In this document: positions 1-64,000 of the stretch, piece after piece | How positions within the stretch are numbered: the stretch's first letter is position 1 | Layout of the letters: each line of letters opens with the position of its first letter | Origin: an uncultured Gammaproteobacteria bacterium | GTDB taxonomy: Bacteria > Patescibacteriota > Patescibacteriia > Magasanikbacterales > UBA922 | Direction: 5' to 3' | Assembly (NCBI GenBank): GCA_964519725.1 | Contig: CAZFKS010000004.1 | Coordinates: forward strand, 11,848-75,847 | DNA length: 64,000 nt | Made by a program: the position numbers and the translations under genes | The notes under the pieces: model-generated | What the model saw: only the letters and a program-made list of their open reading frames with translations | Told to the model about the DNA's origin: nothing | Database searches by the model: none

Positions 1-1198
1 TTGGTGTCAAAATTGCTGTGCCTTTTTTGGGAGTTAAAATATTTTTAATACCAGTTGTTTCTGATTCCGTTGGATTGCTCGCTACCTGCGCTCCGACTGG
101 AGTGAACACATTTTTAATCGCACTGTTAATGGCGATAAAATTTCCAGTTTTTGGGGCCAGCATAAATGCGCCACCATCTGAAAAATAATTTACTAAAAAG
201 CCATTTGGACTAGTGTCTAAGACCATGGAATTAACATTTTCTGTGCCAATACTTTTGCCTAGGCGAGCAAGTGAAACTAACTCACTAAATTCCATGTTAG
301 TGGTCAGGTGGCTTTCTAGGTCAGTTAAAATATTAGTCACAGTAATTGGATTGGCAATTACACCCACATCAGTAATTTGATCTTTGAGCGCAGTTAGGAT
401 TTTTTGTTGACGGCGAGCGCGCGCAAAATCTGAACCCTCACCATTGTTACCGTGACGTGAGCGGGCAAAAGTGAGCGCAGTCTTACCATCCAAAGTTTGT
501 TCACCAGCTTTAAAGGTAACGGTTTGATATTCACTATTTGGGGCTGGGAACATTGGGTCAGTAAAAGCTTGGTCAACGGTAACTTTCACACCGCCAAGTT
601 CGTCAATAATTTCTTCAAAGGCTTTGAAATCCAAGCGAATGTAATACGGAATATCAAGGTCAAAAGTTTTGGAAATTAATTCAGTCGCGGCTGCCCCACC
701 CCAATCTGGTTGCTTAAGTTCGCCGTAGGCATTCACGTGATTAATTTTTTGTTGACCATAACCAGGAATAGAAACGCCTAGGTCGCGCGGAATGGAAATG
801 AGCGCAATTTGTTTAGTGGATGGTTTGATGCTGGCAATCATGATGGTGTCAGTCAAATATGGACCGTCATGACCAGCGCCGCCCATACCCAGAAGGAGAA
901 CATTAATCCGGTCATCTTTGGCCCCAGCTAGGTCTGCACCAGTGTCGTCATGGTTAAACGCGAGTAAACTAATTTTTTTTAAAAGATTTTGTGGTTTTTT
1001 TGGTTCCAAAGTAACACGGCTGCGCACATCATCACCTGGACTACTTAAAACATGATTTAACCACAAGTAACCAAAAAGTAGCCCAAATCCAACCAAGGCT
1101 AACAATAAAAATAGCGCTGGGCGCCGGCGTTTAGGTTGGCTTTCGGGAGGAGCAGACTGAGAGGGAGAGGATGACTCTGAAGCGCTCGCACCGGTCAT
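1..1198 (-). CDS. LytR-CpsA-Psr (LCP) family cell-envelope protein, partial; the 3' end runs off the window start
   Basis: Minus-strand ORF starts at ATG 1198 and translates as MTGASASES...LLLGMGGAGHDGPYLTDTIMIASIKP, the LCP family signature. It has an N-terminal TM segment. It is absent from the ORF track because the stop lies outside the window. Confidence 0.65.
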   Translation of the reverse strand, partial: MTGASASESSSPSQSAPPESQPKRRRPALFLLLALVGFGLLFGYLWLNHVLSSPGDDVRSRVTLEPKKPQNLLKKISLLAFNHDDTGADLAGAKDDRINVLLLGMGGAGHDGPYLTDTIMIASIKPSTKQIALISIPRDLGVSIPGYGQQKINHVNAYGELKQPDWGGAAATELISKTFDLDIPYYIRLDFKAFEEIIDELGGVKVTVDQAFTDPMFPAPNSEYQTVTFKAGEQTLDGKTALTFARSRHGNNGEGSDFARARRQQKILTALKDQITDVGVIANPITVTNILTDLESHLTTNMEFSELVSLARLGKSIGTENVNSMVLDTSPNGFLVNYFSDGGAFMLAPKTGNFIAINSAIKNVFTPVGAQVASNPTESETTGIKNILTPKKGTAILTP

Positions 1199-1266
1199 AA
1201 AATTGATCGCGTTTGGTGCCATAGTTGTTCTTATTATAGCCAAAAATTCGGGTTTTGGCAATGGGC

Positions 1267-1294
1267 TTGATTTTCTATTTTTATTTGCTATGAT
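1267..1294 (+). promoter_or_regulatory. sigma70-like promoter (TTGATT, 16-nt spacer, TATGAT) driving a high-GC ORF
   Basis: The -35 element is at 1267-1272 and the -10 at 1289-1294. A GGAGG RBS at 1312-1316 sits 8 nt before ATG 1325. Confidence 0.4.
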
Positions 1295-1324
1295 AAGCGA
1301 TAATTTTGGGACGGAGGTAGCCCG

Positions 1325-1771
1325 ATGGACATGTTCCGGTTCAATCCGGGTTTGGCCGGTGTGTACGCACAGGTTGGCGTGATCGTCGAGGCTATGCACC
1401 TCCTGGCAGACGCAATTGCGACTGCGCCTGGTGGTTATAACCCGTACATCACGCTGCGACAGCAATTGGACAGCCGGAGGCGTTCCCTCAGAGAGCATGC
1501 TGAACACGTGACCGACCTCTTGAAGGTGGTCAGTCAGAGTTTTATGACCCTGCATTACCTGTTCGAGGGCGGTGAGCTGAGCGAAAGCCTCAGCTTCCAG
1601 TTGTCCTTCTGGCCGCTCTTTGATTGGGCCAGGAAGCACTTCCTCAACGAGGCTGGCTACGACACCAAGTGTGAGACCTTGCTCAACCAGATGGTTGAGA
1701 CCACGTTCAAGCTCAATGAAGTGTTGGTTCGGATCGAGGACGTGATCCGGTCGGAGAACATCCTGCAGTGA
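1325..1771 (+). CDS. hypothetical protein (148 aa) in a high-GC cassette, likely horizontally acquired
   Basis: ORF-track ORF. Its GC content and codon usage (ggc, cgc, ctc, gac) contrast sharply with the flanking AT-rich genes. It has its own promoter, RBS and terminator. No family recognised. Confidence 0.55.
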   Translation: MDMFRFNPGLAGVYAQVGVIVEAMHLLADAIATAPGGYNPYITLRQQLDSRRRSLREHAEHVTDLLKVVSQSFMTLHYLFEGGELSESLSFQLSFWPLFDWARKHFLNEAGYDTKCETLLNQMVETTFKLNEVLVRIEDVIRSENILQ

Positions 1772-1801
1772 CACATCAGACCAAAACGAAAGGAGGTGCA
1801 C

Positions 1802-1831
1802 AAAAAAAGATAGTCACGACTGTCTTTTTTT
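1802..1831 (+). terminator. rho-independent terminator
   Basis: A-tract, then hairpin gatagtc-acg-gactgtc (one U-G wobble), then a T7 run. Confidence 0.6.
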
Positions 1832-1883
1832 GTTATAATTTCTTTATATGCCGCAAATTATTGGAAAACCAGGAGTTGAAGTA

Positions 1884-2357
1884 ATGACTGGCAGTGTGCT
1901 GCACACTTGGCAAGTCACTGAATACGAACGTCATGATCGGCCAACCGCTTGGTACGTGGTTATGCTTATTGTTGGAGTGTTTTTGGTGGGTTATGGGCTC
2001 CTGACTAATAATTTTTTGTTTGCCCTGATTGTGGTTTTGTTTGCGATTATTATGTTTTTGCAATCGCACCAAGAACCACACCAAATTCCATTTACCATTA
2101 CTGATTTAGGGGTAATTATTAACAATCGGTTTTATCCGTATTCAGAAATTTCGGATTTTTATATTATTTATAATACAGAAGTAAAAATTTTATTTTTGGA
2201 GCCAGAAAGTAGCCTACGGCCCCGCATTCGCGTGAGCCTTATTGACCAGGATCCACTTGAGATTAAGTTCACTTTGCGCCAGTATTTAATGGAAAATACG
2301 AGCAAAGAAGAGGAGCCGTTTTCTGACCGGATTGCCCGGGAGTGGAAGCTTCATTGA
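1884..2357 (+). CDS. hypothetical membrane protein (two TM helices)
   Basis: ORF-track ORF 1848..2357. An in-frame ATG at 1884 has a better RBS (aggag, 8 nt). An extended -10 (TGtTATAAT, 1831-1839) lies just upstream. The hydrophobic stretch is WYVVMLIVGVFLVGYGLL...LFALIVVLFAIIMFL. Confidence 0.5.
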   Translation: MTGSVLHTWQVTEYERHDRPTAWYVVMLIVGVFLVGYGLLTNNFLFALIVVLFAIIMFLQSHQEPHQIPFTITDLGVIINNRFYPYSEISDFYIIYNTEVKILFLEPESSLRPRIRVSLIDQDPLEIKFTLRQYLMENTSKEEEPFSDRIAREWKLH

Positions 2358-2396
2358 CTTTTTCCGCGCGTTTGCTATACTGATGGGGCTAAATAA

Positions 2397-2471
2397 GCAC
2401 CCGTCGTTCAATGGATAGGACAAGAGTTTGCGGAACTCTAGATCTAAGTTCGATTCTTAGCGGGTGCACCA
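2397..2471 (+). tRNA. tRNA-Arg, anticodon GCG as read, with encoded CCA
   Basis: Hand-folded cloverleaf. Acceptor GCACCCG/CGGGTGC, D-loop AATGGATA, anticodon stem AGAGT/ACTCT, loop TTGCGGA, T-loop TTCGATT, discriminator A, CCA. The overall sequence closely resembles a canonical bacterial tRNA-Arg. Confidence 0.7.
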
Positions 2472-2527
2472 CTAGACTACCTTAAGAGGTGGTTTTTTGT
2501 TTCTTGGGGAAATGTTAAAATAAAAGC

Positions 2528-4561
2528 ATGCTCAAACTAGAAACTTCAGTTACTGAAATTAACCGAGTGGGGGAGACTTTGGCCGCGCGCCTGAAGCGCC
2601 TGGGAATTTTTACGGTGCGCGATCTTTTGTATTATTTTCCGTTTCGGTATGAAGATTTTTCACAGGTGAGTCAGATTCGGGGCCTACAGGCAAATCAATT
2701 GGTGACAATTGCGGTGCGAATTGAAATGATTGCGGCCAAGCGGAGTCCGCGTCGGCGTGCGCTTCTCACTGAAGCCGTGGTGTCAGACGCAAGTGACCGA
2801 TTAAAAGTGGTGTGGTTTAATCAGCCTTATATTGCCAAAACTTTGGCCGTTGGTGACCAGGTGTATTTGTCTGGCAAAGTGACCGTGGATCGATACGGGA
2901 TTTCTTTAGTCAATCCTAGTTATGAGCGGATTAAGCCAGATACAGTGCATACCGCGCGCGTGGTGCCGCTCTATCCACTGACTGATGGGGTGACGCAAAA
3001 ACAATTGCGGTATTTGCTGAGTGAGGTGATTGGTCTCGCGGCGGAAGTGCCAGAGTGGATTCCAGATGAAATTTTAAAACGAGTGGAATTAATTTCTTTG
3101 CCCGAAGCGCTTAAAGAAATTCATTTTCCAGTTAATCAAAAAAGTTTAGCCACTAGTTTAGCGCGGTTAAAATTTGATGAATTATTTTTACTGCAACTGC
3201 GCGCGGAAATGTTGCGGCAGCAATTGGCGCGGGTGAAAGCACCAGTGATTAAATTTTTGGCTGACAAAATTAAAAATTTTGTGGCTGGTTTACCATTTGA
3301 ATTAACCAAAGACCAGCGCGTGGCCGCCTGGGAAATTTTTCAGGATTTGGAAAAAAGCGAACCAATGAATCGGCTGCTGGAAGGTGACGTTGGGTCAGGA
3401 AAAACCGCGGTCGCGGCTATGGCCTTGTTTTTAGCCGCTGAAACTGGGCATCAAGCCGCGCTAATGGCGCCAACGGAAATTTTGGCGAACCAACATTTTG
3501 AAACACTCAGTAAATTTTTTGCAAATAATAATTTTTCAATTAAATTAGTAACGCACAGTAAAGTGGCGAAAAAAAGTGATCGGGAAAAATTATATGAAGA
3601 AATTAAAAGTGGGGAAATTAACATTGTGATTGGGACGCACGCGTTACTTTCTGAGGGTGTGGAATTTAAAAATTTAGGTCTAGTAATTGTAGATGAACAG
3701 CATCGGTTTGGGGTGGCACAGCGGCGATTAGTAAAAGAAAAATCTGGTTTAAAAAACGCGGAGCCGCATTTTTTAAGTATGACCGCGACCCCAATTCCGC
3801 GGTCACTGGCGCTCACTTTGTATGGGGATTTGGCCTTGTCGCAACTGCGCGAAAAACCAGCTGGCCGATTACCAATTAAAACACGGGTGGTGGCGCCACA
3901 CCAGCGCCAAAAGGCGTATGAATTTATTCGCGAGCAAGTAAAAAATGGGCGACAAGTATTTGTCATTTGTCCAACCATTAATGCTGATGAAAAAAAGTCA
4001 GTGACCGTTGAGTATGAACATTTGGCCAATGATGTGTTTAAAGAATTACGGGTCGGATTTTTACATGGCAAAATGAAAGCAGTGGAAAAAGACGCAGCTA
4101 TGACCGCGTTTGCTAGTGGTGCAATTGATATTTTGGTAGCCACGTCAGTGGTAGAAGTAGGGGTGAATATTCCAAACGCCACCGTAATGATGATTGAGGG
4201 TGCTGAAGCGTTTGGACTTGCTCAATTACACCAATTCCGTGGACGGGTGGGTCGGAGTGATTGGCAATCATATTGTTTTTTATTTACTGATTCAGATTCT
4301 GAAAAAGCGAATCAACGTTTGGCATTTTTTGAAAAAACTACGGATGGTTTTGAATTGGCTGAATTTGATTTGGAAACGCGCGGACCAGGTGAAGTGTATG
4401 GCACGGTCCAAAGTGGGCTCATGCAATTAAAATTAGCGACTCTCCAGGACACTGATTTGATTAAAAAAGCGCGCGCGGCAGCCCGGGGGATTGATTTTAA
4501 AAAATATCCAGATTTGAAAAAAGCCGCGGCCAAGTGGGAAGCAGAAACGCACCGTGAATAA
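2528..4561 (+). CDS. recG: ATP-dependent DNA helicase RecG
   Basis: Walker A motif GDVGSGKT, DEQH box (VIVDEQHRFGV), helicase C-terminal motifs, and a RecG-type wedge domain at the N-terminus. Confidence 0.9.
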   Translation: MLKLETSVTEINRVGETLAARLKRLGIFTVRDLLYYFPFRYEDFSQVSQIRGLQANQLVTIAVRIEMIAAKRSPRRRALLTEAVVSDASDRLKVVWFNQPYIAKTLAVGDQVYLSGKVTVDRYGISLVNPSYERIKPDTVHTARVVPLYPLTDGVTQKQLRYLLSEVIGLAAEVPEWIPDEILKRVELISLPEALKEIHFPVNQKSLATSLARLKFDELFLLQLRAEMLRQQLARVKAPVIKFLADKIKNFVAGLPFELTKDQRVAAWEIFQDLEKSEPMNRLLEGDVGSGKTAVAAMALFLAAETGHQAALMAPTEILANQHFETLSKFFANNNFSIKLVTHSKVAKKSDREKLYEEIKSGEINIVIGTHALLSEGVEFKNLGLVIVDEQHRFGVAQRRLVKEKSGLKNAEPHFLSMTATPIPRSLALTLYGDLALSQLREKPAGRLPIKTRVVAPHQRQKAYEFIREQVKNGRQVFVICPTINADEKKSVTVEYEHLANDVFKELRVGFLHGKMKAVEKDAAMTAFASGAIDILVATSVVEVGVNIPNATVMMIEGAEAFGLAQLHQFRGRVGRSDWQSYCFLFTDSDSEKANQRLAFFEKTTDGFELAEFDLETRGPGEVYGTVQSGLMQLKLATLQDTDLIKKARAAARGIDFKKYPDLKKAAAKWEAETHRE

Positions 4562-4595
4562 AAAAGGGAAAACACTGATCAATCAAGTTCAAAGC

Positions 4596-4624
4596 TTGAC
4601 TTTTTTAATGTTTAATTGTATTTT
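4596..4624 (+). promoter_or_regulatory. promoter candidate (TTGACT, 17-nt spacer, TATTTT) for high-GC transcript 1
   Basis: It shares the 'cttgactttttt' -35 context with the promoters at 4975 and 33085 (minus strand). Confidence 0.35.
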
Positions 4625-4631
4625 CTTCATT

Positions 4632-4971
4632 AATTGGGCGACGATGCCCTAGAGGGAGAGAGCCGTGTGGATGATGGTCAACGTAAGCGGCAAGGTTAAG
4701 GAAGTCTGGATCTCCGAGGAAACAAAGGAGAAGCTAACCAGGCCCATCAAAGCTGATGGTCTACACCTGATTGGTTCTAGCTCTGGCGGAGGGCGTGTTC
4801 CTCCGCACGCACCGCGCCGTTAGCGACCACGAGAGTGTCGCGGTCCCGCTAGGGATTCCACGCTGGTCGAGGCTTATCGCCTCCCAGCCTGCCCTCCAAG
4901 AGCGGCCGACTGCTCGTGGAAGGCAGTCAAATCATAAATAAAAGCCTCTGACTAAATGTCAGAGGCTTTTT
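4632..4971 (+). ncRNA. candidate structured RNA, about 340 nt and high-GC, family unknown; may instead carry a 50-aa ORF at 4671..4823
   Basis: Promoter upstream. Dense GC hairpins include gggc-gacgat-gccc, gcggagg-gcgtgtt-cctccgc and gcgac-cacgagagt-gtcgc. No ORF of 60 aa or more in any frame. It ends at the intrinsic terminator 4941-4971 (gcctctgac-taaat-gtcagaggc followed by T5). A small ORF MMVNVSGKVKEVWISEETKEK... begins at 4671 with an upstream AGGGAGAG. Confidence 0.35.
4941..4971. terminator. bidirectional intrinsic terminator
   Basis: A 9-bp GC stem with A-tract on one side and T-tract on the other. The stem sequence gcctctgac/gtcagaggc recurs elsewhere in the window. Confidence 0.6.
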
Positions 4972-4974
4972 AAC

Positions 4975-5003
4975 TTGACTTTTTTGGTTTTGGGTGATTT
5001 AAT
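4975..5003 (+). promoter_or_regulatory. promoter (TTGACT, 17-nt spacer, TTTAAT) for high-GC transcript 2
   Basis: -35 at 4975-4980 and -10 at 4998-5003. It lies immediately downstream of the terminator. Confidence 0.4.
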
Positions 5004-5007
5004 CGCG

Positions 5008-5400
5008 CCTACGCCCAGCGGACTAGCTACCCGCAAGACATGGGCGCGAGGAGATCTCCATGAGTGAAGATGGCGGCGTTAAGCCGACCAAGCCCGGGGT
5101 GATTCGTCCCGGAAACCCCCCGAAAGGGGGCGAAGACGACTCGGGACCGACCACGGTCCCGGAGACGCCGAGATCACGGCGTCGAGTGCCTCGGTCCCTA
5201 CGCACGCCGGGCAGTGACTACGTGCGCGCCCCTGGCCTGACAGAGGGCGAGCCGTAAAGGGTGACACTGTCGCCACCCCGCCAAACTGCGGGGGCAGATT
5301 CCGCTTGATTCGCTCGCAAGAGTTCGAGTCAACAACACTCTCGGCCGCAGCGGAAGCGGCCAAATCCAAAATTAAAAAAAGCCCCGTGGTGGGGCTTTTT
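5008..5400 (+). ncRNA. candidate structured RNA, about 390 nt and high-GC, family unknown; contains a possible 65-aa Pro/Gly/Arg-rich ORF at 5060..5257
   Basis: A chain of independent GC hairpins: cccccgaaaggggg, gggaccg-acca-cggtccc, gacgccg-agatca-cggcgtc, cgcacg...cgtgcg, gggtg...caccc, ggccgc-agcggaa-gcggcc. It ends at terminator 5374-5400 (gcccc-gtggt-ggggc followed by T5). The internal ORF has GAGGAG 6 nt upstream of its ATG, but the peptide is low-complexity. Confidence 0.35.
5374..5400. terminator. bidirectional intrinsic terminator, also serving radA on the minus strand
   Basis: A7 tract, then gccccgtggtggggc, then T5. Confidence 0.6.
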
Positions 5401-5412
5401 AAATTAAACTTT

Positions 5413-6762
5413 TTAAGTGTGCGTAATTAATTCCGCAATATTTTTTACTTTGAGAATTCTTAAACTATCATCTTTTGTTTGTACACTCGCGGCAGTGATC
5501 ACACGCTTCATTCCCAGTGACGCTGCTTCACGGATACGTTTGTCTGAACTGGAAATCTGACGAACCTCACCACCCAAACCAACTTCACCAAAAACTACTA
5601 AATCATTGCCCAAGGCTTTGTCTTTGAATGAACTGGCAATGGCTAGGCACACGGCTAAATCAGCGCCTGGCTCACTAGCGCGCACACCACCAACAATGTT
5701 CACGTAAATGTCGTATTGGCCTAATTGGAGGCCAGCATTTTTTTCCAGGACTGCAGTTAAAACATGTAAACGATTTAAATCAAACCCCGAGGCTTTACGA
5801 ACCGGATAACCAAATACCGTTTTATTTACCAGCGCCTGAACCTCGATGAGCATTGGGCGCGTGCCTTCAAGTAAACAGGTTAAAATACTGCCTGGCACTG
5901 ATTCGCCGCGATCAGCAATGAATACGCCTGCAGGATTTTTGATTTCCGTGAGACCAGATTCGCGCATTTCAAAAATACCAACTTCATCAGTAGCGCCAAA
6001 GCGATTTTTAACGGTGCGGAGTAGACGATAACTGTGGTGACGCTCGCCCTCAAGATATAAAACCGTGTCCACCAAATGTTCAAGAGTGCGCGGACCAGCC
6101 ACTGTGCCTTCTTTGGTCACATGACCAATAATGACAATGGCAATGTTGTAAGTTTTGGCTACATTTAATAATTTGGTGGCCGCAGCGCGGACTTGGGTTG
6201 GGTTGCCAGTTTCACCGGGTAGGTCACTGGAACTAATGGTTTGAATAGAATCAACAATCGCAATGGCGGGCTTTTCGGCTACAATGGTGGCAGTAATAGT
6301 ATCAACATCAGTTTCTGACAGTACTAAAATTTGACCACTGTTTGGCGTGATCCGTTCCGCGCGCAGTTTAATTTGTTCAGCCGATTCTTCCCCAGAAATA
6401 TAGAGAGCGGGTGAAAGTAGGGAAGTCAGTTGGAGGGCCAAGGTGGATTTACCAATCCCAGGTTCTCCGCCTAGTAAAATAAGTGAGCCTGGGACAATCC
6501 CGCCGCCTAACACGCGGTCTAATTCACCTAGGCCAGTGGCCCGGCGTGGTGTATCTGAGGGTTTTACGCTACTCAGCGGGGTGGTTTTGCCAGCTTGTTT
6601 TTTAATTTCAGTGGCAGACGGAATTCCCGCTTTGGTTGGGGCGCTACTAATTGGTTCCTGGGGAATAGTGCCCCACTGACCACATTCTAAACAGCGCCCA
6701 GCCCATTTATGGTACTGCGCGCCGCAATGTGAACACTCGTAGATTGCTTCTGGCTTGGCCAT
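5413..6762 (-). CDS. radA: DNA repair protein RadA/Sms
   Basis: N-terminal C4 zinc finger (CSHCGAQYHKWAGRCLECGQW), Walker A GGEPGIGKST, and a Lon-like C-terminal domain. Confidence 0.9.
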   Translation of the reverse strand: MAKPEAIYECSHCGAQYHKWAGRCLECGQWGTIPQEPISSAPTKAGIPSATEIKKQAGKTTPLSSVKPSDTPRRATGLGELDRVLGGGIVPGSLILLGGEPGIGKSTLALQLTSLLSPALYISGEESAEQIKLRAERITPNSGQILVLSETDVDTITATIVAEKPAIAIVDSIQTISSSDLPGETGNPTQVRAAATKLLNVAKTYNIAIVIIGHVTKEGTVAGPRTLEHLVDTVLYLEGERHHSYRLLRTVKNRFGATDEVGIFEMRESGLTEIKNPAGVFIADRGESVPGSILTCLLEGTRPMLIEVQALVNKTVFGYPVRKASGFDLNRLHVLTAVLEKNAGLQLGQYDIYVNIVGGVRASEPGADLAVCLAIASSFKDKALGNDLVVFGEVGLGGEVRQISSSDKRIREAASLGMKRVITAASVQTKDDSLRILKVKNIAELITHT

Positions 6763-8573
6763 TAAATTTTATTTATGCATTTCTCGTACAGTGGAAAGGC
6801 TTTAGTAACGTAACTGAAATTTCTGACCTCGTCAATTGACTTAGCTAATTTTTTCTTAAACCCACCACAACCAGCATTGTAGGAAGCAAAGGTGCCTTTA
6901 ACCAGGTCGTCACCAGTTAAACCAGCTGCTTGCGCACAGGCATAATCATCTTTAACATGTAAGACAGTCACTTTGAGATTGGTGGTGGTATCAAGTAATT
7001 CAGGAATATTGTAACAGGTCTCTTTAATTTTTATGCCGCGCGCCCCATCGCAAGTACTGTTGCCATTAAAAGTGATTTGACCAGCCCCAAAACCATGAGT
7101 AAAGCGCCAATCTAGACCATAGTCAGGTGGGCTGTTGACAAATGTATCCGCATCATCGTTTATTGTTTTGGCTGAATTATATTTTTTATAATCATACTGA
7201 CTTGAGTCAGATACTGGTGGAGTAAAAGTCGCGCCACTGTATTTTTTACCACTGATTAAAAAAGTTTGACGGGCTTCAACTGGTTTAGTGTTGCGCCGGA
7301 AATTTTCATCATGACCAATTAAATTTTGTTTTCCACCTGATTCCATGGCCATGATGGTGTCCATGAAACATTTGGGCAGGCCAGCGTCTTGGCCAAATTT
7401 TTGCGCGTTGGCAATGGTCTCTGCTTGGCTGGGTGGGGCTGTGCCAGTAATTGATTGGAAAATGGCCGGGTCAATGGTGGTGTAATTAATTTCTTGCCCA
7501 AATACAAACGGTAAACTAATTTCCGCAAAGGAAACCAGCTTTGGGTTTACGGTGTATAAAATTGTGTACCCACCAATAGCGAGCATGAGGCCACTGATTG
7601 ATTGGACAATCATGGTGCGGGCTTCGTCTTTACTGCCGGTTGGAGTGGCCCACAAAAAGCCAGCAAAAATGAGCCGCGCTGTAGCGGCAATGCCAGCAAT
7701 GATGACAATGTATTTAAAACTGGCAGCTAAATATTCACCAATAAAAGGCATGGAAATAAAGACACTGCCGTCTGGTCTGGTTTCAACATCATCAACCGTT
7801 AAATTAGAAAAATTTAAACCGGGAATTTTAATTTTTGGAACCGGCTTAGAAACTAACGTTGCAATTTCATCATTACTTAATTTTTTTTGCACAATTTCGG
7901 CAGCTCCAGGAACTTCACTCGTAATACCTGAAGCACCAGAATTATTTAGGACAATTCCTTGTTGTGAACCAAAGCCTTCTTGGGTAATGGCCTGGAAAAT
8001 TAATTTATAACCAGTTGAATTGGTGTGCAGCACATCGCCACCATATTTTTCGTCCATGATATCATCGCCATTGGTGTCAAGGGTGTTGTAGAGATTGATA
8101 AACAAGTCAATTCCACCTGGTTTACCAGTCAGCCACGTATGATTTTTTTTCAAAAATTCAGCCTGCGCTTTATATGGTTGAGCACTGACCACAATGACGC
8201 GGGTATTTTGCGTTTCAGCCGCAGTGAAAATTTTCATTAAATTTTTTTGTCCAGTATTAACCGCGGCATTATCAATAAGGCCGTTCAGCCCTGCGTAGAT
8301 TACTAGGTCGGTGTAACCTTTGCCACTAACATTAGTTTCGTATTGCTTAACAAAATCAGCCGCATCGTCACCACTGTGTGCAAAACAATTAACGGTTGAG
8401 TCAGGCAAAAGTTCGGCTAATTTTTGGTCATAGTGGTAAGTTTTACACAGCGCTTCAAATGAAGATGAGCCGATCCAAGCAATTTTTTTACCTGCGGCTA
8501 AAGAAGAATAGGGAAGTAGGCTTAAAAGTAAGCTTAAACTCAGTACTATTTTTTTGACGTTTGCCAAGGTCAT
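6762..8573 (-). CDS. secreted, membrane-anchored multidomain protein: N-terminal SGNH/GDSL-like hydrolase-like region, central pilin-like TM module, C-terminal lytic-transglycosylase-like (SLT-like) domain
   Basis: Signal peptide, then the central block PKIKIPGLNFSN...PFIGEYLAASFKYIVIIAGIAATARLIFAGFLWA. The C-terminal motifs MAMESGG...GFGAGQ are reminiscent of the SLT catalytic Glu-Ser region. Domain assignment is by eye only. Confidence 0.5.
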   Translation of the reverse strand: MTLANVKKIVLSLSLLLSLLPYSSLAAGKKIAWIGSSSFEALCKTYHYDQKLAELLPDSTVNCFAHSGDDAADFVKQYETNVSGKGYTDLVIYAGLNGLIDNAAVNTGQKNLMKIFTAAETQNTRVIVVSAQPYKAQAEFLKKNHTWLTGKPGGIDLFINLYNTLDTNGDDIMDEKYGGDVLHTNSTGYKLIFQAITQEGFGSQQGIVLNNSGASGITSEVPGAAEIVQKKLSNDEIATLVSKPVPKIKIPGLNFSNLTVDDVETRPDGSVFISMPFIGEYLAASFKYIVIIAGIAATARLIFAGFLWATPTGSKDEARTMIVQSISGLMLAIGGYTILYTVNPKLVSFAEISLPFVFGQEINYTTIDPAIFQSITGTAPPSQAETIANAQKFGQDAGLPKCFMDTIMAMESGGKQNLIGHDENFRRNTKPVEARQTFLISGKKYSGATFTPPVSDSSQYDYKKYNSAKTINDDADTFVNSPPDYGLDWRFTHGFGAGQITFNGNSTCDGARGIKIKETCYNIPELLDTTTNLKVTVLHVKDDYACAQAAGLTGDDLVKGTFASYNAGCGGFKKKLAKSIDEVRNFSYVTKAFPLYEKCINKI

Positions 8574-10669
8574 AAGATTGGCTTACTAGTTAAGGTGTTT
8601 ACTTTGGCCTTAATATCATCGGGAATTGGCTGATCATAACTATCACCGTAGGCCCAACAACGAGATTTTTTGTCCCATTTTTGGTAGCGCTCGGTGACAC
8701 CATATTCAAAGTGCCAATGTTCAGTGCAGAGTCTAACCCAACCAGCTTGGTTGAAAATATATTCTAAAATAATTTTGTATGGGTCATTCAAAAAGTGTTC
8801 AGAGTAATTTTCTTTGGTAATTTTAAAACTGTCTTCAGCTAATAAAACTTTGCCATTTTTTATGTCTTTCATGTTAGCGTCAACTGCGCCGCCAGTTGCG
8901 TGGGGAGAATTACAGGACGGTGAACTAATTTTGCCCTGATTGCTTTGCCAACCTTTAGTTTTGGTTTGGTAGCGAGCCACCACCCCTGTATTCCAAAGTT
9001 TCACCAGCGAATCAGAGGTGCGCAAAGTGCCACCTGGGAAAATTTTAAAGCCCAGTGATTCGCCTAGGGCCACGGCTTTTCGGAGCGGTTCAACCGCATT
9101 GGGGTGAATTTTTTTACCTTTCCAATTAGGAATATCTTTAATGGTGACAAAAGTATTTTCATTCGGACAGGTGGCGATTTGTTTAAACAAATGCGGTAGC
9201 ACTTCAGTTTTTTGTTCAGTGGTTAAGGCTTGCCAAATCGCAAAACCATCAACATTAACCGTGTTAATTTGGGTACTCATGAACATTTCCGCCTTAACAT
9301 CACCAATATTGGGAATTTTTTCCGTAATGGTAGTGCTTTCAGAAAAATTAGTTTGGGCTTGTCCGGTTGAAGGATCGGTGTCAGCAATAGTTTCTTCTGA
9401 AGGCATTGGCAAATTTTCACCGCGCACGTAAATAATTTTTAAATTATCAAATCGAACTAATTCAGGATTGATTGTGTACAGAATTGTGTATGAACTAACA
9501 GTGATTATTAAACCAGTCACAGCGCCCACCATACGTTTTTTGGCTGAAGATTTTGATTCGCCGCTTGGGTCAGGTAAAGCATATTCAAAACCAGCCACCA
9601 CAATGAGCCCAACACTAACAATTCCACCAATGATTACTAAGTAACGATAAACAGCGGAAATATATTCACCAATAAACGGAATATTTAAGTAAAAAGTGCC
9701 ATCACTATCAATTTTTTGCGCTTCAACTGAATCAATGTTAGAAAAAGTTAGGCCAGGAATTTTAATTTTGTTTTGTGGGGCGCTAACGGTTTCTTTGATT
9801 TTTTCTGGGGTGAGGAATAGAGGTAATTCGGTGGTTTGAACGGCTGTTTCAGACGTGTCTTTGGTTGGAATGTTTGAGAGTGGTTTAACGGCCTTGGCTT
9901 TGCCGTTACACTGGTTATTTAAAATATGATCCAAAAAACAGGCTGTGGCCACAACATTATGACTAGAAAAATCATCTTTTCCGCCAGGCATTTCAAGCAG
10001 ATTAATTTTAGTTGGGTACATTTTTAAAGCAGCCGAGGCTTGACTTAAGCTGTCTAGATATGGGGTGGCATACATGGCAATTGGGCCACTATTATTCAGG
10101 GCCGCGATTTTTTTACACCGATCTCTAAAACAACCGTCTAAAATAATAGTGCGGTTAGCACTAAAACCGTCTTGCAAAAAGTGCAAGATTGAATTGCTAC
10201 CCATACTGTGGCCAGCCACGGTTAAACTTGAGCTATTGAGTGTGACCACTGAAGCGATTTTTTGGCGTGCTTCATTCATGAAACAGGTGGTTTCTTCTTT
10301 GCTCATCACTTTGTCTTCAGCTTCGCTGCCACCCTTATGACCAAGATTGACAATGATGGCGGCCTTTTTGCCTTTACTAGCTAGGGTAGTGGCTGAGCCG
10401 CACAAACTGCCGCTGCCACCACAAAACGAACTGGCACTTGGTGAACCAGTTCCATGAAAATACAAATACAAATCTGTTACTTCGGAAATTGAGTCAGGAA
10501 TAATAAATGCCTGGGTGGTTTGTAGGGCCGCGGATTTGCAGCTACTCGTGTAAGTGTAAAGTTTTGCGCCATTATTCGAACTACTTAAAATTGGCTCACC
10601 TGCGGCCTGAACAGCCTCGCCAAGTAGGCCAAAGCTTAAGAAGAAAAATAGTAGTAATAAGCGTTTCAC
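8570..10669 (-). CDS. secreted, membrane-anchored multidomain protein: N-terminal alpha/beta-hydrolase (GxSxG), central pilin-like TM module paralogous to the upstream gene, C-terminal M15/VanY-like peptidase domain
   Basis: GHSMGS nucleophile elbow. Central block NKIKIPGLTFSN...PFIGEYISAVYRYLVIIGGIVSVGLIVVAGF. C-terminal motifs SPHATGGAVDA and EHWHFEY match M15 (D-Ala-D-Ala carboxypeptidase) family signatures. Confidence 0.55.
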   Translation of the reverse strand: MKRLLLLFFFLSFGLLGEAVQAAGEPILSSSNNGAKLYTYTSSCKSAALQTTQAFIIPDSISEVTDLYLYFHGTGSPSASSFCGGSGSLCGSATTLASKGKKAAIIVNLGHKGGSEAEDKVMSKEETTCFMNEARQKIASVVTLNSSSLTVAGHSMGSNSILHFLQDGFSANRTIILDGCFRDRCKKIAALNNSGPIAMYATPYLDSLSQASAALKMYPTKINLLEMPGGKDDFSSHNVVATACFLDHILNNQCNGKAKAVKPLSNIPTKDTSETAVQTTELPLFLTPEKIKETVSAPQNKIKIPGLTFSNIDSVEAQKIDSDGTFYLNIPFIGEYISAVYRYLVIIGGIVSVGLIVVAGFEYALPDPSGESKSSAKKRMVGAVTGLIITVSSYTILYTINPELVRFDNLKIIYVRGENLPMPSEETIADTDPSTGQAQTNFSESTTITEKIPNIGDVKAEMFMSTQINTVNVDGFAIWQALTTEQKTEVLPHLFKQIATCPNENTFVTIKDIPNWKGKKIHPNAVEPLRKAVALGESLGFKIFPGGTLRTSDSLVKLWNTGVVARYQTKTKGWQSNQGKISSPSCNSPHATGGAVDANMKDIKNGKVLLAEDSFKITKENYSEHFLNDPYKIILEYIFNQAGWVRLCTEHWHFEYGVTERYQKWDKKSRCWAYGDSYDQPIPDDIKAKVNTLTSKPIL

Positions 10670-10671
10670 AC

Positions 10672-11313
10672 TTAGGGGTTAGTTAGTCCCAAAGCTTGTT
10701 CCCAAGCCTCGACAGTTGGGGCAATGGTTACTTGTTTATTATCAATGAAAAAAGTTGGCACTGATTGAATGTTTAGTAGTGCGGCAATACTTTTATTTTG
10801 CTCAAGGTGGGCTTTGGCCGCTTCACTATCAATACAAGTGGCTAATTTTTCCGCATCTAAACCAACGTTGGCCGCAATTTTTTGGAGCGTGGTGTCAGAT
10901 AATTGATCACTGTACGAAAAGGCGAGTGCTTTATATTCAGCAAATTTATTTTGTTGCTGCGCGCAGTAACCATAAGTAATCGCTGGTTCACTAGGGTATG
11001 GATAACGCGTTACAGGTAGGCCTTTCCAAACCACTTTTAGAGCCACTGGATGTTTGGAAATTACCTGCGTTAAAATGGCATCATATTCATTACAGCTGGC
11101 ACAACTATAATCTTCAAACGCCACCACCACTTTGCCAGCGCGTTTAAGTCCAACCACTGGGTCATCAGCTAAAACTGGAATGGTAAAAGTTTCTTCTGTG
11201 GTCTTATCTTTATCAGGAAACAGTGGCTCGTAGCGGAGGACTTGTACAAATAAAACAAACCCGGCTAAAACAATCGCTGGAATAAAGATTAACAACATTT
11301 TTTTTGTACCCAT
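10672..11313 (-). CDS. DsbA-like thioredoxin-fold thiol:disulfide oxidoreductase, membrane-anchored
   Basis: N-terminal TM segment and a CASC (CxxC) active site within a DsbA-like fold. Confidence 0.65.
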   Translation of the reverse strand: MGTKKMLLIFIPAIVLAGFVLFVQVLRYEPLFPDKDKTTEETFTIPVLADDPVVGLKRAGKVVVAFEDYSCASCNEYDAILTQVISKHPVALKVVWKGLPVTRYPYPSEPAITYGYCAQQQNKFAEYKALAFSYSDQLSDTTLQKIAANVGLDAEKLATCIDSEAAKAHLEQNKSIAALLNIQSVPTFFIDNKQVTIAPTVEAWEQALGLTNP

Positions 11314-11314
11314 A

Positions 11315-12565
11315 CTAAAGTTTTACTTGGAACATACCTGACTGGGCTTTGTCAGTGAAATATAAAGTTTGACCATCTTCACTCAAAGTAATGGTATCAA
11401 TGGTGTGAATATCATCGAGAGGAATATCGGTTTTGAGACCAGTGGCGGTGTCGATTTTGTACAATTTGTCTGGAGTGTTGTTGGCGACCGCTGGTGCAAA
11501 ACCCGCCCCAGTATTAAGTAATTCTGGGACACCACAGTACACAAAGCGGTCATCAGCCATCGCACATTTGCTGGCCCAAGTTTGCACGCCAAGTAATTTG
11601 CGATTACCACCCACTGTGTCTGGAGTGCCGTCAGAAATCCAGAGTTCAGGTTTAAAATCACTGGCCGCACTGTAAACACTGTGTAAAATTTTACTGCCAG
11701 ATTTTGACCACTTGGTTTCTAGGCCACGACCTTCAACAATAAGTGATTTGAAATTTTCTTGATTTTGACCTAGGAGTAAAACTTGTTGACGATCGTCACT
11801 GAGCGCTTCGCCAGTTTTTGACATGCCCACCACTTGGCGATTAGGAGACCAGTCAACTGTAACTTTATCAGCATTGTTTCCAAGCGGTTGAATTAAGCGC
11901 ACGCTTGATCCGTCTGGGGCAGAACTAATTAACCACCGATTTTCTGGGGCTAAACCAACACTTTTAGCCGCCACTTGATCGCCTTGAGGTGAGAAGGAAA
12001 AATTTTCCCAGTGTCGTGGTAAAGTCACTTGTTGTTTGGTATTAAAGTCGTAAAAAATATTGGAGCCGTCTGGATATTCTAAAATTGAATTATTACCGGT
12101 TGGCGACCAGGTAACTTTTTGCACATTGTAAAATGTTTGATCAGACAATGGCACAGCCACACCCGATGCATCAAGTCGATAAAATTTTCCGTCTTCAGAA
12201 TTATAAAATTTAGTGTTGCCGCCGGCGGTATTAACGCCACGTACGGCTGAGTCAACAATTTTGGTCACGCGTTCACTAGTAAAGTTTGGTTGGTTGAGCG
12301 GTAAACCAGTGTTTGCATCAACCCCGCCGATTGGACCAGTGACTGTACCAACTGGTGGAATCTCGCCGTTATTTGTACCGTTGTCTTGATTGGGTGTGCC
12401 ATTATTAATGTTTGGAAAACCCACTTGTCCGCCAGTTTCAATTTGGGTGCCAGTGTCTGAGGTTGGCGGTGGTGCTTTGCGGAAAAAAACAAAATAAATT
12501 GCGTACGCCATGCCAATGGAAAAGAGAATGAAACCAATGATGAGCGCAATTCTTTTTTTATCCAT
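11315..12565 (-). CDS. membrane-anchored beta-propeller (TolB/PD40-like) protein
   Basis: N-terminal TM segment followed by a low-complexity linker and repeated beta-strand-rich units typical of PD40/WD-like propellers. Confidence 0.45.
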   Translation of the reverse strand: MDKKRIALIIGFILFSIGMAYAIYFVFFRKAPPPTSDTGTQIETGGQVGFPNINNGTPNQDNGTNNGEIPPVGTVTGPIGGVDANTGLPLNQPNFTSERVTKIVDSAVRGVNTAGGNTKFYNSEDGKFYRLDASGVAVPLSDQTFYNVQKVTWSPTGNNSILEYPDGSNIFYDFNTKQQVTLPRHWENFSFSPQGDQVAAKSVGLAPENRWLISSAPDGSSVRLIQPLGNNADKVTVDWSPNRQVVGMSKTGEALSDDRQQVLLLGQNQENFKSLIVEGRGLETKWSKSGSKILHSVYSAASDFKPELWISDGTPDTVGGNRKLLGVQTWASKCAMADDRFVYCGVPELLNTGAGFAPAVANNTPDKLYKIDTATGLKTDIPLDDIHTIDTITLSEDGQTLYFTDKAQSGMFQVKL

Positions 12566-12568
12566 ATA

Positions 12569-14167
12569 TTAAATGTTTGGGGCAGGTGGTTGAGTGAGAT
12601 TGGTGGCGGCTGGTGCTTGGGCTGGATTTGGTGGCTGGGTTAATTTGTAGCGCTCGCGAGCCATTTCATTGTATTGTTTAATGATTTTAGTTTTTTCGGC
12701 TTTTTTTGCGTCACGTTTTTTTACTTCTGATTTTATTTTATCTTTAAGCTCGTCATTAGTAACTTTTAGTAAATCAATGCCTTTTTTTAGTGGCCAGGCC
12801 CAACCAGAAATAATTGGCACTACGAAAAAGAAAATTATAGTAATTGCGAACAGAACCGCAATGACGATCAGGGTAATCCATGCCAATCGTAAACCTTTGA
12901 TCCGAAAATTATTTTTTTCAATTTGACTTTCGATTGGTTCAATAGTGTGCGTGATCGCATCAATTTCTTTTTGCACCTTAGTTTCTGCCTGTTCTAACTC
13001 AGCTAGTTTTTTGGTCAATTCATCGATGGCTGGTTGATTTGGATTCTGAACTGGAACATTATTGTCTATTTTACCATGACTAGGGTCGGTTTGGGCAGTG
13101 GTCTCAGTGGCTAAGTCTGGATTTTGGTCAGGCTCAGCTTCGGTTTGGTCCGCAGGAGCTTCTTCGGATTTGGCTCCTGACCTTTGGTCACTTTGATTAT
13201 TAATTCCAGCAATTCCAAGGGCTTTGTTATTTTTTAAACGAGGTAAACCATTTTCATCAGTTTCAATCAGTGGTTCACCAAGGCCAGTCATTACTTCTTT
13301 GACTTCTGGTGGGGGAGTTGGTTCTTCTACAGGTTTTTGGGCTGGTTCAGCTGGTTTTGTTTCTGGTGGTGCTTCAGTCGCAGCAATATTTGGCGCAGTT
13401 GATTCAGTTGGGGCCGGGTTTGGTTTATCAGCTTCGGCTAAGTCAGAATTTTTTTGGTTATCGCGATCAGTTTGGCCTTCGTTAATACCGGCTTCTTGTC
13501 GATCAACCGGTACATTTGACTCGCCGCCAGTTGGATTTACTGGTGGTTCAGTGGGATTCGCGTCTTCAGAATTTTTTTGTTCACTGCGCTTGGCAGCAGC
13601 TTGGTCAGCGCCAGCAGCCTGTCGATCTGGTGCTTGAGTTGGTTGTTCGCCACGCGGAACAGCGGCTGAATTTTTGTCCTCAGGTTTTTGCACTGGGATT
13701 TCTGGTTCGGTTGGTGGAGTCGGAGGTGTGACTGTTGCTGCATCAGGTGCTGTCTCTGGTTCGGCTGGGGGCGTTTGAACCGGTGGTTCTTCTATAGCAA
13801 CAACTGCGGCTGGAGTATTTGGTGGAATTGGGTTATTACCGAATTCATTTAGAACATCCGCTAGTTCTTCGGCTTTAGTTTGGTCAGTTAATTTTTCCAC
13901 GGCATCATCAATTAATGTAGTCGCAACTAAATCATCAATAGCATTATCAAGGGCTTTTTCTTGACCTAAATCATCAGTAATTTGACCAATCATTTTGGTT
14001 GCTACATCTTGGAGTGTGTCATTAACTTTGGCTAAACCTGCCCCTTGTAATTGACTAGCTGCGAGTGCAGACATCAAAGCTCGTTTAATTTTACCTACCT
14101 GGCCATTAAAAAAACTACTAATTGGTTTAGTAATTGATTCAATTGGTTTGTTTGGGGGGTTAGCCAT
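12569..14167 (-). CDS. proline-rich, acidic, largely disordered protein with C-terminal coiled-coil and TM anchor
   Basis: PT/PE-rich low-complexity middle region. The C-terminal hydrophobic segment is ITLIVIAVLFAITIIFFFVVPII. Confidence 0.45.
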   Translation of the reverse strand: MANPPNKPIESITKPISSFFNGQVGKIKRALMSALAASQLQGAGLAKVNDTLQDVATKMIGQITDDLGQEKALDNAIDDLVATTLIDDAVEKLTDQTKAEELADVLNEFGNNPIPPNTPAAVVAIEEPPVQTPPAEPETAPDAATVTPPTPPTEPEIPVQKPEDKNSAAVPRGEQPTQAPDRQAAGADQAAAKRSEQKNSEDANPTEPPVNPTGGESNVPVDRQEAGINEGQTDRDNQKNSDLAEADKPNPAPTESTAPNIAATEAPPETKPAEPAQKPVEEPTPPPEVKEVMTGLGEPLIETDENGLPRLKNNKALGIAGINNQSDQRSGAKSEEAPADQTEAEPDQNPDLATETTAQTDPSHGKIDNNVPVQNPNQPAIDELTKKLAELEQAETKVQKEIDAITHTIEPIESQIEKNNFRIKGLRLAWITLIVIAVLFAITIIFFFVVPIISGWAWPLKKGIDLLKVTNDELKDKIKSEVKKRDAKKAEKTKIIKQYNEMARERYKLTQPPNPAQAPAATNLTQPPAPNI

Positions 14168-14492
14168 TTTGGGCGCGATTAGTAGCGGCTAATAATTTGG
14201 CGCAATCAGCGTAATAGGCAGCAATAATTCCTGGTGTTTTTTGTTTGGCTAAAATGGCTGAGCTTTCGTACAGATCTTCTAAATGCAGCGTAGTTTGTTC
14301 GGCGCGTAGTCTAATTAATGTATCAACGATTTTAGTATCAGCTAAGTTAGCCGCTAATTTTTTTTTCCAAAAAATTAATTCTTCGTTAATGTGTTCTAGC
14401 CGTGTGGCCCGACGTTCAGACGTGTTTTGACTACCAAGTCGATCTTTATTTTTTTGCACAGCTAAACGGTGAGCCGCATCATTTGAGGACAT
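14160..14492 (-). CDS. small hypothetical coiled-coil protein
   Basis: ORF-track ORF that overlaps the neighbouring minus-strand genes in operon-like fashion. Confidence 0.35.
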   Translation of the reverse strand: MSSNDAAHRLAVQKNKDRLGSQNTSERRATRLEHINEELIFWKKKLAANLADTKIVDTLIRLRAEQTTLHLEDLYESSAILAKQKTPGIIAAYYADCAKLLAATNRAQNG

Positions 14493-17019
14493 ATTTTTCC
14501 GCTTCGCGCGTTAAGGTGAGTTTGGTTTTGCGTTTAGCTTTGCCAGCTTCTTTTTTGAGTCGAGAAATAATCAGCTCGGGAATTAAGCGTTCAATTAAAC
14601 GCTGGACTGGTCGGGCACCCAGGTCAACACTGAATGACTCAGTGGCCAAAGCTTCAACCACGGTTTTGTCCGGATTAATTGAGAGTGAGCGTGCTTGTTC
14701 AAGTTCACGGCTAATCCGCGCAATTTCTGTTGTAATAATGGCCTCAATATCAGTTTTGGTGAGTGGTGAAAAAATCGCAATGGTATCGAGTCGACTCATC
14801 ACGGCCGCACCTAATTCATCTTTGACCGCGGCGCGAACCTTTTGCTCAATGTTTGTAGTTTGTCCGTGACTGTTAAAACCAATCCCAGCGGATTTAAATA
14901 ATTGACTACCAATATTCGCGGTTAAAATAATGATGGCGTGATTAAAATGTACTTTTTTGCCACCACCGTCAGTCAGCTCGCCTTCGTCCAAGATTTGCAG
15001 AAGTAATTTGCGCACATCAGGGTGGGCTTTATCAATTTCATCAAACAAAACCACGGAATATGGACGGCGACGCAGTTCATCAAACAAGCGGTTGCGATCT
15101 TTGTACCCAATGTAACCAGCTGGCGAGCCGAGAAGTTTAGCCACACTGTGACTTTCCGCAAATTCGCTCATGTCTAATTTAATGAGAGCGTCGGGATTAT
15201 GATACAAACCAGCGGCAATTTGTTTGGCCATTTCGGTTTTACCAACGCCGCTTGGACCAACAAATAAAAATGAAGCAAATGGTTTGCCTTTGCGGCCCAG
15301 GCCTAAATAGCGTTCTTTGAGGGTGTGAATAACAGTGTCAATGACGGCTTTTTGGCCAATAATTTTTTCAGTCAGTAAATTTTCGGTTTGTTCAACCGTG
15401 TCCCACTCACTACTGGCCAAGAGTGATGAGTCAATACTTAACCGACTGGCTAATGTTTTGACCACATCTTCGGCTTTAACTAAAATAGTTTGTTTTTTAG
15501 TTTTCTTACTACTGTCTTTTTCAATTTTTTTCAATTCTTTTTCTAATTTAGAAATAGTTTTTTTGTGACGCTCAGCTTGCTTAACATTCTTGGCGGTTAA
15601 GGCTTCGGTTTTGGCCGCTTCAGCTTCTTTAATTTCTTTTTCAATGGCCGCAATTTTTTTAGCATTGGGATTTTTATGTTCACGCACTTTTACCGTTGCA
15701 GCCGCTTCATCCAGTAAATCAATTGATTTGTCAGGTTGATATGAATCGTGTAGATATTTATTACTTAATTCCACCGCACTTTCCACCGCCCCAGAAGAAA
15801 TTGTTACTTCGTGAAATGATTCATAATATTTTTTGATGCCTTCTAGAATTGAAACCGTTTGGGCTGGGGTTGGTTCAGCCACAGTAATGGATTGGAAGCG
15901 ACGTTCTAGAGCTGGGTCAGAGGTAATGTATTTTTTGTACTCATCGTACGTAGTCGCGCCAATACAATGCAATTGGCCGCGCGCCAACGCTGGCTTCAAA
16001 ATATTGGCTGCATCAAGGGTACCTTGATTTGAACCAGCGCCAATAATAGTGTGAATTTCATCAATAAATAAAATAGTGTCTGGACTGTGTGACAGTTCGT
16101 CAATGACTTGTTTTAAGCGTGATTCAAATTCACCGCGGTAAATTGTTCCGGCAATAAGTAAGGTCAAATCAAGGGATAGAATTTTTTTGCGGCGCAAAAT
16201 ATCTGGTACATCACCGCTTTTAATGCGTTTGGCTAGGCCTTCAACAATCGCAGTTTTACCAACCCCTGGCTCACCAATTAAAACCGGATTATTTTTAGTT
16301 CGGCGTGACAAAATATTTATCACCCGATTAATTTCTTCGTCCCGACCAATTACTGGGTCTAATTTTTTTTCTACCGCACTGTCAGTTAAATTCACGGTAA
16401 AATATTGGACTGCACTTTCGTTGGCCCCGCGTTTTTGTTTTGGACCAGGCGCGCCGTGATCATGATCATGGTCGTGCTCAGCGTCTTTATCAGCCTCGGC
16501 TGCCAAATTATCCATAGTTTCAATCATGGCCTCGATGCTGGCAGACTGACCACTAGTTTCCAGTGAATTTGTGACATTTTTGTGTAAGTCAGAAATTTTT
16601 ACACCTAAGGCTTTAAATAATTCGGCGAGCGCTTGATCAGGAGCTTCCAGTAAAGCGAGCAGTAAATGTTCTGTACCAATGTAACTGTGACCGCGCTCAA
16701 AGGCAATCAGAAGCGAACGCTCAATCACTTTGCTAGCTGCTTGGCCAAGGTCAGGCAGAGCTGGTTTACCTTCCTGACCGCGCTCGACTGCTTCGCGCCC
16801 AGCCACTGAGCGCCGGAATTCGACCAAAGGGAAATTATTTTTTTGTAAAATTTCACTGGCCACTGAGCCAGGTTCTTCGGTTAGGCCAATAAACAGGTGA
16901 AGTGGCTCAACCTGGTGAATTTTGGCCGCATGCGCCGTTGAAATTGCACGCGCAATAACATTTTTTAAGTGCGTGGAAAAATTATCTAAGAGTTTTTGTG
17001 GGGTCATACGTTTTGACAT
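14479..17019 (-). CDS. clpB: AAA+ chaperone ClpB (Clp/Hsp100 family with two NBDs and a middle coiled coil)
   Basis: N-terminal Clp repeat, GEPGVGKT and GPSGVGKT Walker A motifs, and a long Lys/Glu-rich M-domain between the NBDs. The probable start is MSKRM at 17019 (RBS AAAGGG) rather than the ATG at 17040. Confidence 0.85.
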
Positions 17020-17075
17020 TTGAGTGGTCCCTTTATACAATCAGTATACTTAATTTTCTTAATTTTTCCTAGGGT

Positions 17076-18455
17076 ATGACCTTTCCAGCACACATTTTTA
17101 AAGCTTATGATATTCGGGGTTTGGTGGAGGGGGAATTGTCACCAGAATTGGCCTATAAAATTGGGGCAGCGTTTGCGTTGTTTTTGCGGCAGCATGATTT
17201 GGTTAAAGCTGGCCAAAGGGTTGTGGTTGGATATGATATGCGGCCAACCAGTGTACCATTTGAGGCTGAAGTGGTCCGGGCAATTACTGATCAGGGACTA
17301 GATGTAGTCCGAATTGGTCTGTCTTCAACGCCTTTTTTTAATTTTGCTTGCGCGCATTTTCCTGAACATGCGGGTGGAGTAATGGTCACGGCCAGTCATA
17401 ACCCAGCGGCGTACAATGGTTTTAAAATGACCTTGGCCAATGGTGTACCAATTGGCAAGCAGACTGGAATGAGCGAAATTCGGGATTTAGCAGCTGGGGA
17501 AATTCCAAACCCAGTTGAAAAAAAGGGAAGTGTGGAGAGTCGAGATATTTTCCCAGATTATTTGGCTAAATTAAAATCACTAGTCAATTTTGGTGCAATT
17601 AAACCACTTAAAATTGTGGTTGATGCGGGTAATGGGATGGCCCAAATTAGTTTGCCAAAGGTTTTAGCTGAATTGCCAGTTCAAGTTGAATATTTATTTT
17701 TAGAACCAGATGGAACTTTCCCAAATCATGAGGCTAATCCACTTAACACGGCCACACTGCGGGACTTGCAAGCTAAAGTGAAGGAGACAGGTGCGGACTT
17801 TGGTTTTGCTTTGGATGGTGATGCTGATCGGATTGGTCTAGTCGACAATAATGGGGAAGTGGTTGATGCTTCACATGTGGCTGCCCTGATTGGTCTCGAA
17901 GTTTTGCAAAAACAACCAGGTGCGCTTGGGCTCTATGACTTGCGTACCAGCCAAATTGTGCGGGATACTTGGGAGGCAGTGGGTGCCAAAACTGACATGT
18001 GTATGGTTGGGCATGCCAATATTAAAAAACAAATGCTCGAAACTGGCGCGGTTTTTGCGAGTGAGCTTTCGCTTCATGTGTATTTTGGTGAATTTTACAA
18101 TTTAGAGTGTTCTGATTTGTCACTGTTATATTTCCTCTATTTGGTTTCAGATAGTGGTCAAAAGATGAGTGAGCTAGTGGCGCCACTCAAAATTAAATAT
18201 GCACACTCCGGTGAAATTAATTTTGAAATTCAAGATAAAGCCGGGGCCATGCAAGCGATTCGAGATGCATTTGGGGCGACTGCAATTAAAAGTTCTGATC
18301 TAGACGGAGTTTGGTATGGTTTTGATTGGGGTTTTGCTAGTGTGCGGACTAGTAATACTGAACCACTCTTACGTTTAAATCTGGAAACTGCTTCAGCTGA
18401 ATTGACCAAACAAAAAGTAGCCGAGTTTAGTGCGGTTTTAAAAAAGTTTGAGTAA
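17076..18455 (+). CDS. phosphoglucomutase/phosphomannomutase (alpha-D-phosphohexomutase family)
   Basis: Active-site loop TASHNPAAYNGFK and metal-binding motif DGDADR. Confidence 0.85.
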   Translation: MTFPAHIFKAYDIRGLVEGELSPELAYKIGAAFALFLRQHDLVKAGQRVVVGYDMRPTSVPFEAEVVRAITDQGLDVVRIGLSSTPFFNFACAHFPEHAGGVMVTASHNPAAYNGFKMTLANGVPIGKQTGMSEIRDLAAGEIPNPVEKKGSVESRDIFPDYLAKLKSLVNFGAIKPLKIVVDAGNGMAQISLPKVLAELPVQVEYLFLEPDGTFPNHEANPLNTATLRDLQAKVKETGADFGFALDGDADRIGLVDNNGEVVDASHVAALIGLEVLQKQPGALGLYDLRTSQIVRDTWEAVGAKTDMCMVGHANIKKQMLETGAVFASELSLHVYFGEFYNLECSDLSLLYFLYLVSDSGQKMSELVAPLKIKYAHSGEINFEIQDKAGAMQAIRDAFGATAIKSSDLDGVWYGFDWGFASVRTSNTEPLLRLNLETASAELTKQKVAEFSAVLKKFE

Positions 18456-18461
18456 AATTTT

Positions 18462-18492
18462 TACTCAAATAAAAATCCCTCGCGAACGGGGG
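18462..18492. terminator. bidirectional intrinsic terminator between pgm and htpX
   Basis: atccctcg-cgaa-cgggggat stem flanked by an A-tract and a T-tract. Confidence 0.5.
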
Positions 18493-18507
18493 ATTTTTAT
18501 TTGTACG

Positions 18508-19386
18508 TTACTTAATCATCCCGCGGAGCCGATCAATTCGATCTTGAATTGGTGGGTGAGTGGAAAATAGACCAGATAAACTTTTACCTTTGAATGGATT
18601 GGAAATAAACAAGTGGGCAGTGGCTGTGGAAGCGCTTTGCAAAGGAACATTTGAACCAGAAATTTTTTCCAGTGCCCGCGCCAAACCCTCTGGATAACGC
18701 GTAAGCAGTGATCCAGACGCATCAGCCAAATACTCGCGCTTGCGCGACACGGCTAATTTAATTAATTCAGCAATGAGTGGGGAAAGTAGCATGAATACGA
18801 TGGCGACAAGGCCAAATAAATTACCACCTTTGCTATCACTATCACTATTGCGTCGGCCACCACCAAAACGCAGGAACCACTGGGCTAATAGTGATACCAG
18901 ACCAACCAAAACAATCACCACGGTCATAACCCGAATGTCATAATTTTGAATGTGCGAAAGTTCGTGCGCAATCACCCCCTCTAATTCTTCATTTTCCAGC
19001 GCCCCAATAATTCCGGTGGTGAGCGCAATGCTGGCGTGCTTTGGGTCGCGACCAGTGGCAAACGCATTTAAAGCGGGTGAGTCAATGAGGTAAATCTTTG
19101 GCAGGGGAATTCCGGCCGTAATACACAAATTTTCCACCAATCGATATACGTACGGATTTTCTTCTTTGGTAATGTGCCGCGCCCCGCTACTACTGAGCGC
19201 TACCTTATCACCAGCAAAATAACTAGTTAAAGTCATGACCAGGGAAATTGCCCCAGCTAAAATAATTGACTCTGGGCCAGTGCCTTGCCACTGCTGGATC
19301 GCATAACCAAGCCCAAACACAAACACGACGAAAAATAGAATCAGCATCCAGGTCTTGCGTTTATTAGCCGTAATTTGCGAATACAT
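18508..19386 (-). CDS. htpX: zinc metalloprotease HtpX (M48 family)
   Basis: HELSHIQNYD (HExxH) motif within an N-terminal TM topology. Confidence 0.85.
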   Translation of the reverse strand: MYSQITANKRKTWMLILFFVVFVFGLGYAIQQWQGTGPESIILAGAISLVMTLTSYFAGDKVALSSSGARHITKEENPYVYRLVENLCITAGIPLPKIYLIDSPALNAFATGRDPKHASIALTTGIIGALENEELEGVIAHELSHIQNYDIRVMTVVIVLVGLVSLLAQWFLRFGGGRRNSDSDSKGGNLFGLVAIVFMLLSPLIAELIKLAVSRKREYLADASGSLLTRYPEGLARALEKISGSNVPLQSASTATAHLFISNPFKGKSLSGLFSTHPPIQDRIDRLRGMIK

Positions 19387-19396
19387 TTAGGTAAAA

Positions 19397-19969
19397 TTAG
19401 AATTGAACTTTTACATTTTCCCGTTCAGTTGGATCTTGAATTTCAAAGAAGTCAAACTTAGTGAATTTGAGCATGTTCCCAATTAAATTAGTTGGGAAAA
19501 CTTCGAGTTTGGTGTTAAAGTCCCGCACTTGACCATTGTAAAAGCGGCGACTGGCCATGATTTTGTTTTCTGTGTCAGACAGCTCGTCCATTAATTGAGC
19601 AATATTGGTGTTAGCTTTCAAATCTGGGTAAGCTTCAACCGCAACCCGGAGACCATTAAGGGCGGTACCAAGTAAACCTTCAGCCTGAGCCAGGGCCGCA
19701 GTGTTGCCACCTTTTTGTGCTTCCATAGCTTGTGACCGGTATTTGGTCACATTTTCCAAGATTCCTTTTTCATGACTAAGGTAACCTTTGACACTTTCTA
19801 CCAGGTTTGGGATCAGGTCATGACGGCGTTTGAGTTGTACGTCAATATCACTCCAGGCTTCTTTGACCCGGTTGCGTAGGGTGACCAGGCCGTTATAGGT
19901 AAAAATAATCCAGAGAACCAGGGCGCCCAGGGCAATTAACAAAATGGTGCTAAGAGGCATACATGACAA
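19397..19969 (-). CDS. lemA: LemA family membrane protein
   Basis: N-terminal TM segment followed by the conserved LemA core RNRVKEAWSDIDVQLKRRHDLIPNLVE. Confidence 0.8.
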   Translation of the reverse strand: MSCMPLSTILLIALGALVLWIIFTYNGLVTLRNRVKEAWSDIDVQLKRRHDLIPNLVESVKGYLSHEKGILENVTKYRSQAMEAQKGGNTAALAQAEGLLGTALNGLRVAVEAYPDLKANTNIAQLMDELSDTENKIMASRRFYNGQVRDFNTKLEVFPTNLIGNMLKFTKFDFFEIQDPTERENVKVQF

Positions 19970-20043
19970 TTGCTTGAATTAAAGGGACATCTGTGGAATA
20001 ATGTCCTTATTCATTCTAAGCAATTTAGGCCTACCCGTCAATT

Positions 20044-21210
20044 ATGCTCACGGTCCTAATTTTCCTCTTGGTTTTGACCCTGGTCGTGCTGGTACACGAA
20101 GCTGGGCATTTTTTTGTGGCCAAATGGTCAGGGATGAAGGTATATGAGTTTGGCTGGGGCTTTCCGCCTCGGGCAATTGGGTTTTACCGTGATCCAGTGA
20201 CCAAGAAAATTGTTTGGGTCAAAGGTTCTTCAAAAGAAAATTTAAAAGAAGTGGCCGGCGGCACTGAAACTGTTGAGGAATTTCCCGCGACTTTATATTC
20301 AGTCAATTGGTTACCGCTGGGTGGTTTTGTAAAAATTAAAGGTGAAAATGATCGTGATGCTGGTCCAGATAGTTTTGCGGCTAAATCACAATCAAAACGA
20401 TTGCTGACTTTGCTCGCTGGGGTGATTATGAATGTGATTTTGGCTGGAGTTTTGTTGGGACTTGGGTTTATGTTTGGCTTGCCAGCGAATGTGTCGAATT
20501 TAAATGACGATAAAGCAATTGTAGTTAAAACCGCTGAGGTCATGATTCAAGGGGTAGAAAAAGACTCACCGGCGGGTGCAGCTGACTTAAAACCAGGCGA
20601 CCGAATTGCGGCCGTCAATGGTGAAGCAGTGACTAGTGCTGATGAATTTGTGGCCTATGTTCGTGCTCATAGTAGTGAAATTTTGGCTTTAGAATTAAAA
20701 CGCGCTGATGCGGTTTTGAACGTCGAAGTAAAACCAGCGGTTGTGGCAGAAAAGGAACCAGCCCGGTTGGGGGTGGTGTTGGCTGATGCCGGAGTGATTC
20801 GTTATCCCTGGTATTGGGCCCTAATTAAAGGCTTCCAAGCTGCCGGAGTTGGGTTTGTAGGAATTTTTGTGGCGTTTTATGACCTAATTAAAGGTTTAAT
20901 TTTAGGTAATGGGGCAAGTATGGCGGTGAGTGGGCCAGTCGGAATTGCAGTCGCAGTTGGCGAAAGTGCACGCCTTGGTTTTAGTTATCTAATCAATATC
21001 ACGGCCATGATTTCACTCAGTTTGGCGGCTATGAATGTGCTGCCAATTCCAGCGCTTGATGGTGGTCGCGCCCTGTTTGTAATTATTGAAAGCGTGTTCC
21101 GCAAAAAAGTGCCAGCCAAAGTTGAACAGATCGTGCACGGAACTGGCTTTGTACTATTATTAATTTTGATTTTAGTGATCACCTGGCGTGATGTGGCTAA
21201 TCTTTTGTAA
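20044..21210 (+). CDS. rseP: site-2 protease RseP (M50 zinc metalloprotease with PDZ domain)
   Basis: HEAGHF (HExxH) in the first TM helix, a central PDZ domain, and a C-terminal LDGG motif. Confidence 0.85.
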   Translation: MLTVLIFLLVLTLVVLVHEAGHFFVAKWSGMKVYEFGWGFPPRAIGFYRDPVTKKIVWVKGSSKENLKEVAGGTETVEEFPATLYSVNWLPLGGFVKIKGENDRDAGPDSFAAKSQSKRLLTLLAGVIMNVILAGVLLGLGFMFGLPANVSNLNDDKAIVVKTAEVMIQGVEKDSPAGAADLKPGDRIAAVNGEAVTSADEFVAYVRAHSSEILALELKRADAVLNVEVKPAVVAEKEPARLGVVLADAGVIRYPWYWALIKGFQAAGVGFVGIFVAFYDLIKGLILGNGASMAVSGPVGIAVAVGESARLGFSYLINITAMISLSLAAMNVLPIPALDGGRALFVIIESVFRKKVPAKVEQIVHGTGFVLLLILILVITWRDVANLL

Positions 21211-21211
21211 T

Positions 21212-21709
21212 ATGGCTGACCCAAAAAGTGAAGCAGTTAAAATTCGTGACCAACAATTTAAACAGTGGTTGGGTGCGTTTGAAGTTACTTTAAAAAACAA
21301 TAAACCGGCTGGCCTGACTGATCATGCGATTGATTTGTTTTGTAAAAGTATTGATGGTGAGTATTTTAAACTGAACTTGCCTGACAGTTTTAGTTTTGAT
21401 AAATTGCTTCGTCTCGCGGTGACTGAAGCGGCTGAACACTGCGCTCTCTTTGTTGACGATTTCCCAGAAACAGAAGATGAAAAATGGTCATTGGTGCAGA
21501 TTGCAGATGAAGTGCGGCAGGAAGTGTTACCAGAAATGGAAAAATTATTTGAAACGCCTGATTCTTCTCAGACTGACGAATTAAAAGAAGTGTATAAAAC
21601 AGTTTTGGAAGACTACGATCGTGAAGCGCCAAACACGCCTCCAGAAATTGAAGTTAGCAGTGAAGAAACAGCCGAACATCTTAAGTGGCTGAGGGAAAGT
21701 CATAAGTAA
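21212..21709 (+). CDS. hypothetical acidic protein
   Basis: ORF-track ORF 21188..21709. The probable start is MADPKSE at 21212. No recognisable family. Confidence 0.4.
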   Translation: MADPKSEAVKIRDQQFKQWLGAFEVTLKNNKPAGLTDHAIDLFCKSIDGEYFKLNLPDSFSFDKLLRLAVTEAAEHCALFVDDFPETEDEKWSLVQIADEVRQEVLPEMEKLFETPDSSQTDELKEVYKTVLEDYDREAPNTPPEIEVSSEETAEHLKWLRESHK

Positions 21710-21710
21710 T

Positions 21711-22742
21711 ATGTTTCCAGAACTTGAAAAAGTAAAAAATGAAGCCTTTAGTCAGTTAGAAAAAGTTGGCTCTTTGGCTGATTTAGAAAAATTAGAACTC
21801 GCCATTTTTTCCCGCCAAAATGGATCGCTCACCGCGGCTATGAAAGCCATTAAAGATATTGCTGGGCCAGATAAAAAAGCGTATGGCGAAGCCAGTAATG
21901 CGCTCAAAAATGAATTGACCGAAGCTTTTGCTAGTAAAAAAAGCGTATTTGCTAGTGCCAAATGGGCTGAACTTGGTAGCACAGAAAAATTAGATGTCAC
22001 TCGGCCAGGTCTGCCCCTGAAAACGCGCGGACATTTGCACCCAGTTAGTCAGGTGCAATATGATCTGGAGGATTTGTTTACGAGTATGGGTTTCATGGTG
22101 CTGGATGGTCCAGAACTGGAAAGTGATTTTTATAATTTTGAAGCTGTAAATATTCCGCAGAACCACCCAGCGCGGGACATGCAAGATACTTTTTATATCA
22201 AAGACCACCCAGATTGGGTCATGCGCACGCACACTTCATCAGTGCAGTCGCGCGCCATGGAAAAATACGGGGCGCCGCTCCGCGCCATTGTGCCGGGTCG
22301 CTGTTTCCGCAATGAGGCCACTGATCCGCGTCATGAACACACCTTCTACCAATTAGAAGGAATTATGGTTGGAAAAAATATTACGGTGGCGCACATGAAA
22401 GGGGTGCTCGAAACCATGGCCAAACATTTGTATGGGCCAGATACAGAGGTGCGTTTGCGACCAAAATTTTATCCGTTTGTTGAGCCAGGGGTGAATGGGG
22501 AAGTGACTTGTTTCCTCTGTAAAGGTGCGGGCTGTCGCGTGTGCAAAGGCACAGGCTGGATGGAAGTGTTTGGTGCGGGCATGATTCACCCAAATGTTTT
22601 ACGCGCGGGAAAAGTTAACCCAGAAGAATACACTGGGTTTGCGTTTGGGCTTGGTTTGACGCGCCTCGTAATGCTTAAATACCAAATTGAAGACGTGCGA
22701 TTATTACAATCTGGTTCCATGCAATTCTTAGAACAATTCTAG
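21711..22742 (+). CDS. pheS: phenylalanine--tRNA ligase alpha subunit
   Basis: Class II aaRS motifs (FRNEATDPRHEHTFYQLEG, GAGMIHP). Confidence 0.9.
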   Translation: MFPELEKVKNEAFSQLEKVGSLADLEKLELAIFSRQNGSLTAAMKAIKDIAGPDKKAYGEASNALKNELTEAFASKKSVFASAKWAELGSTEKLDVTRPGLPLKTRGHLHPVSQVQYDLEDLFTSMGFMVLDGPELESDFYNFEAVNIPQNHPARDMQDTFYIKDHPDWVMRTHTSSVQSRAMEKYGAPLRAIVPGRCFRNEATDPRHEHTFYQLEGIMVGKNITVAHMKGVLETMAKHLYGPDTEVRLRPKFYPFVEPGVNGEVTCFLCKGAGCRVCKGTGWMEVFGAGMIHPNVLRAGKVNPEEYTGFAFGLGLTRLVMLKYQIEDVRLLQSGSMQFLEQF

Positions 22743-22743
22743 T

Positions 22744-25191
22744 ATGATTATTAGTAAACACTGGTTGCGCGATTTTGTTTTCTTGCCTGATGCGCTTGAT
22801 GCGCAGGATTTGGCGCGCAAATTATCACTGGCTGTCGCTGAAGTAGAAAAAGTAACTGAATTGGCAAGCGCGTTTGATAAAATGGTCGTTGGAAAAATTA
22901 CCAAAGTTGAAGCCCACCCAAACGCTGATAAATTACGCGTGTGTACGGTTGATGTTGGTGACAAAGAAATCACTATTGTTTGTGGCGGTTCAAATGTGGC
23001 TGAGGGAATGAAAGTAATCGTTGGTTTGATCGGCGCTAAAGTTAAATGGCACGGTGAAGGGGATTTAATTGAGCTGGCACCAGTTAAAATTCGCGGTGTT
23101 GATTCTGCCGGAATGATTTGCGCGTCTGATGAAGTTGGTTTACTTGATCGTTTCCCAAAACAAGATGAAAAAGAAATTGTTGATTTGTCAGCCCTAAAAG
23201 CGCGCCCGGGTACGCCGCTCGCAACTGCACTTGGTCTTGATGACGTACTCTTTGAATTTGATAATAAATCGCTGACTAATCGTCCAGATTTGTGGGGTCA
23301 TTATGGTATGGCGCGCGAAATCGCAGCCCTGACCCGGAAAAAATTTACGCCACTAAAATTAGGAAAAATTAAAGAAAATAAAAAATACGCGCTCAGTGTT
23401 AAAGTTAATGCTAGTGAACTCTGTCCACGTTATCAAGCGGTGGTTATTGAGGGCGTGAGTGCGACTGAATCACCAGCCTGGCTAAAAAATAATTTGGTTG
23501 CGGTTGGCCAGCGTCCGATTAATGCGATTGTTGACCTCACTAATTATGTTTTGTTTGAACTTGGTCAACCACTGCATGCGTTTGACGCGGCGGTACTTAA
23601 TCCAAATGGTCAGGAAATTAATTTGGAAGTCCGCAGAGCAGTGCCAAGCGAACAATTTGTTACTTTAGAAAATAAAGATTTAGTTTTACCAGAGAATGCT
23701 TTGGTAATTGCGAATAATGGGGCGGCAGTTGCTTTGGCCGGAATTAAAGGCGGAAAAAATAGTGGTGTGTCAGAAACTACCACTACGATTGTGCTAGAAA
23801 GTGCAAATTTCAATGCCACAAATACTCGTCAAACCTCAACTCACTTTAGTTTACGCACCGAAGCCTCAGCCCGGTTTGAAAAAACGCTTGACCCAAATTT
23901 AACTGAACTAGCTTTAGTTCGGTTTGTTGAACTTGCTAAAAAAGTTTGGCCAAAATCAGAAGTGGCAAGTGTGGTTGTTGACGTGAAAAACTTTACTGAC
24001 AAACCACTGACCTTGGATTTTCCAGTGAGTTTGTTTAGCGAACGCCTGGGAATTGAACTGAGTGATAACACGATTAAAGATATTTTAGAGCGCCTTGGTT
24101 TTGAAATTAAAATTAAAAAAGGTCAGGTGCAAGCTTTGGTGCCAACTTGGCGGGCTAGTAAAGATGTGCGCATTCCTGAGGATTTGGTGGAAGAAGTCGC
24201 GCGTTTGCATGGTTATGAAAATATTCCTGGGGTGTTGCCAAGCTGCCCAATTGCGCCGCCGCTCACTAATTCTTTACGTCAATTAGAACGTGAGGTCAAA
24301 GAAGTGCTCGCTTTTATTTGTAATTTTAGTGAAGTGTCCAATTACTCGTTTGTCTCACCAGAGTGGTTGAATCGGTTAGAGGTGTTAAAAGGTCAGGATT
24401 ATTTGGAATTAGATAATCCAATTGCTAAAGACCGGCCGCTTTTGCGCCGCGATTTGGTGCCAGGTTTAATTGAAAACGTGTTGGCTCACGGCCATGCTGA
24501 TCAAGTGCAATTATTTGAAATTGGTCGGGTATTTTTGCCAGATGAAGCCGGTGAACGTACCGGAAATACTAGTGGAGAATTGCTACCAGCCCAACCACTT
24601 CGTCTTGGTTTGGTTTACTCGGCAAAACAAAACACTGAACCATTTTACACTGTGGCTGATAGTGTTCGGGCGCTTGGAACTGAATTAGGTTTTGCATTTA
24701 GCATTGTTCCAAACCAAGCCACAACCAATTTGATGCACCCTGGTCGCGCGGCGAGTGTACTCTGTGACGGTCAATTAATTGGGGAAATCTTTGAACTTCA
24801 TCCAGCTAAACAAACTGAACTTGGTCTGATTGCTCGGGTGGCTCTAGCTGAATTAAATTTGAGTCAATTAGTAAACGCGCCACGTCAAACCAGTAATTAT
24901 GTGTCCATGACTGAGTTCCCAACCGTGGTGCGTGACATTGCGATTGTAGTTAACAGTTCTGAAGCGCACGCTGATTTGCAGCAGCTCATTAAATCAGCGC
25001 ACGAATTAGTGATTAAAGCAGATTTGTTTGATGAATACGTAGGTAAAAATGTTGGCGCTAATAAAAAAAGTTTAGCCTATCACGTGACTTTGGGTGCCAA
25101 TCACACCTTAACCACTGAAGAAATTGACGCCGCGCTTAAAAAAATCCAGAAAGTTTTAACTGAAAAAATAGCTGCCGAGTGGCGCACCTAA
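22744..25191 (+). CDS. pheT: phenylalanine--tRNA ligase beta subunit
   Basis: tRNA-binding N-domain, B3/B4 domain, B5 domain and C-terminal FDX-ACB domain order. It is translationally coupled to pheS. Confidence 0.9.
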   Translation: MIISKHWLRDFVFLPDALDAQDLARKLSLAVAEVEKVTELASAFDKMVVGKITKVEAHPNADKLRVCTVDVGDKEITIVCGGSNVAEGMKVIVGLIGAKVKWHGEGDLIELAPVKIRGVDSAGMICASDEVGLLDRFPKQDEKEIVDLSALKARPGTPLATALGLDDVLFEFDNKSLTNRPDLWGHYGMAREIAALTRKKFTPLKLGKIKENKKYALSVKVNASELCPRYQAVVIEGVSATESPAWLKNNLVAVGQRPINAIVDLTNYVLFELGQPLHAFDAAVLNPNGQEINLEVRRAVPSEQFVTLENKDLVLPENALVIANNGAAVALAGIKGGKNSGVSETTTTIVLESANFNATNTRQTSTHFSLRTEASARFEKTLDPNLTELALVRFVELAKKVWPKSEVASVVVDVKNFTDKPLTLDFPVSLFSERLGIELSDNTIKDILERLGFEIKIKKGQVQALVPTWRASKDVRIPEDLVEEVARLHGYENIPGVLPSCPIAPPLTNSLRQLEREVKEVLAFICNFSEVSNYSFVSPEWLNRLEVLKGQDYLELDNPIAKDRPLLRRDLVPGLIENVLAHGHADQVQLFEIGRVFLPDEAGERTGNTSGELLPAQPLRLGLVYSAKQNTEPFYTVADSVRALGTELGFAFSIVPNQATTNLMHPGRAASVLCDGQLIGEIFELHPAKQTELGLIARVALAELNLSQLVNAPRQTSNYVSMTEFPTVVRDIAIVVNSSEAHADLQQLIKSAHELVIKADLFDEYVGKNVGANKKSLAYHVTLGANHTLTTEEIDAALKKIQKVLTEKIAAEWRT

Positions 25192-25229
25192 ATGAACTGT
25201 GCTATACTAACTCCAACTTAATTTGGAAT

Positions 25230-25559
25230 ATGCCTGTCACATCTTCCCAAGACATTTTGTACATTGTTTTATCCATTTGCGTGCTCTGGTTTACTGTGTT
25301 TTTGTGCTGGCTTTTGTACCAAGCGGCGCGAGTGCTTCGCAATGCCAACAAAGTGGTTGAAACTTTGCTTCACAAACTAGAATTAATTTCGGAAGCAGTG
25401 GATTTTATTCGCCGCAAAGTGGATGGTCTATCCAGTAGTATGGGTGTGGTTAGTTCAATTGCCAGCGGACTCATGGAAAAATATGTGCTGGGTAAACTGA
25501 ATAAAAAGTTTGAAGAAAAAATTACTGAACCGGATCGGTCGCGGAAGAAAAAACGGTAA
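25230..25559 (+). CDS. small membrane protein, hypothetical
   Basis: ORF-track ORF 25179..25559. The likely start is MPVTSSQ at 25230. One TM helix. Followed by a terminator. Confidence 0.4.
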   Translation: MPVTSSQDILYIVLSICVLWFTVFLCWLLYQAARVLRNANKVVETLLHKLELISEAVDFIRRKVDGLSSSMGVVSSIASGLMEKYVLGKLNKKFEEKITEPDRSRKKKR

Positions 25560-25562
25560 TTA

Positions 25563-25596
25563 AAAAACCCTCTGCCAACTGACAGAGGGTTTTTAT
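25563..25596. terminator. bidirectional intrinsic terminator
   Basis: aaaaa-ccctctg-ccaact-gacagaggg-ttttt. The stem belongs to the cctctg/cagagg terminator family. Confidence 0.6.
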
Positions 25597-25601
25597 TTTG
25601 T

Positions 25602-26054
25602 TTAAACACCAGTAACACTGAATGATCCAGATATACCGACATCGTTTGCGGTGACGGGCACATCTGTGCCATCATTTTCAAATTTACCTTTTTTACCTAG
25701 ATCAACGTAGAGGTTAGTGTGCAACACTTTGGTGATTTTGTTTTCGTCAACCGTAACTTTGACGTCTTGGTGTTCACCCGCACCTACGGCCGTAAAACCA
25801 ATTACCTCACCAGGCACGCCACCTTTGTCAGCCCGGATTACTACCCAGCTGTCTTGAGTGGCCACTACGGTTGGTACCACCATTTCTTTGCCTTTGGCTT
25901 GATTCTTGACCTCTAATTTGGCAGTATTTTGTTCAAAATATGGATTTTGACCAGTCGCATCTTTTAAACTAGTCGAGTTACTGGTCGTATCACTACAGCC
26001 TAAACCGGCCAAGAGTAAAACACTGGTCGCAGCCACGATTTTTTTAGCAAGCAT
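25602..26054 (-). CDS. lipoprotein, hypothetical
   Basis: Signal peptide with lipobox LLAGLGCS, then a beta-rich domain. Confidence 0.5.
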   Translation of the reverse strand: MLAKKIVAATSVLLLAGLGCSDTTSNSTSLKDATGQNPYFEQNTAKLEVKNQAKGKEMVVPTVVATQDSWVVIRADKGGVPGEVIGFTAVGAGEHQDVKVTVDENKITKVLHTNLYVDLGKKGKFENDGTDVPVTANDVGISGSFSVTGV

Positions 26055-26121
26055 AAGTCACAATTTAATGAATTAACCTAGGCAGTATAAGGGCAAAAAG
26101 CCCCTTCAGTCAAGGTAAAAT

Positions 26122-29100
26122 GTGGTTCTAGACAGCCCCCACCAAAACCCGTACAATGAGGGGGTTATGAGCTTTGTCCACCTCCACACCCACTCGCACT
26201 ACTCGCTTTTGAATGGCTTGCCAAAGGTAAAAGCCCTCGTTAAGGCTGCCAAAAAACAAGGTTTCACCGCCTTGGCCCTGACTGATTATGGTTCAATGTA
26301 CGGGGCGATTGAATTTTACCAGGCCTGTTTGGCTGAAGAGATTAAACCAATTATTGGGTTTGAAGCGTTTGTGGCGCCACGGTCTCGCCTGGATAAAGAT
26401 CCGGTTCAGGATGCAGGGGTACACAATTTAATTTTGCTCGCAGAAAATTACACTGGTTATCGAAACCTGATGTTGTTATCTTCATTTGGGCATCTTGAAG
26501 GAACATTTAATAATGTCCCGCGCGTTGATCTTGAATTACTGACCAAACATCATGAGGGTGTAATTGCTTTGTCTGGTCCAATTCAAGGAAAAATTCCCAG
26601 TTTAATTTTAAAAGGGGATATTGAGGGTGCTAAAGCCTATGCTTTGGAACTGCAAAAAATTTTTGGGCCAAATAACTTTTATTTAGAATTAGAAGATCAC
26701 CCAGCGATTTCTGGCCAGCTGGAAGTTAATACGCGCCTTATTCAATTGTCAAAAGACACTGGTATTCCGCTCGTGGCCACGCGTGATGTGCATTATTTAA
26801 AACCAGATGATGCTGAGGCGCAAGATATTTTACGCTGTATTTCACAGGGGTGGCGCGTACATGAAACTGAACGTGAAGATTACCGGCAAGTTGATCGGTC
26901 ACTGGCGAGCGGGGATGATATTGCGTCCCGTTTTCGGCATGTACCAGAAGCAATTAGTAATACCACTAAAATTGCCGAGCGGGTGGATATTAAAATTCCA
27001 CTGAATATTTGGCACTTTGCGCCCGTGGATTTGCCACCTGGAAAAACTGCTGATGATGTTCTCCGCGAAGAAGCGTTTGAGCGCATGCCGATGTATTACC
27101 AAGAAATTACTCCAACGCTAACTGAACGTTTAGAATACGAATTGGGGATTATTAAAACTAAAGGGTATTCGCCATACTTTATTTGTGTGGCGGATTTTGT
27201 GCGGTATGCTAAATCACACGGGATTGTAGAATCTACGCGTGGTTCAGCCGCTGGGTCACTAGTGTCATTTGTCATGGGAATTACTACTGTAGACCCAATG
27301 CGTTTTAATTTGCCGTTTGAGCGCTTTTTAAATCCATTCCGTCCGTCTGCGCCAGATATTGATACTGACTTTGCTGATGACCGCCGTGATGAAATGATCG
27401 AGTATGTGACCAAAAAATATGGTGCGGACAAAGTGGCGCAGATTATTACGTTTGGAACCATGGCGGCGCGCGCTAGTGTGCGTGATGTGGGCCGGGCCCT
27501 GGGTTTTTCTTATTCATTTTGTGATCAGGTTTCAAAATTAATTCCTCAAGGTGCGCAAGGTTTCCCAATGACCATTGAACGGGCACTACAAGAAGAACCG
27601 GATTTGAAAAAACTATATGACAGTAATGCAGATGTAAAACGCCTTTTAGACTTGGCCCAAAAAGTTGAAGGTTGTGCGCGCCATACTTCCATTCACGCGG
27701 CCGGTGTGGTGATTGCGCCAACCACCCTGACTGATTTCGCGCCTGTGCAATACGAAGTTGGTGGAACGCGTCTTACCACCCAGTACGAAATGAAAGCGGT
27801 AGAAACGGCTGGGGTACTCAAAAACGATTTTCTTGGAATTCGTAACTTGGCGATTTTGGGAAACGCCGTGGAGTTTGTGAAAAAAACCACTGGTGATAAA
27901 GTTGATATTTATAATTTACCGCTTGATGATAAAAAGGTTTACGAAATGCTGGCACGTGGCGACACCATGGGTGTGTTTCAGTTAAGTGGTTCAGGCATGA
28001 CGCGTTGGCTCAAGGAATTGAAGCCAAACCGCATCGAAGATATCATGGCCATGGTGGCCTTGTACCGTCCGGGCCCGATGGAATCAATCCCAGAGTACAT
28101 TAACCGGAAATATCACCCTGAAGCTGTGAAATTTTTGGATCCACGTTTAGAGAAAATTTTGCACGCATCTTATGGTCTGCTTGTTTATCAGGACGATGTT
28201 ATGTTAACGGCGATTGAGCTGGCAGGTTATGACTGGATGGAAGCCGATAAATTCCGCAAAGCCATGGGTAAGAAAATTCCTGAAGAAATGGCTAAGCAGA
28301 AAATTCAATTTTACGATGGTTGTCAAAATGTTGGTAAAGTAAAAAAAGAAATTGTTGACGAACTATGGCGCGCGATTGAACCATTTGCGGCGTATGGGTT
28401 TAATAAAGCGCACGCCGCTAGTTATGGAATTGTGGCTTACCAAACCGCGTACATGAAAGCCCATTATCCAGTGCAGTTCATGACTGCGATTTTGCAAGCT
28501 GAAGCTAGTGACCTCGACAAGGTGGCAGCGATTGTGCACGAGTGTAAGCGCATGAACATTGAAGTTCTGCCGCCAGATGTCAATGAAAGTTTCAAATCAT
28601 TTGCCATGGTAAGTAAACCGGGTGACCCAGGCCGTATTCGGTTTGGGCTGAACGCCATTAAAAATGTTGGTGAACATATTTGTGAAGTAATTTACCGTGA
28701 GCGCAAAGAAAATGGCAGTTTTGCTGACCTAGAAGATTTTTTAAAGCGCATTAAAGATAAAGATTTAAATAAAAAATCAATTGAAAGTTTAGCGGCTTGT
28801 GGCGCCTTAGATAGTTTTGGTTTTGACCGTGGTGTTTTAATTTCCAATTCAGAAAATATTTTGCACTTTGTTAAACAAGTGCGTGAAGATGGGGCTGCTA
28901 AACAAGACTCGCTATTTGCGGCGGCTGGAATTGCGTTTGATGATAAAGTGGTATTAAAACCAGCCCCAAACGCGACCACTGAACAAAAATTTACTTGGGA
29001 AAAAGATTTGCTTGGGCTCTATTTGTCAGCGCACCCGCTGGATCCATTCATGCCATTTTTCAAAAAAGTAATTACTCCGCTCGCCGAAATTGAAATTGCG

Positions 29101-29649
29101 CCTCGCGATAGCTGGGTAATTTGTGTGGGTGTGGTAGAAAGTGTGAAAAAGAAAATCACCAAAAAAGGGGATGTGATGCTCTTTGTGACCATTCAGGATA
29201 TGTCGGGACCAATGGAACTTTTGGTCTTCCCAAAAACTTACGAACGCACCAAAGAGCTCTGGGTGGCTCGCGCCCCAGTCGCTATTGTGGGTAAAACCCC
29301 GCGTGAAGACGGGGACAATAAAATTTTTGTCGAAAACGCGTACTATTTGCAAAAAGAAACCGCCTCAGATTTGGCGCGTCAACTTTCAATTAGCCAACCA
29401 AGTAGCAAAGGTACAAGCGCAGCGCCAATAATTGAACAATATGTTCGTTTGCATTTAACCAGTGATGAAATGCCAGTCAAAGCACCAGAAATTAAAACGA
29501 TTTTAGCCGCCAATCCTGGTGCTTACTCAGTGTACATCCAAGTTGGCACTGGCGTGGTTAAAGCTGGTGCCGGAGTCGATTGGAATGATTCAGTTAAAGA
29601 AAAGTTTGAAACCTTGCTCGGCAGCGACCGTGTTGAGGTCCAATTCTAA
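26122..29649 (+). CDS. dnaE: DNA polymerase III alpha subunit
   Basis: PHP domain (FVHLHTHSHYSLLNG), polymerase core, and OB-fold at the C-terminus. The likely true start is MSFVHLH at 26167. Confidence 0.9.
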   Translation: MVLDSPHQNPYNEGVMSFVHLHTHSHYSLLNGLPKVKALVKAAKKQGFTALALTDYGSMYGAIEFYQACLAEEIKPIIGFEAFVAPRSRLDKDPVQDAGVHNLILLAENYTGYRNLMLLSSFGHLEGTFNNVPRVDLELLTKHHEGVIALSGPIQGKIPSLILKGDIEGAKAYALELQKIFGPNNFYLELEDHPAISGQLEVNTRLIQLSKDTGIPLVATRDVHYLKPDDAEAQDILRCISQGWRVHETEREDYRQVDRSLASGDDIASRFRHVPEAISNTTKIAERVDIKIPLNIWHFAPVDLPPGKTADDVLREEAFERMPMYYQEITPTLTERLEYELGIIKTKGYSPYFICVADFVRYAKSHGIVESTRGSAAGSLVSFVMGITTVDPMRFNLPFERFLNPFRPSAPDIDTDFADDRRDEMIEYVTKKYGADKVAQIITFGTMAARASVRDVGRALGFSYSFCDQVSKLIPQGAQGFPMTIERALQEEPDLKKLYDSNADVKRLLDLAQKVEGCARHTSIHAAGVVIAPTTLTDFAPVQYEVGGTRLTTQYEMKAVETAGVLKNDFLGIRNLAILGNAVEFVKKTTGDKVDIYNLPLDDKKVYEMLARGDTMGVFQLSGSGMTRWLKELKPNRIEDIMAMVALYRPGPMESIPEYINRKYHPEAVKFLDPRLEKILHASYGLLVYQDDVMLTAIELAGYDWMEADKFRKAMGKKIPEEMAKQKIQFYDGCQNVGKVKKEIVDELWRAIEPFAAYGFNKAHAASYGIVAYQTAYMKAHYPVQFMTAILQAEASDLDKVAAIVHECKRMNIEVLPPDVNESFKSFAMVSKPGDPGRIRFGLNAIKNVGEHICEVIYRERKENGSFADLEDFLKRIKDKDLNKKSIESLAACGALDSFGFDRGVLISNSENILHFVKQVREDGAAKQDSLFAAAGIAFDDKVVLKPAPNATTEQKFTWEKDLLGLYLSAHPLDPFMPFFKKVITPLAEIEIAPRDSWVICVGVVESVKKKITKKGDVMLFVTIQDMSGPMELLVFPKTYERTKELWVARAPVAIVGKTPREDGDNKIFVENAYYLQKETASDLARQLSISQPSSKGTSAAPIIEQYVRLHLTSDEMPVKAPEIKTILAANPGAYSVYIQVGTGVVKAGAGVDWNDSVKEKFETLLGSDRVEVQF

Positions 29650-30689
29650 AGATAAACTTCCCAACCTGGATCAGCTTGAATTTCTTGCCAAGGAATAAAA
29701 TTATTTTTGTGCGCTTGAAAGTAGCCAGCCGCCGCAATCATGGCACCATTGTCCATTGCGTATTTTGGTTCTGGAACTAAAAATTCAGCGCCGGGATTTG
29801 TTTCAGTTAAAGCTGCACGTAAACTTTCGCGAATTTTTTTATTTGCACTCACCCCACCACCTAGAATAATTGTTTGCGGTTTAAATTTCGCGGCCGCACG
29901 CACGGTTTTTTCCACCAACACATCAGTAATGGCTTGTTCAAAACTAGCGCAAAAATCATTAGTGGAATTTAATTCATTGTCGCGTAAATAATATAACGCG
30001 GCAGTTTTGAGTCCAGCAAAAGAAAAATCAAAATTTGGTTCTTTAATCATTGGCCGCGGAAAGGGGATTGCGTTCGTATTTCCGTCCACTGCAAATTTAG
30101 AAATTTTTGGTCCACCTGGATATTCCAGCCCCAGCAATTTGGCGACTTTATCAAAACACTCACCAGCCGCATCATCACGCGTGGCGCCTAATTTTTCGTA
30201 CACGCCGTGGTCTTTCATGAGTAACAATTCAGTGTGTCCGCCACTAACCAGCAAACACAAAGCCGGAAATTTTATTGCTGTAGTTTTTTCTTTGCCCAGC
30301 AAAACCGAATGTACATGTCCGTCCATGTGATTGGTCCGCACTAGGGAAATATTTTCCAAGTATGACAAACTTTTGGCTGCCTCGACGCCAATAATTAAAC
30401 CAGTAATTAAGCCTGGCCCAGCGGTTACAGCAATGGCCTCTGGTTTGGCTTGTCCAGCTAAAACTTCTTCAATCAACGGCACAATCGCTTCGGCATGTTG
30501 CCGTCCAGCAATTTCTGGGACCACGCCACCATATTGTTTGTGTACATCAATTTGACTGGCAGTTTTTTCCGCTAACACCGTAAAATTAACCCCATCACTT
30601 TCAAGTAAGGCCACTGAAGTATCGTCGCAAGAAGATTCTATTCCCAAAACCCGCATATTAATCGAGGTAGGAAATGTTTTGTTGTTCAA
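29646..30689 (-). CDS. tsaD: tRNA N6-adenosine threonylcarbamoyltransferase TsaD (Kae1/Qri7 family)
   Basis: ASKHA fold motifs LGIESSCDDTSVAL and HMDGHV metal site. Confidence 0.85.
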   Translation of the reverse strand: MNNKTFPTSINMRVLGIESSCDDTSVALLESDGVNFTVLAEKTASQIDVHKQYGGVVPEIAGRQHAEAIVPLIEEVLAGQAKPEAIAVTAGPGLITGLIIGVEAAKSLSYLENISLVRTNHMDGHVHSVLLGKEKTTAIKFPALCLLVSGGHTELLLMKDHGVYEKLGATRDDAAGECFDKVAKLLGLEYPGGPKISKFAVDGNTNAIPFPRPMIKEPNFDFSFAGLKTAALYYLRDNELNSTNDFCASFEQAITDVLVEKTVRAAAKFKPQTIILGGGVSANKKIRESLRAALTETNPGAEFLVPEPKYAMDNGAMIAAAGYFQAHKNNFIPWQEIQADPGWEVYL

Positions 30690-31302
30690 CCAAAGCCACA
30701 GTTTTTTTCAAAACATCGAGGTGCCAAGTTTTAGAAAATCCAACTCCAGCATCACCATCGCCAGTCACAAACTCAATAATATTTGGGGCAATTACTTTTA
30801 AACTATCATAATCAATTGCGCCCGGGTGATTACCAAGCACGCCTAAATATTGGCTTGGCGGCGCATCAGCCACATATTTTGGTTCCAAGAAAAAGTAGCA
30901 CGAATCTGGACTGTAAATTGAACCACATAAATTTTCATTACCAACCTGTTCAGTCCGGTCATTCGCAATCACTAAATAATAATCCAAACTACTGCTCGTA
31001 AAAATATGAAGCACGCGAAATTTTGCTTGCAAATAACTTTGTGAGAGTAAGGTTGAGGTCGGCGTGGTTTTGGTAATGTCAAACACTGTGCCAGGATGAG
31101 ATGTGGCAATGTCAGGCTGGTCTAAAACGCCTGTATTTTCCGTAGGCCCAGTATTTGTAGTTGAGGTTGGTGTGCTGACCACTTGGTCAGCTGGTAAAAG
31201 CTCAACGGTTTTTTGGTGCGCTTCATGTTGCGCATACCAAATTAAACCGCCTAGTCCACCCAGGACAATAATTGCTAATAAAATAAGGAGTGATTTTTTC
31301 AT
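30658..31302 (-). CDS. hypothetical membrane-anchored secreted protein
   Basis: N-terminal TM segment and a Thr/Pro-rich linker. Its 3' end overlaps tsaD by 32 nt. Confidence 0.4.
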   Translation of the reverse strand: MKKSLLILLAIIVLGGLGGLIWYAQHEAHQKTVELLPADQVVSTPTSTTNTGPTENTGVLDQPDIATSHPGTVFDITKTTPTSTLLSQSYLQAKFRVLHIFTSSSLDYYLVIANDRTEQVGNENLCGSIYSPDSCYFFLEPKYVADAPPSQYLGVLGNHPGAIDYDSLKVIAPNIIEFVTGDGDAGVGFSKTWHLDVLKKTVALVEQQNISYLD

Positions 31303-31340
31303 AAAATATTTTCCTTACCTTAACACGCTAAGCCCATTTT

Positions 31341-31368
31341 GGCAATAAAAAAACGGCCCCGCAGGACC
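31341..31368. terminator. intrinsic terminator downstream of hup
   Basis: aaaaaacggccccgcaggaccgtttttt. Confidence 0.5.
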
Positions 31369-31383
31369 GTTTTTTCTGGCAAT

Positions 31384-31665
31384 TTAGAGCACTGCTTCTT
31401 TAGCAGCTTTAGCCAAGCGGAATTTAACAACCGTTTTGGCAGCAATTTTAATAGTGGCGCCAGTGGCTGGGTTGCGACCAGTGCGAGCAGCACGGCGAAC
31501 CTTAACCATTTTACCAAAGCCTGGCACAACAAACATGCCATTCTTTTTCACTTCTTTGTAAGCAGTGGCTGAGAGGAGGTCGAGCACCATGCCGATATCC
31601 TTTTTACTTAAACCGGACTTGTCTGCTAAGAGACTTAGCAAAGCTGATTTTGTCATTCCTGACAT
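31384..31665 (-). CDS. hup: DNA-binding protein HU
   Basis: Bacterial histone-like family signature MTKSALLSLLADKSGLSKKD...GFGKMVKVRRAARTGRNPATG. Confidence 0.85.
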   Translation of the reverse strand: MSGMTKSALLSLLADKSGLSKKDIGMVLDLLSATAYKEVKKNGMFVVPGFGKMVKVRRAARTGRNPATGATIKIAAKTVVKFRLAKAAKEAVL

Positions 31666-31786
31666 ATGAGGTTGTTAAATTAACCTTAATAATATTGAGT
31701 ATTATAGCGCGCGTGTGGAAATACGCAACAAAAATAAGGGTGAAAATACCTAAGCTGTGGAAAACTTCGCAAAATAGGGGAGTAGG

Positions 31787-31815
31787 TTGACAAAATTACA
31801 TTTTTAAATTATAAT
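31787..31815 (+). promoter_or_regulatory. consensus sigma70 promoter (TTGACA, 17-nt spacer, TATAAT) for the high-GC Nudix-like gene
   Basis: Perfect -35 at 31787-31792 and perfect -10 at 31810-31815. Confidence 0.55.
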
Positions 31816-31883
31816 TCACTGTTCTGAAAATTTGGGAATGTCCCGAATTGACAGACAAGTTCTTTAAACGTGAGGTCTTACAA

Positions 31884-32420
31884 ATGGTTTCGATCCGTCG
31901 TTTCAATGTCCCTGTGTTCATGCTCGTTGACGATGGCGCCGGCACTGGCACCTACAACCACCTCCCTAACGACGTCTATGACACGATCAAGCGGTGTATG
32001 CCGATCTTTTGTGTCGACATCATCGCCATCACCTCTCACAGCAAGGTCTGCCACCTGGCCAAGCGCCGGCGCACGCCGTGCCAGGGCTGGTGGTGGTTTG
32101 GAGGTCGGCTCGGTCAGGACGAACTGCCCGAGAACGGCGCAACGCGCATTCTCGAGCGCGAGCTCGGGATCCACATTGACCCGGGGCGATTCAAGGTCGC
32201 CGGGGCGGTATTTCAGTACTTCAACGAACCGGAATGCCGGGGCACCTTCCCGGTGTTCCAGCTCAGCTTCGAGATCACCGCTGAGGAGCTCGCCGCGGTC
32301 CGTCTGGACCCGGGCGAGTACGAGGCCGACGTCGGCCTCCGAGAGTTCAGCCTGGCTGACTTGCAGACCGAGGGGGTCAACCCCCTCATCGCAGCGGTCG
32401 CCCGCGACCTGCTCTTGTAA
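31884..32420 (+). CDS. Nudix-like hydrolase, high-GC and likely horizontally acquired
   Basis: GRLGQDELPENGATRILERELGI approximates the Nudix box Gx5Ex7REUxEExGU. The preferred start is ATG 31884 (MVSIRRF, RBS GTGAGGT) rather than the TTG at 31848. About 65% GC. Confidence 0.5.
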   Translation: MVSIRRFNVPVFMLVDDGAGTGTYNHLPNDVYDTIKRCMPIFCVDIIAITSHSKVCHLAKRRRTPCQGWWWFGGRLGQDELPENGATRILERELGIHIDPGRFKVAGAVFQYFNEPECRGTFPVFQLSFEITAEELAAVRLDPGEYEADVGLREFSLADLQTEGVNPLIAAVARDLLL

Positions 32421-32469
32421 TCTCTTCACCACCCCTAATCCCGCCTCTACCAAAATCCCAACTGGTGGA

Positions 32470-32510
32470 GGCTGCAAAACCCCCTGTCTCCACCACTTTT
32501 ATTTCTAAAG
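32470..32510 (+). terminator. intrinsic terminator
   Basis: gtggaggctgcaaaaccccctgtctccac followed by ttttatttc. Confidence 0.5.
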
Positions 32511-32559
32511 TTTGGAAGTAAAAGTGGCAGGGAGTTTTGTTATTTATAAAACAAAAAAC

Positions 32560-32610
32560 AGCCATGAATGACTGTCTTTTGTTGCGCCTCTGATTCGTCA
32601 GAGGCAGCGT
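32560..32610 (-). terminator. tandem-hairpin terminator module at the 3' flank of a high-GC gene
   Basis: On the minus strand: gcctctga-cgaa-tcagaggc, then gacagtcattcatggctgtc, then T6. It is homologous to the 3' flank at 33090-33162. Confidence 0.5.
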
Positions 32611-32663
32611 CCCAGAACTCGGCGCGGCGTCATGCGGGTTCAATGGGAAGCGCCAGGACGGCG

Positions 32664-33065
32664 CTAGCGGTGGGCGAAGGAGACGATCGCCTCGGCGAGT
32701 TCGTGGGGCTTGGCGCCCCAGGACTCGCACTTCTTCTTGAAGGCTTCGTCGTCTTCAAGTTTTCTTTCGGTCTCATCACAAGTCCAGTTCTTCCTCTCGT
32801 GGCTCGGGACATCTTGTCCATTGTAGATTGAGATGAAGTTGAACTTGGGCACCTTTCCTTTTTCGAAGGTGAACACGATGACCTTACGTTCACCGTCATT
32901 TTTGCAGAATCGTGTGACATCGAGGCGCTTCGTGCCCTCGAATTTACCACCGACGCGAGCGGGTTCGTTTTCGAGTAGCTTTTTGGGGTCGATTTCGATG
33001 AAACGCACTGAATATCGCTCCCTAGGTTGCCTGTTACCAGGCGTGATTTGTGCTAAACTTAGCAT
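32664..33065 (-). CDS. hypothetical protein, high-GC
   Basis: ORF-track ORF. A more likely start is GTG near 33005 with an AGGGAG RBS, giving about 113 aa. No family recognised. Confidence 0.45.
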   Translation of the reverse strand: MLSLAQITPGNRQPRERYSVRFIEIDPKKLLENEPARVGGKFEGTKRLDVTRFCKNDGERKVIVFTFEKGKVPKFNFISIYNGQDVPSHERKNWTCDETERKLEDDEAFKKKCESWGAKPHELAEAIVSFAHR

Positions 33066-33069
33066 AAAA

Positions 33070-33100
33070 CAATAAAAAAGTCAAGGTACAAAATGAAAAA
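33070..33100 (-). promoter_or_regulatory. promoter candidate (cTTGACTTTTTT context) for gene 32664..33065
   Basis: The minus-strand sequence reads ccttgacttttttattgttttatgctaagttt. It is the same -35 module as at 4596 and 4975. Confidence 0.3.
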
Positions 33101-33162
33101 ACAGCCACCTAAGTGACTGTTTTTTCATTGGGCCCCTGACACGTCAGAGGCAGCGTCCTGGA
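33090..33162 (-). terminator. terminator module at the 3' flank of gene 33225..33773
   Basis: Shares the 16-mer gtcagaggcagcgtcc and the A-tract/acagcc...gactgt/T-tract hairpin with 32560-32610. Confidence 0.45.
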
Positions 33163-33224
33163 TCTCGGCGCCGATTGCTCGGCACCAAGCTCAGACAGGA
33201 GTGATCCGGAGAGGATCACGTTGC

Positions 33225-33773
33225 TCAGCTCTTGTGGAGCGAGCGCCGGCGGCCGACCATCTTCATGATCAGTGCCAGAGTGGGGAGGTAGACGAGACCC
33301 CCACCGGTCTCCTGGACCTGGATAAGTCCGCGCTCCTCGAACCGCGCGAGGATGACGCGGACCTCGTCCGGGTCCATCCGCTCATCGGAGATCTTGTTGT
33401 CTTCGAGGAGACGTGTCTTGCTGACTCCGATCCAGCAGAGGCGTTCGGCAGCTTCTGCGGCCGTGGTGTTGGTAGGGAGAGACTTGAAGTCCTCCCACAT
33501 GTACACCAGGAGGCGCGCTCCGAGCGCGTCCTCCACCTTGCTGTCGAGGATTGGATTACAGGCGTCGGGGCGGTCCAGCCCCCACCGGACGAGTCGAAAC
33601 TCGCCGGGGAGACAGGGTGCCCCTTCGAGGTCGAACCGGTAGAGGCCCGGTCGACCAGGGATCTCTGCGCACCTTGACATTGTGAAAATTCTCCCTGAAA
33701 CGAACATCCGGCGGGGACGCCGGAAAGAGTGGATGAAACGGCCAACGCGAGCAGTGAAGAGGCCAGTGGCCAC
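33225..33773 (-). CDS. hypothetical protein, high-GC, possible C-terminal winged-helix
   Basis: ORF-track ORF with GTG at 33773. An alternative start is ATG MSRCAEIPG near 33680 with an AGGGAG RBS. C-terminal ...VRVILARFEERGLIQVQETGGGLVYLP. Confidence 0.45.
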   Translation of the reverse strand: MATGLFTARVGRFIHSFRRPRRMFVSGRIFTMSRCAEIPGRPGLYRFDLEGAPCLPGEFRLVRWGLDRPDACNPILDSKVEDALGARLLVYMWEDFKSLPTNTTAAEAAERLCWIGVSKTRLLEDNKISDERMDPDEVRVILARFEERGLIQVQETGGGLVYLPTLALIMKMVGRRRSLHKS

Positions 33774-33799
33774 CTACAGCCTTTCGTCGTTGACGCGCC

Positions 33800-33828
33800 A
33801 GTATACACAAAAATCCCTTTTTTGTCAA
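33800..33828 (-). promoter_or_regulatory. consensus sigma70 promoter (TTGACA, 17-nt spacer, TATACT) on the minus strand
   Basis: The RC of 33823-33828 is TTGACA and the RC of 33800-33805 is TATACT. Confidence 0.5.
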
Positions 33829-33919
33829 GAGGATAACTTGATAAAATCCCTTAAATTAGCCAAAAAAATTAAAAAACCACGGCTATTAACCGGGTTTTGT
33901 CGACGATTTCCGTCATTTG

Positions 33920-33991
33920 TAGCGCCAAGGGGAATTGAACCCCTGTTCTCAGGTTGAAAACCTGATGTCCTAACCATTAGACGATGGCGCC
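33920..33991 (-). tRNA. tRNA-Glu (anticodon TTC)
   Basis: Hand-folded. Acceptor GGCGCCA/TGGCGCT, D-loop AATGGTTA, anticodon stem TCAGG/CCTGA, loop TTTTCAA, T-loop TTCAATT. No CCA encoded. Confidence 0.75.
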
Positions 33992-34039
33992 ATAATGTAA
34001 CAGCAAAATTATAGAAGAAAAAAAACCCTTTGTCAACTA

Positions 34040-34068
34040 TTGACAACCGCGCCGGCGTCTGATATTAT
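34040..34068 (+). promoter_or_regulatory. sigma70 promoter (TTGACA, 17-nt spacer, TATTAT) for rplJ-rplL
   Basis: The -35 lies inside the palindrome ttgtcaactattgacaa. Confidence 0.5.
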
Positions 34069-34069
34069 C

Positions 34070-34214
34070 TTCACATCAACCGCAGACAGTAGCTTTTCCC
34101 GCCAGGGAACTTAAATACGCTACCGAGGTCACATTTCACTTAAGAAATGTTCTTCTTAAAGGTCGCTGCGGTAATCAGCGCTTTTTTATTTTAAAAAGCG
34201 CACAATTACCAAAT
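34070..34214 (+). promoter_or_regulatory. ribosomal protein L10 leader-like structured 5' UTR (possible autoregulatory attenuator)
   Basis: A 145-nt leader with long-range complementarity (accgcagac...gtcgctgcgg) and an agcgc + T6 attenuator-like element directly before rplJ. This is the usual position of the L10(L12)4 binding leader. Confidence 0.35.
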
Positions 34215-34736
34215 ATGGCTAAATCTAGACAAGTTAAAACTGATTCACTGAATGACCTCAGTAGTCACCTCCGCACTGCTAAATCAGTGGTGTTTGCCAA
34301 TTTCCAAGGCCTAAAGGTTAAGGAAACTGAAGAACTCCGCAAAAAATGCCGCGCGGAAAATGTTTACTTTGTTGCTACTAAGAAAACTTTGCTCGCCAAA
34401 GCGTTGACAGAAGCTGGTCTAACCGCTGATGTTAAACACTTTGAGGGTGGCGTGGCGGCAATCTTTGGCATGAATGATGAAGTTGCGCCTGCTCAACTTA
34501 CCGCTGAATTTGCTAAGACTCATGAAGTCGTTAAGCTTTTTGGTGGTATTTTGGAAGGTCACTTTATTGATAGTGCTAAAGTAAACGCACTTGCTAAACT
34601 CCCAAACAAGCAACAGCTCTTGGGACAACTCGTTGGTACTTTGAACGCGCCAGTTTCTGGCTTCGTGAATGTACTGGCTGGAAACTTACGCGGCCTCGTT
34701 GGTGTTTTGAATAACATCAAAGAAGCTAAAGCCTAA
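34215..34736 (+). CDS. rplJ: 50S ribosomal protein L10
   Basis: Conserved L10 N-terminus and gene order with rplL. Confidence 0.9.
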   Translation: MAKSRQVKTDSLNDLSSHLRTAKSVVFANFQGLKVKETEELRKKCRAENVYFVATKKTLLAKALTEAGLTADVKHFEGGVAAIFGMNDEVAPAQLTAEFAKTHEVVKLFGGILEGHFIDSAKVNALAKLPNKQQLLGQLVGTLNAPVSGFVNVLAGNLRGLVGVLNNIKEAKA

Positions 34737-34751
34737 TTAATTTAAACTATT

Positions 34752-35153
34752 ATGTCAGAAGAAAAAATGGTTGTACCAGAGAAATTCGTTTCTCTCGTAG
34801 AACAAATTGAAAAAATGTCAGTGCTTGACCTTTCAGAACTTGTAAAAGTTTTGGAAGACAAGTTTGGTGTATCAGCTGCTGCTCCTGCAATGATGATGGC
34901 TGCTCCAGCCGCTGCTGGTGGCGCTGCTGCTGCCGAAGAAAAAACCGACTTCGGTGTTGAACTTACCGATGGTGGTGCTAACAAAATCGCTGTAATCAAG
35001 GTGGTGAAAGAAATCACTGGTCTTGGTTTAGCTGATGCTAAAGCTCTTGTTGATGGCGCTCCAAAAATGGTAAAAGAAGGCGTTAAGAAAGAAGAAGCTG
35101 AAGAAATGAAAAAGAAAATTGAAGAAGCTGGCGGTAAAGTCACTTTGAAGTAA
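34752..35153 (+). CDS. rplL: 50S ribosomal protein L7/L12
   Basis: Ala-rich hinge and conserved C-terminal domain [20 protein letters not shown]. Confidence 0.9.
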
Positions 35154-35165
35154 TTTTTCTTTCAA

Positions 35166-35198
35166 ATAAAAAACCCGGCGTTAAACCGGGTTTTTTAT
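35166..35198. terminator. bidirectional intrinsic terminator
   Basis: aaaaaacccggcgttaaaccgggtttttt. Confidence 0.65.
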
Positions 35199-35207
35199 TT
35201 ATTAATT

Positions 35208-37451
35208 TTACCGCGCCAGGTGATACACTTTTTGTCCGTCTAAGACAAATAAATTTTTCGCAGTTTTATCAACCCACAGGCCAGTTGGATTGGTCCAACT
35301 ATGAGACACTAATTGTTCTTTGAATGCACCACTTTTATCAAAGATCAGAACACGTTTACCGCTAGTATCGAGAATAAATAATTCGTTAGCTTCGGCTGGA
35401 ACCACTAAACCACTTGTTGATGTTAGGGCTGGCTCAACTGGGGCGAGTGAAAAACCTTGCTCATCACCGCGGTACCATTTGTACATTGAACCACTGTCTT
35501 TTAGGAGATACACATCACCATCAATCGCCAGTGAGCCGCCGCCACCAAAATGACTTTCCCCAGATTTGGTCCAGGCTGAGCCTTGATCAAAACCAGTTTG
35601 CGTTAAATTGTGTTTGTAAATTCGGTTATTAACCGAGTCTATGGTGTACAGATTTTCATTATAAAGTGCAATGTTTTTAAGTTCAGCGGTGGCACTTGGT
35701 AAACTTAAATTCTTCTTGACCAATGTCTGGGTGTCAGTGTCGAGTAAGCCAACTTCACCAGAACCTGAGCGCATGGCAATTAAATTACTTTCCGGGTCAG
35801 CGGCCGCGTCTACTAATTCTGATAAAGCTTCGTGTTGTTTGCCCTGCACTTCTTTGGTAATGGCATTAATAAAATACCAACTAGCATCATTTGGGCCATA
35901 AGCAATCACGGTACTACCAAAACCAATCAAGCGGAGTGGCTGACTGCCAGCATTAACTTGTGACAAATCAGCCAGTAATTCTGGTTCAACGCGGCGTTCA
36001 TTGCGCAAGCGATCAGCTAAAGTTTGGAGGTCAGTTTCTAATTTAGCTAATTGTTCATAATCTGGTTCAGTGTCGCGGAGTTCGCGCACCAAAGCAAAAC
36101 CTTCATTTACTAAGATATTAGCTTTGGCTTTATCTTCGTAAGCCAGGCTGGCTTCGGCGGCTTCTTTTTTGTCTGTAATCGCTGAGGCTAAATTAGTAAT
36201 TTTGTCTTGCTTGGCTACGCGGCGTTCGTAAATTTTGCGGTAAGATAAAGTGCCAACAAATAAAATTGCGGTCACTATCAAACCAATGGTTAAGTACCGA
36301 CTAATTGGTGGCAAACTATTTAGTGAGCGTTTGGTATTTTCCATCCGGCCGCGCCACTCATTCATTTCGTCCAAGCGGCTGCGTTGACTGCGCACTAAGC
36401 GGTAAACACTTTTACCAGCCCCCATAATTCCTTTGGCCGTGCCCATGAATATGGCCACTAAAGTTTGCCCCGCGCCAACCATTACTTTGCCAAACGAATG
36501 CAAGAAACTTTCCGGCGGAGTTTGACCCCACTGCCGGCGGTTTTCGCGGGTGAGATAGGTTGGGTAGAGTGGTAATTGTTTGGTTCGTTCTTTTAATTTT
36601 GACAAAGTAGTTTTAACGTCTTTAATCAGTGGGGGAGACAGTGTTTCAGCGGTCCGGTCAGCCGCCGTAACCAAGTGATTAAGTGACGCGGCTGAACCAG
36701 TTTTTTCTGGTCCCAGTTTTGGAACAATTTTTTTGTTCAATTGCGCAATCAGTCCGCCAAATGAATAATCACTGCCAATTTCTTGGAGGACTTTTTGCAA
36801 GTGGCTACTAACATCTTTGACTGGTCGGTCAGATAATAATTTTAACACCCGATCAAGTGGGAAATAATCCACTACGTGTGGGGTGGCGGCGTAAAAGAAA
36901 TCCTTATTATTTATGGTTCCAGTCACTAAATCTGAAAAGAAATTTTTATTTTCACCTTCGTCTGCGCCCTCAATAATTGAGTATGATTGTAATTGATTTT
37001 GCTGCCAGTAAAAAACTGCGGCTTGTGGTGCGCCGTGATAACTAAGCGTAATGGTTCCGTCCATGATCGTCCCAACCAAACAAGTAATGTCACTGGCATG
37101 TTCAGTCAAAACATCTTCAAACTCACGGTTCACTGATTGCAAAATCCGCTCCAGTAAATATTCGTTTTTTTCCTCACGAGCGTAATATCGGTCTTCCAAA
37201 TACTGAATAATTTTTTGACTGGTTTCAATCAGGCTGGTGGTGCCAACCATTAATTCCATTAAAATAAACAAATAACCCCGTTCTTTTTCGTGTGGGGCGC
37301 TGGGTTCGGCCAAATGTAAAATCACATGGGCCTTTTCCAGGGTTTTGCCTGGGGTGAAAAACTCCTTAATATCCAAATTTTGCGGGGTATTCATAAGGCC
37401 TTTTGACTTCTTGAGTACAATTATTATACTATAGGCTGGTACACATTTCAA
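35208..37451 (-). CDS. large hypothetical membrane protein with C-terminal beta-propeller-like region
   Basis: ORF-track ORF. Probable start MNTPQNLD near 37392. Internal TM segment RYLTIGLIVTAILFVGTLSY. The C-terminal repeats are rich in Tyr, Trp and Gly. Confidence 0.45.
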   Translation of the reverse strand: MKCVPAYSIIIVLKKSKGLMNTPQNLDIKEFFTPGKTLEKAHVILHLAEPSAPHEKERGYLFILMELMVGTTSLIETSQKIIQYLEDRYYAREEKNEYLLERILQSVNREFEDVLTEHASDITCLVGTIMDGTITLSYHGAPQAAVFYWQQNQLQSYSIIEGADEGENKNFFSDLVTGTINNKDFFYAATPHVVDYFPLDRVLKLLSDRPVKDVSSHLQKVLQEIGSDYSFGGLIAQLNKKIVPKLGPEKTGSAASLNHLVTAADRTAETLSPPLIKDVKTTLSKLKERTKQLPLYPTYLTRENRRQWGQTPPESFLHSFGKVMVGAGQTLVAIFMGTAKGIMGAGKSVYRLVRSQRSRLDEMNEWRGRMENTKRSLNSLPPISRYLTIGLIVTAILFVGTLSYRKIYERRVAKQDKITNLASAITDKKEAAEASLAYEDKAKANILVNEGFALVRELRDTEPDYEQLAKLETDLQTLADRLRNERRVEPELLADLSQVNAGSQPLRLIGFGSTVIAYGPNDASWYFINAITKEVQGKQHEALSELVDAAADPESNLIAMRSGSGEVGLLDTDTQTLVKKNLSLPSATAELKNIALYNENLYTIDSVNNRIYKHNLTQTGFDQGSAWTKSGESHFGGGGSLAIDGDVYLLKDSGSMYKWYRGDEQGFSLAPVEPALTSTSGLVVPAEANELFILDTSGKRVLIFDKSGAFKEQLVSHSWTNPTGLWVDKTAKNLFVLDGQKVYHLAR

Positions 37452-37456
37452 TCCTT

Positions 37457-38059
37457 ATGCTTGAACAACTTTTTGGCTCAAAAACCCGGGTTAAGCTCCT
37501 GCGGATTTTATATCGTCACCCAGAAAAATCCTACTTTGTGCGGGAATTGACTCGAGTTTTGGATGCTCAGATTAATGCGGTTCGGCGCGAGATTGAACAG
37601 TTGGCTGCGGTCGGGCTTTTATTAGAATCAGAGGAGAAACAAACAGTAGACGAAGAGGCCAAGGCTGGGGCCAGTCTCCGCAAGTATTACAAACTCAATA
37701 AAGACTGTTTGATTTTTAATGAACTTCAGGCCTTGCTCTTAAAAGAGCAATTAGCGGGTGAGGAGGAGTTTGTCAAAGAACTCCAGGCAGGCAAAATTGG
37801 GACCATTGATTTTATGCTGATGTCAGGCCGGTTTACGCATGATGAGCATGCGCCGTCTGATGTTTTGATTGTTGGTGATGTTAAGGAAAAACCACTGGCC
37901 AAATTAGTGGCTGAATATGAACAGAGTTTTGGGTTTCCAATTCGATACACGGCCATGAGTAAACAGGAATTTTTTGACCGCCGATACGTGATGGATAAGT
38001 TTATTTTCTCGCTATTTGAGGCCAAACACGTAAAAGTGGTAAATAATTTTGACCTCTAA
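37457..38059 (+). CDS. winged-helix transcriptional regulator
   Basis: The N-terminal ArsR/PadR-like wHTH is KTRVKLLRILYRHPEKSYFVRELTRVL. Confidence 0.55.
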   Translation: MLEQLFGSKTRVKLLRILYRHPEKSYFVRELTRVLDAQINAVRREIEQLAAVGLLLESEEKQTVDEEAKAGASLRKYYKLNKDCLIFNELQALLLKEQLAGEEEFVKELQAGKIGTIDFMLMSGRFTHDEHAPSDVLIVGDVKEKPLAKLVAEYEQSFGFPIRYTAMSKQEFFDRRYVMDKFIFSLFEAKHVKVVNNFDL

Positions 38060-38442
38060 TGTTTTTGCTGGTTGATACATCAGGCCGCGACCAAATTTCC
38101 CTGACTTTGTTCAAGGGCGCCTTTGTTGAACAGAAAAATTATTCAGTGCCAAATCGGGAACTCTTGGTCAGTATTGAAAATTTTTTACAAGCGAATACTT
38201 TAGGCGCCCAAGATATTGAGGGTGTGGCGGTGGTGGTTGGTGCTGGCAGTTTTACTAGCACGCGGATTGCGACCACAGTGGCCAATACTTGGGCGTATGC
38301 TAAAAATATTCAAATTGTTGGCGTAACTGCCGCTGAAGCCAGTGACTTACCAAAACTGGAAGCCAAACTTTTACAGGCCGAGCCAGGCATTTATATTTCT
38401 GCGACGTATAGTGGTGAGCCGAATATTGGGAAAGCAAAATAA
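38059..38442 (+). CDS. tsaB: tRNA threonylcarbamoyladenosine biosynthesis protein TsaB (YeaZ), short form
   Basis: MFLLVDTSGRDQISL...GAGSFTSTRIATTVANTWAY matches the TsaB N-terminal ASKHA half. Only 127 aa. Confidence 0.55.
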   Translation: MFLLVDTSGRDQISLTLFKGAFVEQKNYSVPNRELLVSIENFLQANTLGAQDIEGVAVVVGAGSFTSTRIATTVANTWAYAKNIQIVGVTAAEASDLPKLEAKLLQAEPGIYISATYSGEPNIGKAK

Positions 38443-39968
38443 TGGACAAAAGCGAAAAATTCCGCTACAATAAGAGCATTATGCTCACTGATTATCAGCG
38501 GTATCGGTTATACGAAATTTTGCCTGGCGTGTCGGTTTGGGTCACGCTCGTGATTAGTTTGGTGCTGGCTTTGGTGAAGCCGCTCTGGATGATTTATTTT
38601 ATTATTGTGTTTGATGTGTATTGGGTATTAAAAGTACTCAATTTTTCTTTTTATTTGTTAGTGTCGTGGCGACGGTACAGCCGAGCGCGGAAAACTGATT
38701 GGCGCGCACGATTGGGGACTGATATTGCAGGTCTGGAAAAATTACACCACGTGGTGTTTTTGACCTTGTACGATGAGTCTTGGGGGGTGGTAAAAACTTC
38801 AATTCAAAGTATTGCGGACAGTGTTTATGACCCAAAACAATTTGTAATTGTAATTGCGGGTGAAGAAAAAACCGAGAAACATTTTGCTGATATTTTTGCC
38901 AAAGTAAAAGAGGAATTTGGTGAAGCGTTTGGCGATATTGTGGGCACAGTGCACCCAATGGGTCTTCCAGATGAAATTCCGGGTAAAGGTTCAAATTTAA
39001 ATTATTCAGAACGCGAACTGCGCAAATACATTGATGGCAAGGGCTGGAATTATGACAATGTGATTGCAACCATGTTTGATATTGATACTGTGGTGCACCC
39101 GCAGTACTTTAGTTATTTGACCTATGTGTACGCACGGCACCCAAATCCAACCCGGTCATCGTACCAGCCAATTGCCCTATACAATAATAATTTATGGGAA
39201 TCGCCAGCCGTGCTGCGGCTGATGGCGTTTGGAACCACCTTTTGGACTTTTACCATGCTGGCCCGGCAAGATGCGCTGGTGACTTTTTCGTCACACTCCA
39301 TGAGTTTCCGGGCGATTGTTGATGCTGGTCACCATGACAAGCGGATTGTCAGTGAAGACTCGCGCATTTTTTACCAGTGTTTACTGGCTTATAATGGTGA
39401 TTATCACGTGACACCGCTATATATTCCAGTTTCAATGGATACAGTGCGTGATGATACGTTTTGGAAAAGTATTAAAAATTTGTATCGCCAACAACGGCGT
39501 TGGGCGTGGGGTGTGGAACATGTGCCATTTTTACTTTATGAATTTAGAAAAAAAGGTAAAGACATGCCACTGTGGCTAAAAATTAAATGGGTGTTTGTGG
39601 AGTGGGAAGGTAAGTGGTCATGGTGTTGTGTGGCGATTTTAATTACGATTTTGGGTCGGCTGCCAATGTACGTGGCTCCAGAATCAGTGCGCCAAAGTGC
39701 TTTGTATTTTAATGCCCCGCACATTTTGGAATTACTCATGACTGTGTCCATGCTTGGTTTGTTTTTGTCTGCTTTGTTTAGTTTTCCGCTGTTACCAAAA
39801 CGGCCAGCTAGCCACCCGCCACACAAATATTTAACCATGCTGGGGCAGTGGGTTTTATTGCCTTTTTCGATGATTTTGGTTAGTGCCATTCCAGCGATTG
39901 ATGCGGTGACTCACCTAATGCTTGGTAAATATTTGGGTTTTAATGTGTCACTCAAAAAACGGAAATAG
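38442..39968 (+). CDS. family 2 glycosyltransferase, membrane-embedded processive type (cellulose-synthase-like)
   Basis: D,D,D motif and QQRRWAWG (QxxRW), with multiple C-terminal TM helices. Confidence 0.7.
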   Translation: MDKSEKFRYNKSIMLTDYQRYRLYEILPGVSVWVTLVISLVLALVKPLWMIYFIIVFDVYWVLKVLNFSFYLLVSWRRYSRARKTDWRARLGTDIAGLEKLHHVVFLTLYDESWGVVKTSIQSIADSVYDPKQFVIVIAGEEKTEKHFADIFAKVKEEFGEAFGDIVGTVHPMGLPDEIPGKGSNLNYSERELRKYIDGKGWNYDNVIATMFDIDTVVHPQYFSYLTYVYARHPNPTRSSYQPIALYNNNLWESPAVLRLMAFGTTFWTFTMLARQDALVTFSSHSMSFRAIVDAGHHDKRIVSEDSRIFYQCLLAYNGDYHVTPLYIPVSMDTVRDDTFWKSIKNLYRQQRRWAWGVEHVPFLLYEFRKKGKDMPLWLKIKWVFVEWEGKWSWCCVAILITILGRLPMYVAPESVRQSALYFNAPHILELLMTVSMLGLFLSALFSFPLLPKRPASHPPHKYLTMLGQWVLLPFSMILVSAIPAIDAVTHLMLGKYLGFNVSLKKRK

Positions 39969-39969
39969 T

Positions 39970-41436
39970 ATGTTTCTTGAACAAAAGAAAACGCACATTG
40001 GTTTAATTTTACTCGGAGTGTTTTTGGTGCTTGGAGCTGGGGTAAGTGCCGCTGGATATTATTTTGTTAAGCACACTAATACAGCGCAAATTTTGACCAT
40101 TCCGTTTGTACAAAAAGAATTAACCAAAAAAGTTGGTGAAGAATATAATGGCTTAATTAGTGATTTACCAGATTGGCTTGGTCTCACTGAACCAAAAACG
40201 TATTTATTATTATTCTTAAATAATACAGAACTGCGTCCAGGGGGCGGATTTATTGGGTCATATGCGGTTTTGCGCGTGGACAAAGGCCGGCCGCAAGTGC
40301 TGCAAGTTGAGGGTACAGAAAGTTTGGATCGGGCCGCTGATCGCAGTAAATTACCACTGCCACCAGAAGTGTTAAAAGCACACCTTGGAGTTGATCGTTG
40401 GTATTTCCGTGATAGTAATTGGTCCCCAGATTTTGCCAAAAGTTCAGCGCAGTCACTGGCCCTTTTCAAAGCGGAAAATGGCGTGAGTGCTAATGATATT
40501 GACGCGGTAATTGGTGTGACCACGCACGTGTTAGAAGAAATTATGCAGCGCACTGGTCCAATTACCGTGCAAGGAATTGAATTTAAAGCTGATAATGTGG
40601 TGGAAAAATTAGAGTATGAAGTGGAGTATGGGTATAAAAATCGCGGGGTGACTTTCCAAGATCGCAAACAAGTTTTGGGACAATTATTTCATGAATTTGT
40701 GGTGCGGTTAGGACCTGATGTAATTAGACATCCATCGGAATACGGTGAACTAGTAGCTAGATTAGCTAGTGAAAAACAACTCATGGCCTATGGCGTAGAA
40801 AAAAATACGCAGGAAAAATTAGCCAGCTATGGTTGGGCTGGAACATTTGCGCCAACCTCAACTGATTATTTACTCTGGGTTGATGCCAACCTGGCGGCCC
40901 TAAAAACTGATCATGCCATGCGCCGCAGCTTGTCATATGAAATTAAACCAGAGGCTGGTGGTTACGTTGCGACTGCAAAAATGGTGTTTGAAAACACTGG
41001 TAAATTTGATTGGCGGACCACCCGTTACCGCACATTTACGCGCGTGTATGTGCCAGCTGGCTCAGAATTAATTAGTTCCGAAGGCGCACTGGCTTGGGAT
41101 CGAACGAATAAAACTGGCAATGTCACGGTGGAAGATGAAAGTGGAAGTCGGGTGTTTGGCGCGTTTATTTCCATTGAACCTGGCGACACGAAAACGCTAT
41201 CATTTACTTACCGCTTGCCAGGGAAAGTGGCTGAGGCCATTAAAGCTGGGGATTATACACTGGCTGTGCCTAAGGCCCTTGGCACTTATCCGTACAAATT
41301 GACGCTGGCCCTTGATTTTGGTACAAATATAACAGGCGCTGAACCGGCTGAAGCTAAGGTTGACTGGGGAAATACCCTGTATTCGCAAGTGACTGAGCTA
41401 CGCACTGACCGCAATTTTGCGGTAAAATTAAAATAA
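39970..41436 (+). CDS. DUF4012-like membrane-anchored extracytoplasmic protein
   Basis: LLFLNNTELRPGGGFIGSYAVLRV core typical of DUF4012. The start is corrected to ATG 39970 (MFLEQKK) to avoid overlap with the GT2 gene. Confidence 0.5.
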   Translation: MFLEQKKTHIGLILLGVFLVLGAGVSAAGYYFVKHTNTAQILTIPFVQKELTKKVGEEYNGLISDLPDWLGLTEPKTYLLLFLNNTELRPGGGFIGSYAVLRVDKGRPQVLQVEGTESLDRAADRSKLPLPPEVLKAHLGVDRWYFRDSNWSPDFAKSSAQSLALFKAENGVSANDIDAVIGVTTHVLEEIMQRTGPITVQGIEFKADNVVEKLEYEVEYGYKNRGVTFQDRKQVLGQLFHEFVVRLGPDVIRHPSEYGELVARLASEKQLMAYGVEKNTQEKLASYGWAGTFAPTSTDYLLWVDANLAALKTDHAMRRSLSYEIKPEAGGYVATAKMVFENTGKFDWRTTRYRTFTRVYVPAGSELISSEGALAWDRTNKTGNVTVEDESGSRVFGAFISIEPGDTKTLSFTYRLPGKVAEAIKAGDYTLAVPKALGTYPYKLTLALDFGTNITGAEPAEAKVDWGNTLYSQVTELRTDRNFAVKLK

Positions 41437-41439
41437 AAT

Positions 41440-42447
41440 ATGATCATTAGTAAAGTCGCCATTGACCTTGGCACCACCAATGTCCTGGTTTACATTCCCA
41501 AAAAAGGCATTGTGATTAATGAGCCGTCAGTGGTGGCAATTTCGCGCGAAGACAAAAAGGTGCTGGCAGTTGGGGCTGAGGCCAAAGAAATGATTGGACG
41601 GACACCAGATTCGATTATCGCCGAACGACCCTTAAAAGACGGGGTAATTGCTAGTTATAGTACTACTGAAGCCATGCTTCGGTATTTTATCAATAAAGCC
41701 CTGGGTGGAATTCGGTTGTTCCGACCCGAAGTTATGATCGCGGTACCAGCCGGAATTACCTCAACTGAACGCCGCGCCGTAATTGATGCGGCCATGGCGG
41801 CGGGTGCGCGCGCAGCGTACATTATTAAAGAACCAATCGTGTCAGCGATTGGCGCAGATATTCCAATTGGTTCACCATCTGGCCACATGATTGTGGATAT
41901 TGGTGGGGGAACGGCGGAAATTGCGGTGATTTCACTGGGTGGAATTGTGTCGTGTGGTTCGGTTCGGATTGGTGGTACTCGTTTTGATCACTCAATTGCG
42001 GAATATATTCGCCGGAAATACGGCTTGGCCATTGGTGAACGCACGGCTGAAGATGTGAAAATTAATATTGGTTCAGCCATGTTTATGGATAAGCCACTGA
42101 CCATGGAAGTAAAAGGGCGCGACATGATTATGGGGTTGCCACGCACAGTAACGTTAAGTTCTGATGATACGACTGAAGCGCTTAAACATGATTTAGAAGG
42201 TTTAATTGACGCGGTTAAGCAGGTGCTGCATAACACCCCACCAGAACTTTCGGCTGATGTAATGGATAAAGGAATTGTGATGGCTGGTGGTTCCAGTCAA
42301 CTCCGTAATTTGGATGCGTTAATTTCTGAAGCCACGGGTGTGCCGTGTTATGTAGCAGATGATCCACTCCTCTGTGTGGCCAAAGGCACGGGAATTGCAC
42401 TGGAAAATTTGGATACGTACAAACGTAGTATTTTAGCCACCCGTTAA
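41440..42447 (+). CDS. mreB: rod shape-determining protein MreB
   Basis: Actin-fold motifs IDLGTTNVLVY and DIGGGTAEIAV. Confidence 0.9.
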   Translation: MIISKVAIDLGTTNVLVYIPKKGIVINEPSVVAISREDKKVLAVGAEAKEMIGRTPDSIIAERPLKDGVIASYSTTEAMLRYFINKALGGIRLFRPEVMIAVPAGITSTERRAVIDAAMAAGARAAYIIKEPIVSAIGADIPIGSPSGHMIVDIGGGTAEIAVISLGGIVSCGSVRIGGTRFDHSIAEYIRRKYGLAIGERTAEDVKINIGSAMFMDKPLTMEVKGRDMIMGLPRTVTLSSDDTTEALKHDLEGLIDAVKQVLHNTPPELSADVMDKGIVMAGGSSQLRNLDALISEATGVPCYVADDPLLCVAKGTGIALENLDTYKRSILATR

Positions 42448-42448
42448 T

Positions 42449-43033
42449 ATGGAAGTATCGGCCGCAACGATTTTAAAAACTGAATTTGGGGATTTTCATT
42501 TAGCTATTTACCTTGATAATAAAGGCCGCGAACATGTGGCCCTTAGCCAAGGTAATATCACCACGCCTGAGCCAGTGTTGACGCGGTTACATAGTGAGTG
42601 TATTACGGGCGAGGTGTTTCATTCGCTCCACTGCGATTGTGGTCAACAACTGGCGTTGACTTTGGACACGATCAGTAAAACTGGACGTGGTTTGTTAATT
42701 TATCTGCGCCAAGAGGGTCGGGATATTGGTTTAACCAATAAAATTAAAGCCTACGAACTTCAGCGGCAGGGGATGGATACGCTGGAAGCTAATGTGGCGC
42801 TTGGGTTTGCGCCTGATGCGCGCCACTATGATGTGGCGGCTGATATTTTGAAAGAATTAGGTGTCAACAAAATTAAACTTTTGACCAATAATCCTGATAA
42901 AATTGAGCAATTAGAAAAATTAGGAATTACTGTAACTGAACGGGTGCCCCTAGAAGTGCCGCCAAATGGTTTTGATGATGCGTATTTGCGCGTGAAAAAA
43001 GATAAAATGGGCCATTTATTAAGCGAAGTTTAA
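42449..43033 (+). CDS. ribA: GTP cyclohydrolase II
   Basis: Zinc-site motif RLHSECITGEVFHSLHCDCG. Confidence 0.85.
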   Translation: MEVSAATILKTEFGDFHLAIYLDNKGREHVALSQGNITTPEPVLTRLHSECITGEVFHSLHCDCGQQLALTLDTISKTGRGLLIYLRQEGRDIGLTNKIKAYELQRQGMDTLEANVALGFAPDARHYDVAADILKELGVNKIKLLTNNPDKIEQLEKLGITVTERVPLEVPPNGFDDAYLRVKKDKMGHLLSEV

Positions 43034-43034
43034 T

Positions 43035-44141
43035 ATGACTGAGGTGTGGTCAGTTGCGCTCGCTGAAGCTAAAAAAGCTAATGGTTTAGTATCACCAAAT
43101 CCAGCCGTTGGTGCGGTTTTGGTACGCGGAAATAAAATTATTGGGCGCGGACACACACAAGCACCTGGAAAAAACCATGCGGAAATTGAAGCCATTAAAC
43201 AGGCTGGCGCAAAAGCTAAAGGCGCAACTTTGTACACTACTTTGGAACCATGTTGTCATGAACGTAAATTAACTGGACCCTGTACCACGGCAATTATTAA
43301 AGCCGGAATTAAAAAAGTGGTGGTCGCGGTAAAAGATCCAAATCCATTAGTGGCCGGTGAGGGAATAAAAGTTTTACAGCGCGCTAAAATTACAGTGGAA
43401 TTATTGCCTGCTAAATCTGACGTTGTGGTAGCAGCAAAAGAAATAAATCAACCATTTTTCAAAGCCATCCAAACTGGTTTGCCTTATGTTGTTCTAAAAG
43501 CGGGCTTAACTCTGGACGGAAAAATTGCGACTAAAACTGGTGAGTCCAAGTGGATTACAAACGCAGAGTCGCGCGTGGATGCGCGTTTGGAACGCAGTTT
43601 GTGCGATGCGGTTTTAGTTGGGGTGGGCACAGTGGTGGCGGATAATCCAGAACTAGCGCCGCACGGTCAATTAAAAAATAAGAAATTATTACGCGTTATT
43701 ATTGATCCAGAGCTAAGTTTAACTAAAAAATACCAGATTTTCCGGGACGAAAATGTGCTTGTTGTTTGCACCAGTAAAGCAACTAAAACGCGGCAAAATT
43801 ATTTTACTAAAAATAAAATTAAGTTTGTGGTTTGTGGTCGTGATACAGTTAGTTGGCGCGCACTATTAGAATATTTGGGTGAACAAAAAATTCGCAGTGT
43901 GTATGTTGAAGGTGGGGCTGGAGTACATGGTTCACTAGTTGATGCGACGCGGCAAGATTTTCTCCTCTTAGATCGTGTTATACTGTACATTGTCCCAATG
44001 ATTATGGGCGGACAAAATTCCAAGACTGCGATTGGTGGTGGGGGTCCAAGTAAATTGGCTGAAAGTTTACGCCTTGGGGCAGTTAAATTAGATCAATTTG
44101 GAACCGATTTTAAAATTAGTGGAGTGCTTAATCAGTATTAA
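43035..44141 (+). CDS. ribD: riboflavin biosynthesis bifunctional deaminase/reductase RibD
   Basis: CMP/dCMP deaminase zinc motif HAEIEAI...EPCCH and a C-terminal RibD reductase domain. Confidence 0.85.
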   Translation: MTEVWSVALAEAKKANGLVSPNPAVGAVLVRGNKIIGRGHTQAPGKNHAEIEAIKQAGAKAKGATLYTTLEPCCHERKLTGPCTTAIIKAGIKKVVVAVKDPNPLVAGEGIKVLQRAKITVELLPAKSDVVVAAKEINQPFFKAIQTGLPYVVLKAGLTLDGKIATKTGESKWITNAESRVDARLERSLCDAVLVGVGTVVADNPELAPHGQLKNKKLLRVIIDPELSLTKKYQIFRDENVLVVCTSKATKTRQNYFTKNKIKFVVCGRDTVSWRALLEYLGEQKIRSVYVEGGAGVHGSLVDATRQDFLLLDRVILYIVPMIMGGQNSKTAIGGGGPSKLAESLRLGAVKLDQFGTDFKISGVLNQY

Positions 44142-44142
44142 C

Positions 44143-45243
44143 ATGATTTTGGGAATTGAGGCATCACGAGCTAACAGAGAACAAAAAACTGGTGTGGAGT
44201 GGTACGCTTATTTTTTAATTCAAAATTTAAAAACAATTATTCCGGCTGATTGGGAAGTGCGTTTATACACTGACACGCCGCTCAAAGGTGAGCTGGCTAA
44301 TTTGCCAAGTAATTGGAAAGAACAAATTTTACACTGGCCACCAAAACGCTTGTGGACTCAGGTGCGGCTCAGTTACGAAATGATTGTGCATACACCTGAT
44401 ATTTTATTTGTGCCAGCGCATGTACCGCCAATGGTTCACCCGAAAAAAACTGTGCTCACTGTGCATGATGTGGCGGCCAAAAATACGCCTGGTGCATACA
44501 ATTGGTTTGAAAAATGGTACTCATTATTTACGGCTGAAGAAGCAATTGTAAAATTGCCAAAAATTATTGTCCCAACTGAAGCTGTGAAACAGAATTTGCT
44601 GGCCATGTTTAAAAAAGTTGACGGCAGTAAAATTCACGTGGTCCATCACGGAATTAACCCGGTTTTTCTTGGTGAAAGTGCTGTGCCTGGAGTTTTGGAA
44701 AAATATAAAATTAGCAAACCTTTTGTGTTGGCTGTGGGCCGAATTGAAGAAAAAAAGAATAGCGCGGGTTTGGTGCGGGCGTTTACGCTGGCACGCGAAC
44801 AAGGTTACGCTGGGCAATTAATTTTTGTGGGAAAGCCTGGTCACGGGTATGAAGCCGTGGAGCGCGCGATTAAAAAAAGTAAAGTGAGTGAACATATTAA
44901 AATTATTCCGTGGGTAGAAAATGAAGAGCTAGTCAGTATTATGCGTGAGGCGCAGGCTCTAATGTTCCCAAGTTTGGCTGAAGGTTTTGGTTTGCCAATT
45001 TTAGAAGCCATGGCGGTGGGTGTACCAGTGGTGGCCAGTGATTTGCCAGTGCTGCGCGAGGTAGGCGGAAATGCGGCGCAGTTTATTTCACCAACAAATA
45101 CTGAAGCCTGGGCCAAAGCAATTTTAGAAACTGGTGAAGCGGTGCACCAAGCGCGGTTTAGACATTTGGGTAAAGCGCGCGCCACGCAATTTTCTTGGGC
45201 CGCAAGTGCCGGAAAAACTTGGGAAATTTTACAGTCAGTATGA
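44143..45243 (+). CDS. family 4 (GT-B) glycosyltransferase
   Basis: EX7E motif region EGFGLPILEAMAVGVPVVAS. The start is corrected to ATG 44143. Confidence 0.75.
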   Translation: MILGIEASRANREQKTGVEWYAYFLIQNLKTIIPADWEVRLYTDTPLKGELANLPSNWKEQILHWPPKRLWTQVRLSYEMIVHTPDILFVPAHVPPMVHPKKTVLTVHDVAAKNTPGAYNWFEKWYSLFTAEEAIVKLPKIIVPTEAVKQNLLAMFKKVDGSKIHVVHHGINPVFLGESAVPGVLEKYKISKPFVLAVGRIEEKKNSAGLVRAFTLAREQGYAGQLIFVGKPGHGYEAVERAIKKSKVSEHIKIIPWVENEELVSIMREAQALMFPSLAEGFGLPILEAMAVGVPVVASDLPVLREVGGNAAQFISPTNTEAWAKAILETGEAVHQARFRHLGKARATQFSWAASAGKTWEILQSV

Positions 45244-46139
45244 TTATCGGCCACCAAAATGTTTTGAAACAATTAGATCGCGTCATTAGTGCTGGCACAA
45301 TTAGTCATGCCTATCTTTTGGTTGGACCAGAACACGTTGGAAAAATGTCAGTCGCACTTTGGGCCGCAGAAAAATTACTCGGCGCGGCCAATACTAATTT
45401 AAGTTTGCACCCAGATATTAAAATCGTAGAGCGGGCGTATGATGAAAAAAACGAACGCTTCAAGCGTGATTTAACGGTCAATGAAATTCGCGCGGCCATT
45501 GATTTTGCGGCGGAAAGTTCATTTCAAGGTGGACATAAAGTGATTATTATTAATGATGCTGACCGAATGAATACTGAGGCTGGTAATGCCCTGTTAAAAA
45601 TGCTCGAAGAACCGCCAACCAAAACTATTTTCTTTTTACTCTACCAATCAGTTGGTGCAGTGATGCCAACTATTCGTTCGCGTTCACAAATTTTAACGCT
45701 TGGTCCTGTGGCCAATGAAGAATTGTCAGCCGCTTTGAAAGCGCCAAGTAATGAAGCTGAACTTCCAGAAATTATTCGTGCGGCCAATGGTCGGCCAGGC
45801 CTGGCCATTAATTGGTTAAGTAATGACGCTGAGTTTGCCGAGTACCAAATGAAAGCCAATGAAATTATTGAATTGCTAAAAGTTCCTCTCGCAGAAAAAT
45901 TTTTGCGCGCGGCTGAATTTTTGTCAGAGGCCAAAGATGGGGGCGGGACTGAAGAATTAATTAACCGTTTACAAATTTGGCAAGAAGCGCTCGTACCAAG
46001 TCGCGCTCTGGGTACAGTTTCAATTTCACCCGAGCAATTAACTAATGTGATTGATAAAATTGCGGCTACGATTCAGGCTCTTCGGCAAAATAGTCACCCG
46101 CGTCTAACTTTGGAAGCACTTTTGGCCGAGCTACCATAA
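45240..46139 (+). CDS. holB: DNA polymerase III delta-prime subunit
   Basis: AAA+ clamp-loader fold. HAYLLVGPEHVGK degenerate Walker A and SRSQ sensor motif. The start is MIIGHQNV at 45240. Confidence 0.75.
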   Translation: MIIGHQNVLKQLDRVISAGTISHAYLLVGPEHVGKMSVALWAAEKLLGAANTNLSLHPDIKIVERAYDEKNERFKRDLTVNEIRAAIDFAAESSFQGGHKVIIINDADRMNTEAGNALLKMLEEPPTKTIFFLLYQSVGAVMPTIRSRSQILTLGPVANEELSAALKAPSNEAELPEIIRAANGRPGLAINWLSNDAEFAEYQMKANEIIELLKVPLAEKFLRAAEFLSEAKDGGGTEELINRLQIWQEALVPSRALGTVSISPEQLTNVIDKIAATIQALRQNSHPRLTLEALLAELP

Positions 46140-46183
46140 TTTTGCAGCCAAGAAAAAATTTGTTATAATGGCCCCATTACTTT

Positions 46184-47275
46184 ATGACTAAATTGCGTGC
46201 GCTGATCAGCTTTTTATCCCTAGCTTTAGTTTTGACTGGAGCCGGGTGTATTACGTTTACTGGATTTTCTAATAAACAAACCACTACGGGTAATGTTGGT
46301 TTTTATTTATCGCGCGATAGTGGTGAAACTTGGCGTGGAATTTCATTATTACCAACCGCTGAGGGTGTAAAAAGTTTGGCTGGGGTACCTGTTTATGGAC
46401 TCGTGGAAGATAAAAATGATCCTAAAGCCATGTACTGGTTATCACGCACCCGGGGACTTTTGTATAGCTATGATGAGGGTGCTACTTGGAATGAAAGTGT
46501 GGCTCCACTCAACACAGGTTATGTTTATGGTGTAGCAATTCACCCGAAAGATAATTGTACAATTTTTGCGACCAATGGCCGCCAAGTCTTTAAAACTACT
46601 GACTGTAACCGCTCTTGGACTGAAATGTACCGTGAAGGAATTCCAACGCGGTCAATTAAAATGGTGGCCATTAACCCTTTTCCACCATATGAGGTTTTTA
46701 TCATGTCTGACAGTGGGGTCTTGCTAAAAAGTGTAGATAGTGGTACAAGTTGGTCAGTTGTGCACCAGTTTAAGACCTCGGTACAGCGTCTCGTCTTTGA
46801 CTACAACAAACCTGGCCTTGTGTATGTGGCTAGTACAGCCAATGGCCTCTACCGCAGCCGGGATGGGGGAGCGAGTTGGTCTAACCTTAAGAGTGAGATG
46901 AGTTCTTACCCTGGGGCCAATCAATTCCGCCGCTTGTATATTTACCCGAGTAAAGCTGAACAAGTGTACTGGATTTCCCAATACGGAATTTTAGTGTCAA
47001 AAAATGGGGGTGAAGATTGGGACCCTATCAGTCTCATCACTCCACCAGGTGGCACTTCAATTTACAGTTTTGCGGTTAATCCAAAAAATGAAAAAGAGAT
47101 TTATTACACCAGTACGGTCAGTACTAGAACCACGTTCTACAAAACGACTGATGGTGGTAAATCCTGGGTAACACGCAAATTACCAACCGGCCAAGTACCA
47201 GTGGTGCTCCGCATTCACCCAGATAACCCAGAGTGGCTATACATGGGCTTTACAGTTTTAGAAACAAAAAAATAA
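46184..47275 (+). CDS. BNR/Asp-box repeat lipoprotein (Ycf48-like beta-propeller)
   Basis: Lipobox LTGAGC and seven SxDxGxxW Asp-box repeats (SRDSGETW, SYDEGATW, SVDSGTSW, SRDGGASW, TTDGGKSW and others). Confidence 0.7.
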   Translation: MTKLRALISFLSLALVLTGAGCITFTGFSNKQTTTGNVGFYLSRDSGETWRGISLLPTAEGVKSLAGVPVYGLVEDKNDPKAMYWLSRTRGLLYSYDEGATWNESVAPLNTGYVYGVAIHPKDNCTIFATNGRQVFKTTDCNRSWTEMYREGIPTRSIKMVAINPFPPYEVFIMSDSGVLLKSVDSGTSWSVVHQFKTSVQRLVFDYNKPGLVYVASTANGLYRSRDGGASWSNLKSEMSSYPGANQFRRLYIYPSKAEQVYWISQYGILVSKNGGEDWDPISLITPPGGTSIYSFAVNPKNEKEIYYTSTVSTRTTFYKTTDGGKSWVTRKLPTGQVPVVLRIHPDNPEWLYMGFTVLETKK

Positions 47276-47276
47276 T

Positions 47277-47828
47277 ATGAATTTAATTCAAGCCAATAAA
47301 TTTCAATTTGACGAGTCAATTGAATTTTTGAAAAAAGATATTAGTAATTTGCGCACTGGTCGGGCTACTCCAGCTTTGGTTGAAGATGTTTCAATTGAAG
47401 CTTATGGCACACGTCAACAACTTAAAGCTGTAGCTTCAATTTCGGTGGCTGATGCTAAAACTTTGAACATTGAACCGTGGGATAAAACTCTGATGCAAGC
47501 GGTTGAGGCTGGGATCCGGGCGTCTTCACTTGGCCTTAGTCCAATTAATGATGGTAAATTAATCCGTCTGTCATTGCCAACTTTGACTTCTGAACGCCGA
47601 GCTGAACTAATTAAAGTGCTCCACCAAAAATTAGAAAGTGCTAAAATCGCGCTCCGCAAAGTCCGTGAAGATGTGCGTGATCAAATCGAAGCTTCAGAAA
47701 AAAATAAACAAATTTCTGAGGACGAAAAATTTAAACTTCAAGATGATCTAGAAAAAATCGTGAAAGAATATAATGAAAAGGTGAAAATGATTGGCGAGGA
47801 GAAAGAAACGGAAATTAACACCATCTAA
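47277..47828 (+). CDS. frr: ribosome recycling factor
   Basis: Full-length RRF signature. Confidence 0.9.
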   Translation: MNLIQANKFQFDESIEFLKKDISNLRTGRATPALVEDVSIEAYGTRQQLKAVASISVADAKTLNIEPWDKTLMQAVEAGIRASSLGLSPINDGKLIRLSLPTLTSERRAELIKVLHQKLESAKIALRKVREDVRDQIEASEKNKQISEDEKFKLQDDLEKIVKEYNEKVKMIGEEKETEINTI

Positions 47829-47869
47829 CCTCAAACTGAACCCTGGCGCTCGCCGGGGTTCATCATTGT

Positions 47870-47898
47870 TTGACATTTTTGGCTAAGTTTACTATAGT
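47870..47898 (+). promoter_or_regulatory. sigma70 promoter (TTGACA, 17-nt spacer, TATAGT) for glyQS
   Basis: -35 at 47870-47875 and -10 at 47893-47898. Confidence 0.5.
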
Positions 47899-47904
47899 TA
47901 AGAG

Positions 47905-48031
47905 GCTGGCAGTGAACAGGGCGGCTCCCTGGGAGCTAGCAGACAATCTCACAAAGTGTCCCGATTTTCGGGAAACTTGGGTGGAACCTTCCCGTAATCG
48001 GGAACCCAAGACCTTCAAGAGGTCTTTTTTT
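47905..48031 (+). promoter_or_regulatory. T-box riboswitch-like leader (glycine-type, short) ending in an intrinsic terminator
   Basis: aacttGGGTGGaACC resembles the T-box motif AAnnnGGGUGGnACC. A GGC triplet lies in the stem I region. cttggg can pair with cccaag to form an antiterminator. The terminator aagacct-tcaag-aggtctt + T7 lies at 48008-48031. Confidence 0.45.
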
Positions 48032-48061
48032 ATTGAATTTTAGCCTGTATACTTATTTTAT

Positions 48062-49435
48062 ATGCCAGTTAAATCCATGGATGATATTTTGTCCCTGTGC
48101 AAGCGCCGCGGTTTTATTTTCCCAGGTTCAGAAATTTATGGCGGTTTGGCCAATAGTTGGGACTATGGTCCATTGGGACATCTCCTCAAACAAAACATCA
48201 AGGCTGCTTGGTGGAAATTTTTTGTCCAAGAGCGCGCTGATATGGTGCCAATGGATACGGCCATTATCATGAACCCAAAAGTGTGGGAAGCGTCTGGCCA
48301 TTTGCAAAATTTTAGTGACCCACTGGTTGAATGTAAATCTTGTCACCACCGGTTCCGGACTGACCATTTGCTCGAGGCCAGGCAAGCTGAGCCGGGATAT
48401 GATAAAGAAAAACCAGTCACCATTGAAGAAATTCCGTGTCCAAATTGTGGTGGAAAATTTGCCGCTTCAAAAAATTTCAATCTGATGTTCAAGACCTTTA
48501 TTGGTCCGGCTGAAGACAATGCGTCAGTGGCGTATTTGCGTCCAGAAACTGCCGGTGGGATGTTTGTGAACTTTAAAAATGTGTGGCAATCAACCCGTCG
48601 TCGGTTGCCATTTGGGATTGCGCAAATTGGTAAAAATTTCCGCAATGAAATTACACCAGGTAACTTTATTTTCCGCACCCGTGAATTTGAAATTGGTGAA
48701 TTTGAATATTTTATTAACCCAAAAGATTGGGAGGCGATTTTTGAAAATTGGCTCGTGGAAATTAAACGCTGGTGGAAAGATATCATGCAAATTAACATGG
48801 ATAATTTGGTGTGGCATGAAATTGAGGATGGCGAACGCGCGCACTACAGTAAACGCACTATGGATATTGAGTATAAATATCCATTTGGGGTTAAGGAACT
48901 CCACGGCATTGCGTACCGCACTGATTTTGATTTGTCTCGCCACCAAACCGTGAGTGGCGAAGATTTGCAGTACACTGACCCGATTACCAATGAAAAATTT
49001 TTGCCACACGTGATTGAGCCGACCTTTGGGATTGACCGCATGTTACTTGTATCTCTACTTGAAGCCTACACAGTAGAAGAAGCGCCAACCAGTGAAGAAG
49101 GGGAAAACGAACCACGTCTGGTGATGAAATTTCCAAAGCATTTAGCCCCAATAAAAGTGGCCGTGTTACCACTGTCTAAAAAACCAGAACTTTCTGGTCC
49201 AGCGCAAGAGCTGGCGAGTACACTGCGTAAACACTGGATGGTGGAATATGATGAAACGCAAAGTATTGGTAAACGCTACCGCCGCCAAGATGAAATCGGT
49301 ACGCCATTCTGCGTGACCATGGACTTTGACTCACTAGAAGATAAAAAAGTCACGGTTCGTGACCGTGACACTATGGCCCAAGAACGCGTTGCGATTGCTG
49401 ACTTGGTAAATTATCTAACCACCAAACTCGCTTAA
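48062..49435 (+). CDS. glyQS: glycine--tRNA ligase (dimeric GlyQS type)
   Basis: Class II aaRS with an archaeal/Firmicute-type GlyRS N-terminus MPVKSMDDILSLCKRRGFIFPGSEIYGG. Confidence 0.9.
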   Translation: MPVKSMDDILSLCKRRGFIFPGSEIYGGLANSWDYGPLGHLLKQNIKAAWWKFFVQERADMVPMDTAIIMNPKVWEASGHLQNFSDPLVECKSCHHRFRTDHLLEARQAEPGYDKEKPVTIEEIPCPNCGGKFAASKNFNLMFKTFIGPAEDNASVAYLRPETAGGMFVNFKNVWQSTRRRLPFGIAQIGKNFRNEITPGNFIFRTREFEIGEFEYFINPKDWEAIFENWLVEIKRWWKDIMQINMDNLVWHEIEDGERAHYSKRTMDIEYKYPFGVKELHGIAYRTDFDLSRHQTVSGEDLQYTDPITNEKFLPHVIEPTFGIDRMLLVSLLEAYTVEEAPTSEEGENEPRLVMKFPKHLAPIKVAVLPLSKKPELSGPAQELASTLRKHWMVEYDETQSIGKRYRRQDEIGTPFCVTMDFDSLEDKKVTVRDRDTMAQERVAIADLVNYLTTKLA

Positions 49436-49436
49436 T

Positions 49437-50696
49437 ATGTTTGAACATTACACTTTAAAAAATAAAGCTAAAGTGTACTTGATTCCACTCTCTGGTACTA
49501 AATCAGTGACTGGTCGGATTATGTTTCCGGTTGGTTCACGATACGAAAGTCCAAAACTAAATGGTGCCTCGCATTTTATTGAGCACCTCATGTTTAAAGG
49601 AACAACTAAACGCAAAAATACGTTGGTTTTAACGCGTGAAATTGATCGCCTTGGCGCTGAGTACAATGCGTTTACTGACAAAGAATCAACTGGGTATTAT
49701 GTGCAAGCTGATGCGGCGAACACAGAGGTGATTGTGGATATTTTGTCAGACATGCTTTACAACTCACTATTTGATCCCAAAGAAATGGAACGCGAAAAAG
49801 GCGTGGTGTGTGAAGAATTAAAAATGTACCGCGATAACCCAGTCATGAATATTGATTCAATTTTTGAAGAATTAATGTTTAAAGGCTCGCCATTGGGTTG
49901 GGATATTGGTGGGACACCAGACTTAGTAAAATCATATAATCGTAGCGAAGTGTTGGCTTTCCGCGATAAATATTATGATCCAAGTGCCATGATCATTGTG
50001 TTTGCTGGCTTGATCACCCCTGAACTGAAAGGTTTGATTGCCAAATATTTTGGTGCTAAACCAAGTAAAGTTAAAGTCTCAGCCACGTACAAACCCGGTG
50101 TGTTTGGTAGTAATAAAAAAACTGATCGCATTCGGGTTGATCATAAAAAAACTGACCAAGCGCAAATGATGCTCGGTTGGCCAAGCTTTAATCGCGATTC
50201 CAAAGACACTAATGTCATGCGCGTTTTGAACACCATTTTAGGCGGGTCAATGAGTTCCCGTTTATTCATTCAAGTGCGTGAACGTCAAGGCCTCGCGTAT
50301 GTGATTGGGAGTGGTAACTCTTCATTCCGTGACACTGGTTATGCCTATGTTCAAGCCGGACTAGAACCAAAAAATATTAACAAAGCAATTGCTTGTATTC
50401 AAGCTGAAATTAATAAAATTATTAAAAAAGGGGTAACGGCGCGTGAATTAGCTGACGCTAAAACTCATTACCGTGGCAGTTTGGCCTTGGCCATGGAAGA
50501 CTCTAGTGTACAAGCCTCTTGGTATGCTAATCACGCTCTATATCATGGCACAATTAAAACTCCAGACGAACGGGTGAAAGAAATTGAAGCCGTAACAGCC
50601 AAGCAAGTTCAGGATTTAGCAAAAAAAATATTTAAGCCACAGGAAATGCGGGTCGCGATCATTGGTGATGTTGATCCAAAATCTGTGAAGTTTTAA
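49437..50696 (+). CDS. M16 family zinc peptidase (insulinase-like)
   Basis: Inverted zinc motif HFIEHLMF (HxxEH). Confidence 0.8.
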   Translation: MFEHYTLKNKAKVYLIPLSGTKSVTGRIMFPVGSRYESPKLNGASHFIEHLMFKGTTKRKNTLVLTREIDRLGAEYNAFTDKESTGYYVQADAANTEVIVDILSDMLYNSLFDPKEMEREKGVVCEELKMYRDNPVMNIDSIFEELMFKGSPLGWDIGGTPDLVKSYNRSEVLAFRDKYYDPSAMIIVFAGLITPELKGLIAKYFGAKPSKVKVSATYKPGVFGSNKKTDRIRVDHKKTDQAQMMLGWPSFNRDSKDTNVMRVLNTILGGSMSSRLFIQVRERQGLAYVIGSGNSSFRDTGYAYVQAGLEPKNINKAIACIQAEINKIIKKGVTARELADAKTHYRGSLALAMEDSSVQASWYANHALYHGTIKTPDERVKEIEAVTAKQVQDLAKKIFKPQEMRVAIIGDVDPKSVKF

Positions 50697-50697
50697 T

Positions 50698-51438
50698 TTG
50701 CGTATGAAATATTTTGTCGCTAACTGGAAAATGTACGCTGGGCCCAAGCAAAGTCTTGAGCTGGCTAAAACGTACAAAGACGTATTTGTCCCAACCGGAG
50801 TTAAACCAATTGTGGCCCCAACTGCCTTGGCTCTGGGCAGTGTGGCTGAAACCCTGCGTGGTTCCGCGTGGGAAGTGGCCTCACAAAATGCGGCTTGGGC
50901 AGTAGAAGGGGCATATACAGGCGCAATTTCTGCCCAAATGTACGCTGAGGCCGGTGCCAAGTACGCACTTCTGGGCCACTCTGAGCGTCGGTATATTTTT
51001 GGTGAAACTGACACTGACATTCAGAAAAAAGTGGCGGCCACAGTCGCGGCGGGGATTGTGCCAATTGTGTGTATTGGCGAGACGGCTGATGATTTGGTAG
51101 AAAATAAACGCCAGTACCGATTGAAAAAACAATTGCAAATTTTGCAAAATTTGGATAGCTCTGTGGATATTATTATTGCGTACGAACCAGTGTGGGCCAT
51201 TGGTGGTAGTGGCCAAGGGCGCCGTTGCTTACCGGCTGATGTGGTAGATATTCATGGTTTTATCCGCACTGAACTGGCCACCTATGGTTTTGTGGATGCA
51301 CCAATTATTTATGGTGGTTCAGTAACTGGGGATAATGCGCAGGAGTACGCGCACTTACCAGAAGTGCACGGTTTAATTGTGGCCACTGCCTCGGTTCATT
51401 TGCCAGAAGTGAAAAATATTATTACCGCGCTTGCTTAA
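50698..51438 (+). CDS. tpiA: triosephosphate isomerase
   Basis: FVANWKM, ALLGHSERR and GGS motifs. Confidence 0.9.
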   Translation: MRMKYFVANWKMYAGPKQSLELAKTYKDVFVPTGVKPIVAPTALALGSVAETLRGSAWEVASQNAAWAVEGAYTGAISAQMYAEAGAKYALLGHSERRYIFGETDTDIQKKVAATVAAGIVPIVCIGETADDLVENKRQYRLKKQLQILQNLDSSVDIIIAYEPVWAIGGSGQGRRCLPADVVDIHGFIRTELATYGFVDAPIIYGGSVTGDNAQEYAHLPEVHGLIVATASVHLPEVKNIITALA

Positions 51439-52348
51439 TATGAGTTGGTTTTTTGCCATCATGGGACTACTCGCCATTATCTCTGGCGGACTTTTGGTGT
51501 GGTTTTTTGTAAAATCCTGGCCAAAATTAACTCTCCTCGATGCGCACAAATTACCAGAAGTAAAAGAATCGTCAAAGAAAAATGAAATTTTGCGTCGCCG
51601 GGTAGCTGAGGCTGAAGCGGGCAAAGAACCAGAACTAAGTATTTTTTCCGTGTGGCTGATTGATTTTTGGAAACGAATACAAACTAAATTTCGTACACAC
51701 GTTGATACTTTGGAGCGGATTTTACTAGAGGAAAAACATACCGTTGCCTTTGAGCCTCTGACTGACCAGGAAATTGGGGCGCGTAACCAAAAAATTAAAA
51801 CCTTGCTCCGTGAAGCAGACAAAGCTGTGGCTGATAATGCACTTGATGCGGCTGAGAAAAAATATATTAGTGTGCTAAGTCTTGATGATCATAATGCGCA
51901 CGCGTACGTGGGTTTGGGTAATGTATATTTTGCGGAAGAACAATTTAATGAAGCGCGCGAAACCTACCGCTATGCACTGAAATTAGACAAGAAAAATGAA
52001 CATGCGCTCCTGCGCCTCGCCGAAATTGCTGAACGTAACAATAAATTAGAAGACGCGGTTGATTATTATGAACAAGCGGTGATTTTAAACGACAGTTTGT
52101 CACCTCGGTTTTTGAAAATTTACGATTTGCTCACTCAATTAAACCAGCCCGAAACCGCATTGACCGCCATTGAACAGGCTTTGGCCCTGGAGCCCCAAAA
52201 TCCAAAATACCTTGACAATTTCATCACAGCGAGTATACTGGTGGGGGATAAAAATCGGGCAGAAGACGGGTACCAGCGGCTCCGCATGGTCAACCCAGAC
52301 AACCAAAAACTGCCGGCTTTTCGTGAGCGCATCGATTCTTTAGCCTAA
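51431..52348 (+). CDS. TPR-repeat protein with N-terminal TM anchor
   Basis: N-terminal TM segment and multiple 34-residue TPR-like repeats. Confidence 0.6.
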   Translation: MLNMSWFFAIMGLLAIISGGLLVWFFVKSWPKLTLLDAHKLPEVKESSKKNEILRRRVAEAEAGKEPELSIFSVWLIDFWKRIQTKFRTHVDTLERILLEEKHTVAFEPLTDQEIGARNQKIKTLLREADKAVADNALDAAEKKYISVLSLDDHNAHAYVGLGNVYFAEEQFNEARETYRYALKLDKKNEHALLRLAEIAERNNKLEDAVDYYEQAVILNDSLSPRFLKIYDLLTQLNQPETALTAIEQALALEPQNPKYLDNFITASILVGDKNRAEDGYQRLRMVNPDNQKLPAFRERIDSLA

Positions 52349-52349
52349 T

Positions 52350-52422
52350 GCCGCCTTAGCTCAGCTGGTAGAGCAACAGTTTTGTAAACTGTGGGTCGTC
52401 GGTTCAATCCCGTCAGGCGGCT
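52350..52422 (+). tRNA. tRNA-Thr (anticodon TGT)
   Basis: Hand-folded. Acceptor GCCGCCT/AGGCGGC, anticodon stem ACAGT/ACTGT, loop TTTGTAA, T-loop TTCAATC. One U-U mismatch in the T-stem. No CCA. Confidence 0.7.
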
Positions 52423-52453
52423 CAAGAGCCCATTAGGGCTTTTACAATTTAAT

Positions 52454-52537
52454 GGGCGGGTTCCAGAGCGGTCAAATGGAGCAGACTGTAAATCTGTTGG
52501 CCTTGCGCCTTCGCAGGTTCGAATCCTGCCCCGCCCA
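52454..52537 (+). tRNA. tRNA-Tyr (anticodon GTA), long variable arm
   Basis: Closely resembles the bacterial type II tRNA-Tyr. Acceptor GGGCGGG/CCCGCCC, anticodon loop CTGTAAA, T-loop TTCGAAT. Confidence 0.8.
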
Positions 52538-52608
52538 CAGAAAATCCTCTAACCGAGGGTTTTTTATTTGCTTGGGCGCGTGTTATGATTACACTATAAC
52601 TAAAAAAT

Positions 52609-53058
52609 ATGAAAGCACCTAAATTTTCTTTGGCTGATCAAAACGGGGAAATGCATACTTTAGAGCAGTATGCCGGACAATTTGTTTTATTATATTTTTA
52701 CCCAAAAGACGATACACCAGGTTGTACCATTGAAGCCTGCTCATTTCGCGATAATTTGGCTGAACTCAAAAAACTGGGTGTGGTAGTTTTGGGGGTAAGT
52801 GGTGATGATGTAAAATCCCACGGAAAATTTGTGAAAAAATTTGATCTTAATTTTCCACTCCTCGCCGATACTGATAATGAGGTGGGGAAGGCCTATGGTG
52901 TGTTTGGGGAAAAATCCATGTTTGGTAATTTGTTTATGGGCTATCACCGCGAATCTTTTTTGATTGGACCTAACGGAGAGATTCTTAAACATTATGCAAA
53001 AGTTAAGCCTGAAGAACATGTGGCTGAAATTATGATTGACGTGAAAGCCTATGCCTGA
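52609..53058 (+). CDS. bcp: thiol peroxidase Bcp (peroxiredoxin)
   Basis: Peroxidatic Cys motif DDTPGCTIEAC. Confidence 0.85.
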   Translation: MKAPKFSLADQNGEMHTLEQYAGQFVLLYFYPKDDTPGCTIEACSFRDNLAELKKLGVVVLGVSGDDVKSHGKFVKKFDLNFPLLADTDNEVGKAYGVFGEKSMFGNLFMGYHRESFLIGPNGEILKHYAKVKPEEHVAEIMIDVKAYA

Positions 53059-53920
53059 ACTACCAGAAGTAGAAACAGTACGCCGTGATTTAGAGCAGGT
53101 AATTATTAAAGTTCCCATTGTTCAGGTCGAAGTTTTGCATGTCAAAACGATTCGGCCACTAAACGCCATTCAGTTGCAACAGAAATTAGTGGGCCGAAAA
53201 GTACTGGCTATTAAGCGAATTGGTAAATTATTAATTTTAGAATTGGACGAGCCAGAGTCAGTACTGTTGGTGCATTTAAAAATGACTGGGCAAATGATTT
53301 ATCAAGCCGGAAAAAAGATTTTGGCGGGCGGACATTCACTGTCAAAACCACTGGAAAATTTGCCAAATAAACATACACGGCTGGTGGTGACGTTTAAAGA
53401 CGGTGCCAAATTATTTTTCAATGACCTGCGCTTATTTGGGTACTGGAAATTTGTGTTACCAAAAGAATTAGCAAAAATAAAAAATGGTTATGGAATTGAA
53501 CCGCTCACGGAAAATTTCACGTGGGAAAATTTTGTGGCCGCGCTTGGTAAGCGGACAACCAATATTAAAGCGCTTCTTTTAAACCAACAAGTAATTTCGG
53601 GAATGGGAAATATTTATGTTGATGAAGCTTTGTGGCGCGCCAAAATCCATCCGGCCCGGTCAGTGAAAAGATTGACCACCGCGGAAAAGAAAAAGTTGTT
53701 TACAGCCTGCACTGAAGTTATTGAATTGGGTGTAAAGCACCGGGGTACGACTTTTAACCACTTTGTGGACGGGCATGGCCAACAGGGCGGTTTTCTGCAG
53801 TTTTTGCAGGTCTATGGTCGGGCTGGCCAGCCGTGCACGCGCTGCGCCAAACCTATCCAAAAGATCCGTCTGGCTGGGCGGGGGACGCACCTGTGCCCAC
53901 AGTGCCAAAAAAAGCCCTAA
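53051..53920 (+). CDS. mutM: formamidopyrimidine-DNA glycosylase
   Basis: N-terminal MPELPEVE catalytic Pro2/Glu3, H2TH, and a C-terminal zinc finger CxxC...CxxC. Confidence 0.9.
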   Translation: MPELPEVETVRRDLEQVIIKVPIVQVEVLHVKTIRPLNAIQLQQKLVGRKVLAIKRIGKLLILELDEPESVLLVHLKMTGQMIYQAGKKILAGGHSLSKPLENLPNKHTRLVVTFKDGAKLFFNDLRLFGYWKFVLPKELAKIKNGYGIEPLTENFTWENFVAALGKRTTNIKALLLNQQVISGMGNIYVDEALWRAKIHPARSVKRLTTAEKKKLFTACTEVIELGVKHRGTTFNHFVDGHGQQGGFLQFLQVYGRAGQPCTRCAKPIQKIRLAGRGTHLCPQCQKKP

Positions 53921-53939
53921 TTTGGCCCTAATCCAGCTG

Positions 53940-53968
53940 TTGACTTATTTCTTAGAATTTTCTATAAT
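53940..53968 (+). promoter_or_regulatory. consensus sigma70 promoter (TTGACT, 17-nt spacer, TATAAT) for the tRNA-Val/tRNA-Thr pair
   Basis: -35 at 53940-53945 and -10 at 53963-53968. Confidence 0.55.
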
Positions 53969-53982
53969 ACTGACACTTTAAA

Positions 53983-54056
53983 GCGCGCCTAGCTCAGTTG
54001 GTTAGAGCATCTCGTTTACACCGAGAGGGTCGGGGGTTCGAATCCCTCGGCGCGCA
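53983..54056 (+). tRNA. tRNA-Val (anticodon TAC)
   Basis: Hand-folded. Acceptor GCGCGCC/GGCGCGC, anticodon loop TTTACAC, T-loop TTCGAAT. No CCA. Confidence 0.75.
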
Positions 54057-54066
54057 CCCTTTTTAT

Positions 54067-54139
54067 GCTGCTGTAGCTCAGTTGGTAGAGCGCGTCCATG
54101 GTAAGGACGAGGTCACCAGTTCAATCCTGGTCAGTAGCT
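54067..54139 (+). tRNA. tRNA-Thr (anticodon GGT), the integration target of the downstream islet
   Basis: Hand-folded. Acceptor GCTGCTG/CAGTAGC with one G-U pair, anticodon stem CGTCC/GGACG, loop ATGGTAA, T-loop TTCAATC. Confidence 0.75.
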
Positions 54140-54144
54140 CTAGT
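54106..54144 (+). repeat. attL-like 39-bp direct repeat (3' half of tRNA-Thr(GGT) plus 5 nt)
   Basis: gacgaggtcaccagttcaatcctggtcagtagctctagt is identical to 54927..54965. Confidence 0.85.
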
Positions 54145-54217
54145 TGGCGCCCGAGAGGGTGTTTTTTATTTTAATAAAAAACCAGAGAGTAAGTTTTGGT
54201 TGTTTTGTGAAATATCC

Positions 54218-54246
54218 TTGACAAAGATCCATTTTTGCTTTAGAAT
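54218..54246 (+). promoter_or_regulatory. consensus sigma70 promoter (TTGACA, 17-nt spacer, TAGAAT)
   Basis: -35 at 54218-54223 and -10 at 54241-54246. An AGGAGG RBS at 54343-54348 sits 8 nt before GTG 54357. Confidence 0.5.
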
Positions 54247-54356
54247 CCATTGTTAATTTGTCTATGGTAACAGGTAGGTCTCTGGCCTTTCTATTACCCT
54301 CGGCAATCATAAGTCTGCGCCTTGGGGGCTGAAAAGCTGCAGCAGGAGGAACTCCC

Positions 54357-54686
54357 GTGATCAACTGTCTGGTGACTTCCAAGGTTTCGCTGACCGATGA
54401 CATGCGGTACACCCTGTACCGCACCGCGTTCGAGATGTACATGAACAAGGTCGCGGAGCGCAAGGTGCGCACGCCGGGCTTCAGGGCCACGATCAAGACG
54501 GATGGCGAGCATGGGGTCATGGGTACGATCGCCGGTATCGTGTTCTCGGCCACGGTCGACACCGACCGCGGCGAAGGACTCGTGACCTACATCGTCCGGG
54601 GGCGCGATCTGTGCCAGCCCGAAGACGGTGTCTGGATCCCACTGCCCCGCGACTTCGCGCCCGTCGCCGACTACAACGTGCAGTGA
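54357..54686 (+). CDS. hypothetical protein (109 aa), high-GC, cargo of the tRNA-Thr islet
   Basis: GTG start with a perfect SD. About 65% GC. No recognisable family (MINCLVTSKVSLTDDMRYTLYRTAFEMYMNKVAERK...). Confidence 0.5.
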   Translation: MINCLVTSKVSLTDDMRYTLYRTAFEMYMNKVAERKVRTPGFRATIKTDGEHGVMGTIAGIVFSATVDTDRGEGLVTYIVRGRDLCQPEDGVWIPLPRDFAPVADYNVQ

Positions 54687-54772
54687 CCCCTCGAGGGACG
54701 GGGTCACCTCTTCCAGTGTGTCACCGCAAGGCACTGGTGGGAGTCCAAGGTTGTTCAACTTGCGGTCCCATC

Positions 54773-54800
54773 AAAAACAGCTTTGCCAAAGGCTGTTTTT
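54773..54800 (+). terminator. intrinsic terminator of the islet gene
   Basis: aaaacagctttgccaaaggctgttttt. It has the same A-tract/acagc...gctgt/T-tract style as the terminators at 32560 and 33093. Confidence 0.55.
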
Positions 54801-54926
54801 GTTTTAATAAAGTGAAATTTACTCATTTCCATATAGATGGAAATAGAGAATAAACCAAGTTTTATTAAAAACAAGGTTGTTGCAGGTTCTGCCATTCAGG
54901 GTTTTTAACTGAGTAAAAAGTAGAAA

Positions 54927-54965
54927 GACGAGGTCACCAGTTCAATCCTGGTCAGTAGCTCTAGT
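54927..54965 (+). repeat. attR-like 39-bp direct repeat (partial tRNA-Thr 3' end)
   Basis: Identical to 54106..54144. It is followed by the hairpin aaaccgcc-atct-ggtggttt + T7, the likely original tRNA terminator. Confidence 0.85.
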
Positions 54966-55017
54966 AAACCGCCATCTGGTGGTTTTTTTGTTTATATAAA
55001 ATTTTAACTTATCCACC

Positions 55018-55046
55018 GAAAGTATTTTGACACCAATACCCTAGGG
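55018..55046 (+). promoter_or_regulatory. sigma70 promoter (TTGACA, 17-nt spacer, TATACT) with embedded CsoR-type operator palindrome ATACCCTAGGGGGGTAT (55027-55043)
   Basis: The GC-rich inverted repeat between -35 and -10 matches the general form of CsoR operators (TACCC...GGGTA). It sits upstream of the csoR-copA-copZ operon. Confidence 0.55.
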
Positions 55047-55074
55047 GGGTATACTCGGAATATAACAAATTTTT

Positions 55075-55350
55075 ATGAATCACGAAGTACATAAAAAACT
55101 GGCCAAGCGGCTTAAAATTATTGAAGGGCAAATTCGCGGTGTGCAAAAGATGACTGAGAGCCACGAATATTGTGTGGATATTATTGTGCAAGTTATGGCC
55201 ATTAAACAGGCCCTGACTAGTTTTGAAGAAACATTGCTGGAAAGTCATTTAAGTACCCATGTGGTAGAGCAAATGAAATCAGGGCAGCACAAGAAGGCAA
55301 TTGATGAAGTCATGAAAATTTATAAATTATCCAATAAAGGTAAGCGTTAA
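55075..55350 (+). CDS. csoR: copper-sensing transcriptional repressor CsoR (CsoR/RcnR, DUF156 family)
   Basis: Four-helix-bundle metal sensor with conserved Cys-His-Cys ligands (C at CVDI, H at HLSTH region). Confidence 0.7.
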   Translation: MNHEVHKKLAKRLKIIEGQIRGVQKMTESHEYCVDIIVQVMAIKQALTSFEETLLESHLSTHVVEQMKSGQHKKAIDEVMKIYKLSNKGKR

Positions 55351-55366
55351 TTTTAGTGTCATCCAT

Positions 55367-57658
55367 ATGGAAAAATCACAGCAATTTCCAGTCAAAGGCA
55401 TGCACTGTGCCAGTTGCGCAAATATTATTACGCGCAAACTCAAAAAGGTTCCCGGAGTTTTGAGTGTAGAAGTAAATTATGGTACAGAAACGGCCAAAGT
55501 GATCTATGACCATGAAAAAACTAGTGCGCACCACATGTCTGAAGCCATTAAACCACTTGGTTATTCATTGGGGGATGAAGCAGCGGCCATGGGAATGTCA
55601 GCAGATGAACACGCTGCTCACTTAGGTGTAAATCAAACTAAGACTGATAAATTAAAAGAAATTGCGAAACTGAAAACTCAAGTGTTTACTTTGTTACCAC
55701 TGGCCTTGTTTAGTGCGGTAGTTATGACCTGGGATATTTTGGTCCAGTTTGGTGTACTCGCGCCCATGTCTGAAGTGCTGGAAGAATTTTTCCATCACCT
55801 GCTGCCCATTTTTGCGACCTATGCACTGGTGGTGCCAGGAGTACCGTATTTGCTGGGTGTGTATCGTTTTTTCCGGTATGGAAAAGCTAACATGGATACG
55901 CTCATTGGAATTGGAACGCTCTCTGCCTTTTTGTATAGCTTTGTAATTTCGGCCTTTGAAGAAACACTTCGCCCATTTTTAAATGTAGATTATTCGTATT
56001 ATGACGTGACCATTGTGGTCATTGCCTTTATTACCTTGGGGAAATATTTAGAAGCCAGTTCGAAATTAAAAACTGGTGATGCAATTGAAAAACTCCTCAG
56101 TCTACAAGCCAAAACCGCGCTCGTGGTGCGTAATGGTCAGGAAATGGAATTGCCTATTGCCGAAGTGGTAAAAGATGATTTGATTGTAGTTAAGCCAGGT
56201 GCCAAAATTCCGGTTGATGGTATAGTTACCGAAGGTTCGTCATATGTTGATGAGTCAATGATTTCTGGTGAACCAGTGCCTGTGGTAAAAGAAAGAAATA
56301 GCATAGTGGTGGCAGGTACGCTTAATACGAGTGGTAATTTTACTTTTAAAGCCACCAAAGTAGGTGCCGAAACTGTACTGGCCAATATTATTAAAATGGT
56401 GCAAGACGCGCAGGGAAGTAAGGCGCCAATTCAAGCTTTGGCAGATAAAATTTCCGCTGTGTTTGTGCCCATTGTGATTGGTATTGCGGTAATTACACTT
56501 GGTCTTTGGCTCACGGTTGGAGCGCAGTATTTAGGGTTATCTCAAGCAATTTCCTATGGCTTGGTTTCATTTGTGGGAATTTTGGTGATTGCTTGTCCAT
56601 GCGCACTTGGGCTGGCCACTCCAACGGCAATTATTGTGGGGGTGGGGAAGGGTGCAACCGAAGGTATTTTGGTAAAAGATGCGGCCACTTTGGAAAAACT
56701 GCACAAAGTACAAACCATTGTGCTGGATAAAACCGGTACCCTTACCAAAGGTAAACCAGAATTAATGAGCATAGAATCATTTGGTAAATTATCAGAATCA
56801 GAAATTGTCAGTATTTTGGCGGCCTTGGAAGATAAATCTGAGCACCCTATTGCGCACGCCATTGTGAACTATGCCAAGGAAAAAAATAGTGCTATAAAAT
56901 CAGTGGAAAAATTTGAGAGTATTAAAGGCAAGGGTGTGCGCGGAGAAATTGATGGCGCAGAATATTTTGCCGGCAATGTAAAATTAATGACTGATCTGGG
57001 AATTGATTTTGACTCTGCACTTATTGAACAAGCTACACGTCAAGGTAAGACTCCGGTTTTATTGGCTTCTAAAAAAGAATTACTGGGAATAGTAATGGTG
57101 GCTGACGCGATTAAACCAGAAGCAAAGGAGGCGATTGCTTCGCTACATACATTGGGAATAAAAGTGGTCATGCTGACTGGTGATAATCAAAACACGGCCA
57201 ACTTTATTGCCAAAGAAGTGGGAATTGATAAAGTAGTGGCTGAGGTTTTGCCACAAGACAAAATGGAACAAGTTAAATTTTTCCAATCACAAGGTGAAAT
57301 TGTGGCTATGGCTGGTGATGGTATTAATGATGCACCGGCTTTGGCGCAAGCTGAGGTAGGAATTGCCATGGCGACAGGCACAGATGTAGCCATTGATTCA
57401 GCTGGTATCATTTTACTTGGTGGTGACATTGCCAAGATTAGCAAGGCAGTTAAACTATCTCGTGTCACCATGCGCGGAATTAAACAAAATTTATTTTGGG
57501 CTTTTGTCTATAATATTGTTGGTATCCCAATTGCGAGTGGGATTTTTTACCCGCTTTTCGGTTGGCTTCTTAATCCAGTGTTTGCGGGTGCAGCGATGGC
57601 CCTTAGTTCGGTATCAGTGGTGTTGAATTCTTTACGTTTAAAAACTACTAAACTCTAA
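55367..57658 (+). CDS. copA: copper-translocating P1B-type ATPase
   Basis: N-terminal HMA domain GMHCASCAN, CPC motif IACPCALGLATP, DKTGTLT phosphorylation site, and GDGINDAP. Confidence 0.9.
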   Translation: MEKSQQFPVKGMHCASCANIITRKLKKVPGVLSVEVNYGTETAKVIYDHEKTSAHHMSEAIKPLGYSLGDEAAAMGMSADEHAAHLGVNQTKTDKLKEIAKLKTQVFTLLPLALFSAVVMTWDILVQFGVLAPMSEVLEEFFHHLLPIFATYALVVPGVPYLLGVYRFFRYGKANMDTLIGIGTLSAFLYSFVISAFEETLRPFLNVDYSYYDVTIVVIAFITLGKYLEASSKLKTGDAIEKLLSLQAKTALVVRNGQEMELPIAEVVKDDLIVVKPGAKIPVDGIVTEGSSYVDESMISGEPVPVVKERNSIVVAGTLNTSGNFTFKATKVGAETVLANIIKMVQDAQGSKAPIQALADKISAVFVPIVIGIAVITLGLWLTVGAQYLGLSQAISYGLVSFVGILVIACPCALGLATPTAIIVGVGKGATEGILVKDAATLEKLHKVQTIVLDKTGTLTKGKPELMSIESFGKLSESEIVSILAALEDKSEHPIAHAIVNYAKEKNSAIKSVEKFESIKGKGVRGEIDGAEYFAGNVKLMTDLGIDFDSALIEQATRQGKTPVLLASKKELLGIVMVADAIKPEAKEAIASLHTLGIKVVMLTGDNQNTANFIAKEVGIDKVVAEVLPQDKMEQVKFFQSQGEIVAMAGDGINDAPALAQAEVGIAMATGTDVAIDSAGIILLGGDIAKISKAVKLSRVTMRGIKQNLFWAFVYNIVGIPIASGIFYPLFGWLLNPVFAGAAMALSSVSVVLNSLRLKTTKL

Positions 57659-57659
57659 T

Positions 57660-58640
57660 ATGGAAAATAATCTGTTTGTTATTTTCTTAACTGGGCTAAT
57701 TACTGGTGGGCTGACTTGTCTGGCAGTGCAAGGCGGGCTTTTGGCCACAGTAATTTCTGAGCGTGAAAAAGAGCGCTTAGTTGAGGAGGGAAAAAAGGGG
57801 AATGCCCGCCCGATTTTGTACTTTATTGCGGCCAAACTGGCTGCTTATACAGTGCTTGGGTTTTTGCTTGGCTGGTTTGGTTCATTCTTTACTCTGTCAG
57901 TTACGGCGCAAGCAATTCTGCAATTTATAGTGGCAATTTTCATGATTGGAACAGCGTTTAACTTGCTGAACGTTCATCCGTTTTTTCGGTACTTTGTTAT
58001 CCAACCGCCAAAATTCTTGACTCGTTTGGTGCGTAATCAATCTAAAAGTAAAGACGCGTTTGCGCCTGTACTTTTGGGAGCGTTCACTGTCTTTATTCCG
58101 TGCGGCACAACCCAAGCTATGATGGCTCTGGCCATTGCTTCAGGTAGTCCACTGTACGGTGCCGCGATTTTGTTTGCGTTTGTCCTAGGGACTACACCAT
58201 TATTCTTCTTGTTGGGATATTTTTCTACCAAGCTTGGTGATGTGTACCAAAGAAAATTTTTCAAAGTAGCAGCGGTCGCGATTATTTTGTTGGCAATATA
58301 TAATCTGCGCGGCGCAATTGTATTGACTGGCTTCAATTTCGGTGATACCCAAGGTGTGGAACAGGCTGCCGTTGCCTCTGAAGCCACCATCACTATTGAA
58401 CCATCAGGCTATAACCCAAAAAATATTTCTGTGCCAGCTGGTCAAACCGTAAAGTTGCATTTAAAAAATAATAATACCTACAGCTGTGCGCAAGCTTTTA
58501 CCATTCCTAAATTAGGAATTCAACGCGTGGTCGCGCCTGGGCAATCAACTACCATTGAATTTACCGCGCCAAAGAATCCAGGTAAATTGGTTTTTTCCTG
58601 CAGTATGGGGATGTATAAAGGTACTATTAATGTAATTTGA
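57660..58640 (+). CDS. polytopic membrane protein (TauE/CcdA-like) with C-terminal cupredoxin-like domain, putative copper-handling accessory
   Basis: At least six TM helices. The C-terminal beta-sandwich region (VKLHLKNNNTYSCAQAF...SCSMGMYKG) has candidate Cys/His/Met ligands. Operon context with copA and copZ. Confidence 0.45.
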   Translation: MENNLFVIFLTGLITGGLTCLAVQGGLLATVISEREKERLVEEGKKGNARPILYFIAAKLAAYTVLGFLLGWFGSFFTLSVTAQAILQFIVAIFMIGTAFNLLNVHPFFRYFVIQPPKFLTRLVRNQSKSKDAFAPVLLGAFTVFIPCGTTQAMMALAIASGSPLYGAAILFAFVLGTTPLFFLLGYFSTKLGDVYQRKFFKVAAVAIILLAIYNLRGAIVLTGFNFGDTQGVEQAAVASEATITIEPSGYNPKNISVPAGQTVKLHLKNNNTYSCAQAFTIPKLGIQRVVAPGQSTTIEFTAPKNPGKLVFSCSMGMYKGTINVI

Positions 58641-58641
58641 T

Positions 58642-58857
58642 ATGGAAAAAGCAACTTTTAAAATTATCGGGATGCACTGCGTCAGTTGTGCCATGAATAT
58701 TGACGGTGAACTAGAAGATTCGGGAAAGGTTCAATCCGTTAGTACTAACTTTGCCAAAGCCCAAACTGTGGTGGAATTTGATCCAAACTTAATTTCTGAA
58801 GAAGAAATAAGAGAAACAATTCAAAAAGTTGGATACACAGCGGAACGCGTGAACTAG
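58642..58857 (+). CDS. copZ: copper chaperone CopZ (HMA domain)
   Basis: GMHCVSCAMNI metal-binding motif within a 71-aa ferredoxin-like fold. Confidence 0.8.
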   Translation: MEKATFKIIGMHCVSCAMNIDGELEDSGKVQSVSTNFAKAQTVVEFDPNLISEEEIRETIQKVGYTAERVN

Positions 58858-58966
58858 ACAGCGGCTGTAAAGTCTAAATTGATAGACAGTCGATAAAATC
58901 TAACCCGATGTGGAGCGTTACATCAGGGTTGGATCATAGGTGGGGTGGGCAAGAAGATGATCAAGG

Positions 58967-60442
58967 TCAGCGCCCCAAATCAAGCGTCGCAGTGGTCCGA
59001 ATCTGCTCCATGAATTCTGGCATGTGTGACACAATGATCACCGCGCCCTGAAAATTATCAATTGCTTTCGCAATGATTGGCAAATGACGGAAGTTAATGT
59101 GATTAGTTGGCTCGTCCAAAATCAAAAGACCTGGCTGTTGCAAAACAAAGCGCGCGTAACACAGCAACCCTTTTTGACCTTCAGATAATGAGCCAACCGT
59201 ATTGCGCATAATGCTGTGGTGGAGCAGAAAAGCGGCCCCAGTGGCATAAATAGTTTGATTGTCTGGCATGCCCATCATTTCCGCGAGTGAGTCAAAAACA
59301 GTTTTATTAAAATCTAAACCAGAAAAATCTTGGCGATAATATCCAACTTTGAGCCCGGGATTAATTTTCATGCCTGGCTCAGTACCTGCGGCCAAAGCTT
59401 TGAGTAAGGTACTTTTACCAATGCCGTTTGGGCCCACAATCTGCAAGCGATCACGGCGCCACATTTTATATTCAAATGGTTTGCTAACTGGTTGGTGGTT
59501 AACCAGCGCGGTCACACTGGTAAATTCAGCCACCACTTCTGGCCAGTGTTGGGCTGGAATTTCAAATTCGCCAATGGTGGTATCATCGCGTTTTACATCT
59601 ACCATGTTTTCTTCGTCCTCAGCCACTTCCTCTTTTAATTTAGCGGCGAGCTTACGCATCTTACCACCTTTGTGTGCAAAAAAGTTTACTTTATCTTTAC
59701 GGTCCTGAATATTTTTTAAAAGCTGCGCATTCTTGCGTTCTTCGCGTTCAATTTGGGCGGCAATTTCTTGGAGCACATCGTCGTAATTACCATTGTACTG
59801 CTCAACTTTTTTGGTGAACACATCCAAATTTAACACGCCATCAGTAAAGGAATTTAAAAACGCGGCGTCGTGAGAAATGACCAGCACGGTTTTCTCGTAC
59901 ATCATCAAAAAATAGGTGAGCTGGCCAATGCCGTCTGAGTCCAAATTGTTAGTTGGCTCATCAAGAAGCAGAATGTCAGGGGATTGAATTAGGGCATGCG
60001 CCAAAAGTAAACGCGCTTGTTGACCACCAGACAGTTCACCAACTTTTTTGTCGAGTGGCACGGTTAAATGCACCACTTCCATCACGTCTTTAGCGAGCTT
60101 TTCCAAATTATATTTTTTTTCTGTAAAGGCGGTCGCAAAATATTCCAGCACGGTCAGAGTGAAATTTTCCTTGGGCATGACCTGGTGGGCAATGGCAATT
60201 GAGGCATTGTCCCGCACATGAATTCGGCCAGCCTGTGGCTTTAGGACCACACCATCGTCACCAGCTTTACCAGCTGTGCCTAGGAGGAGGTTGAAGATCG
60301 TACTTTTGCCCGCGCCATTTTGACCCATAATGGTCACCTTGGCATTTTCGCGCACGGAAAAATTGGCCTCTTCTAAAATCGGCTTATCTTCATTGTAAGC
60401 AAAGGAGGTGTTTTCAAAACGGATAATAACGTTTCCAGCCAT
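58967..60442 (-). CDS. ABC-F family ATPase (tandem ABC domains, no TMD)
   Basis: Two Walker A motifs (GQNGAGKST, GPNGIGKST), two signatures (LSGGQQARL, LSEGQKGLL), and an inter-domain linker. Confidence 0.8.
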   Translation of the reverse strand: MAGNVIIRFENTSFAYNEDKPILEEANFSVRENAKVTIMGQNGAGKSTIFNLLLGTAGKAGDDGVVLKPQAGRIHVRDNASIAIAHQVMPKENFTLTVLEYFATAFTEKKYNLEKLAKDVMEVVHLTVPLDKKVGELSGGQQARLLLAHALIQSPDILLLDEPTNNLDSDGIGQLTYFLMMYEKTVLVISHDAAFLNSFTDGVLNLDVFTKKVEQYNGNYDDVLQEIAAQIEREERKNAQLLKNIQDRKDKVNFFAHKGGKMRKLAAKLKEEVAEDEENMVDVKRDDTTIGEFEIPAQHWPEVVAEFTSVTALVNHQPVSKPFEYKMWRRDRLQIVGPNGIGKSTLLKALAAGTEPGMKINPGLKVGYYRQDFSGLDFNKTVFDSLAEMMGMPDNQTIYATGAAFLLHHSIMRNTVGSLSEGQKGLLCYARFVLQQPGLLILDEPTNHINFRHLPIIAKAIDNFQGAVIIVSHMPEFMEQIRTTATLDLGR

Positions 60443-60451
60443 AATGCCCCC

Positions 60452-60480
60452 AGAATACGCTAAATTGGCCTTTTTGTCAA
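60452..60480 (-). promoter_or_regulatory. sigma70 promoter (TTGACA, 17-nt spacer, TATTCT) for the ABC-F gene; it predicts a leaderless or near-leaderless mRNA
   Basis: The RC of 60475-60480 is TTGACA and the RC of 60452-60457 is TATTCT. The start codon at 60440-60442 lies about 10 nt downstream of the -10. Confidence 0.4.
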
Positions 60481-60496
60481 TAATAATGGCTAAAAC

Positions 60497-60525
60497 TTGA
60501 CATTTTTAGGGGTTTTTGGTACACT
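60497..60525 (+). promoter_or_regulatory. sigma70 promoter (TTGACA, 17-nt spacer, TACACT) for rpmG, with an approximately 95-nt leader
   Basis: -35 at 60497-60502 and -10 at 60520-60525. The leader contains reiterated cagttgg-like motifs. Confidence 0.45.
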
Positions 60526-60622
60526 CTCCCCAAGTTTTGAGTAACCCATAACCAGTAGTTGGTAGCGCTGGCAGTTGGCAGCTCAACCTTTACCTATATT
60601 TTGTATGTCACAAGACGCCATG

Positions 60623-60760
60623 ATCAAACTGGAATGCACTGAGTGCAAGACAGTAAACTACTTTTCTCGCAAAAATAAAAAGATTTTGAAAAATCGTTTG
60701 GAAATGAATAAATTCTGCAAGCACTGCGACAAGCACACCTTGCACAAAGAAACCAAATAA
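60623..60760 (+). CDS. rpmG: 50S ribosomal protein L33
   Basis: [21 protein letters not shown]...[14 protein letters not shown] matches the L33 zinc-ribbon consensus. The ORF-track ORF begins at 60575, but the L33 alignment supports ATG 60623. Confidence 0.75.
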
Positions 60761-60766
60761 GTAAAA

Positions 60767-60800
60767 TCCTCTGTCAGCTGACAGAGGATTTTTATTTGCG
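60767..60800. terminator. bidirectional intrinsic terminator
   Basis: Perfect palindrome cctctgtcagctgacagagg flanked by A/T tracts. Member of the cctctg/cagagg stem family. Confidence 0.65.
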
Positions 60801-60842
60801 AAAAAGCTAGGATTCAGGTACAGTTAGAGAAATATTTTTTAT

Positions 60843-61655
60843 ATGAAATTTCTTGAATCCGTGTATCACAGTTTGTTTGACATTGAGTGGCTCCGCGCCA
60901 AACGCGACACTGGTCGCTGGGCCGCGGTTGGATTTTTATTTGTGGTCACTAGCGTGATTGGGCTCCTGCGGGTGGTGCCACTACTTGGTTTTATTGCGCC
61001 AAAAGCCGTGGCTGTAGGTGAACAAAAATTAAAAGATGATGTACCCGATTTTTCCTTGATCATGGAAAACGGTCAGTTGCGCACCGAAAAATTGCCGCAG
61101 CCCTATGTCTTTACACAGACGAGCGGGGACGAAACCTTTACTCTGGTTATTGACACGATTAGTACTAGCTCACCGAGTGTGGAAAGTTTGATCAAAAATA
61201 AAGACACAGACATTGCGTTCGTGTTGGGGCATGACCAATTTAGTTATTTTGACCCTGAATTAAAAGAAGTGAAATCTGAATCGTACACTGATGTACCAAA
61301 TGGTACTCTTACTAAAGATCAGTTAGTAACCTGGGTAGAAAAGTTCCGTACTACGTACTTAGTTCCGATATTTGTGGTACTGGGTGGACTGTTTGTACTA
61401 ATGTTTTTTGTGGGCCGCTTAATTTCAGTGGCGCTTTGGTCTCTGGTGTTTTTGGTGCTAGTAAAAATTAAGAAGTGGAATTGGACTTACCGCGAACTGA
61501 ATACAGTGGGTAAATATGCTTCCACCTTGCCCCTTTTGGTGTCTTCGGTCATGTTTTGGTTTGGGATTAGCTGGCCGCTGGCGACCATGGTGTATGTGGG
61601 CATGATGTATTTGGTAGTGAATCCGGAGTATAAAATGAAACACGAGGGGGTTTAG
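60843..61655 (+). CDS. hypothetical polytopic membrane protein
   Basis: ORF-track ORF with several hydrophobic helices at both ends. No family assigned. Confidence 0.45.
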   Translation: MKFLESVYHSLFDIEWLRAKRDTGRWAAVGFLFVVTSVIGLLRVVPLLGFIAPKAVAVGEQKLKDDVPDFSLIMENGQLRTEKLPQPYVFTQTSGDETFTLVIDTISTSSPSVESLIKNKDTDIAFVLGHDQFSYFDPELKEVKSESYTDVPNGTLTKDQLVTWVEKFRTTYLVPIFVVLGGLFVLMFFVGRLISVALWSLVFLVLVKIKKWNWTYRELNTVGKYASTLPLLVSSVMFWFGISWPLATMVYVGMMYLVVNPEYKMKHEGV

Positions 61656-61721
61656 TCTAGATTTTAAAAAAGCAAGCCTAGGCTTGCTTTTTTTGTGGTT
61701 TTAGGGTTTACTATGGCCCAT

Positions 61722-61792
61722 GGGCGCGTCGTATAATGGTAGTACTACGGTCTCCAAAACCGTTAGCGTCAGTTCGATTCTGGCCGCGCCTG
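61722..61792 (+). tRNA. tRNA-Trp (anticodon CCA)
   Basis: Hand-folded. Acceptor GGGCGCG/CGCGCCT, anticodon stem ACGGT/ACCGT, loop CTCCAAA, T-loop TTCGATT, short D-arm. Confidence 0.65.
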
Positions 61793-61877
61793 CAATAGAA
61801 AACCAGATTGTAAAGCAATCTGGTTTTTGTTACCATGGGTATATTCGACAAATTTTCCACTTAATTGACTTAATAAT

Positions 61878-62798
61878 ATGAAAGAGCAACAAAATTTTAC
61901 CAAGCCGCACTTTAGTCTATCCACTAAAATTACCTTAGTTCTACTTGGAATTTTTGCTTTGGTCGGAATTGGTTATGGTGCATACCAAGTCAGAATTTCT
62001 AATACCGAACGCGGCCAATTGGTTAAAGAAAGTGATTCGACATCTGCACCAGCGCCAACCAGTTTACCAACCGAATCTACTTCCACACCAAAACCCGCAT
62101 TAGAAACAAAAGAGTTTACTTTGCGCTCAGGTACGGTAATTACTGTACCTAATACGTGGAAAATTACTTTGTCAGACGTTGGTAACAATGTACAAAGAGA
62201 CTCATATACGGTAAATTCTGGCACAGAAGAAATCTTTTTGAGTGAGTATAACGTGTCTGAGTGGCTCAAAGGACCAGATCCAGATGAGGGATATGTTATT
62301 GACGCAAAAGAACGGGCTGAGGTAGTTAGAATTTTAAAAAATGCATATAGTGATGAACAATTAAGCATGGTTTTAAAGGCTGATTTTAAAAAAAGCGGTG
62401 GGGAATTTTTTGGCTATTCAACCACTATGCGGGTGGGTCCATACTATGTTGCTAGCACTAATAATGTTTGGCGTGGCTTGGCGTTCTATAATACTTATGG
62501 TCAAGCCCCAGGCGTATTTCCTATTTATCATTTAAATCTGTTTAATCCAGACAAGAATAGTATTTTAGCGGTGGCCGTGAATTTAGAAACTAAACCAGAA
62601 ATTGAACAAATCAATAAACCTGTGTTTACGGCTTTAGAAAATTGGGAACAAAAAATCAATAATCCACCTGACATTAAAACAATTGATGAAAAAGCGCATC
62701 AGGAATTTAAAAATCTTATCGAAAAAACTGAGCGAAACAAATTATCATTTGGAGGGCTTTTAAACCAAATTGACGCAGTGTTGAAAAGTGCTCGCTAA
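61878..62798 (+). CDS. hypothetical secreted or membrane-anchored protein
   Basis: N-terminal TM/signal anchor and a Ser/Thr/Pro linker. No family assigned. Confidence 0.45.
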   Translation: MKEQQNFTKPHFSLSTKITLVLLGIFALVGIGYGAYQVRISNTERGQLVKESDSTSAPAPTSLPTESTSTPKPALETKEFTLRSGTVITVPNTWKITLSDVGNNVQRDSYTVNSGTEEIFLSEYNVSEWLKGPDPDEGYVIDAKERAEVVRILKNAYSDEQLSMVLKADFKKSGGEFFGYSTTMRVGPYYVASTNNVWRGLAFYNTYGQAPGVFPIYHLNLFNPDKNSILAVAVNLETKPEIEQINKPVFTALENWEQKINNPPDIKTIDEKAHQEFKNLIEKTERNKLSFGGLLNQIDAVLKSAR

Positions 62799-62815
62799 GA
62801 TTATTAAAGAAAAAA

Positions 62816-63655
62816 ATGATAGTTCAAAATATGAATTGTCGAGTGGCTGTGGTCCAATTCAAAATTAAGCAATTTGGTCCAAAAGAAAATTTAGCGAAAA
62901 TTGAAAATTATATTCAAAAAGCCGTCCGTGATAAGGCTGATATCATTGTATTTCCCGAAGATTGCGTGATTGGTTCAATTGAAGAAGGAAAAGAATTCGC
63001 TGACATTAACCACAAATACCGAAATCATTTTCAAAATTTGGCAAAGAAATACACCATTGATATCGTGACTGGGACTATTGGTGAATGTGAGAAAAAACGT
63101 TATTATAATACAGCCTACTACATTGATTCAATGGGAAAGGTTAAGGGTCAATATCGCAAAGTACATCTTTGGGTAACAGAAAAAAAGTTTTACACACCAG
63201 GAAAAGATATTTGCGTCATTAATACGCGGTTTGGAAAAATTGGTTTAGTGGTTTGTTGGGATTTGGCATTTCCAGAAATTTTTCGCACCATGAAGAAAAA
63301 AGGGGTGCAAATGGTTTTTTGTTCAAGTTACTGGTCGTATGAAGACGCGGGTTATGGTATGAAATTTGATAAAAAACTAGAGGCGCGTTTTATTGACGCA
63401 CTTTGTCTAGCACGCGCGTATGAAAATGAGATTGCCGTGGTGCAGTGTAATACTGCGGGCAAAGTTTTGTTTAAAGATGGTTTTGCGACTTCAGTGGGAC
63501 ATTCACAAATTACCGTGCCTTTCAAAGGGGTAGTGAAAAAAATGAACCATAATCGCGAGGGAATGTTTGTAGAAAATGTTGATTTAAATATTCTCAAACT
63601 CGCAGAACAAAATTACCAGATCGAACGGGATTTGAAACAGGGGATTGTAATTTAA
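62816..63655 (+). CDS. carbon-nitrogen hydrolase (nitrilase superfamily)
   Basis: Glu (VFPED), Lys and Cys (VVCWDLAFPE) catalytic triad arrangement. Confidence 0.75.
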   Translation: MIVQNMNCRVAVVQFKIKQFGPKENLAKIENYIQKAVRDKADIIVFPEDCVIGSIEEGKEFADINHKYRNHFQNLAKKYTIDIVTGTIGECEKKRYYNTAYYIDSMGKVKGQYRKVHLWVTEKKFYTPGKDICVINTRFGKIGLVVCWDLAFPEIFRTMKKKGVQMVFCSSYWSYEDAGYGMKFDKKLEARFIDALCLARAYENEIAVVQCNTAGKVLFKDGFATSVGHSQITVPFKGVVKKMNHNREGMFVENVDLNILKLAEQNYQIERDLKQGIVI

Positions 63656-63667
63656 TTACCTAAATAA

Positions 63668-63695
63668 ATCTAAAACACCCCGCGCACGAGGTGTT
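63668..63695 (+). terminator. intrinsic terminator
   Basis: aaaacacctcgtgcgcggggtgtttt-type hairpin (aaaacaccccgcgcacgaggtgtttt). Confidence 0.55.
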
Positions 63696-63732
63696 TTAGA
63701 TTGTGGCCGAACGAGTCGGCCGTGCGGCGGAC

Positions 63733-63999
63733 TCAGGCAAAAAAGCCGAGCCTCTGCCACCAGTGGGGTGGGAAGGTATACCTAGGTTTCAGGGTTTGGT
63801 CAGACTCACTTGAGTGAGCCGTAACCTCAACCCCGGCCTCAACCAGGAAAATGAATTCCTTGGGAGACCGTACCCAGGTTTCTAGGACTACTTGTCCATC
63901 CTCTGACTCCACGAAACCGTAGAAGTCGACGAGGGTCGGGCCGAGTCTAAATCCTACCTGGGCTTTGAAATCTCCGCCCAAGGTGCTTTCGAGTACCAC
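63733..63999 (-). CDS. hypothetical high-GC ORF, likely truncated by the window end
   Basis: ORF-track ORF in a GC-rich segment (63700-64000) whose composition matches the other foreign cassettes. The upstream boundary cannot be assessed. Confidence 0.3.
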   Translation of the reverse strand: MVLESTLGGDFKAQVGFRLGPTLVDFYGFVESEDGQVVLETWVRSPKEFIFLVEAGVEVTAHSSESDQTLKPRYTFPPHWWQRLGFFA

Positions 64000-64000
64000 C

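Follow-up and report, generated by a model that had tools for sequence, protein, structure and literature searches.

The locus lies between two genes of the window, which is the whole stretch of DNA analyzed here (64,000 nucleotides). On the left is a minus-strand gene for a protein of the LytR_cpsA_psr (LCP) family (PF03816, E 1.6e-41) and on the right a plus-strand gene of native composition that encodes a protein with two transmembrane (TM) segments. The neighbors in the window also include RecG and RadA; in L088 and L089, two of the related loci compared below, the orthologous region upstream of the LCP gene encodes Der, Pth, DprA and FolC. Between the LCP and membrane-protein genes is an open reading frame (ORF) for 148 amino acids, accompanied by the following features:

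1222-1220, minus strand: start codon of the LCP gene
1233-1261, minus strand: promoter of the LCP gene, TTGCCA-17-TATAAT (11/12), back-to-back with the plus-strand promoter; the anchor GGTTTTGGCAA(T)GGG is kept in L088, L089, L093, L096 and L097
1267-1294, plus strand: sigma-70-type promoter, TTGATT (1267-1272), 16 nt, TATGAT (1289-1294), with the TG of an extended -10 box at 1286-1287
1299-1790, plus strand: GC-rich variable segment of ~492 bp, putatively foreign, delimited by the blastn breakpoints against L096
1313-1317, plus strand: Shine-Dalgarno (SD) sequence GGAGG, 7 nt 5' of the ATG
1325-1771, plus strand: 148-aa ORF, ATG start, TGA stop
1791-1801, plus strand: first bases of the right-hand conserved flank, AGGAGGTGCAC
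1800-1833, plus strand: intrinsic, bidirectional-looking terminator hairpin and T-run, with 16-nt arms at 1800-1815 and 1818-1833
1831-1839, plus strand: extended -10 box TGtTATAAT of the membrane-protein gene, kept in L088, L089, L093 and L096
1848-2357, plus strand: native two-TM membrane-protein gene, 169 aa, with an MPQII start conserved in relatives

Most of these elements had been recognized in the initial annotation. The TTGATT-16-TATGAT promoter is found at 1267-1294, with an extended -10 box in addition; the clean terminator corresponds to the hairpin at 1800-1833, and the position of the ORF between an LCP-family gene and a membrane-protein gene of native composition is borne out by the PF03816 match and the two-TM neighbor. 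The GGAGG ribosome-binding site is present as well, at a spacing of 7 rather than 8 nt. The hairpin has a dG of -20.9 kcal/mol (z=-5.2), and none of 200 shuffled sequences folds equally well. Taken by itself, the plus-strand promoter motif does not stand out from chance (4 promoter-like sites, compared with 2.3±1.5 expected in shuffles). The true start of the membrane protein is the ATG at 1848, not that at 1884, because the start ATGCC.CAA (MPQ..) is common to all relatives compared.

The ORF is a strong compositional outlier. Its GC content is 55.7% (GC1/2/3 = 0.56/0.35/0.76), with peaks of 0.57-0.59 in 100-nt windows, and that of the window overall is 43.8%. Relative to 50 genes of the window that served as the native reference (GC 0.429±0.025; GC3 0.381±0.051, range 0.27-0.49), it deviates by z=+5.1 in GC and z=+7.4 in GC3, and by z=-8.8 in a CAI-like codon index for which the native genes were the training set. 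The foreign codon usage originally ascribed to this ORF is thus confirmed (GC3 0.76 vs 0.38±0.05), and so is its high GC content, of which the first estimate, about 60%, was slightly too high. The ORF together with both junctions is also present in a separately assembled contig (L001, run SRR11567520) that is 100% identical to positions 270-5408 of the window. It is a real plus-strand gene, given that the plus-strand product has homologs and yields an AlphaFold2 model with pLDDT 83.5 and pTM 0.78.

In the Logan annotation of contig L001, the GC-rich stretch is read antisense and fused to the LCP gene as a 510-aa product. If this call were accepted, there would be no separate gene at the locus, and the stretch would be a minus-strand N-terminal extension of LCP; its other possible explanations of the same kind are non-coding DNA and an assembly chimera. 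The minus-strand frame is indeed open from 1801 into the LCP gene, and the automatic annotation does call a product across the entire stretch, but an open antisense frame is the expected mirror of a GC3-rich ORF, and the minus-strand periodicity (GC1 0.76) is not gene-like. The extension of 193 aa has no homolog among the relatives; in the orthologous LCP proteins, as in the protein translated from the ATG at 1222, a short N-terminal stretch precedes a hydrophobic segment that presumably spans the membrane; the LCP promoter (11/12) is located directly upstream of 1222, and a GTG start at 1801 would fall within the terminator hairpin. On these grounds, the antisense call on L001 is wrong. Considering also that the plus-strand product has homologs, and that the identical junctions in the separately assembled contig argue against a chimera, the absence of a distinct gene at this locus is hardly credible. 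Inserts of this kind are mis-annotated by automatic gene callers, which extend the adjoining gene across them in antisense.

The spacer between the LCP and membrane-protein genes, hereinafter the slot, was compared across nine lineages, represented by the contigs that encode graded homologs, named Magasanikbacteria, of the downstream membrane protein and by two GTDB genomes. The contents of the slot, in the order of decreasing identity of the membrane protein to that of the window, are as follows:

L088: identity 85%, slot empty
L096: identity 80%, 150-aa ORF of the same family as the window ORF
L089-91: identity 77%, slot empty
L097: identity 76%, tRNA-Val(cac)
L092/93: identity 70%, unrelated 150-aa ORFan and a Gp49/HTH_3 (HigBA-like) pair, AT-rich
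L094/95: identity 69%, tRNA-Val(cac)
L007, L008: identity about 45%, tRNA-Val(cac)

Thus, the slot holds tRNA-Val(CAC) in four lineages, other cargo in one, a member of the same family in one (L096) and nothing in two. On the left, the slot is bounded in all relatives by a common anchor, GGTTTTGGCAA(T)GGG, which contains the -35 box of the LCP promoter on the opposite strand; on the right, most relatives carry a TG-extended -10 box of the TGGTATACT/TGtTATAAT type. In Candidatus Magasanikbacteria, this spacer is a hypervariable slot for accessory genes, with fast turnover among close relatives, which hold a tRNA, a toxin-antitoxin pair, an ORFan or nothing. Ancestrally, the slot contained a tRNA-Val(CAC) gene driven by a promoter of its own. 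The empty slots of L088 and L089 most likely represent secondary deletions, as judged from the retention of remnants of the terminator and T-run along with the loss of the promoter. The comparison of gene order suggested at the outset therefore yields the expected picture, with the LCP gene directly followed by the membrane-protein gene in L088 and L089 and the ORF missing from most relatives. Nor is the same gene, with native composition, shared by many relatives: the only member found at this position, in L096, is itself GC-rich and shares no more than 24-28% identity with the window protein.

Comparison with the relatives separates the native from the apparently foreign parts of the locus. 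The plus-strand promoter, GGGCTTGATTTT...TGCTATGAT, which comes right after the shared anchor, aligns with the tRNA-Val promoter of L007, L008 and L097 and is present also in L096. On the other side, L096 retains the hairpin, the T-run and the following -10 box at about 90% conservation, and L088 and L089 retain them in a degraded but recognizable form. In a blastn alignment of the window with L096, the flanks are ~76% identical and the breakpoints fall at 1298/1299 and 1790/1791; between them (positions 221-765 of L096), there is no nucleotide similarity. The GC content by segment changes accordingly, from 0.27 (1266-1310) to 0.557 (1311-1800) and back to 0.29 (1801-1835). The foreign segment begins ~5 nt past the native -10 box and carries an SD sequence but no promoter. 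Given the orthologous promoter in the relatives and the hairpin shared with L096 and L088, the promoter and terminator are native to the site, and only ~490 bp (about 1299-1790, comprising the SD, the ORF and a short 3' UTR) would be foreign.

The sequence AGGAGGTGCAC at the right-hand junction ends with GTGCACA (1795-1801), identical to the last 7 nt of the tRNA-Val of L097; this might be a remnant of the tRNA 3' end, although the match is not significant because 119 of 2000 shuffles score as well. No remnant of the 5' end of tRNA-Val was detected in the window slot, and no left-hand copy of the tRNA 3'-end repeat was found there either. The search for target-site duplications and terminal inverted repeats around the insert returned only low-complexity A/T matches, the only significant inverted repeat in 1772-1850 is the terminator hairpin, which is flanked by A/T and beyond which nothing attC-like is present, and no GTTRRRY core is visible at the slot junctions. 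No recombinase was identified by Pfam among 20 window ORFs, including all neighbors of the locus. The 3' motif AAAGGAGGTGCAC was also considered as the SD of a downstream gene of the donor; this idea was rejected as the motif is absent at the loci of the high-GC homologs.

The protein encoded in the slot belongs to a tiny family. An exhaustive phmmer search against 1.84 billion representative proteins retrieved one real relative, P0001 (E 4.7e-5; 165 aa; BLASTP 2e-14, 30% identity); a profile built from the query and P0001 adds P0003 and P0004 (146 aa) at about 1e-19, and the ORF of L096 is matched by BLASTP at 2e-12. Six sequences of this family are known, among them those of the window, L096, P0001, P0003 and P0004; L087 is identical with the contig of P0001. 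Accordingly, two members from the candidate phyla radiation (CPR) are added here to a family otherwise known from three clusters, all on high-GC contigs. The members consist of 146-165 aa, align end-to-end and share the motif L.FW..[FY][DE]W along with invariant Arg and Glu positions; the complete set of invariant residues is T33, L44, R56, L66, F73, L76, F80, F95, W96, W101, E109, L119 and E125. The contigs of P0001 and P0003 have 69-70% GC, and P0004 is seen only on a 550-bp contig. The high-GC homologs are native in composition (gene 69.5% vs contig 69.1%; gene 72.6% vs contig 70.0%), and no tRNA or mobile-element context is apparent on the contigs of P0001, P0003 and P0004. The 148-aa protein and its homologs have no match in Pfam, NCBIfam, PADLOC or PHROGs; a word-indexed search with the 148-aa query alone and tblastn against phage and plasmid records yielded no matches either; tblastn detected no family member in 80 Patescibacteria loci, and the family profile matched nothing in IMG/VR and only the P0001 contig in the JGI metagenomes.

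With a pI of 5.3, the product is acidic, and no convincing TM segment is apparent. In the all-alpha AlphaFold2 model, residues 8-32, 53-81 and 116-147 form long helices and the FW..DW motif lies on a helical hairpin, so that the protein is predicted to be a soluble, cytoplasmic, acidic, all-alpha helical bundle. The three long helices and the hairpin resemble generic up-down bundles, such as chemoreceptor ligand-binding domains, HEPN domains and designed bundles (Foldseek TM 0.44-0.61), but no Foldseek match has an E-value below 0.03; the searches of PDB and BFVD returned only generic helical bundles (E>0.03), and the sequence-profile search of PDB only weak, coiled-coil-type matches to spike heptad repeats (E>=0.045). 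A HEPN domain was specifically considered and rejected. The Rx4-6H motif is present in the window protein (RSLREH, R53..H58; REHAEH, R56..H61), but its His varies among the homologs, with the Arg R56 as the sole invariant residue of the motif; the Foldseek match to the HEPN structure 7ae8 has E=1.4, and there is no Pfam match. The remote homology search and structure prediction proposed initially have thus produced a small, uncharacterized family and a confident all-alpha model but no named family or fold. The conserved residues are mostly hydrophobic or aromatic, with one Arg and two Glu, and form no conserved catalytic signature. A helical bundle devoid of conserved catalytic residues, encoded in a slot that holds a toxin-antitoxin pair in one of the relatives, is compatible with binding or with the function of an adaptor, as is typical of hotspot cargo (immunity, antitoxin or anti-defense-like), rather than with an enzymatic role; this is our best functional guess, which we put forward only tentatively and regard as doubtful.

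The likely interpretation of these observations is that a promoterless foreign gene was captured into a native tRNA-Val transcription unit; the composition, the reality and strand of the gene, the variability of the slot and the native origin of promoter and terminator are demonstrated, and the direction of transfer, the expression and the biochemical role are what we infer. In the lineage of the window, the body of the tRNA-Val gene would have been replaced by ~490 bp of foreign, GC-rich DNA that brought an SD and the complete 148-aa gene but no promoter. Transcription would then start near 1301 from the former tRNA-Val promoter (1267-1294) and produce a monocistronic mRNA of ~530 nt that has a strong SD in a 5' UTR of ~24 nt and would be terminated at the native hairpin and T-run (1825-1833). 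Transcription of the membrane-protein gene would restart from its own extended -10 promoter (1831-1839), which overlaps the end of the terminator. A high-GC bacterium was the probable donor, to judge from the presence of the other family members, apart from that of L096, on contigs of 69-70% GC with native-like composition. The displaced tRNA-Val gene was presumably dispensable. The CPR (Patescibacteria) have tiny genomes, and the uptake and expression of foreign genes in these bacteria are little understood; the present case offers a hint that high-GC bacteria pass genes on to a putative episymbiont. The locus provides a base-resolved example of a foreign ORF that displaced a tRNA gene and inherited a strong promoter together with a native terminator. 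It also shows that a gene captured into a transcription unit already in place can give the false impression of a cassette equipped with a promoter and a terminator of its own.

It was precisely as such a stand-alone cassette, imported from promoter to terminator, that the initial annotation described the locus. Under this reading, the whole promoter-RBS-ORF-terminator block (about 1262-1835) would be an autonomous import resembling the phage genes known as morons, which are defined by their own promoter and terminator, a deviant GC content and a location between genes that are adjacent in relatives (PMC2920897). The architecture fits this definition, with a single ORF of deviant GC (z=+5.1) that lies between a promoter and an intrinsic terminator and interrupts otherwise adjacent genes, and in the comparison with L088, the segment 1266-1825 (560 nt) looks like an insertion that replaced a 29-nt spacer. 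Insertion of these 560 bp as a block was, indeed, considered until the orthology of the tRNA-Val promoter emerged, and then dropped. The promoter is orthologous to the tRNA-Val promoter found at the same position in L007, L008 and L097, the hairpin and T-run are shared with L096 and, in a degraded form, with L088, and the AT-rich ends, with GC of 0.27 and 0.29, have the composition of native DNA, so that the cassette as originally delineated does not hold. Furthermore, L088 and L089 keep (A/T)GATAG and the T-run but not the promoter and thus look like secondary deletions. In contrast to morons, the locus is outside any phage or prophage context: it is surrounded by housekeeping genes, and no matches were found in phage records, plasmid collections, IMG/VR or PHROGs. 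The import of a complete moron-like unit is, accordingly, considered to be distinctly improbable. Even less weight is given to the possibility that the ORF is an old native gene of the clade that was lost in most of the relatives and is GC-rich because of constraint. The family member at the same locus in L096 and the deletion-like appearance of the empty sites in L088 and L089 are compatible with this scenario, but GC3 and codon usage 7-9 sd away from those of native genes, the tRNA-Val that occupies the slot in the more distant relatives, the native composition of other members on contigs of 69-70% GC and the lack of any homolog in 80 Patescibacteria loci by tblastn all speak against it.

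The allele of L096 presents a puzzle of its own. Its ORF has a GC content of 55.2% and GC3 of 0.63, compared with 41.5% GC for the membrane-protein gene of the same contig, and the encoded protein shares only 24-28% identity with the window protein but 37-41% with the high-GC homologs (2e-24). The two alleles are both GC-rich and sit at the same breakpoints. A single old capture is disfavored inasmuch as the GC3 excess should not have survived so much divergence, and two captures at the very same breakpoints would require a site-specific or flank-guided mechanism. The slot could then be a dedicated expression site where promoterless cassettes of the family are repeatedly captured or swapped in a site-specific or flank-guided manner, akin to an integron or allelic exchange. 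The hyper-divergent, GC-rich alleles with common breakpoints, promoter and terminator, the greater similarity of the L096 protein to the high-GC homologs and the two GGAG(G)YGCAC copies at the 3' junction of L096, which bracket 26 nt, are in line with such a mechanism. However, no recombinase is encoded among the window ORFs examined, no attC-like inverted repeat is detectable besides the terminator, only two such loci are known, the genes of the unrelated cargo in L092/93 are separated by that cargo's own promoter-like and terminator-like sequences, and a long branch after a single capture could also account for the pattern. We therefore consider a dedicated expression site to be improbable. 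Only slightly more credence is given to the broader proposition that the former tRNA-Val slot is a fixed site where GC-rich cassettes of one rare family have been repeatedly captured or exchanged at defined breakpoints, possibly from high-GC neighbors or hosts; if true, the slot would be an unrecognized system of cassette capture and diversification, or else would hold a conflict gene that evolves fast under diversifying selection.

Among other known systems, integron cassettes share with the locus, on our reading of it, a promoterless foreign ORF that has its own SD and is placed behind a resident promoter, as well as the presence of different alleles at the same position in two genomes. Unlike an integron, the locus has no attC, no attI and, according to the Pfam search of 20 window ORFs, no integron integrase, and consists of a single cassette, not an array. 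The resemblance to tRNA-linked islets and hotspots includes the variable content between conserved genes, the atypical composition, the occupation of the site by tRNA-Val(CAC) in four lineages and the toxin-antitoxin cargo in the same slot of L092/93. The difference is that here the tRNA is replaced rather than flanked, there are no integrase and no convincing att repeats, and the cargo is a single 148-aa gene that reuses the tRNA promoter. Capture into the tRNA-Val unit remains the preferred reading, and the locus is best classified as horizontally transferred hotspot cargo that replaced a tRNA and co-opted its promoter.

Additional GC-rich ORFs with near-consensus promoters are present in the window at 31.8-33.8 kb and 54.3 kb, and a common mechanism of acquisition had been proposed for all three sites. 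All are associated with tRNA genes; the att-like tRNA repeats are found only at 54 kb, and nothing establishes one shared mechanism. A shared route is, consequently, only loosely supported, by the tRNA linkage of the three protein-coding sites. The proteins of three other GC-rich cassettes have no close relatives in IMG/VR. Separately, a GC-rich stretch at 4640-5400 displays no codon periodicity and has no Rfam match. The ORF at 54.3 kb belongs to an islet of 821 bp that has on either side a copy of a 42-nt repeat derived from the tRNA-Thr(GGT) 3' end (54103-54144 and 54924-54965), which is a classic att signature, without an integrase. The cluster at 31.8-33.8 kb, with promoters of 11-12/12, abuts tRNA-Glu (33919-33991), and its two minus-strand ORFs share a 3' module of 49 nt.

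The equivalent slot between the LCP gene and the two-TM membrane-protein gene holds unrelated cargo in Magasanikbacteria GCA_001784325.1 (loci L092/L093):

1590-3000, a 150-aa ORFan together with a Gp49 (HigB-like)/HTH_3 (HigA-like) pair

This ORFan is unrelated to the 148-aa ORF of the window. TTGACA promoter-like boxes lie 5' of both the ORFan and the Gp49/HTH_3 pair, a hairpin/T-run terminator-like sequence follows the ORFan, and the composition of the cargo is AT-rich and native-like throughout. In the related locus L097, which retains the tRNA-Val, about 330 nt of additional AT-rich DNA separate the tRNA terminator from the membrane gene (3664-4000); this sequence, in which a cattctggc/gccagaatg motif recurs in inverted orientation, is possibly a small repeat element.

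Elsewhere in the window, a GC-rich ORF is part of an islet associated with tRNA-Thr(GGT):

54103-54965, 821-bp islet flanked on both sides by a 42-nt repeat, in direct orientation, of the tRNA-Thr(GGT) 3' end
54103-54144 and 54924-54965, the two copies of the direct repeat
about 54219-54247, consensus-like promoter
54357-54686, GC-rich ORF of 109 aa (GC3 0.86)

No integrase is encoded inside this islet, which has the appearance of a tRNA-integrated element that has decayed or is cis-mobilisable. Another tRNA gene, that for tRNA-Glu (33919-33991), adjoins a cluster with two GC-rich ORFs:

32664-about 33002, minus strand, GC-rich ORF
33225-about 33683, minus strand, GC-rich ORF

Each of these is followed by a common 3' module of about 75 nt (32548-32625 and 33091-33171), which consists of a GC-rich part with the hairpin GCCYCTGA..GTCAGAGGC and then an A/T-flanked terminator; the two copies of the GC-rich part are 82% identical over 49 nt. 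The same hairpin motif is found again at 4944-4966.

The RecG and RadA genes converge on a region (4640-5400) that contains two GC-rich stretches, with up to 69% GC, each with its own terminator and a TTGACT-type promoter-like site. Neither displays codon periodicity or matches Rfam at the gathering or E-value threshold. High GC is also characteristic of the RecG-RadA intergenic region of the related locus L008 and of the L012 region just downstream of RecG, and no sequence similarity links either of these to 4640-5400. The two stretches of the window may represent structured RNAs of an unknown kind, or a further hotspot for insertions.

Protein collections lack the real 148-aa protein because the public automatic gene call on L001, a separately assembled contig identical to this part of the window (L001 3-1532, window 272-1801, minus strand), yields a 510-aa product in which the LCP gene is fused to the antisense of the GC-rich ORF. 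Protein searches likewise did not retrieve the 146-aa call on the contig of the related locus L096.

The anti-SD-like TGCACCTCCT inside the 148-aa ORF (1395-1404) is perfectly complementary over 10 nt to AGGAGGTGCA in the SD-like 3' flank (1791-1800); given its length within about 500 nt, this match is probably due to chance (rough estimate, about 0.1). The -10 box of the membrane gene (TATAAT, 1834-1839) ends just 8 nt 5' of the conserved start ATG 1848 (MPQII), so that, judging from this spacing, the mRNA may be leaderless or almost leaderless. The layout of the LCP gene is similar, with 10 nt from the end of the -10 box to ATG 1222.

Follow-up and report, generated by a model that had tools for sequence, protein, structure and literature searches.

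Two tandem GC-rich units between recG and radA of a Patescibacteria chromosome are probably strain-variable gene cassettes rather than structured RNA genes

What do two tandem GC-rich units encode at the convergent junction of recG and radA on a Magasanikbacteria-like (Patescibacteria) chromosome? We analysed the whole stretch of DNA around this junction (64,000 nucleotides, hereafter the window). A preliminary description made from the letters had reported two promoter-to-terminator units rich in hairpins and left them as either structured RNAs or small-protein genes. The observation of two such units was confirmed overall, although the GC content had been put too high: the claimed value of about 62% compares with a measured 57% over 4596-5400 (unit 1 body 58%, unit 2 body 64%), against 43.8% for the window. 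An independent assembly from the same sample reproduced recG together with both units. The units lie convergent with radA, whose stop is at 5413, among housekeeping genes (recG, radA, TsaD, Fpg, and tRNAs) with no recognisable prophage, and no direct repeats flanking units 1 and 2 were found. Overall, the region probably consists of two accessory gene cassettes in tandem, independently transcribed and variable between strains, and not of stand-alone structured RNA genes. Its features, with two related elements from elsewhere in the window, are as follows.

4596..4624, + strand: unit 1 promoter, with -35 TTGACT (4596-4601), a 17-nt spacer and -10 TATTTT (4619-4624), from the consensus scan.
4631..4664, + strand: unit 1 5' UTR, from a start predicted from the -10, with Shine-Dalgarno GAGGGAG (4652-4658) 6 nt before GTG.
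4665..4823, + strand: unit 1 small ORF, 52 aa (MWMMVNVSGKVKEVWISEETKEKLTRP...), from the ORF list and BLASTP against relative L082.
4824..4939, + strand: unit 1 3' UTR module, four consecutive hairpins (fold z -5.7).
4908-4913 / 4923-4928, + strand: unit 1 hairpin d, the last of the four (GACTGC / GCAGTC), followed by AAATC (4929-4933).
4940..4975, + strand: unit 1 intrinsic terminator, with a 13-bp stem (4940-4970), a 5-nt loop and a T-run (inverted repeat I3, 100% complementary).
4975..5003, + strand: unit 2 promoter, with TTGACT (4975-4980), a 17-nt spacer, TG (4995-4996) and TTTAAT (4998-5003), read from the sequence.
5010..5059, + strand: unit 2 5' UTR from a predicted start, opening with GCGCC like other cassettes, with Shine-Dalgarno GAGGAG (5048-5053) 6 nt before ATG.
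5060..5257, + strand: unit 2 ORF, 65 aa, Pro/Gly/Arg-rich, a singleton in the public gene call.
5258..5375, + strand: unit 2 3' UTR module, four hairpins, from folding, alignment, covariation and motif scan.
5343-5348 / 5356-5361, + strand: unit 2 hairpin d (GGCCGC / GCGGCC), followed by AAATC (5362-5366).
5376..5400, + strand: unit 2 intrinsic terminator, with a 10-bp stem (inverted repeat I10).
33074..33085, - strand: third exact copy of CTTGACTTTTTT, heading a 133-aa GC-rich cassette.
63678..63721, - strand: third composite 3' end in the window (GC hairpin, AATC, terminator), ending another GC-rich cassette.

The signals reported for separate transcription were recovered at both units. The consensus scan returned the TTGACT-17-TATTTT promoter of unit 1 at 4596-4624. 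The TTGACT-17-TTTAAT promoter of unit 2 was missed by the strict scan because its -10 has a T at position 2, and is present in the sequence with the TG at 4995-4996 forming an extended -10; its block (CTTGACTTTTTTGGTTTT...TGATTTAAT.GCGCC) is conserved in the cassette of relative L083. This promoter is nearly identical to that of the L083/L084 cassette, though the cargo differs, while a promoter related to that of unit 1 precedes the homologous cargo in L082. All junction cargoes have a promoter module in common (CTTGACTTTT...), and the window has three exact copies of the 12-mer CTTGACTTTTTT (4595 +, 4974 +, 33085 -), all at the starts of GC-rich cassettes. An intrinsic terminator of its own is likewise present in each unit (4940-4970; 5376-5400). 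Both are symmetric (A-run, stem, T-run), so they would be usable in both directions, and the one of unit 2 is, by its position, also placed to terminate convergent radA.

Known structured RNAs do not account for the region. The preliminary description had found no RNase P, tmRNA, SRP or 6S signatures, and the Rfam and ARAGORN scans likewise returned no match. With Rfam 15 (4227 models) the whole window was scanned and nothing in 4500-5500 reached the gathering score; at E up to 10, the matches on 4500-5500 were terminator look-alikes only (best E 0.18-0.2). ARAGORN predicted 7 tRNAs in the window and no tRNA or tmRNA in 4596-5400.

The evidence for translation is strongest at unit 1. Of the 50-aa ORF described at 4671..4823, the frame stood, and GTG at 4665 is a likelier start than the ATG at 4671, giving 52 aa. 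The ORF list also agreed that unit 1 has no ORF of at least 60 aa, its two longest being 52 and 56 aa. The small-ORF peptides of units 1 and 2 are MWMMVNVSGKVKEVWISEETK... and MSEDGGVKPTKPGVIRPGNPPK..., respectively. By BLASTP the unit 1 peptide (MWMMVNVSGKVKEVWISEETKEKLTR...) matched a syntenic peptide in L082 (MFVWMNVSGKIKQIWVSKEEFARLNK...) with an E value of 2e-8, 14/40 residues identical and 27/40 positive; the two ORFs are 52 and 51 aa long, and the DNA differences between them are mostly synonymous or conservative. On the strength of this protein-level homologue, whose differences are synonymous or conservative, unit 1 is classed as a small-protein gene. Coding-type conservation was what the preliminary description had named as the finding that would speak against an RNA gene, and its presence relative to L082 counters the RNA reading of unit 1 and supports the small-protein one. 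The ribosome-binding site and start, the amino-acid conservation in a homologue and the coding-type composition of the first 27 codons are all found, and the ORF body has no excess of RNA structure (folding z -0.4). Judging from the sequence, unit 1 likely makes a soluble protein of 52 aa.

The coding signal of unit 1 is uneven along the ORF. The first 27 codons have a GC3 of 0.77, a GC2 of 0.31 and a score of +0.53 bits/codon, and the last 25 have no coding signal (-0.18 bits/codon), while the L082 homologue has a GC3 of 0.84 across its whole ORF. No alignment extends into the C-terminal halves of the two peptides. Because the unit 1 half is both unaligned and without coding signal, the copy may be frameshifted or decaying. 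L082 provides the only homologue known for the peptide: it was the only match in a six-frame search and its cargo formed the sole pair with unit 1 in an all-against-all comparison of 14 cargo proteins, and nhmmer and blastn of the units against 86 Patescibacteria loci gave one weak match only, leading to this same peptide. A single match of the 52-aa ORF among 1.84e9 representatives was a spurious tandem-repeat ORF that matched the low-complexity tail, and was rejected. The synteny of recG across GTDB species representatives was set aside as well, the closest RecG being 55% identical and too distant to carry the units.

The case for unit 2 is less clear. The 65-aa ORF reported at 5060..5257 is present, with ATG at 5060 and GAGGAG 6 nt upstream, and the 3' module begins directly at its stop codon, an arrangement seen also in unit 1 and L088. 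However, its GC1/GC2/GC3 of 0.70/0.65/0.71 reveal no third-position GC excess, and at +0.06 bits/codon the frame is only barely the best of the six, compared with 0.22-0.54 in 11/12 control ORFs. Its two halves score +0.20 and then -0.10 bits/codon, and folding of the ORF body shows strong structure (z -4.5). No homologue was found among 5.8 billion (5.8e9) proteins, nor a DNA homologue among the 86 Patescibacteria loci (nhmmer, blastn) or in the six-frame search; neither unit had a blastn match in the phage and plasmid collections. We rejected the idea that the ORF body duplicates the 3' module, its local alignments being no better than those of shuffles. By its layout, unit 2 would be the same kind of mRNA cassette as unit 1. 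Translation of its ORF is possible, a little short of an even chance; that the ORF is a decaying remnant is a more doubtful reading, and that the predicted transcript acts only as RNA is somewhat less likely again.

The hairpin density that had drawn attention to the region is real, and much of it belongs to a modular 3' UTR common to cassettes with unrelated cargo. Folding of the + strand was far more stable than chance (z -5.3 for unit 1 and -6.0 for unit 2; 0/100 shuffles as stable), and the - strand gave z -5.8 and -4.3, respectively. The junction cargoes share a 3' UTR that runs as a string of hairpins from the stop codon to a hairpin followed by AAUC and an intrinsic terminator. The unit 1 3' UTR is 74% identical over about 130 nt to that of L088, despite the unrelated 115-aa cargo of L088, and the unit 2 3' UTR aligns with those of L083, L087, and L082. 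Pairing in hairpin d is complete (100%) in the 6 sequences compared, with 3/5 pairs changed on both sides (compensatory); its covariation score was reached by 0/500 shuffles and slid controls collapsed, with only three independent stem versions behind the score. When the full 3' UTRs were aligned with MAFFT and folded with RNAalifold, only hairpin d and the terminator emerged, because the upstream hairpins are too divergent in sequence. A custom scan detected the composite hairpin-AAUC-terminator motif 3 times in the window and never in any of 20 locally shuffled windows, and it is present in cassettes of every close relative. The window cassettes at 32.6k, 33.1k, and 54.7k lack the hairpin-AAUC motif and have other 3' hairpins. 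The shared 3' UTR hairpin is a conserved, previously undescribed element. It is a candidate, open to direct testing, for a new signal that stabilises mRNA or serves recombination.

Comparison of strains indicated that the cargo at the junction is replaceable. In five close relatives (L082, L083/L084, L087, and L088; RadA 83-86% identical), different GC-rich cargoes lie beside radA, and in L085 (RadA 70% identical) radA and recG abut with no insert. From this empty site and the differing cargo of the relatives it follows that the presence/absence polymorphism by which morons are recognised (see below) is found here, and the recG/radA junction is a strain-variable insertion hotspot. Unit 1 and its homologous cargo in L082 carry different promoter and 3' modules. 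Among the GTDB species representatives, L003 and L007 have unrelated GC-rich cassettes directly after recG.

The preliminary description was also right that the units resemble in composition the other foreign-looking cassettes of the window. At least five further cassettes of the same kind as units 1 and 2 were found, scattered in both orientations between housekeeping genes, and one of them is bounded by a 40-bp direct repeat (duplication) of the tRNA-Thr 3' end. Small GC-rich orphan genes, each with its own predicted strong promoter and terminator and each replaced among strains, make up about 8% of the 64-kb window. Cargo elsewhere is clearly coding, with a GC3 of 0.64-0.87 vs 0.40 for recG and radA. 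Searches of Pfam, PHROGs, PADLOC, and NCBIfam identified a NUDIX domain in the cassette at 31.8k and had no match to the remaining cargoes, and a PDB sequence search gave no credible match; a 151-aa cargo at 33.2k with a strong coding signal had no homologue among 5.8e9 proteins. Viral contigs yielded 0 matches to the module patterns and 0 confirmed matches in a peptide-pattern scan, and no phage record matched. Module-pattern matches in metagenomes came from three near-identical high-GC soil contigs, where the 21 bases fall inside long ORFs; similarity ends at the pattern's 21 specified bases, and the matches were taken as chance. No literature on such cassettes in Patescibacteria was found.

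Since undoubtedly coding cargo ORFs are as structured as the unit 2 ORF (z -5.3 and -3.9), structure does not discriminate coding from non-coding cargo, and fold z-scores were rejected for this use. This bears on a reading we consider unlikely, in which a stand-alone structured non-coding RNA accounts for unit 2, perhaps also for the part of unit 1 that is not conserved, and the ORF is an accident of high GC. It is in keeping with the structured body of the unit 2 ORF and the even GC over its codon positions, with the codon score barely above other frames and the want of a protein homologue, and with a rough estimate, rather than a computation, that a 65-codon open frame arises by chance in about one quarter of frames at 68% GC. 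Yet neither an Rfam match nor a homologue offering covariation was found, the ORF has a well-spaced GAGGAG and ends exactly at the shared 3' module like the coding cassettes, and the unit 1 ORF is conserved at the protein level. It is also unlikely that both units are decaying pseudogene remnants of horizontally acquired GC-rich genes that kept a promoter and terminator and have no present function. Only the first half of each ORF looks coding (+0.53/-0.18 and +0.20/-0.10 bits/codon for units 1 and 2), and the C-terminal half of unit 1 is unmatched in L082, whose whole ORF keeps its high GC3. These half-ORF scores come from about 25-34 codons each and are not firm, however, and neither ORF has lost its open frame or its ribosome-binding site, that of unit 1 equals its homologue in length (52 vs 51 aa), and the promoter, 3' module and terminator are all undamaged and resemble their counterparts in relatives.

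Capture of cassettes by an integron-like or other site-specific system would make the 3' hairpin and AAUC an attC-like recombination site (folded single-stranded DNA) rather than an RNA element. Several observations point that way: cargo turns over between strains, yet the 3' hairpin module stays, with compensatory changes; the homologous cargoes of unit 1 and L082 are found with different promoter and 3' modules; and another window cassette is bounded by the 40-bp tRNA-Thr 3'-end repeat, a mark of site-specific integration. We regard such capture as improbable: every cassette comes with a promoter and a terminator of its own, the cassettes are scattered in both orientations among housekeeping genes, the 10 neighbouring proteins have housekeeping domains or none and include no integrase or recombinase, units 1 and 2 are without flanking direct repeats, and the motif is missing from several cassettes. 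It is very improbable that the two units represent small-toxin loci, of the type I toxin-antitoxin kind or similar, in which a toxic peptide is controlled by a structured mRNA, even though small ORFs on highly structured, strain-variable RNAs that are predicted to be transcribed separately would suit such loci. Known type I systems combine a small hydrophobic membrane peptide with an overlapping antisense RNA, whereas both peptides here are hydrophilic without a membrane-spanning stretch, no antisense (minus-strand) promoter was detected in the region, and PADLOC, Pfam, PHROGs, and NCBIfam gave no match.

Judged by likeness of layout, the closest analogue of the cassettes is the phage 'moron'. 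The concept, attributed to Hendrix and colleagues, covers autonomous promoter-gene-terminator units inserted between genes of lambdoid prophages. By sequence consensus, each unit here similarly has its own promoter and factor-independent terminator round one gene; a single small gene with a sigma-70-type promoter lies between otherwise adjacent genes, its base composition differs from that of the flanks (58-64% vs 44% GC), and its presence varies among relatives. Unlike morons, the cassettes are on a Patescibacteria chromosome with housekeeping neighbours and had no match in PHROGs, viral contigs or phage records, and they share promoter and 3' UTR modules, which are not part of the moron definition. 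Integron cassettes are promoterless and end in attC (R''/L''-L'/R' inverted repeats with a GTTRRRY core), with IntI and attI beside the array. The cassettes resemble them in their short, mostly single-gene and often orphan cargo, in the tandem arrangement of units 1 and 2, in replacement from strain to strain and in the structured, imperfectly conserved hairpin at each 3' end, but differ in having their own promoters and terminators and mixed orientations at scattered sites, and in that no integrase was found among the 10 proteins beside the cassettes.

REP/BIME elements are many dispersed copies of one palindromic unit, with an associated RAYT transposase. Like these elements and 3' UTR stem-loop stabilisers, the modules place GC-rich hairpins between stop codon and terminator, at a convergent junction and at several loci; unlike REP/BIME, they travel with a variable cargo gene, and there are 3 hairpin-AAUC copies in 64 kb. 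With known RNA genes (RNase P RNA, tmRNA, 6S, SRP, and large ncRNAs) the units share a length of 340-400 nt, high GC in a lower-GC genome, their own promoter and terminator and very stable predicted folds. They differ in that no Rfam family besides terminator look-alikes was found at E = 0.1 and no tmRNA by ARAGORN, and in that unit 1 is conserved in the manner of a protein.

Under the favoured reading as gene cassettes, each would comprise a strong native-type sigma-70 promoter module (CTTGACTTTT...) with a predicted transcript starting near GCGCC, a GC-rich 5' UTR carrying a Shine-Dalgarno site, a small ORF, a 3' UTR of about 120 nt with consecutive hairpins from the stop codon to the conserved hairpin and AAUC, and an intrinsic terminator. 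The 3' hairpin array would shield the short mRNA from 3' exonucleases and insulate the convergent genes, and the conserved flanking modules would let strains swap cargo by recombination; we infer this exchange mechanism, as no recombinase was found beside the cassettes. A wider and rather unlikely extension is that Magasanikbacteria of this clade keep GC-rich orphan genes in a pool of standardised 'plug-in' cassettes with a common strong promoter and hairpin-AAUC-terminator, exchanged between strains at fixed hotspots, the 3' hairpin being the recognition site of a recombination or capture machinery and the cargo coming from a GC-rich, almost unsampled replicon. The hotspots would then be gene junctions and tRNA 3' ends, the donor would be a host, phage or plasmid, and the pool would count units 1 and 2 among its members.

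The genomes of candidate-phyla bacteria are tiny, the cells presumably live attached to hosts, and variation between their strains likely matters for host interactions or phage conflict. By analogy with strain-variable orphan genes elsewhere, we would guess that the cargo has a role in phage or host conflict. The practical message is more modest: neither unit is a new RNA gene comparable to RNase P or 6S. The genuine unit 1-type ORF is missing from the public protein sets; in L082 an antisense ORF is called in its place, and in L083 the called ORF runs through stop codons. Gene callers mishandle these cassettes, so the class is largely invisible in current catalogues.

The window comes from the chromosome of a Patescibacteria (candidate phyla radiation) bacterium and has a mean GC content of 43.8%. 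The nearest proteins to its RadA carry the name Candidatus Magasanikbacteria, and its RecG is at most 55% identical to those of GTDB species representatives. The convergent recG and radA genes are separated by an 851-nt spacer that contains two GC-rich units. The arrangement of recG, unit 1 and unit 2 was recovered in an independent Logan assembly of the source sample, so it is not an artefact of one assembly.

The recG/radA region of the window
2528-4561, + strand: recG, converging with radA
4596-4975: unit 1, with a 52-aa ORF at 4665-4823 (+)
4975-5400: unit 2, with a 65-aa ORF at 5060-5257 (+)
5413-6762, - strand: radA, converging with recG

The preliminary description had assigned each unit a promoter, a terminator and a small ORF, and promoter-like sites, terminators and ORFs were all found at the positions claimed. 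The first promoter was recovered by a consensus scan; the second was absent from the scan list because of the T at position 2 of its -10 (TTTAAT), yet it has an upstream TG and lies in a block conserved in a relative (L083). The high GC content was also real, but at 57% over the interval it was somewhat lower than the 62% reported (unit 1 body, 58%; unit 2 body, 64%). Unit 1 indeed lacks any ORF reaching 60 aa, and both units fold far more stably than shuffles on either strand (z-scores on the + strand of -5.3 for unit 1 and -6.0 for unit 2; on the - strand, -5.8 for unit 1 and -4.3 for unit 2). The observation of two GC-rich, hairpin-dense units is therefore real. An Rfam search gave no match at the gathering score, and at E values up to 10 likeness was confined to the terminators; no tmRNA was found by ARAGORN. 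A test for membership of any described stand-alone RNA gene family was negative.

Neither unit had a DNA-level homologue in 86 loci of other Patescibacteria or in phage or plasmid collections, so close relatives were reached via the flanking radA gene and their contigs were fetched and compared. The recG/radA junction is an insertion hotspot, with different content in each sampled strain.

Content of the recG/radA junction in relatives, with RadA identity
L085 and L086, 70%: radA abuts recG, spacer absent (empty site)
L082, 83%: GC-rich cassette with a 51-aa ORF, and an 800-aa gene
L083 and L084, 84%: cassette with a 134-aa ORF
L088, 85%: cassette with a 115-aa ORF
L087, 86%: cassette with an 85-aa ORF

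In two distant Patescibacteria (L003, 8100-8890; L007, 7400-7850; RecG 52-54% identical), recG is followed immediately by unrelated GC-rich cassettes, which have a promoter and a terminator of their own and a GC content of 62-64% versus 40-43% for the genomes.

The cassettes at this junction all open with a promoter of the form CTTGACTTTT(TT); that of the two units resembles the promoters before tRNA genes in the window. The block CTTGACTTTTTTGGTTTT...TGATTTAAT.GCGCC is common to unit 2 and L083, and another promoter version is common to L082 and L088. An exact 12-mer, CTTGACTTTTTT, has three copies in the window (4595, 4974 and, on the - strand, 33085), each heading a GC-rich cassette. The -35 block TGACTTTT is also the 3' arm of an inverted repeat, with AAAAGTCA 9-14 nt upstream (window 4955-4985; L082 7100-7125; L083 4965-4990; L087 2135-2165, - strand), and the promoter thus shares sequence with either a weak hairpin of terminator type or a palindrome resembling an operator.

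At the other end, a string of three to five separate hairpins (the 3' module) runs from the stop codon to the terminator; in units 1 and 2 and in L088 its start is aligned with the stop codon. The 3' UTR of unit 1 is 74% identical to that of L088, with one internal hairpin swapped for a different stem in the same place, and the ORFs carried (hereafter, cargoes) are unrelated; that of unit 2 can be aligned to those of L083, L087 and L082. This modular 3' UTR with its terminator is therefore the source of a good part of the hairpin density first noted. Hairpin d, which closes the string, leads into A(A)ATC and the terminator, and its stems are GACTGC/GCAGTC, GGCCGC/GCGGCC and GGTCGT/GCGACC. Across six sequences, 30 of 30 cells pair and three of the five pairs are changed on both sides; the covariation score was reached by none of 500 shuffles, and slid registers dropped to 0-40% pairing. 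With three independent stem versions, this is good but not overwhelming evidence of covariation. A custom scan for a GC hairpin, AATC and a terminator found three sites in the window (unit 1, unit 2 and the 63.7 kb cassette on the - strand), none in 20 locally shuffled windows, one per cassette of the close relatives, and in the distant loci only two unrelated matches, one of them a tRNA T-arm. We conclude that this 3'-UTR hairpin element is conserved and undescribed. A 21-base pattern of the module, GGTCGTnnnGCAGAGCGACCAATC, occurs once each in three near-identical high-GC soil metagenome contigs (L089 747-770; L090 3650-3673; L091 1044-1067), inside long ORFs and with similarity confined to the pattern; this sole metagenome match is probably due to chance.

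When the whole region was searched in six frames against all comparison loci, the only returns were the 3'-UTR similarity to L088 and a protein match to L082. The unit 1 peptide (MWMMVNVSGKVKEVWISEETKEKLTRPIK...), starting from a GTG at 4665 with GAGGGAG six bases upstream, matched the L082 cassette peptide (MFVWMNVSGKIKQIWVSKEEFARLNKHPEK...) with a BLASTP E value of 2e-8 (14/40 identical, 27/40 positive). Codon differences between the two are synonymous (AAC/AAT, GTA/GTC, GAA/GAG, CTA/CTC) and replacements conservative (V/I, E/Q, E/K, K/R, R/K). The first 27 codons (GC3 0.77, GC2 0.31) score +0.53 bits per codon under a codon model trained on other GC-rich cargo ORFs. When each of those ORFs was left out in turn, 11 of 12 scored 0.22-0.54 in frame, and their two shifted sense frames gave about -0.3 to -0.6. 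RNA structure is not in excess in the ORF body (z -0.4). Together these data support the prediction that unit 1 is a small-protein gene, one of the two possibilities raised earlier; the other, a novel structured RNA, gains no support in unit 1 and for unit 2 stays unproven. Over its last 25 codons, the unit 1 ORF shows neither coding signal nor similarity to L082, whose ORF is coding-like throughout (GC3 0.84); the C-terminal part of the window copy may thus be shifted or in decay. The homologous cargo has a different promoter version before it and a different 3' module behind it in each strain, and modules and cargo have therefore been reassorted.

For unit 2, we rate a translated small protein at somewhat below an even chance, a decaying remnant as less likely and a function of the RNA only as slightly less likely again. 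In favor of an mRNA, GAGGAG is well placed six bases upstream of the ATG, the ORF ends exactly at the 3' module as coding cassettes do, and it scores best of the six frames, if barely. Against it, that score is only +0.06 bits per codon, GC at the three codon positions is 0.70/0.65/0.71, the ORF body is strongly structured (z -4.5), and no homologue was found among 5.8 billion proteins, PDB sequences or any profile library searched. The structure is not decisive, because two cargo ORFs of the window that are clearly coding, of 151 and 133 aa, are equally structured (z -5.3 and -3.9). Nor does the ORF body duplicate the 3' module, since local alignments of the two were no better than shuffles.

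At least six further single-gene cassettes (~56-67% GC) of the same build, i.e., a native promoter, GC-rich UTRs and ORF, and a terminator, are located among housekeeping genes or adjoining tRNA genes.

Further GC-rich cassettes in the window
~1270-1830 (~1.27-1.83 kb): 148 aa
31.85-32.5 kb: NUDIX domain
32.55-33.09 kb, - strand: 133 aa
33.09-33.83 kb, - strand: 151 aa
54200-54810 (54.2-54.8 kb): 109 aa
63650-64000 (63.65 kb to window end), - strand

Their ORFs, with a GC3 of 0.64-0.87 versus 0.40 for recG and radA, have evolved as coding sequences against a GC-rich background. The NUDIX domain aside, the cargoes had no match in Pfam, PHROGs, PADLOC or NCBIfam; they are unrelated to one another, and for the 151-aa protein a search of 5.8 billion proteins returned no homologue. 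On either side of the 54-kb cassette lies an exact 40-bp copy of the 3' part of tRNA-Thr(GGT), in direct orientation (54103-54142 and 54924-54963, 821 bp apart). A direct repeat of a tRNA 3' end is a classic mark of site-specific integration, and this one reads as an attL/attR-like sign of such an event. No integrase lies inside the 821-bp insert, and no recombinase is among the ten proteins neighboring cassettes, all of which are housekeeping (TsaD, Fpg, CN hydrolase, P-type ATPase) or of no assigned function. The two adjacent - strand cassettes have a different conserved block in common in their 3' UTRs (32575-32640 and 33130-33190), GCGCCGAG.TC..GGACGCTGCCTCTGAC..., a hairpin and then the terminator. 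The 3' module thus comes in two forms. A ribosomal protein L10 leader (RF00557; 34062-34196), exactly at the gathering threshold (44 bits), adjoins tRNA-Glu and the 33-kb cassette cluster.

As read from these comparisons, the two units have the anatomy of self-contained transcription units, cargo is replaced between strains, promoter and 3' modules are common, unit 1 is conserved as a protein and the terminal hairpin covaries. Each unit would be transcribed from its own strong promoter as a short mRNA, and the small ORF then translated. The hairpin array and terminator may stabilise the mRNA at its 3' end and keep transcription from reading through into the convergent recG and radA, and the conserved flanks could provide homology, or a specific site, for cargo exchange. 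The nearest analogue is the phage moron, an autonomous promoter-gene-terminator unit of foreign composition that lies between two genes and is variably present. These three defining features are shared here but the phage context is not: the cassettes have no PHROGs match, were not found in viral contigs or phage collections, and have housekeeping neighbors. Integron cassettes are alike in their structured 3' element and orphan cargo, but differ in that the cassettes here have their own promoters and mixed orientation, with no integrase found nearby. REP-like 3' palindromes are similar in position and probable mRNA effect, whereas the element here is tied to its cargo gene. We therefore describe these as moron-like accessory cassettes by analogy. 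The main interest lies in their context, a hotspot of standardised, strain-specific, GC-rich orphan cassettes with an undescribed 3'-UTR hairpin element.

Public gene calls mishandle these cassettes. The call at L083 4286-4885 is a 199-aa "gene" that starts ATG-TGA and crosses the terminator, evidently made with a code reading TGA as sense; at L082 6867-7097 an antisense 76-aa ORF is annotated in place of the conserved 51-aa ORF, and the 52-aa ORF of the window is missing from the protein collection. Short-read Logan assemblies of the source sample, SRR11567520 (L001, L092), break exactly within the terminator palindrome of unit 2 (~5381-5408 of the window), and contig ends in such data may often fall at cassette ends.

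Follow-up and report, generated by a model that had tools for sequence, protein, structure and literature searches.

Two adjacent genes of an ultrasmall bacterium encode putative cell wall hydrolases built on a type IV secretion pilin hairpin with exchangeable enzyme heads

Genes A and B lie side by side in the genome of an ultrasmall (Patescibacteria) bacterium, and each encodes a large protein with enzyme domains at both ends of a shared central module, the core of which is homologous to the small VirB2-like pilins of type IV secretion systems (T4SS). We consider it somewhat probable that the two proteins are exported, bifunctional, T4SS-linked wall hydrolases, tethered by the pilin hairpin and equipped with exchangeable heads. 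The homologous pilin belongs to the T4SS that Patescibacteria need for life on their hosts, and we found no description of pilin-hairpin-tethered wall hydrolases with swappable heads in the literature searched.

Domain architecture of the two genes

The stretch of DNA that we analysed (the window, 64 kb) had been given a first-pass annotation, and the two minus-strand open reading frames that it reported are present as described (Table 1). In gene A, a signal peptide is followed by an SGNH esterase, a long linker, the pilin-hairpin module and a domain resembling SLT and goose lysozyme; its homologues were found in Patescibacteria metagenomes only. Gene B has the order signal peptide, alpha/beta hydrolase, pilin-hairpin module and M15/VanY peptidase.

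Table 1. Positions in the window of genes A and B, their domains and the neighbouring features.
Feature	Coordinates	Strand	Details
Strong intrinsic terminator	5376..5400	-	Just after radA
Gene A	6762..8573	-	603 aa, ATG start; ORF and translation, AF2 model m5154800b2764
A, lysozyme-like/SLT-like domain, C-terminal	6765..7478	-	Residues 366-603; pLDDT ~90
A, module copy	7488..7880	-	Residues 232-362; PKIKIPGLNFS...MPFIGEY, TM1, basic loop, TM2, YTVNPKLVSF, strand
A, SGNH-like esterase, N-terminal	7974..8492	-	Residues ~28-200; G35-S-S37, G95-L-N97-G, D180-x-x-H183
A, signal peptide	8493..8573	-	Residues 1-27; N-terminal hydrophobic segment, Ala-x-Ala-like end, predicted cleavage ...SSLAA/G
Gene B	8570..10669	-	699 aa, GTG start, 4 nt overlap with A; AF2 model m578c35840e6f
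B, M15/VanY zinc peptidase core, C-terminal	8702..9112	-	Residues 520-656; R550, H590-x6-D597, E650-x-x-H653
B, module copy	9410..9814	-	Residues 286-420
B, alpha/beta serine hydrolase, N-terminal	9890..10597	-	Residues ~25-260; G153-H-S155-M-G157, D178, H237
DsbA-like thioredoxin-fold oxidoreductase, N-terminal anchor	10672..11313	-	Pfam Thioredoxin_4 E 3e-20, DSBA E 1e-12
TolB/PD40-like beta-propeller, membrane-anchored	11315..12565	-	416 aa
Pro/Glu/Ala-rich protein	12569..14167	-	532 aa; coiled coil, one TM helix near C-terminus
Small conserved cytoplasmic protein	14160..14492	-	110 aa; between clpC and Pro-rich gene

The annotation of B as an alpha/beta hydrolase joined to an M15/VanY peptidase was borne out. 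The N-terminal domain is confidently modelled as a serine esterase of the alpha/beta-hydrolase fold: the model (pLDDT >90) resembles cutinase, PETase, lipase and esterase D folds (Foldseek E ~5e-6) and includes the nucleophile elbow, and the S155/D178/H237 triad is conserved in orthologues. By family score and motifs, the C-terminal domain is assigned to the M15/VanY LAS zinc peptidases. It reached 25.4 bits against the Pfam VanY cut-off of 25, and the zinc-binding and catalytic motifs H590...D597 and E650...H653, along with R550, are conserved in 8 positional orthologues. B also matched the NCBIfam model for D-Ala-D-Ala dipeptidase at E 2e-7, which is under that model's cut-off, and the AF2 model is poor for this part of the protein.

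For A, the proposed SGNH-like and SLT-like domains fared less evenly. A has SGNH blocks I, III and V, most of six aligned orthologues retain these positions (in one, L006, the block V Asp is replaced by Asn), and Foldseek related the domain to SGNH esterases at E ~6e-3, but its Pfam GDSL_2 score of 19.1 bits lies below the cut-off of 32.9; relatives reach GDSL_2 at E 1e-10. The C-terminal domain is weakly supported by score as a divergent glycosidase of the SLT/goose-lysozyme type. Its family profile matched goose-type lysozyme in the PDB at E 4e-4, over the E-S and AYNAG regions, and EmtA/MltC at E ~0.1. E411-S412 is invariant, and the domain has an insert of ~80 aa (IGHDEN...PPDYGLDWRFxHG) and a conserved C402...C599 pair. 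Pfam SLT (PF01464) was matched by 6 of 12 relatives (best E 4e-4) and not by A itself, which stays below every Pfam threshold for PF18895, SLT and GDSL, and Foldseek returned no match to the C-terminal domain at E<=1e-3 despite the confident AF2 model.

A Sec-type signal peptide at the start of each protein should place all four enzyme domains outside the cell. Their cysteines are even in number and confined to the flanking domains, with none in the module. The earlier view of A and B as surface hydrolases on an anchoring module is supported: both proteins are predicted to be exported and held in the membrane, each combining an activity on the glycan side, or one that removes esters, with an activity on the peptide side.

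The shared module and its enzyme heads

When A was compared with B by BLASTP, A232-362 aligned to B286-420 with 42% identity (E 3e-30), and a profile of the module searched against all ORFs of the window recovered A (E 4e-50) and B (E 7e-59), with the next ORF at only E 0.45. The shared block of the first-pass annotation is thus real, far beyond chance, but it measures ~135 aa, not ~70, and it does not end in one hydrophobic helix: it holds two, joined by a short basic loop (SAKKR-type). Hydropathy places the helices at ~285-308 and 321-341 in A and at ~340-362 and 378-398 in B; in the AF2 models they span 276-309 and 315-342 in A and 332-364 and 371-400 in B. The pair is bordered by conserved non-membrane flanks, P-x-P-K-I-K-I-P-G-L-x-F-S and then I-P-F-I-G-E-Y before the helices and I-L-Y-T-I-N-P-E-L-V-x-F after them, which are modelled as short beta-strands beside the hairpin. 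Across genomes, the flank motifs ILYTINPELV and PKIKIPGL are kept at 40-50% identity.

By sequence, the core of the module is a homologue of the small Patescibacteria T4SS pilins, which are VirB2-like (PF18895). A joint module profile matched small pilins from T4SS loci at E ~1e-16, residues 334-399 of B match Pfam T4SS_pilin with 27.0 bits (cut-off 26.6), and PF18895 is matched at E<=1e-3 by 58 of 90 members of the module family; A has no PF18895 match of its own and is tied to the family by its identity to the module of B. It had been left undecided whether the block was a membrane segment or a processed segment like that of a type IV pilus (T4P) pilin. The helices are indeed membrane helices, and the T4P alternative was ruled out: the hydrophobic pair is central instead of directly following the signal peptide and forms a hairpin of the VirB2 kind, and neither a class III signal peptide nor a G/(F,M)-x-x-x-E prepilin motif is present in the A and B sequences. 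We infer that the conserved hairpin and its ecto-flanks are not just a hydrophobic anchor but make up a specific docking unit.

At least 426 clusters contain the full module (E<=1e-30), and its partner domains are nearly all peptidoglycan hydrolases: Amidase_2 (19), VanY (12), SLT (9), C39_2, M15_4 and GDSL (6 each), NlpC/P60 and M23 (3 each), glucosaminidase and CHAP (2 each) and GH18 (1). At the slot occupied by A and B, the heads differ between genomes and include amidase, VanY, SLT, C39, CHAP, M23, GH18 and phosphoesterases, while the module tree tracks the genomes and not the type of head. These patterns are best read as enzyme heads being exchangeable cassettes on a constant hairpin at the same genomic spot.

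The hairpin core by itself is much more widespread, with ~48,000 clusters, and is also joined to non-wall enzymes, such as a subtilisin in a Saccharibacteria MAG, so it may be a general membrane anchor in the phylum. The abundance of the core and its fusion to unrelated enzymes would fit A and B being ordinary housekeeping autolysins that serve the cell itself as it grows, divides or separates from its daughter, with the hairpin a pilin-derived anchor that has no T4SS tie. This possibility also draws on the restricted reach that a membrane tether imposes and on the location of the genes in a clpC...radA housekeeping operon with no T4SS gene within reach. We nevertheless think it unlikely, while deserving of weight: a plain anchor would not be expected to hold its two flank motifs at the identity seen across genomes, a core autolysin whose wall substrate stays the same would not usually change its enzyme type at a fixed orthologous slot between related species, and the pairing of a pilin gene with a propeller gene is conserved at T4SS loci of other classes.

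Gene neighbourhood and a probable link to type IV secretion

The slot that contains A and B is shared by ~30 Magasanikbacteria-type genomes, in which clpC, two small or Pro-rich genes, a TolB-like propeller gene, dsbA, one or two module genes and radA follow one another, and all full-module loci with sufficient flanking sequence keep to the dsbA-radA position. The string from clpC to radA is tightly packed (junctions of -14 to +3 nt) and is ended by the terminator. DsbA, the beta-propeller and the Pro-rich protein, all three named as neighbours in the first-pass annotation, are present and prove to be conserved partners. The dsbA gene keeps its place directly upstream of the module genes in ~30 loci, the profile of the propeller family matches TolB in the PDB at E ~1e-6 (PD40 is matched by 6 of 21 relatives), and the Pro/Glu/Ala-rich protein is conserved in presence and position, if poorly so in sequence. 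The suggestion of a dedicated apparatus is supported to the extent that A, B, DsbA, the propeller and the Pro-rich membrane protein form a dedicated conserved gene cluster.

Two transmembrane helices fused to peptidoglycan hydrolases superficially resemble a holin with its endolysin, and endolysins often have VanY or amidase domains; A and B could on these grounds be a prophage-derived lysis cassette with a holin-like hairpin. We find this hardly credible, as neither A, B nor their neighbours match PHROGs, ~30 species keep the same slot in the chromosome among housekeeping genes, signal peptides and a two-sided architecture are unsuited to a lysis cassette, and the GC content is like that of the remainder of the genome.

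The search for secretion or pilus components came back empty: no ORF of the window has a family match to VirB4, VirB6, PrgI, T4CP or T4P, and in two relatives no T4SS or T4P genes were found over the next ~20 kb past recG. The T4SS link thus draws on homology and on the gene neighbourhoods seen in other classes. A homologue of the propeller (E 5e-7 to 3e-33) is encoded directly downstream of a small T4SS pilin in 14 of 23 distant loci, and in one of them (L043) this pair sits in a PrgI-VirB4-pilin T4SS locus. Judged by these gene orders, propeller and pilin hairpin are conserved genetic partners throughout Patescibacteria. Most Patescibacteria that have VirB2 lack VirB1 (PMC12102498), and in Southlakia epibionticum the essential T4SS locus has a lysozyme-like gene adjacent to one for an M15B-type DD-peptidase (PMC10633639 Table S2).

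In two Magasanikbacteria assemblies, VirB4, TrsD and PrgI are listed but a PF18895 pilin is not, which is in keeping with A and B as tethered, T4SS-linked hydrolases. A small pilin missing from these lists would also suit a scheme in which A and B are themselves modular VirB2-type pilins, pulled out of the membrane by the T4SS and built into the pilus, sparsely or at its tip, so that their enzymes are carried outward and digest the wall of the host cell that feeds the epibiont. In F- and T-pilus structures, VirB2/TraA-type pilins have both ends on the outside of the pilus, so cargo at the N- and C-terminus is topologically possible. The homology of the core to essential T4SS pilins, the long disordered linkers in the models, and the head swapping and accessory esterases and phosphoesterases, which resemble weapon-like diversification, point the same way. 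We hold this scheme to be improbable, since two domains of 25-30 kDa per subunit are hard to accommodate in a helical pilus, such a pilus is not known, T4SS genes are not nearby, and the extra conserved flanks are missing from the small pilins, which suggests a different, non-polymerising use.

The apparent lack of small pilin genes in the same two assemblies would also accord with A and B being polyprotein precursors, in which the flank motifs are processing sites and cleavage frees a pilin and soluble enzymes. Canonical VirB2/TrbC pilins mature by terminal cleavage, and each border of the pilin core coincides exactly with sharply conserved motifs. Set against this are the cluster, which has no protease gene, and the models, in which the flanks form short beta-strands by the hairpin as for a structural cap; we judge this explanation very improbable.

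Proposed mechanism and comparison with known systems

Returning to tethered, T4SS-linked hydrolases, we propose that the N-terminal enzyme leaves the cell by way of the signal peptide, that helix 1 would act as a stop-transfer sequence leaving the short basic loop in the cytoplasm, and that helix 2 would restart export, now of the C-terminal enzyme. Since helix 2 would re-initiate export, both enzymes should end up outside the membrane on flexible linkers, with their disulfides presumably made by the co-transcribed DsbA. A would strip ester decorations, probably O-acetyl groups, through its SGNH domain and cut glycan strands through its SLT/lysozyme-like domain; B would strip another ester through its alpha/beta hydrolase and cut D-Ala-containing stem peptides or cross-links through its M15/VanY domain. 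The hairpin, which co-evolves with the genome, would work with the adjacent TolB-like propeller. Docking by the hairpin, together with the propeller being a partner of the small pilin at T4SS loci, suggests a role like that of VirB1/PrgK, in which A and B would be functional counterparts that open peptidoglycan, of the cell's own or the host's wall, at a T4SS-related envelope apparatus.

A and B share with the PF18895 pilins the two-helix hairpin, the basic loop, the C-terminal motif of the ILYTINPE type, the upstream signal peptide and the genetic partnership with a TolB-like propeller gene. The known pilins, of which SEML1_0015-0019 of S. epibionticum form an essential array (PMC10633639, PMC12102498), differ in consisting of the hairpin only (~95-200 aa, without enzymes at both ends), in lying beside virB4, often in arrays, instead of between dsbA and radA with no virB4 nearby, and in lacking the extra conserved flanks (profile positions 2-47 and 124-134).

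VirB1-type hydrolases of Gram-positive T4SS, namely PrgK of pCF10, TraG of pIP501 and TcpG (cited in PMC12102498), are likewise multi-domain, membrane-attached peptidoglycan hydrolases, in which a peptidase stands alongside a glycosidase or lytic transglycosylase; their proposed task is to make a local opening in the wall for an envelope machine, and their domain make-up varies between systems. A and B, too, bring peptidoglycan hydrolase domains (M15/VanY in B, the weakly supported SLT/lysozyme-like domain in A) together with signal peptides and TM helices. However, PrgK, TraG and TcpG have an N-terminal TM anchor, are encoded inside the T4SS operon and typically carry SLT and CHAP in one chain, whereas A and B have a central pilin hairpin, distribute their activities over two genes and add SGNH and alpha/beta esterases. 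Membership of A and B in the VirB1/PrgK family was ruled out because the anchor differs and the genes lie outside a T4SS operon. The annotation's hint at type IV secretion has nevertheless proved better grounded than the sequence alone could tell, given the T4SS pilin hairpin in the module and the propeller adjoining a small pilin in T4SS loci of other classes.

A comparable pair, by description, is SEML1_0006 and SEML1_0007 of S. epibionticum, which are essential and encoded just downstream of virB4 (PMC10633639 Table S2). These are adjacent large exported proteins, one lysozyme-like (plus cysteine peptidase) and the other Hedgehog/DD-peptidase (M15B), described with the same glycan-plus-peptide division of labour as A and B; unlike A and B, they have no reported pilin domain and are encoded in a T4SS locus near dnaA.

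Two other kinds of system offer looser parallels. Modular type IV pilins, such as PilB and PilC of Streptococcus sanguinis, also have a functional module grafted onto a pilin scaffold, but they belong to an unrelated class, marked by one N-terminal helix and a class III signal peptide, and their grafts are adhesins at the C-terminus only. In polymorphic effector and toxin loci, a constant delivery or anchoring module is combined with exchangeable C-terminal heads. A and B resemble these in having a constant module at a fixed locus, swapped heads and a module phylogeny that follows the genome; they differ in lacking an immunity gene, a known secretion cargo signal and toxin domains, and in that their heads are wall hydrolases predicted to be tethered to the membrane of the producing cell.

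Gene neighbourhood of the two proteins

The window derives from a patescibacterial (CPR) genome of Magasanikbacteria type; each gene examined has its best homologues among Magasanikbacteria or Patescibacteria metagenome proteins. The genes for A and B, two adjacent two-enzyme proteins, belong to a string of genes arranged head-to-tail with junctions of -14 to +3 nt. The ctsR-clpC-radA operon of Bacillus has clpC next to radA; in the window, six envelope genes are interposed between the two (5376-17040).

Features of the window, the clpC-radA string being listed in gene order
Feature	Position	Strand	Remarks
clpC	14479-17040		first in string
110-aa gene			between clpC and Pro-rich gene
Pro-rich gene			membrane protein, 532 aa
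Propeller gene	11315-12565		416 aa
DsbA-like gene			between propeller gene and B
Gene B	8570-10669	minus	699 aa, GTG start, 4-nt overlap with A
Gene A	6762-8573	minus	603 aa
radA	5413-6762		last in string
Strong terminator	5400-5376		end of string, after radA
GC-rich segment	31300-33900		about 2.5 kb
NUDIX-like ORF	31848-32420	plus	within GC-rich segment
tRNA-Glu	33919-33991	minus	adjoins GC-rich segment
Large ORF	35208-37451	minus	747 aa, no Pfam match

For the 110-aa and Pro-rich proteins, a profile search turned up no credible homologue at type IV secretion system (T4SS) loci in other classes, all matches being coiled-coil noise. A weak NCBIfam match of the Pro-rich protein to IcmG/DotF (E 0.002; 17.8 bits, the cut-off being 200) was put down to low complexity. 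Elsewhere in the window, the GC-rich segment (56% GC vs 43% for the genome) carries overlapping ORFs in several frames, shows neither an Rfam family nor a tandem repeat, and is probably a horizontally acquired insert.

A shared block with a pilin-like hairpin

A232-362 aligns with B286-420 at 42% identity (BLASTP, E 3e-30), and a 12-block profile run over all six frames of the window found only A (E 4e-50) and B (E 7e-59), the next best match being at 0.45. The first-pass annotation had described this common block as about 70 aa ending in a single pilin-like or transmembrane helix; the block is real, but it spans about 135 aa, of which about half had been seen, and contains two helices. Its N-terminal part consists of a short helix, the motif P-x-P-K-I-K-I-P-G-L-x-F-S and a small beta-hairpin that closes with I-P-F-I-G-E-Y. 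After this come hydrophobic helix 1, a short Ser/Lys/Arg-rich loop, hydrophobic helix 2, which terminates in Y-T-I-L-Y-T-I-N-P-E-L-V-x-F, and a further strand.

The helices of B match the Pfam family T4SS_pilin (PF18895) with 27.0 bits, just above the curated cut-off of 26.6, and 58 of 90 other block-carrying proteins match it too (best E 6e-10). Moreover, the block profile matches small pilin genes (95-291 aa) from the T4SS loci of several classes, including Saccharibacteria and Paceibacteria, with E-values of 1e-11 to 1e-18 when scaled to a nominal database of one million sequences. These matches span profile positions of about 48-123, including the ILYTINPE motif, while the conserved flanks (positions 2-47 and 124-134) are peculiar to the enzyme-bearing subfamily. 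Because of both sets of matches, the core of the block is, as judged from sequence, the VirB2-like pilin hairpin of Patescibacteria, which occurs widely in the phylum and, in the T4SS locus of Southlakia, as an essential array (PMC10633639; PMC12102498). The block profile found no pilin structure in the PDB by sequence, only a chance match to cytochrome bd (E 0.08). A relation of A and B to type IV pilus pilins was rejected because a class III signal peptide is absent.

Both proteins begin with Sec-type signal peptides. Cysteines occur in even numbers in the enzyme domains (2+6 in A, 8+4 in B) and are absent from the block, the inter-helix loop is basic, and the gene next upstream always encodes a DsbA-like protein. 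Taking the simplest reading of these four features, we infer that both enzyme domains would lie outside the membrane and the loop inside, with the co-transcribed DsbA making the disulfides. The linkers are long and disordered, most so at A147-232. The idea that A and B are polyproteins that undergo processing is given small weight.

Enzyme domains exchanged at a fixed slot

The N-terminus of B (residues about 25-260, pLDDT above 90) is an alpha/beta hydrolase matching cutinases, lipases and esterase D in Foldseek (E about 5e-6), with a conserved triad of S155 (in GHSMG), D178 and H237. Its C-terminus, which scores 25.4 bits in Pfam where the cut-off is 25, is an M15/VanY zinc peptidase in which R550, H590-x6-D597 and E650-x-x-H653 are kept in eight positional orthologues. 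The N-terminus of A is SGNH-like: with 19.1 bits it misses the Pfam cut-off of 32.9, and its Foldseek match is weak, yet G-S-S37, G-L-N97-G and D180-x-x-H183 are present and largely retained in A orthologues. The C-terminus of A (366-603) is a divergent lysozyme-like domain with a confident model (pLDDT about 90). A itself has no match to Pfam SLT, which is touched by 6 of 12 relatives; the profile of the family matches goose-type lysozyme across the catalytic E-S and AYNAG regions (E 4e-4) and EmtA/MltC at E about 0.1. E411-S412 are invariant, and the family is distinguished by an inserted stretch of about 80 aa (IGHDEN...PPDYGLDWRFxHG). The domain is probably SLT-type.

The block profile collected 47,727 protein clusters at E<=1e-3, 13,212 at E<=1e-10 and 426 at E<=1e-30, and nearly all of the best 150 clusters are proteins of 300-1000 aa that contain the whole block at a variable position. 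Partner domains in 90 of these are overwhelmingly peptidoglycan hydrolases: Amidase_2 (19 members), VanY (12), SLT (9), Peptidase_C39_2, M15_4 and GDSL_2 (6 each), NlpC/P60 and M23 (3 each), Glucosaminidase and CHAP (2 each) and GH18 (1). A prophage origin of A and B, to which we give small weight, was rejected because PHROGs gave no match.

Scanning one genome per species with an alignment of five closer block sequences yielded 51 loci. In every full-block locus with sufficient flank (26 species representatives plus further loci), the block gene or genes occupy the identical place, in the order glmM (divergent), clpC, one or two small or Pro-rich genes, propeller, dsbA, one or two block genes, radA and, farther on, recG. 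Several public metagenome-assembled genomes titled 'uncultured Gammaproteobacteria bacterium' (loci L014-L016, L018-L022, L025 and L029-L031) carry the complete Magasanikbacteria-type locus and are evidently mislabelled Patescibacteria.

The domains flanking the block vary between genomes. C-terminal heads in the slot are VanY and A-type SLT-like (8 each), C39-like, Amidase_2 and an unknown type (5 each), SGNH (4), and M15_4, GH18, CHAP and M23 (one case each); at the N-terminus there is either no head, an SGNH or Cys-rich domain, a B-type alpha/beta hydrolase, a metallophosphoesterase or Exo_endo_phos. The two ends also recombine; in the relatives P0003 and P0004, for example, a B-type N-domain is fused to an A-type C-domain. 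Both have a degenerate nucleophile elbow (AHGIGT and AENSDSS in place of GHSMGS), and their esterase domain may have turned into a binding module. In a neighbour-joining tree of the block, which is based on about 130 aa and has low resolution, copies from the same genome tend to cluster and head types are scattered; the block therefore tracks the genome while heads are exchanged. Two block genes are present in the window and in L002, L008-L011, L016, L017, L022, L033 and L058, and in such pairs a head that cuts peptides (VanY or amidase) in one gene recurrently accompanies an SLT-like head in the other.

The propeller, the T4SS and possible roles

The propeller protein is TolB/PD40-like (profile vs PDB, TolB E about 1e-6) and membrane-anchored. 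Full-length homologues (E 5e-7 to 3e-33) are encoded immediately downstream of a small pilin gene at 14 of the 23 loci that come from other classes of Patescibacteria, Saccharibacteria, Paceibacteria and Moranbacteria among them. At one of these, L043, the order is PrgI, a 211-aa gene, VirB4 (P-loop_TraG, E 6e-25), a 246-aa gene, T4SS_pilin (98 aa) and the propeller (417 aa, 10246-11499), with dnaA- and dnaN-sized genes near the locus; this arrangement is the T4SS locus described in PMC12102498. Since the propeller directly follows the small pilin in T4SS loci of other classes, L043 included, gene order and homology mark pilin and propeller as a phylum-wide conserved pair. Its place in the Magasanikbacteria type is between clpC and radA, where the pilin bears enzymes. 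We did not find the propeller as a named component in the literature examined on Patescibacteria T4SS, and we nominate it as a new conserved one.

We lean towards A and B being extracytoplasmic wall hydrolases, tethered by the pilin hairpin and docked to a T4SS-linked apparatus. They would cooperate with the propeller, within or beside this T4SS-related envelope apparatus. O-acetylated MurNAc blocks lytic transglycosylases, and Ape-type SGNH esterases lift the block; for this reason A would first de-acetylate the wall and then cut the glycan strand. B would remove ester groups from some wall decoration and cut D-Ala-containing peptides. Head swapping and the accessory esterase and phosphoesterase domains make the target look like foreign, host-specific walls. 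Tethering to the membrane, location in a housekeeping operon and the VirB1-type precedent would point to the cell's own wall.

The window contains no T4SS or type IV pilus genes, and in two relatives, reached via homologues of an LCP protein, neither virB4 nor another T4SS gene was present within about 20 kb beyond recG, a region of housekeeping genes only (der, pth, dprA, topA, clpP, vanW). For two Magasanikbacteria assemblies, VirB4, TrsD and PrgI are listed and the PF18895 pilin is not, at the thresholds of that study (PMC12102498 Table S3). That A and B are plain autolysins strikes us as rather unlikely; were the hairpin merely an anchor, the locus would still be a tidy case of cassette-like evolution of surface autolysins. 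The hairpin also bears non-wall enzymes, as a 1024-aa protein of a Saccharibacteria metagenome-assembled genome (L038:10118-13189) combines it (residues 197-265) with a subtilisin-like protease (residues 343-631; E 1e-38 vs PDB subtilisins); PDB searches with two further large hairpin proteins, also from other classes, gave no match. Single metagenome polypeptides with 3 to 17 tandem hairpin cores, namely P0058 (1147 aa), P0171 (1775 aa), P0041, P0042, P0062 and P0162, may represent genuine fusions or else arrays of pilin genes that were miscalled. Given the subtilisin fusion and the tandem hairpins, the hairpin may be a general carrier or anchor in Patescibacteria, which tempers a T4SS-specific interpretation of A and B.

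It is also conceivable, though we think it quite improbable, that A and B are modular VirB2-type pilins, whose hairpin the T4SS lifts from the membrane into the pilus or onto its tip; exchangeable enzymes would thus reach the host surface and drill its specific wall. They would then be the first cargo-bearing VirB2 pilins, and the essential, enigmatic T4SS of these epibionts would gain a concrete job.

Patescibacteria, which live attached to other microbes, account for a large part of bacterial diversity. In the sole species tested, the T4SS and its VirB2-like pilins are essential (PMC10633639, PMC11665869, PMC12857230). VirB1 seems to be absent from most Patescibacteria with VirB2 homologues (PMC12102498), and in the essential Southlakia locus lysozyme-like and M15B-type genes come right after virB4 (PMC10633639). 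Both points, like the pilin-free listing for the two Magasanikbacteria assemblies, agree with a Magasanikbacteria-type pilin that bears enzymes. Small VirB2-like pilins, pilin arrays and the patescibacterial T4SS are already published, multi-domain VirB1-type hydrolases are well known, and some block proteins bear the bare database annotation 'pilin'. In the searchable literature we found no description of pilin-hairpin/hydrolase fusions, the extended module of hairpin and flanks, a fixed clpC-radA slot with exchangeable heads, or the pilin-propeller pairing. The locus shows a lineage-wide physical fusion of the pilin hairpin to a full wall-cutting enzyme repertoire, an exchange of enzymes at one fixed genomic position with a hairpin that follows the genome, and a TolB-like propeller as conserved hairpin partner, both in this locus and in T4SS loci elsewhere. 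Taken jointly, the three features tie the 'pilin' to cell-wall breaching.
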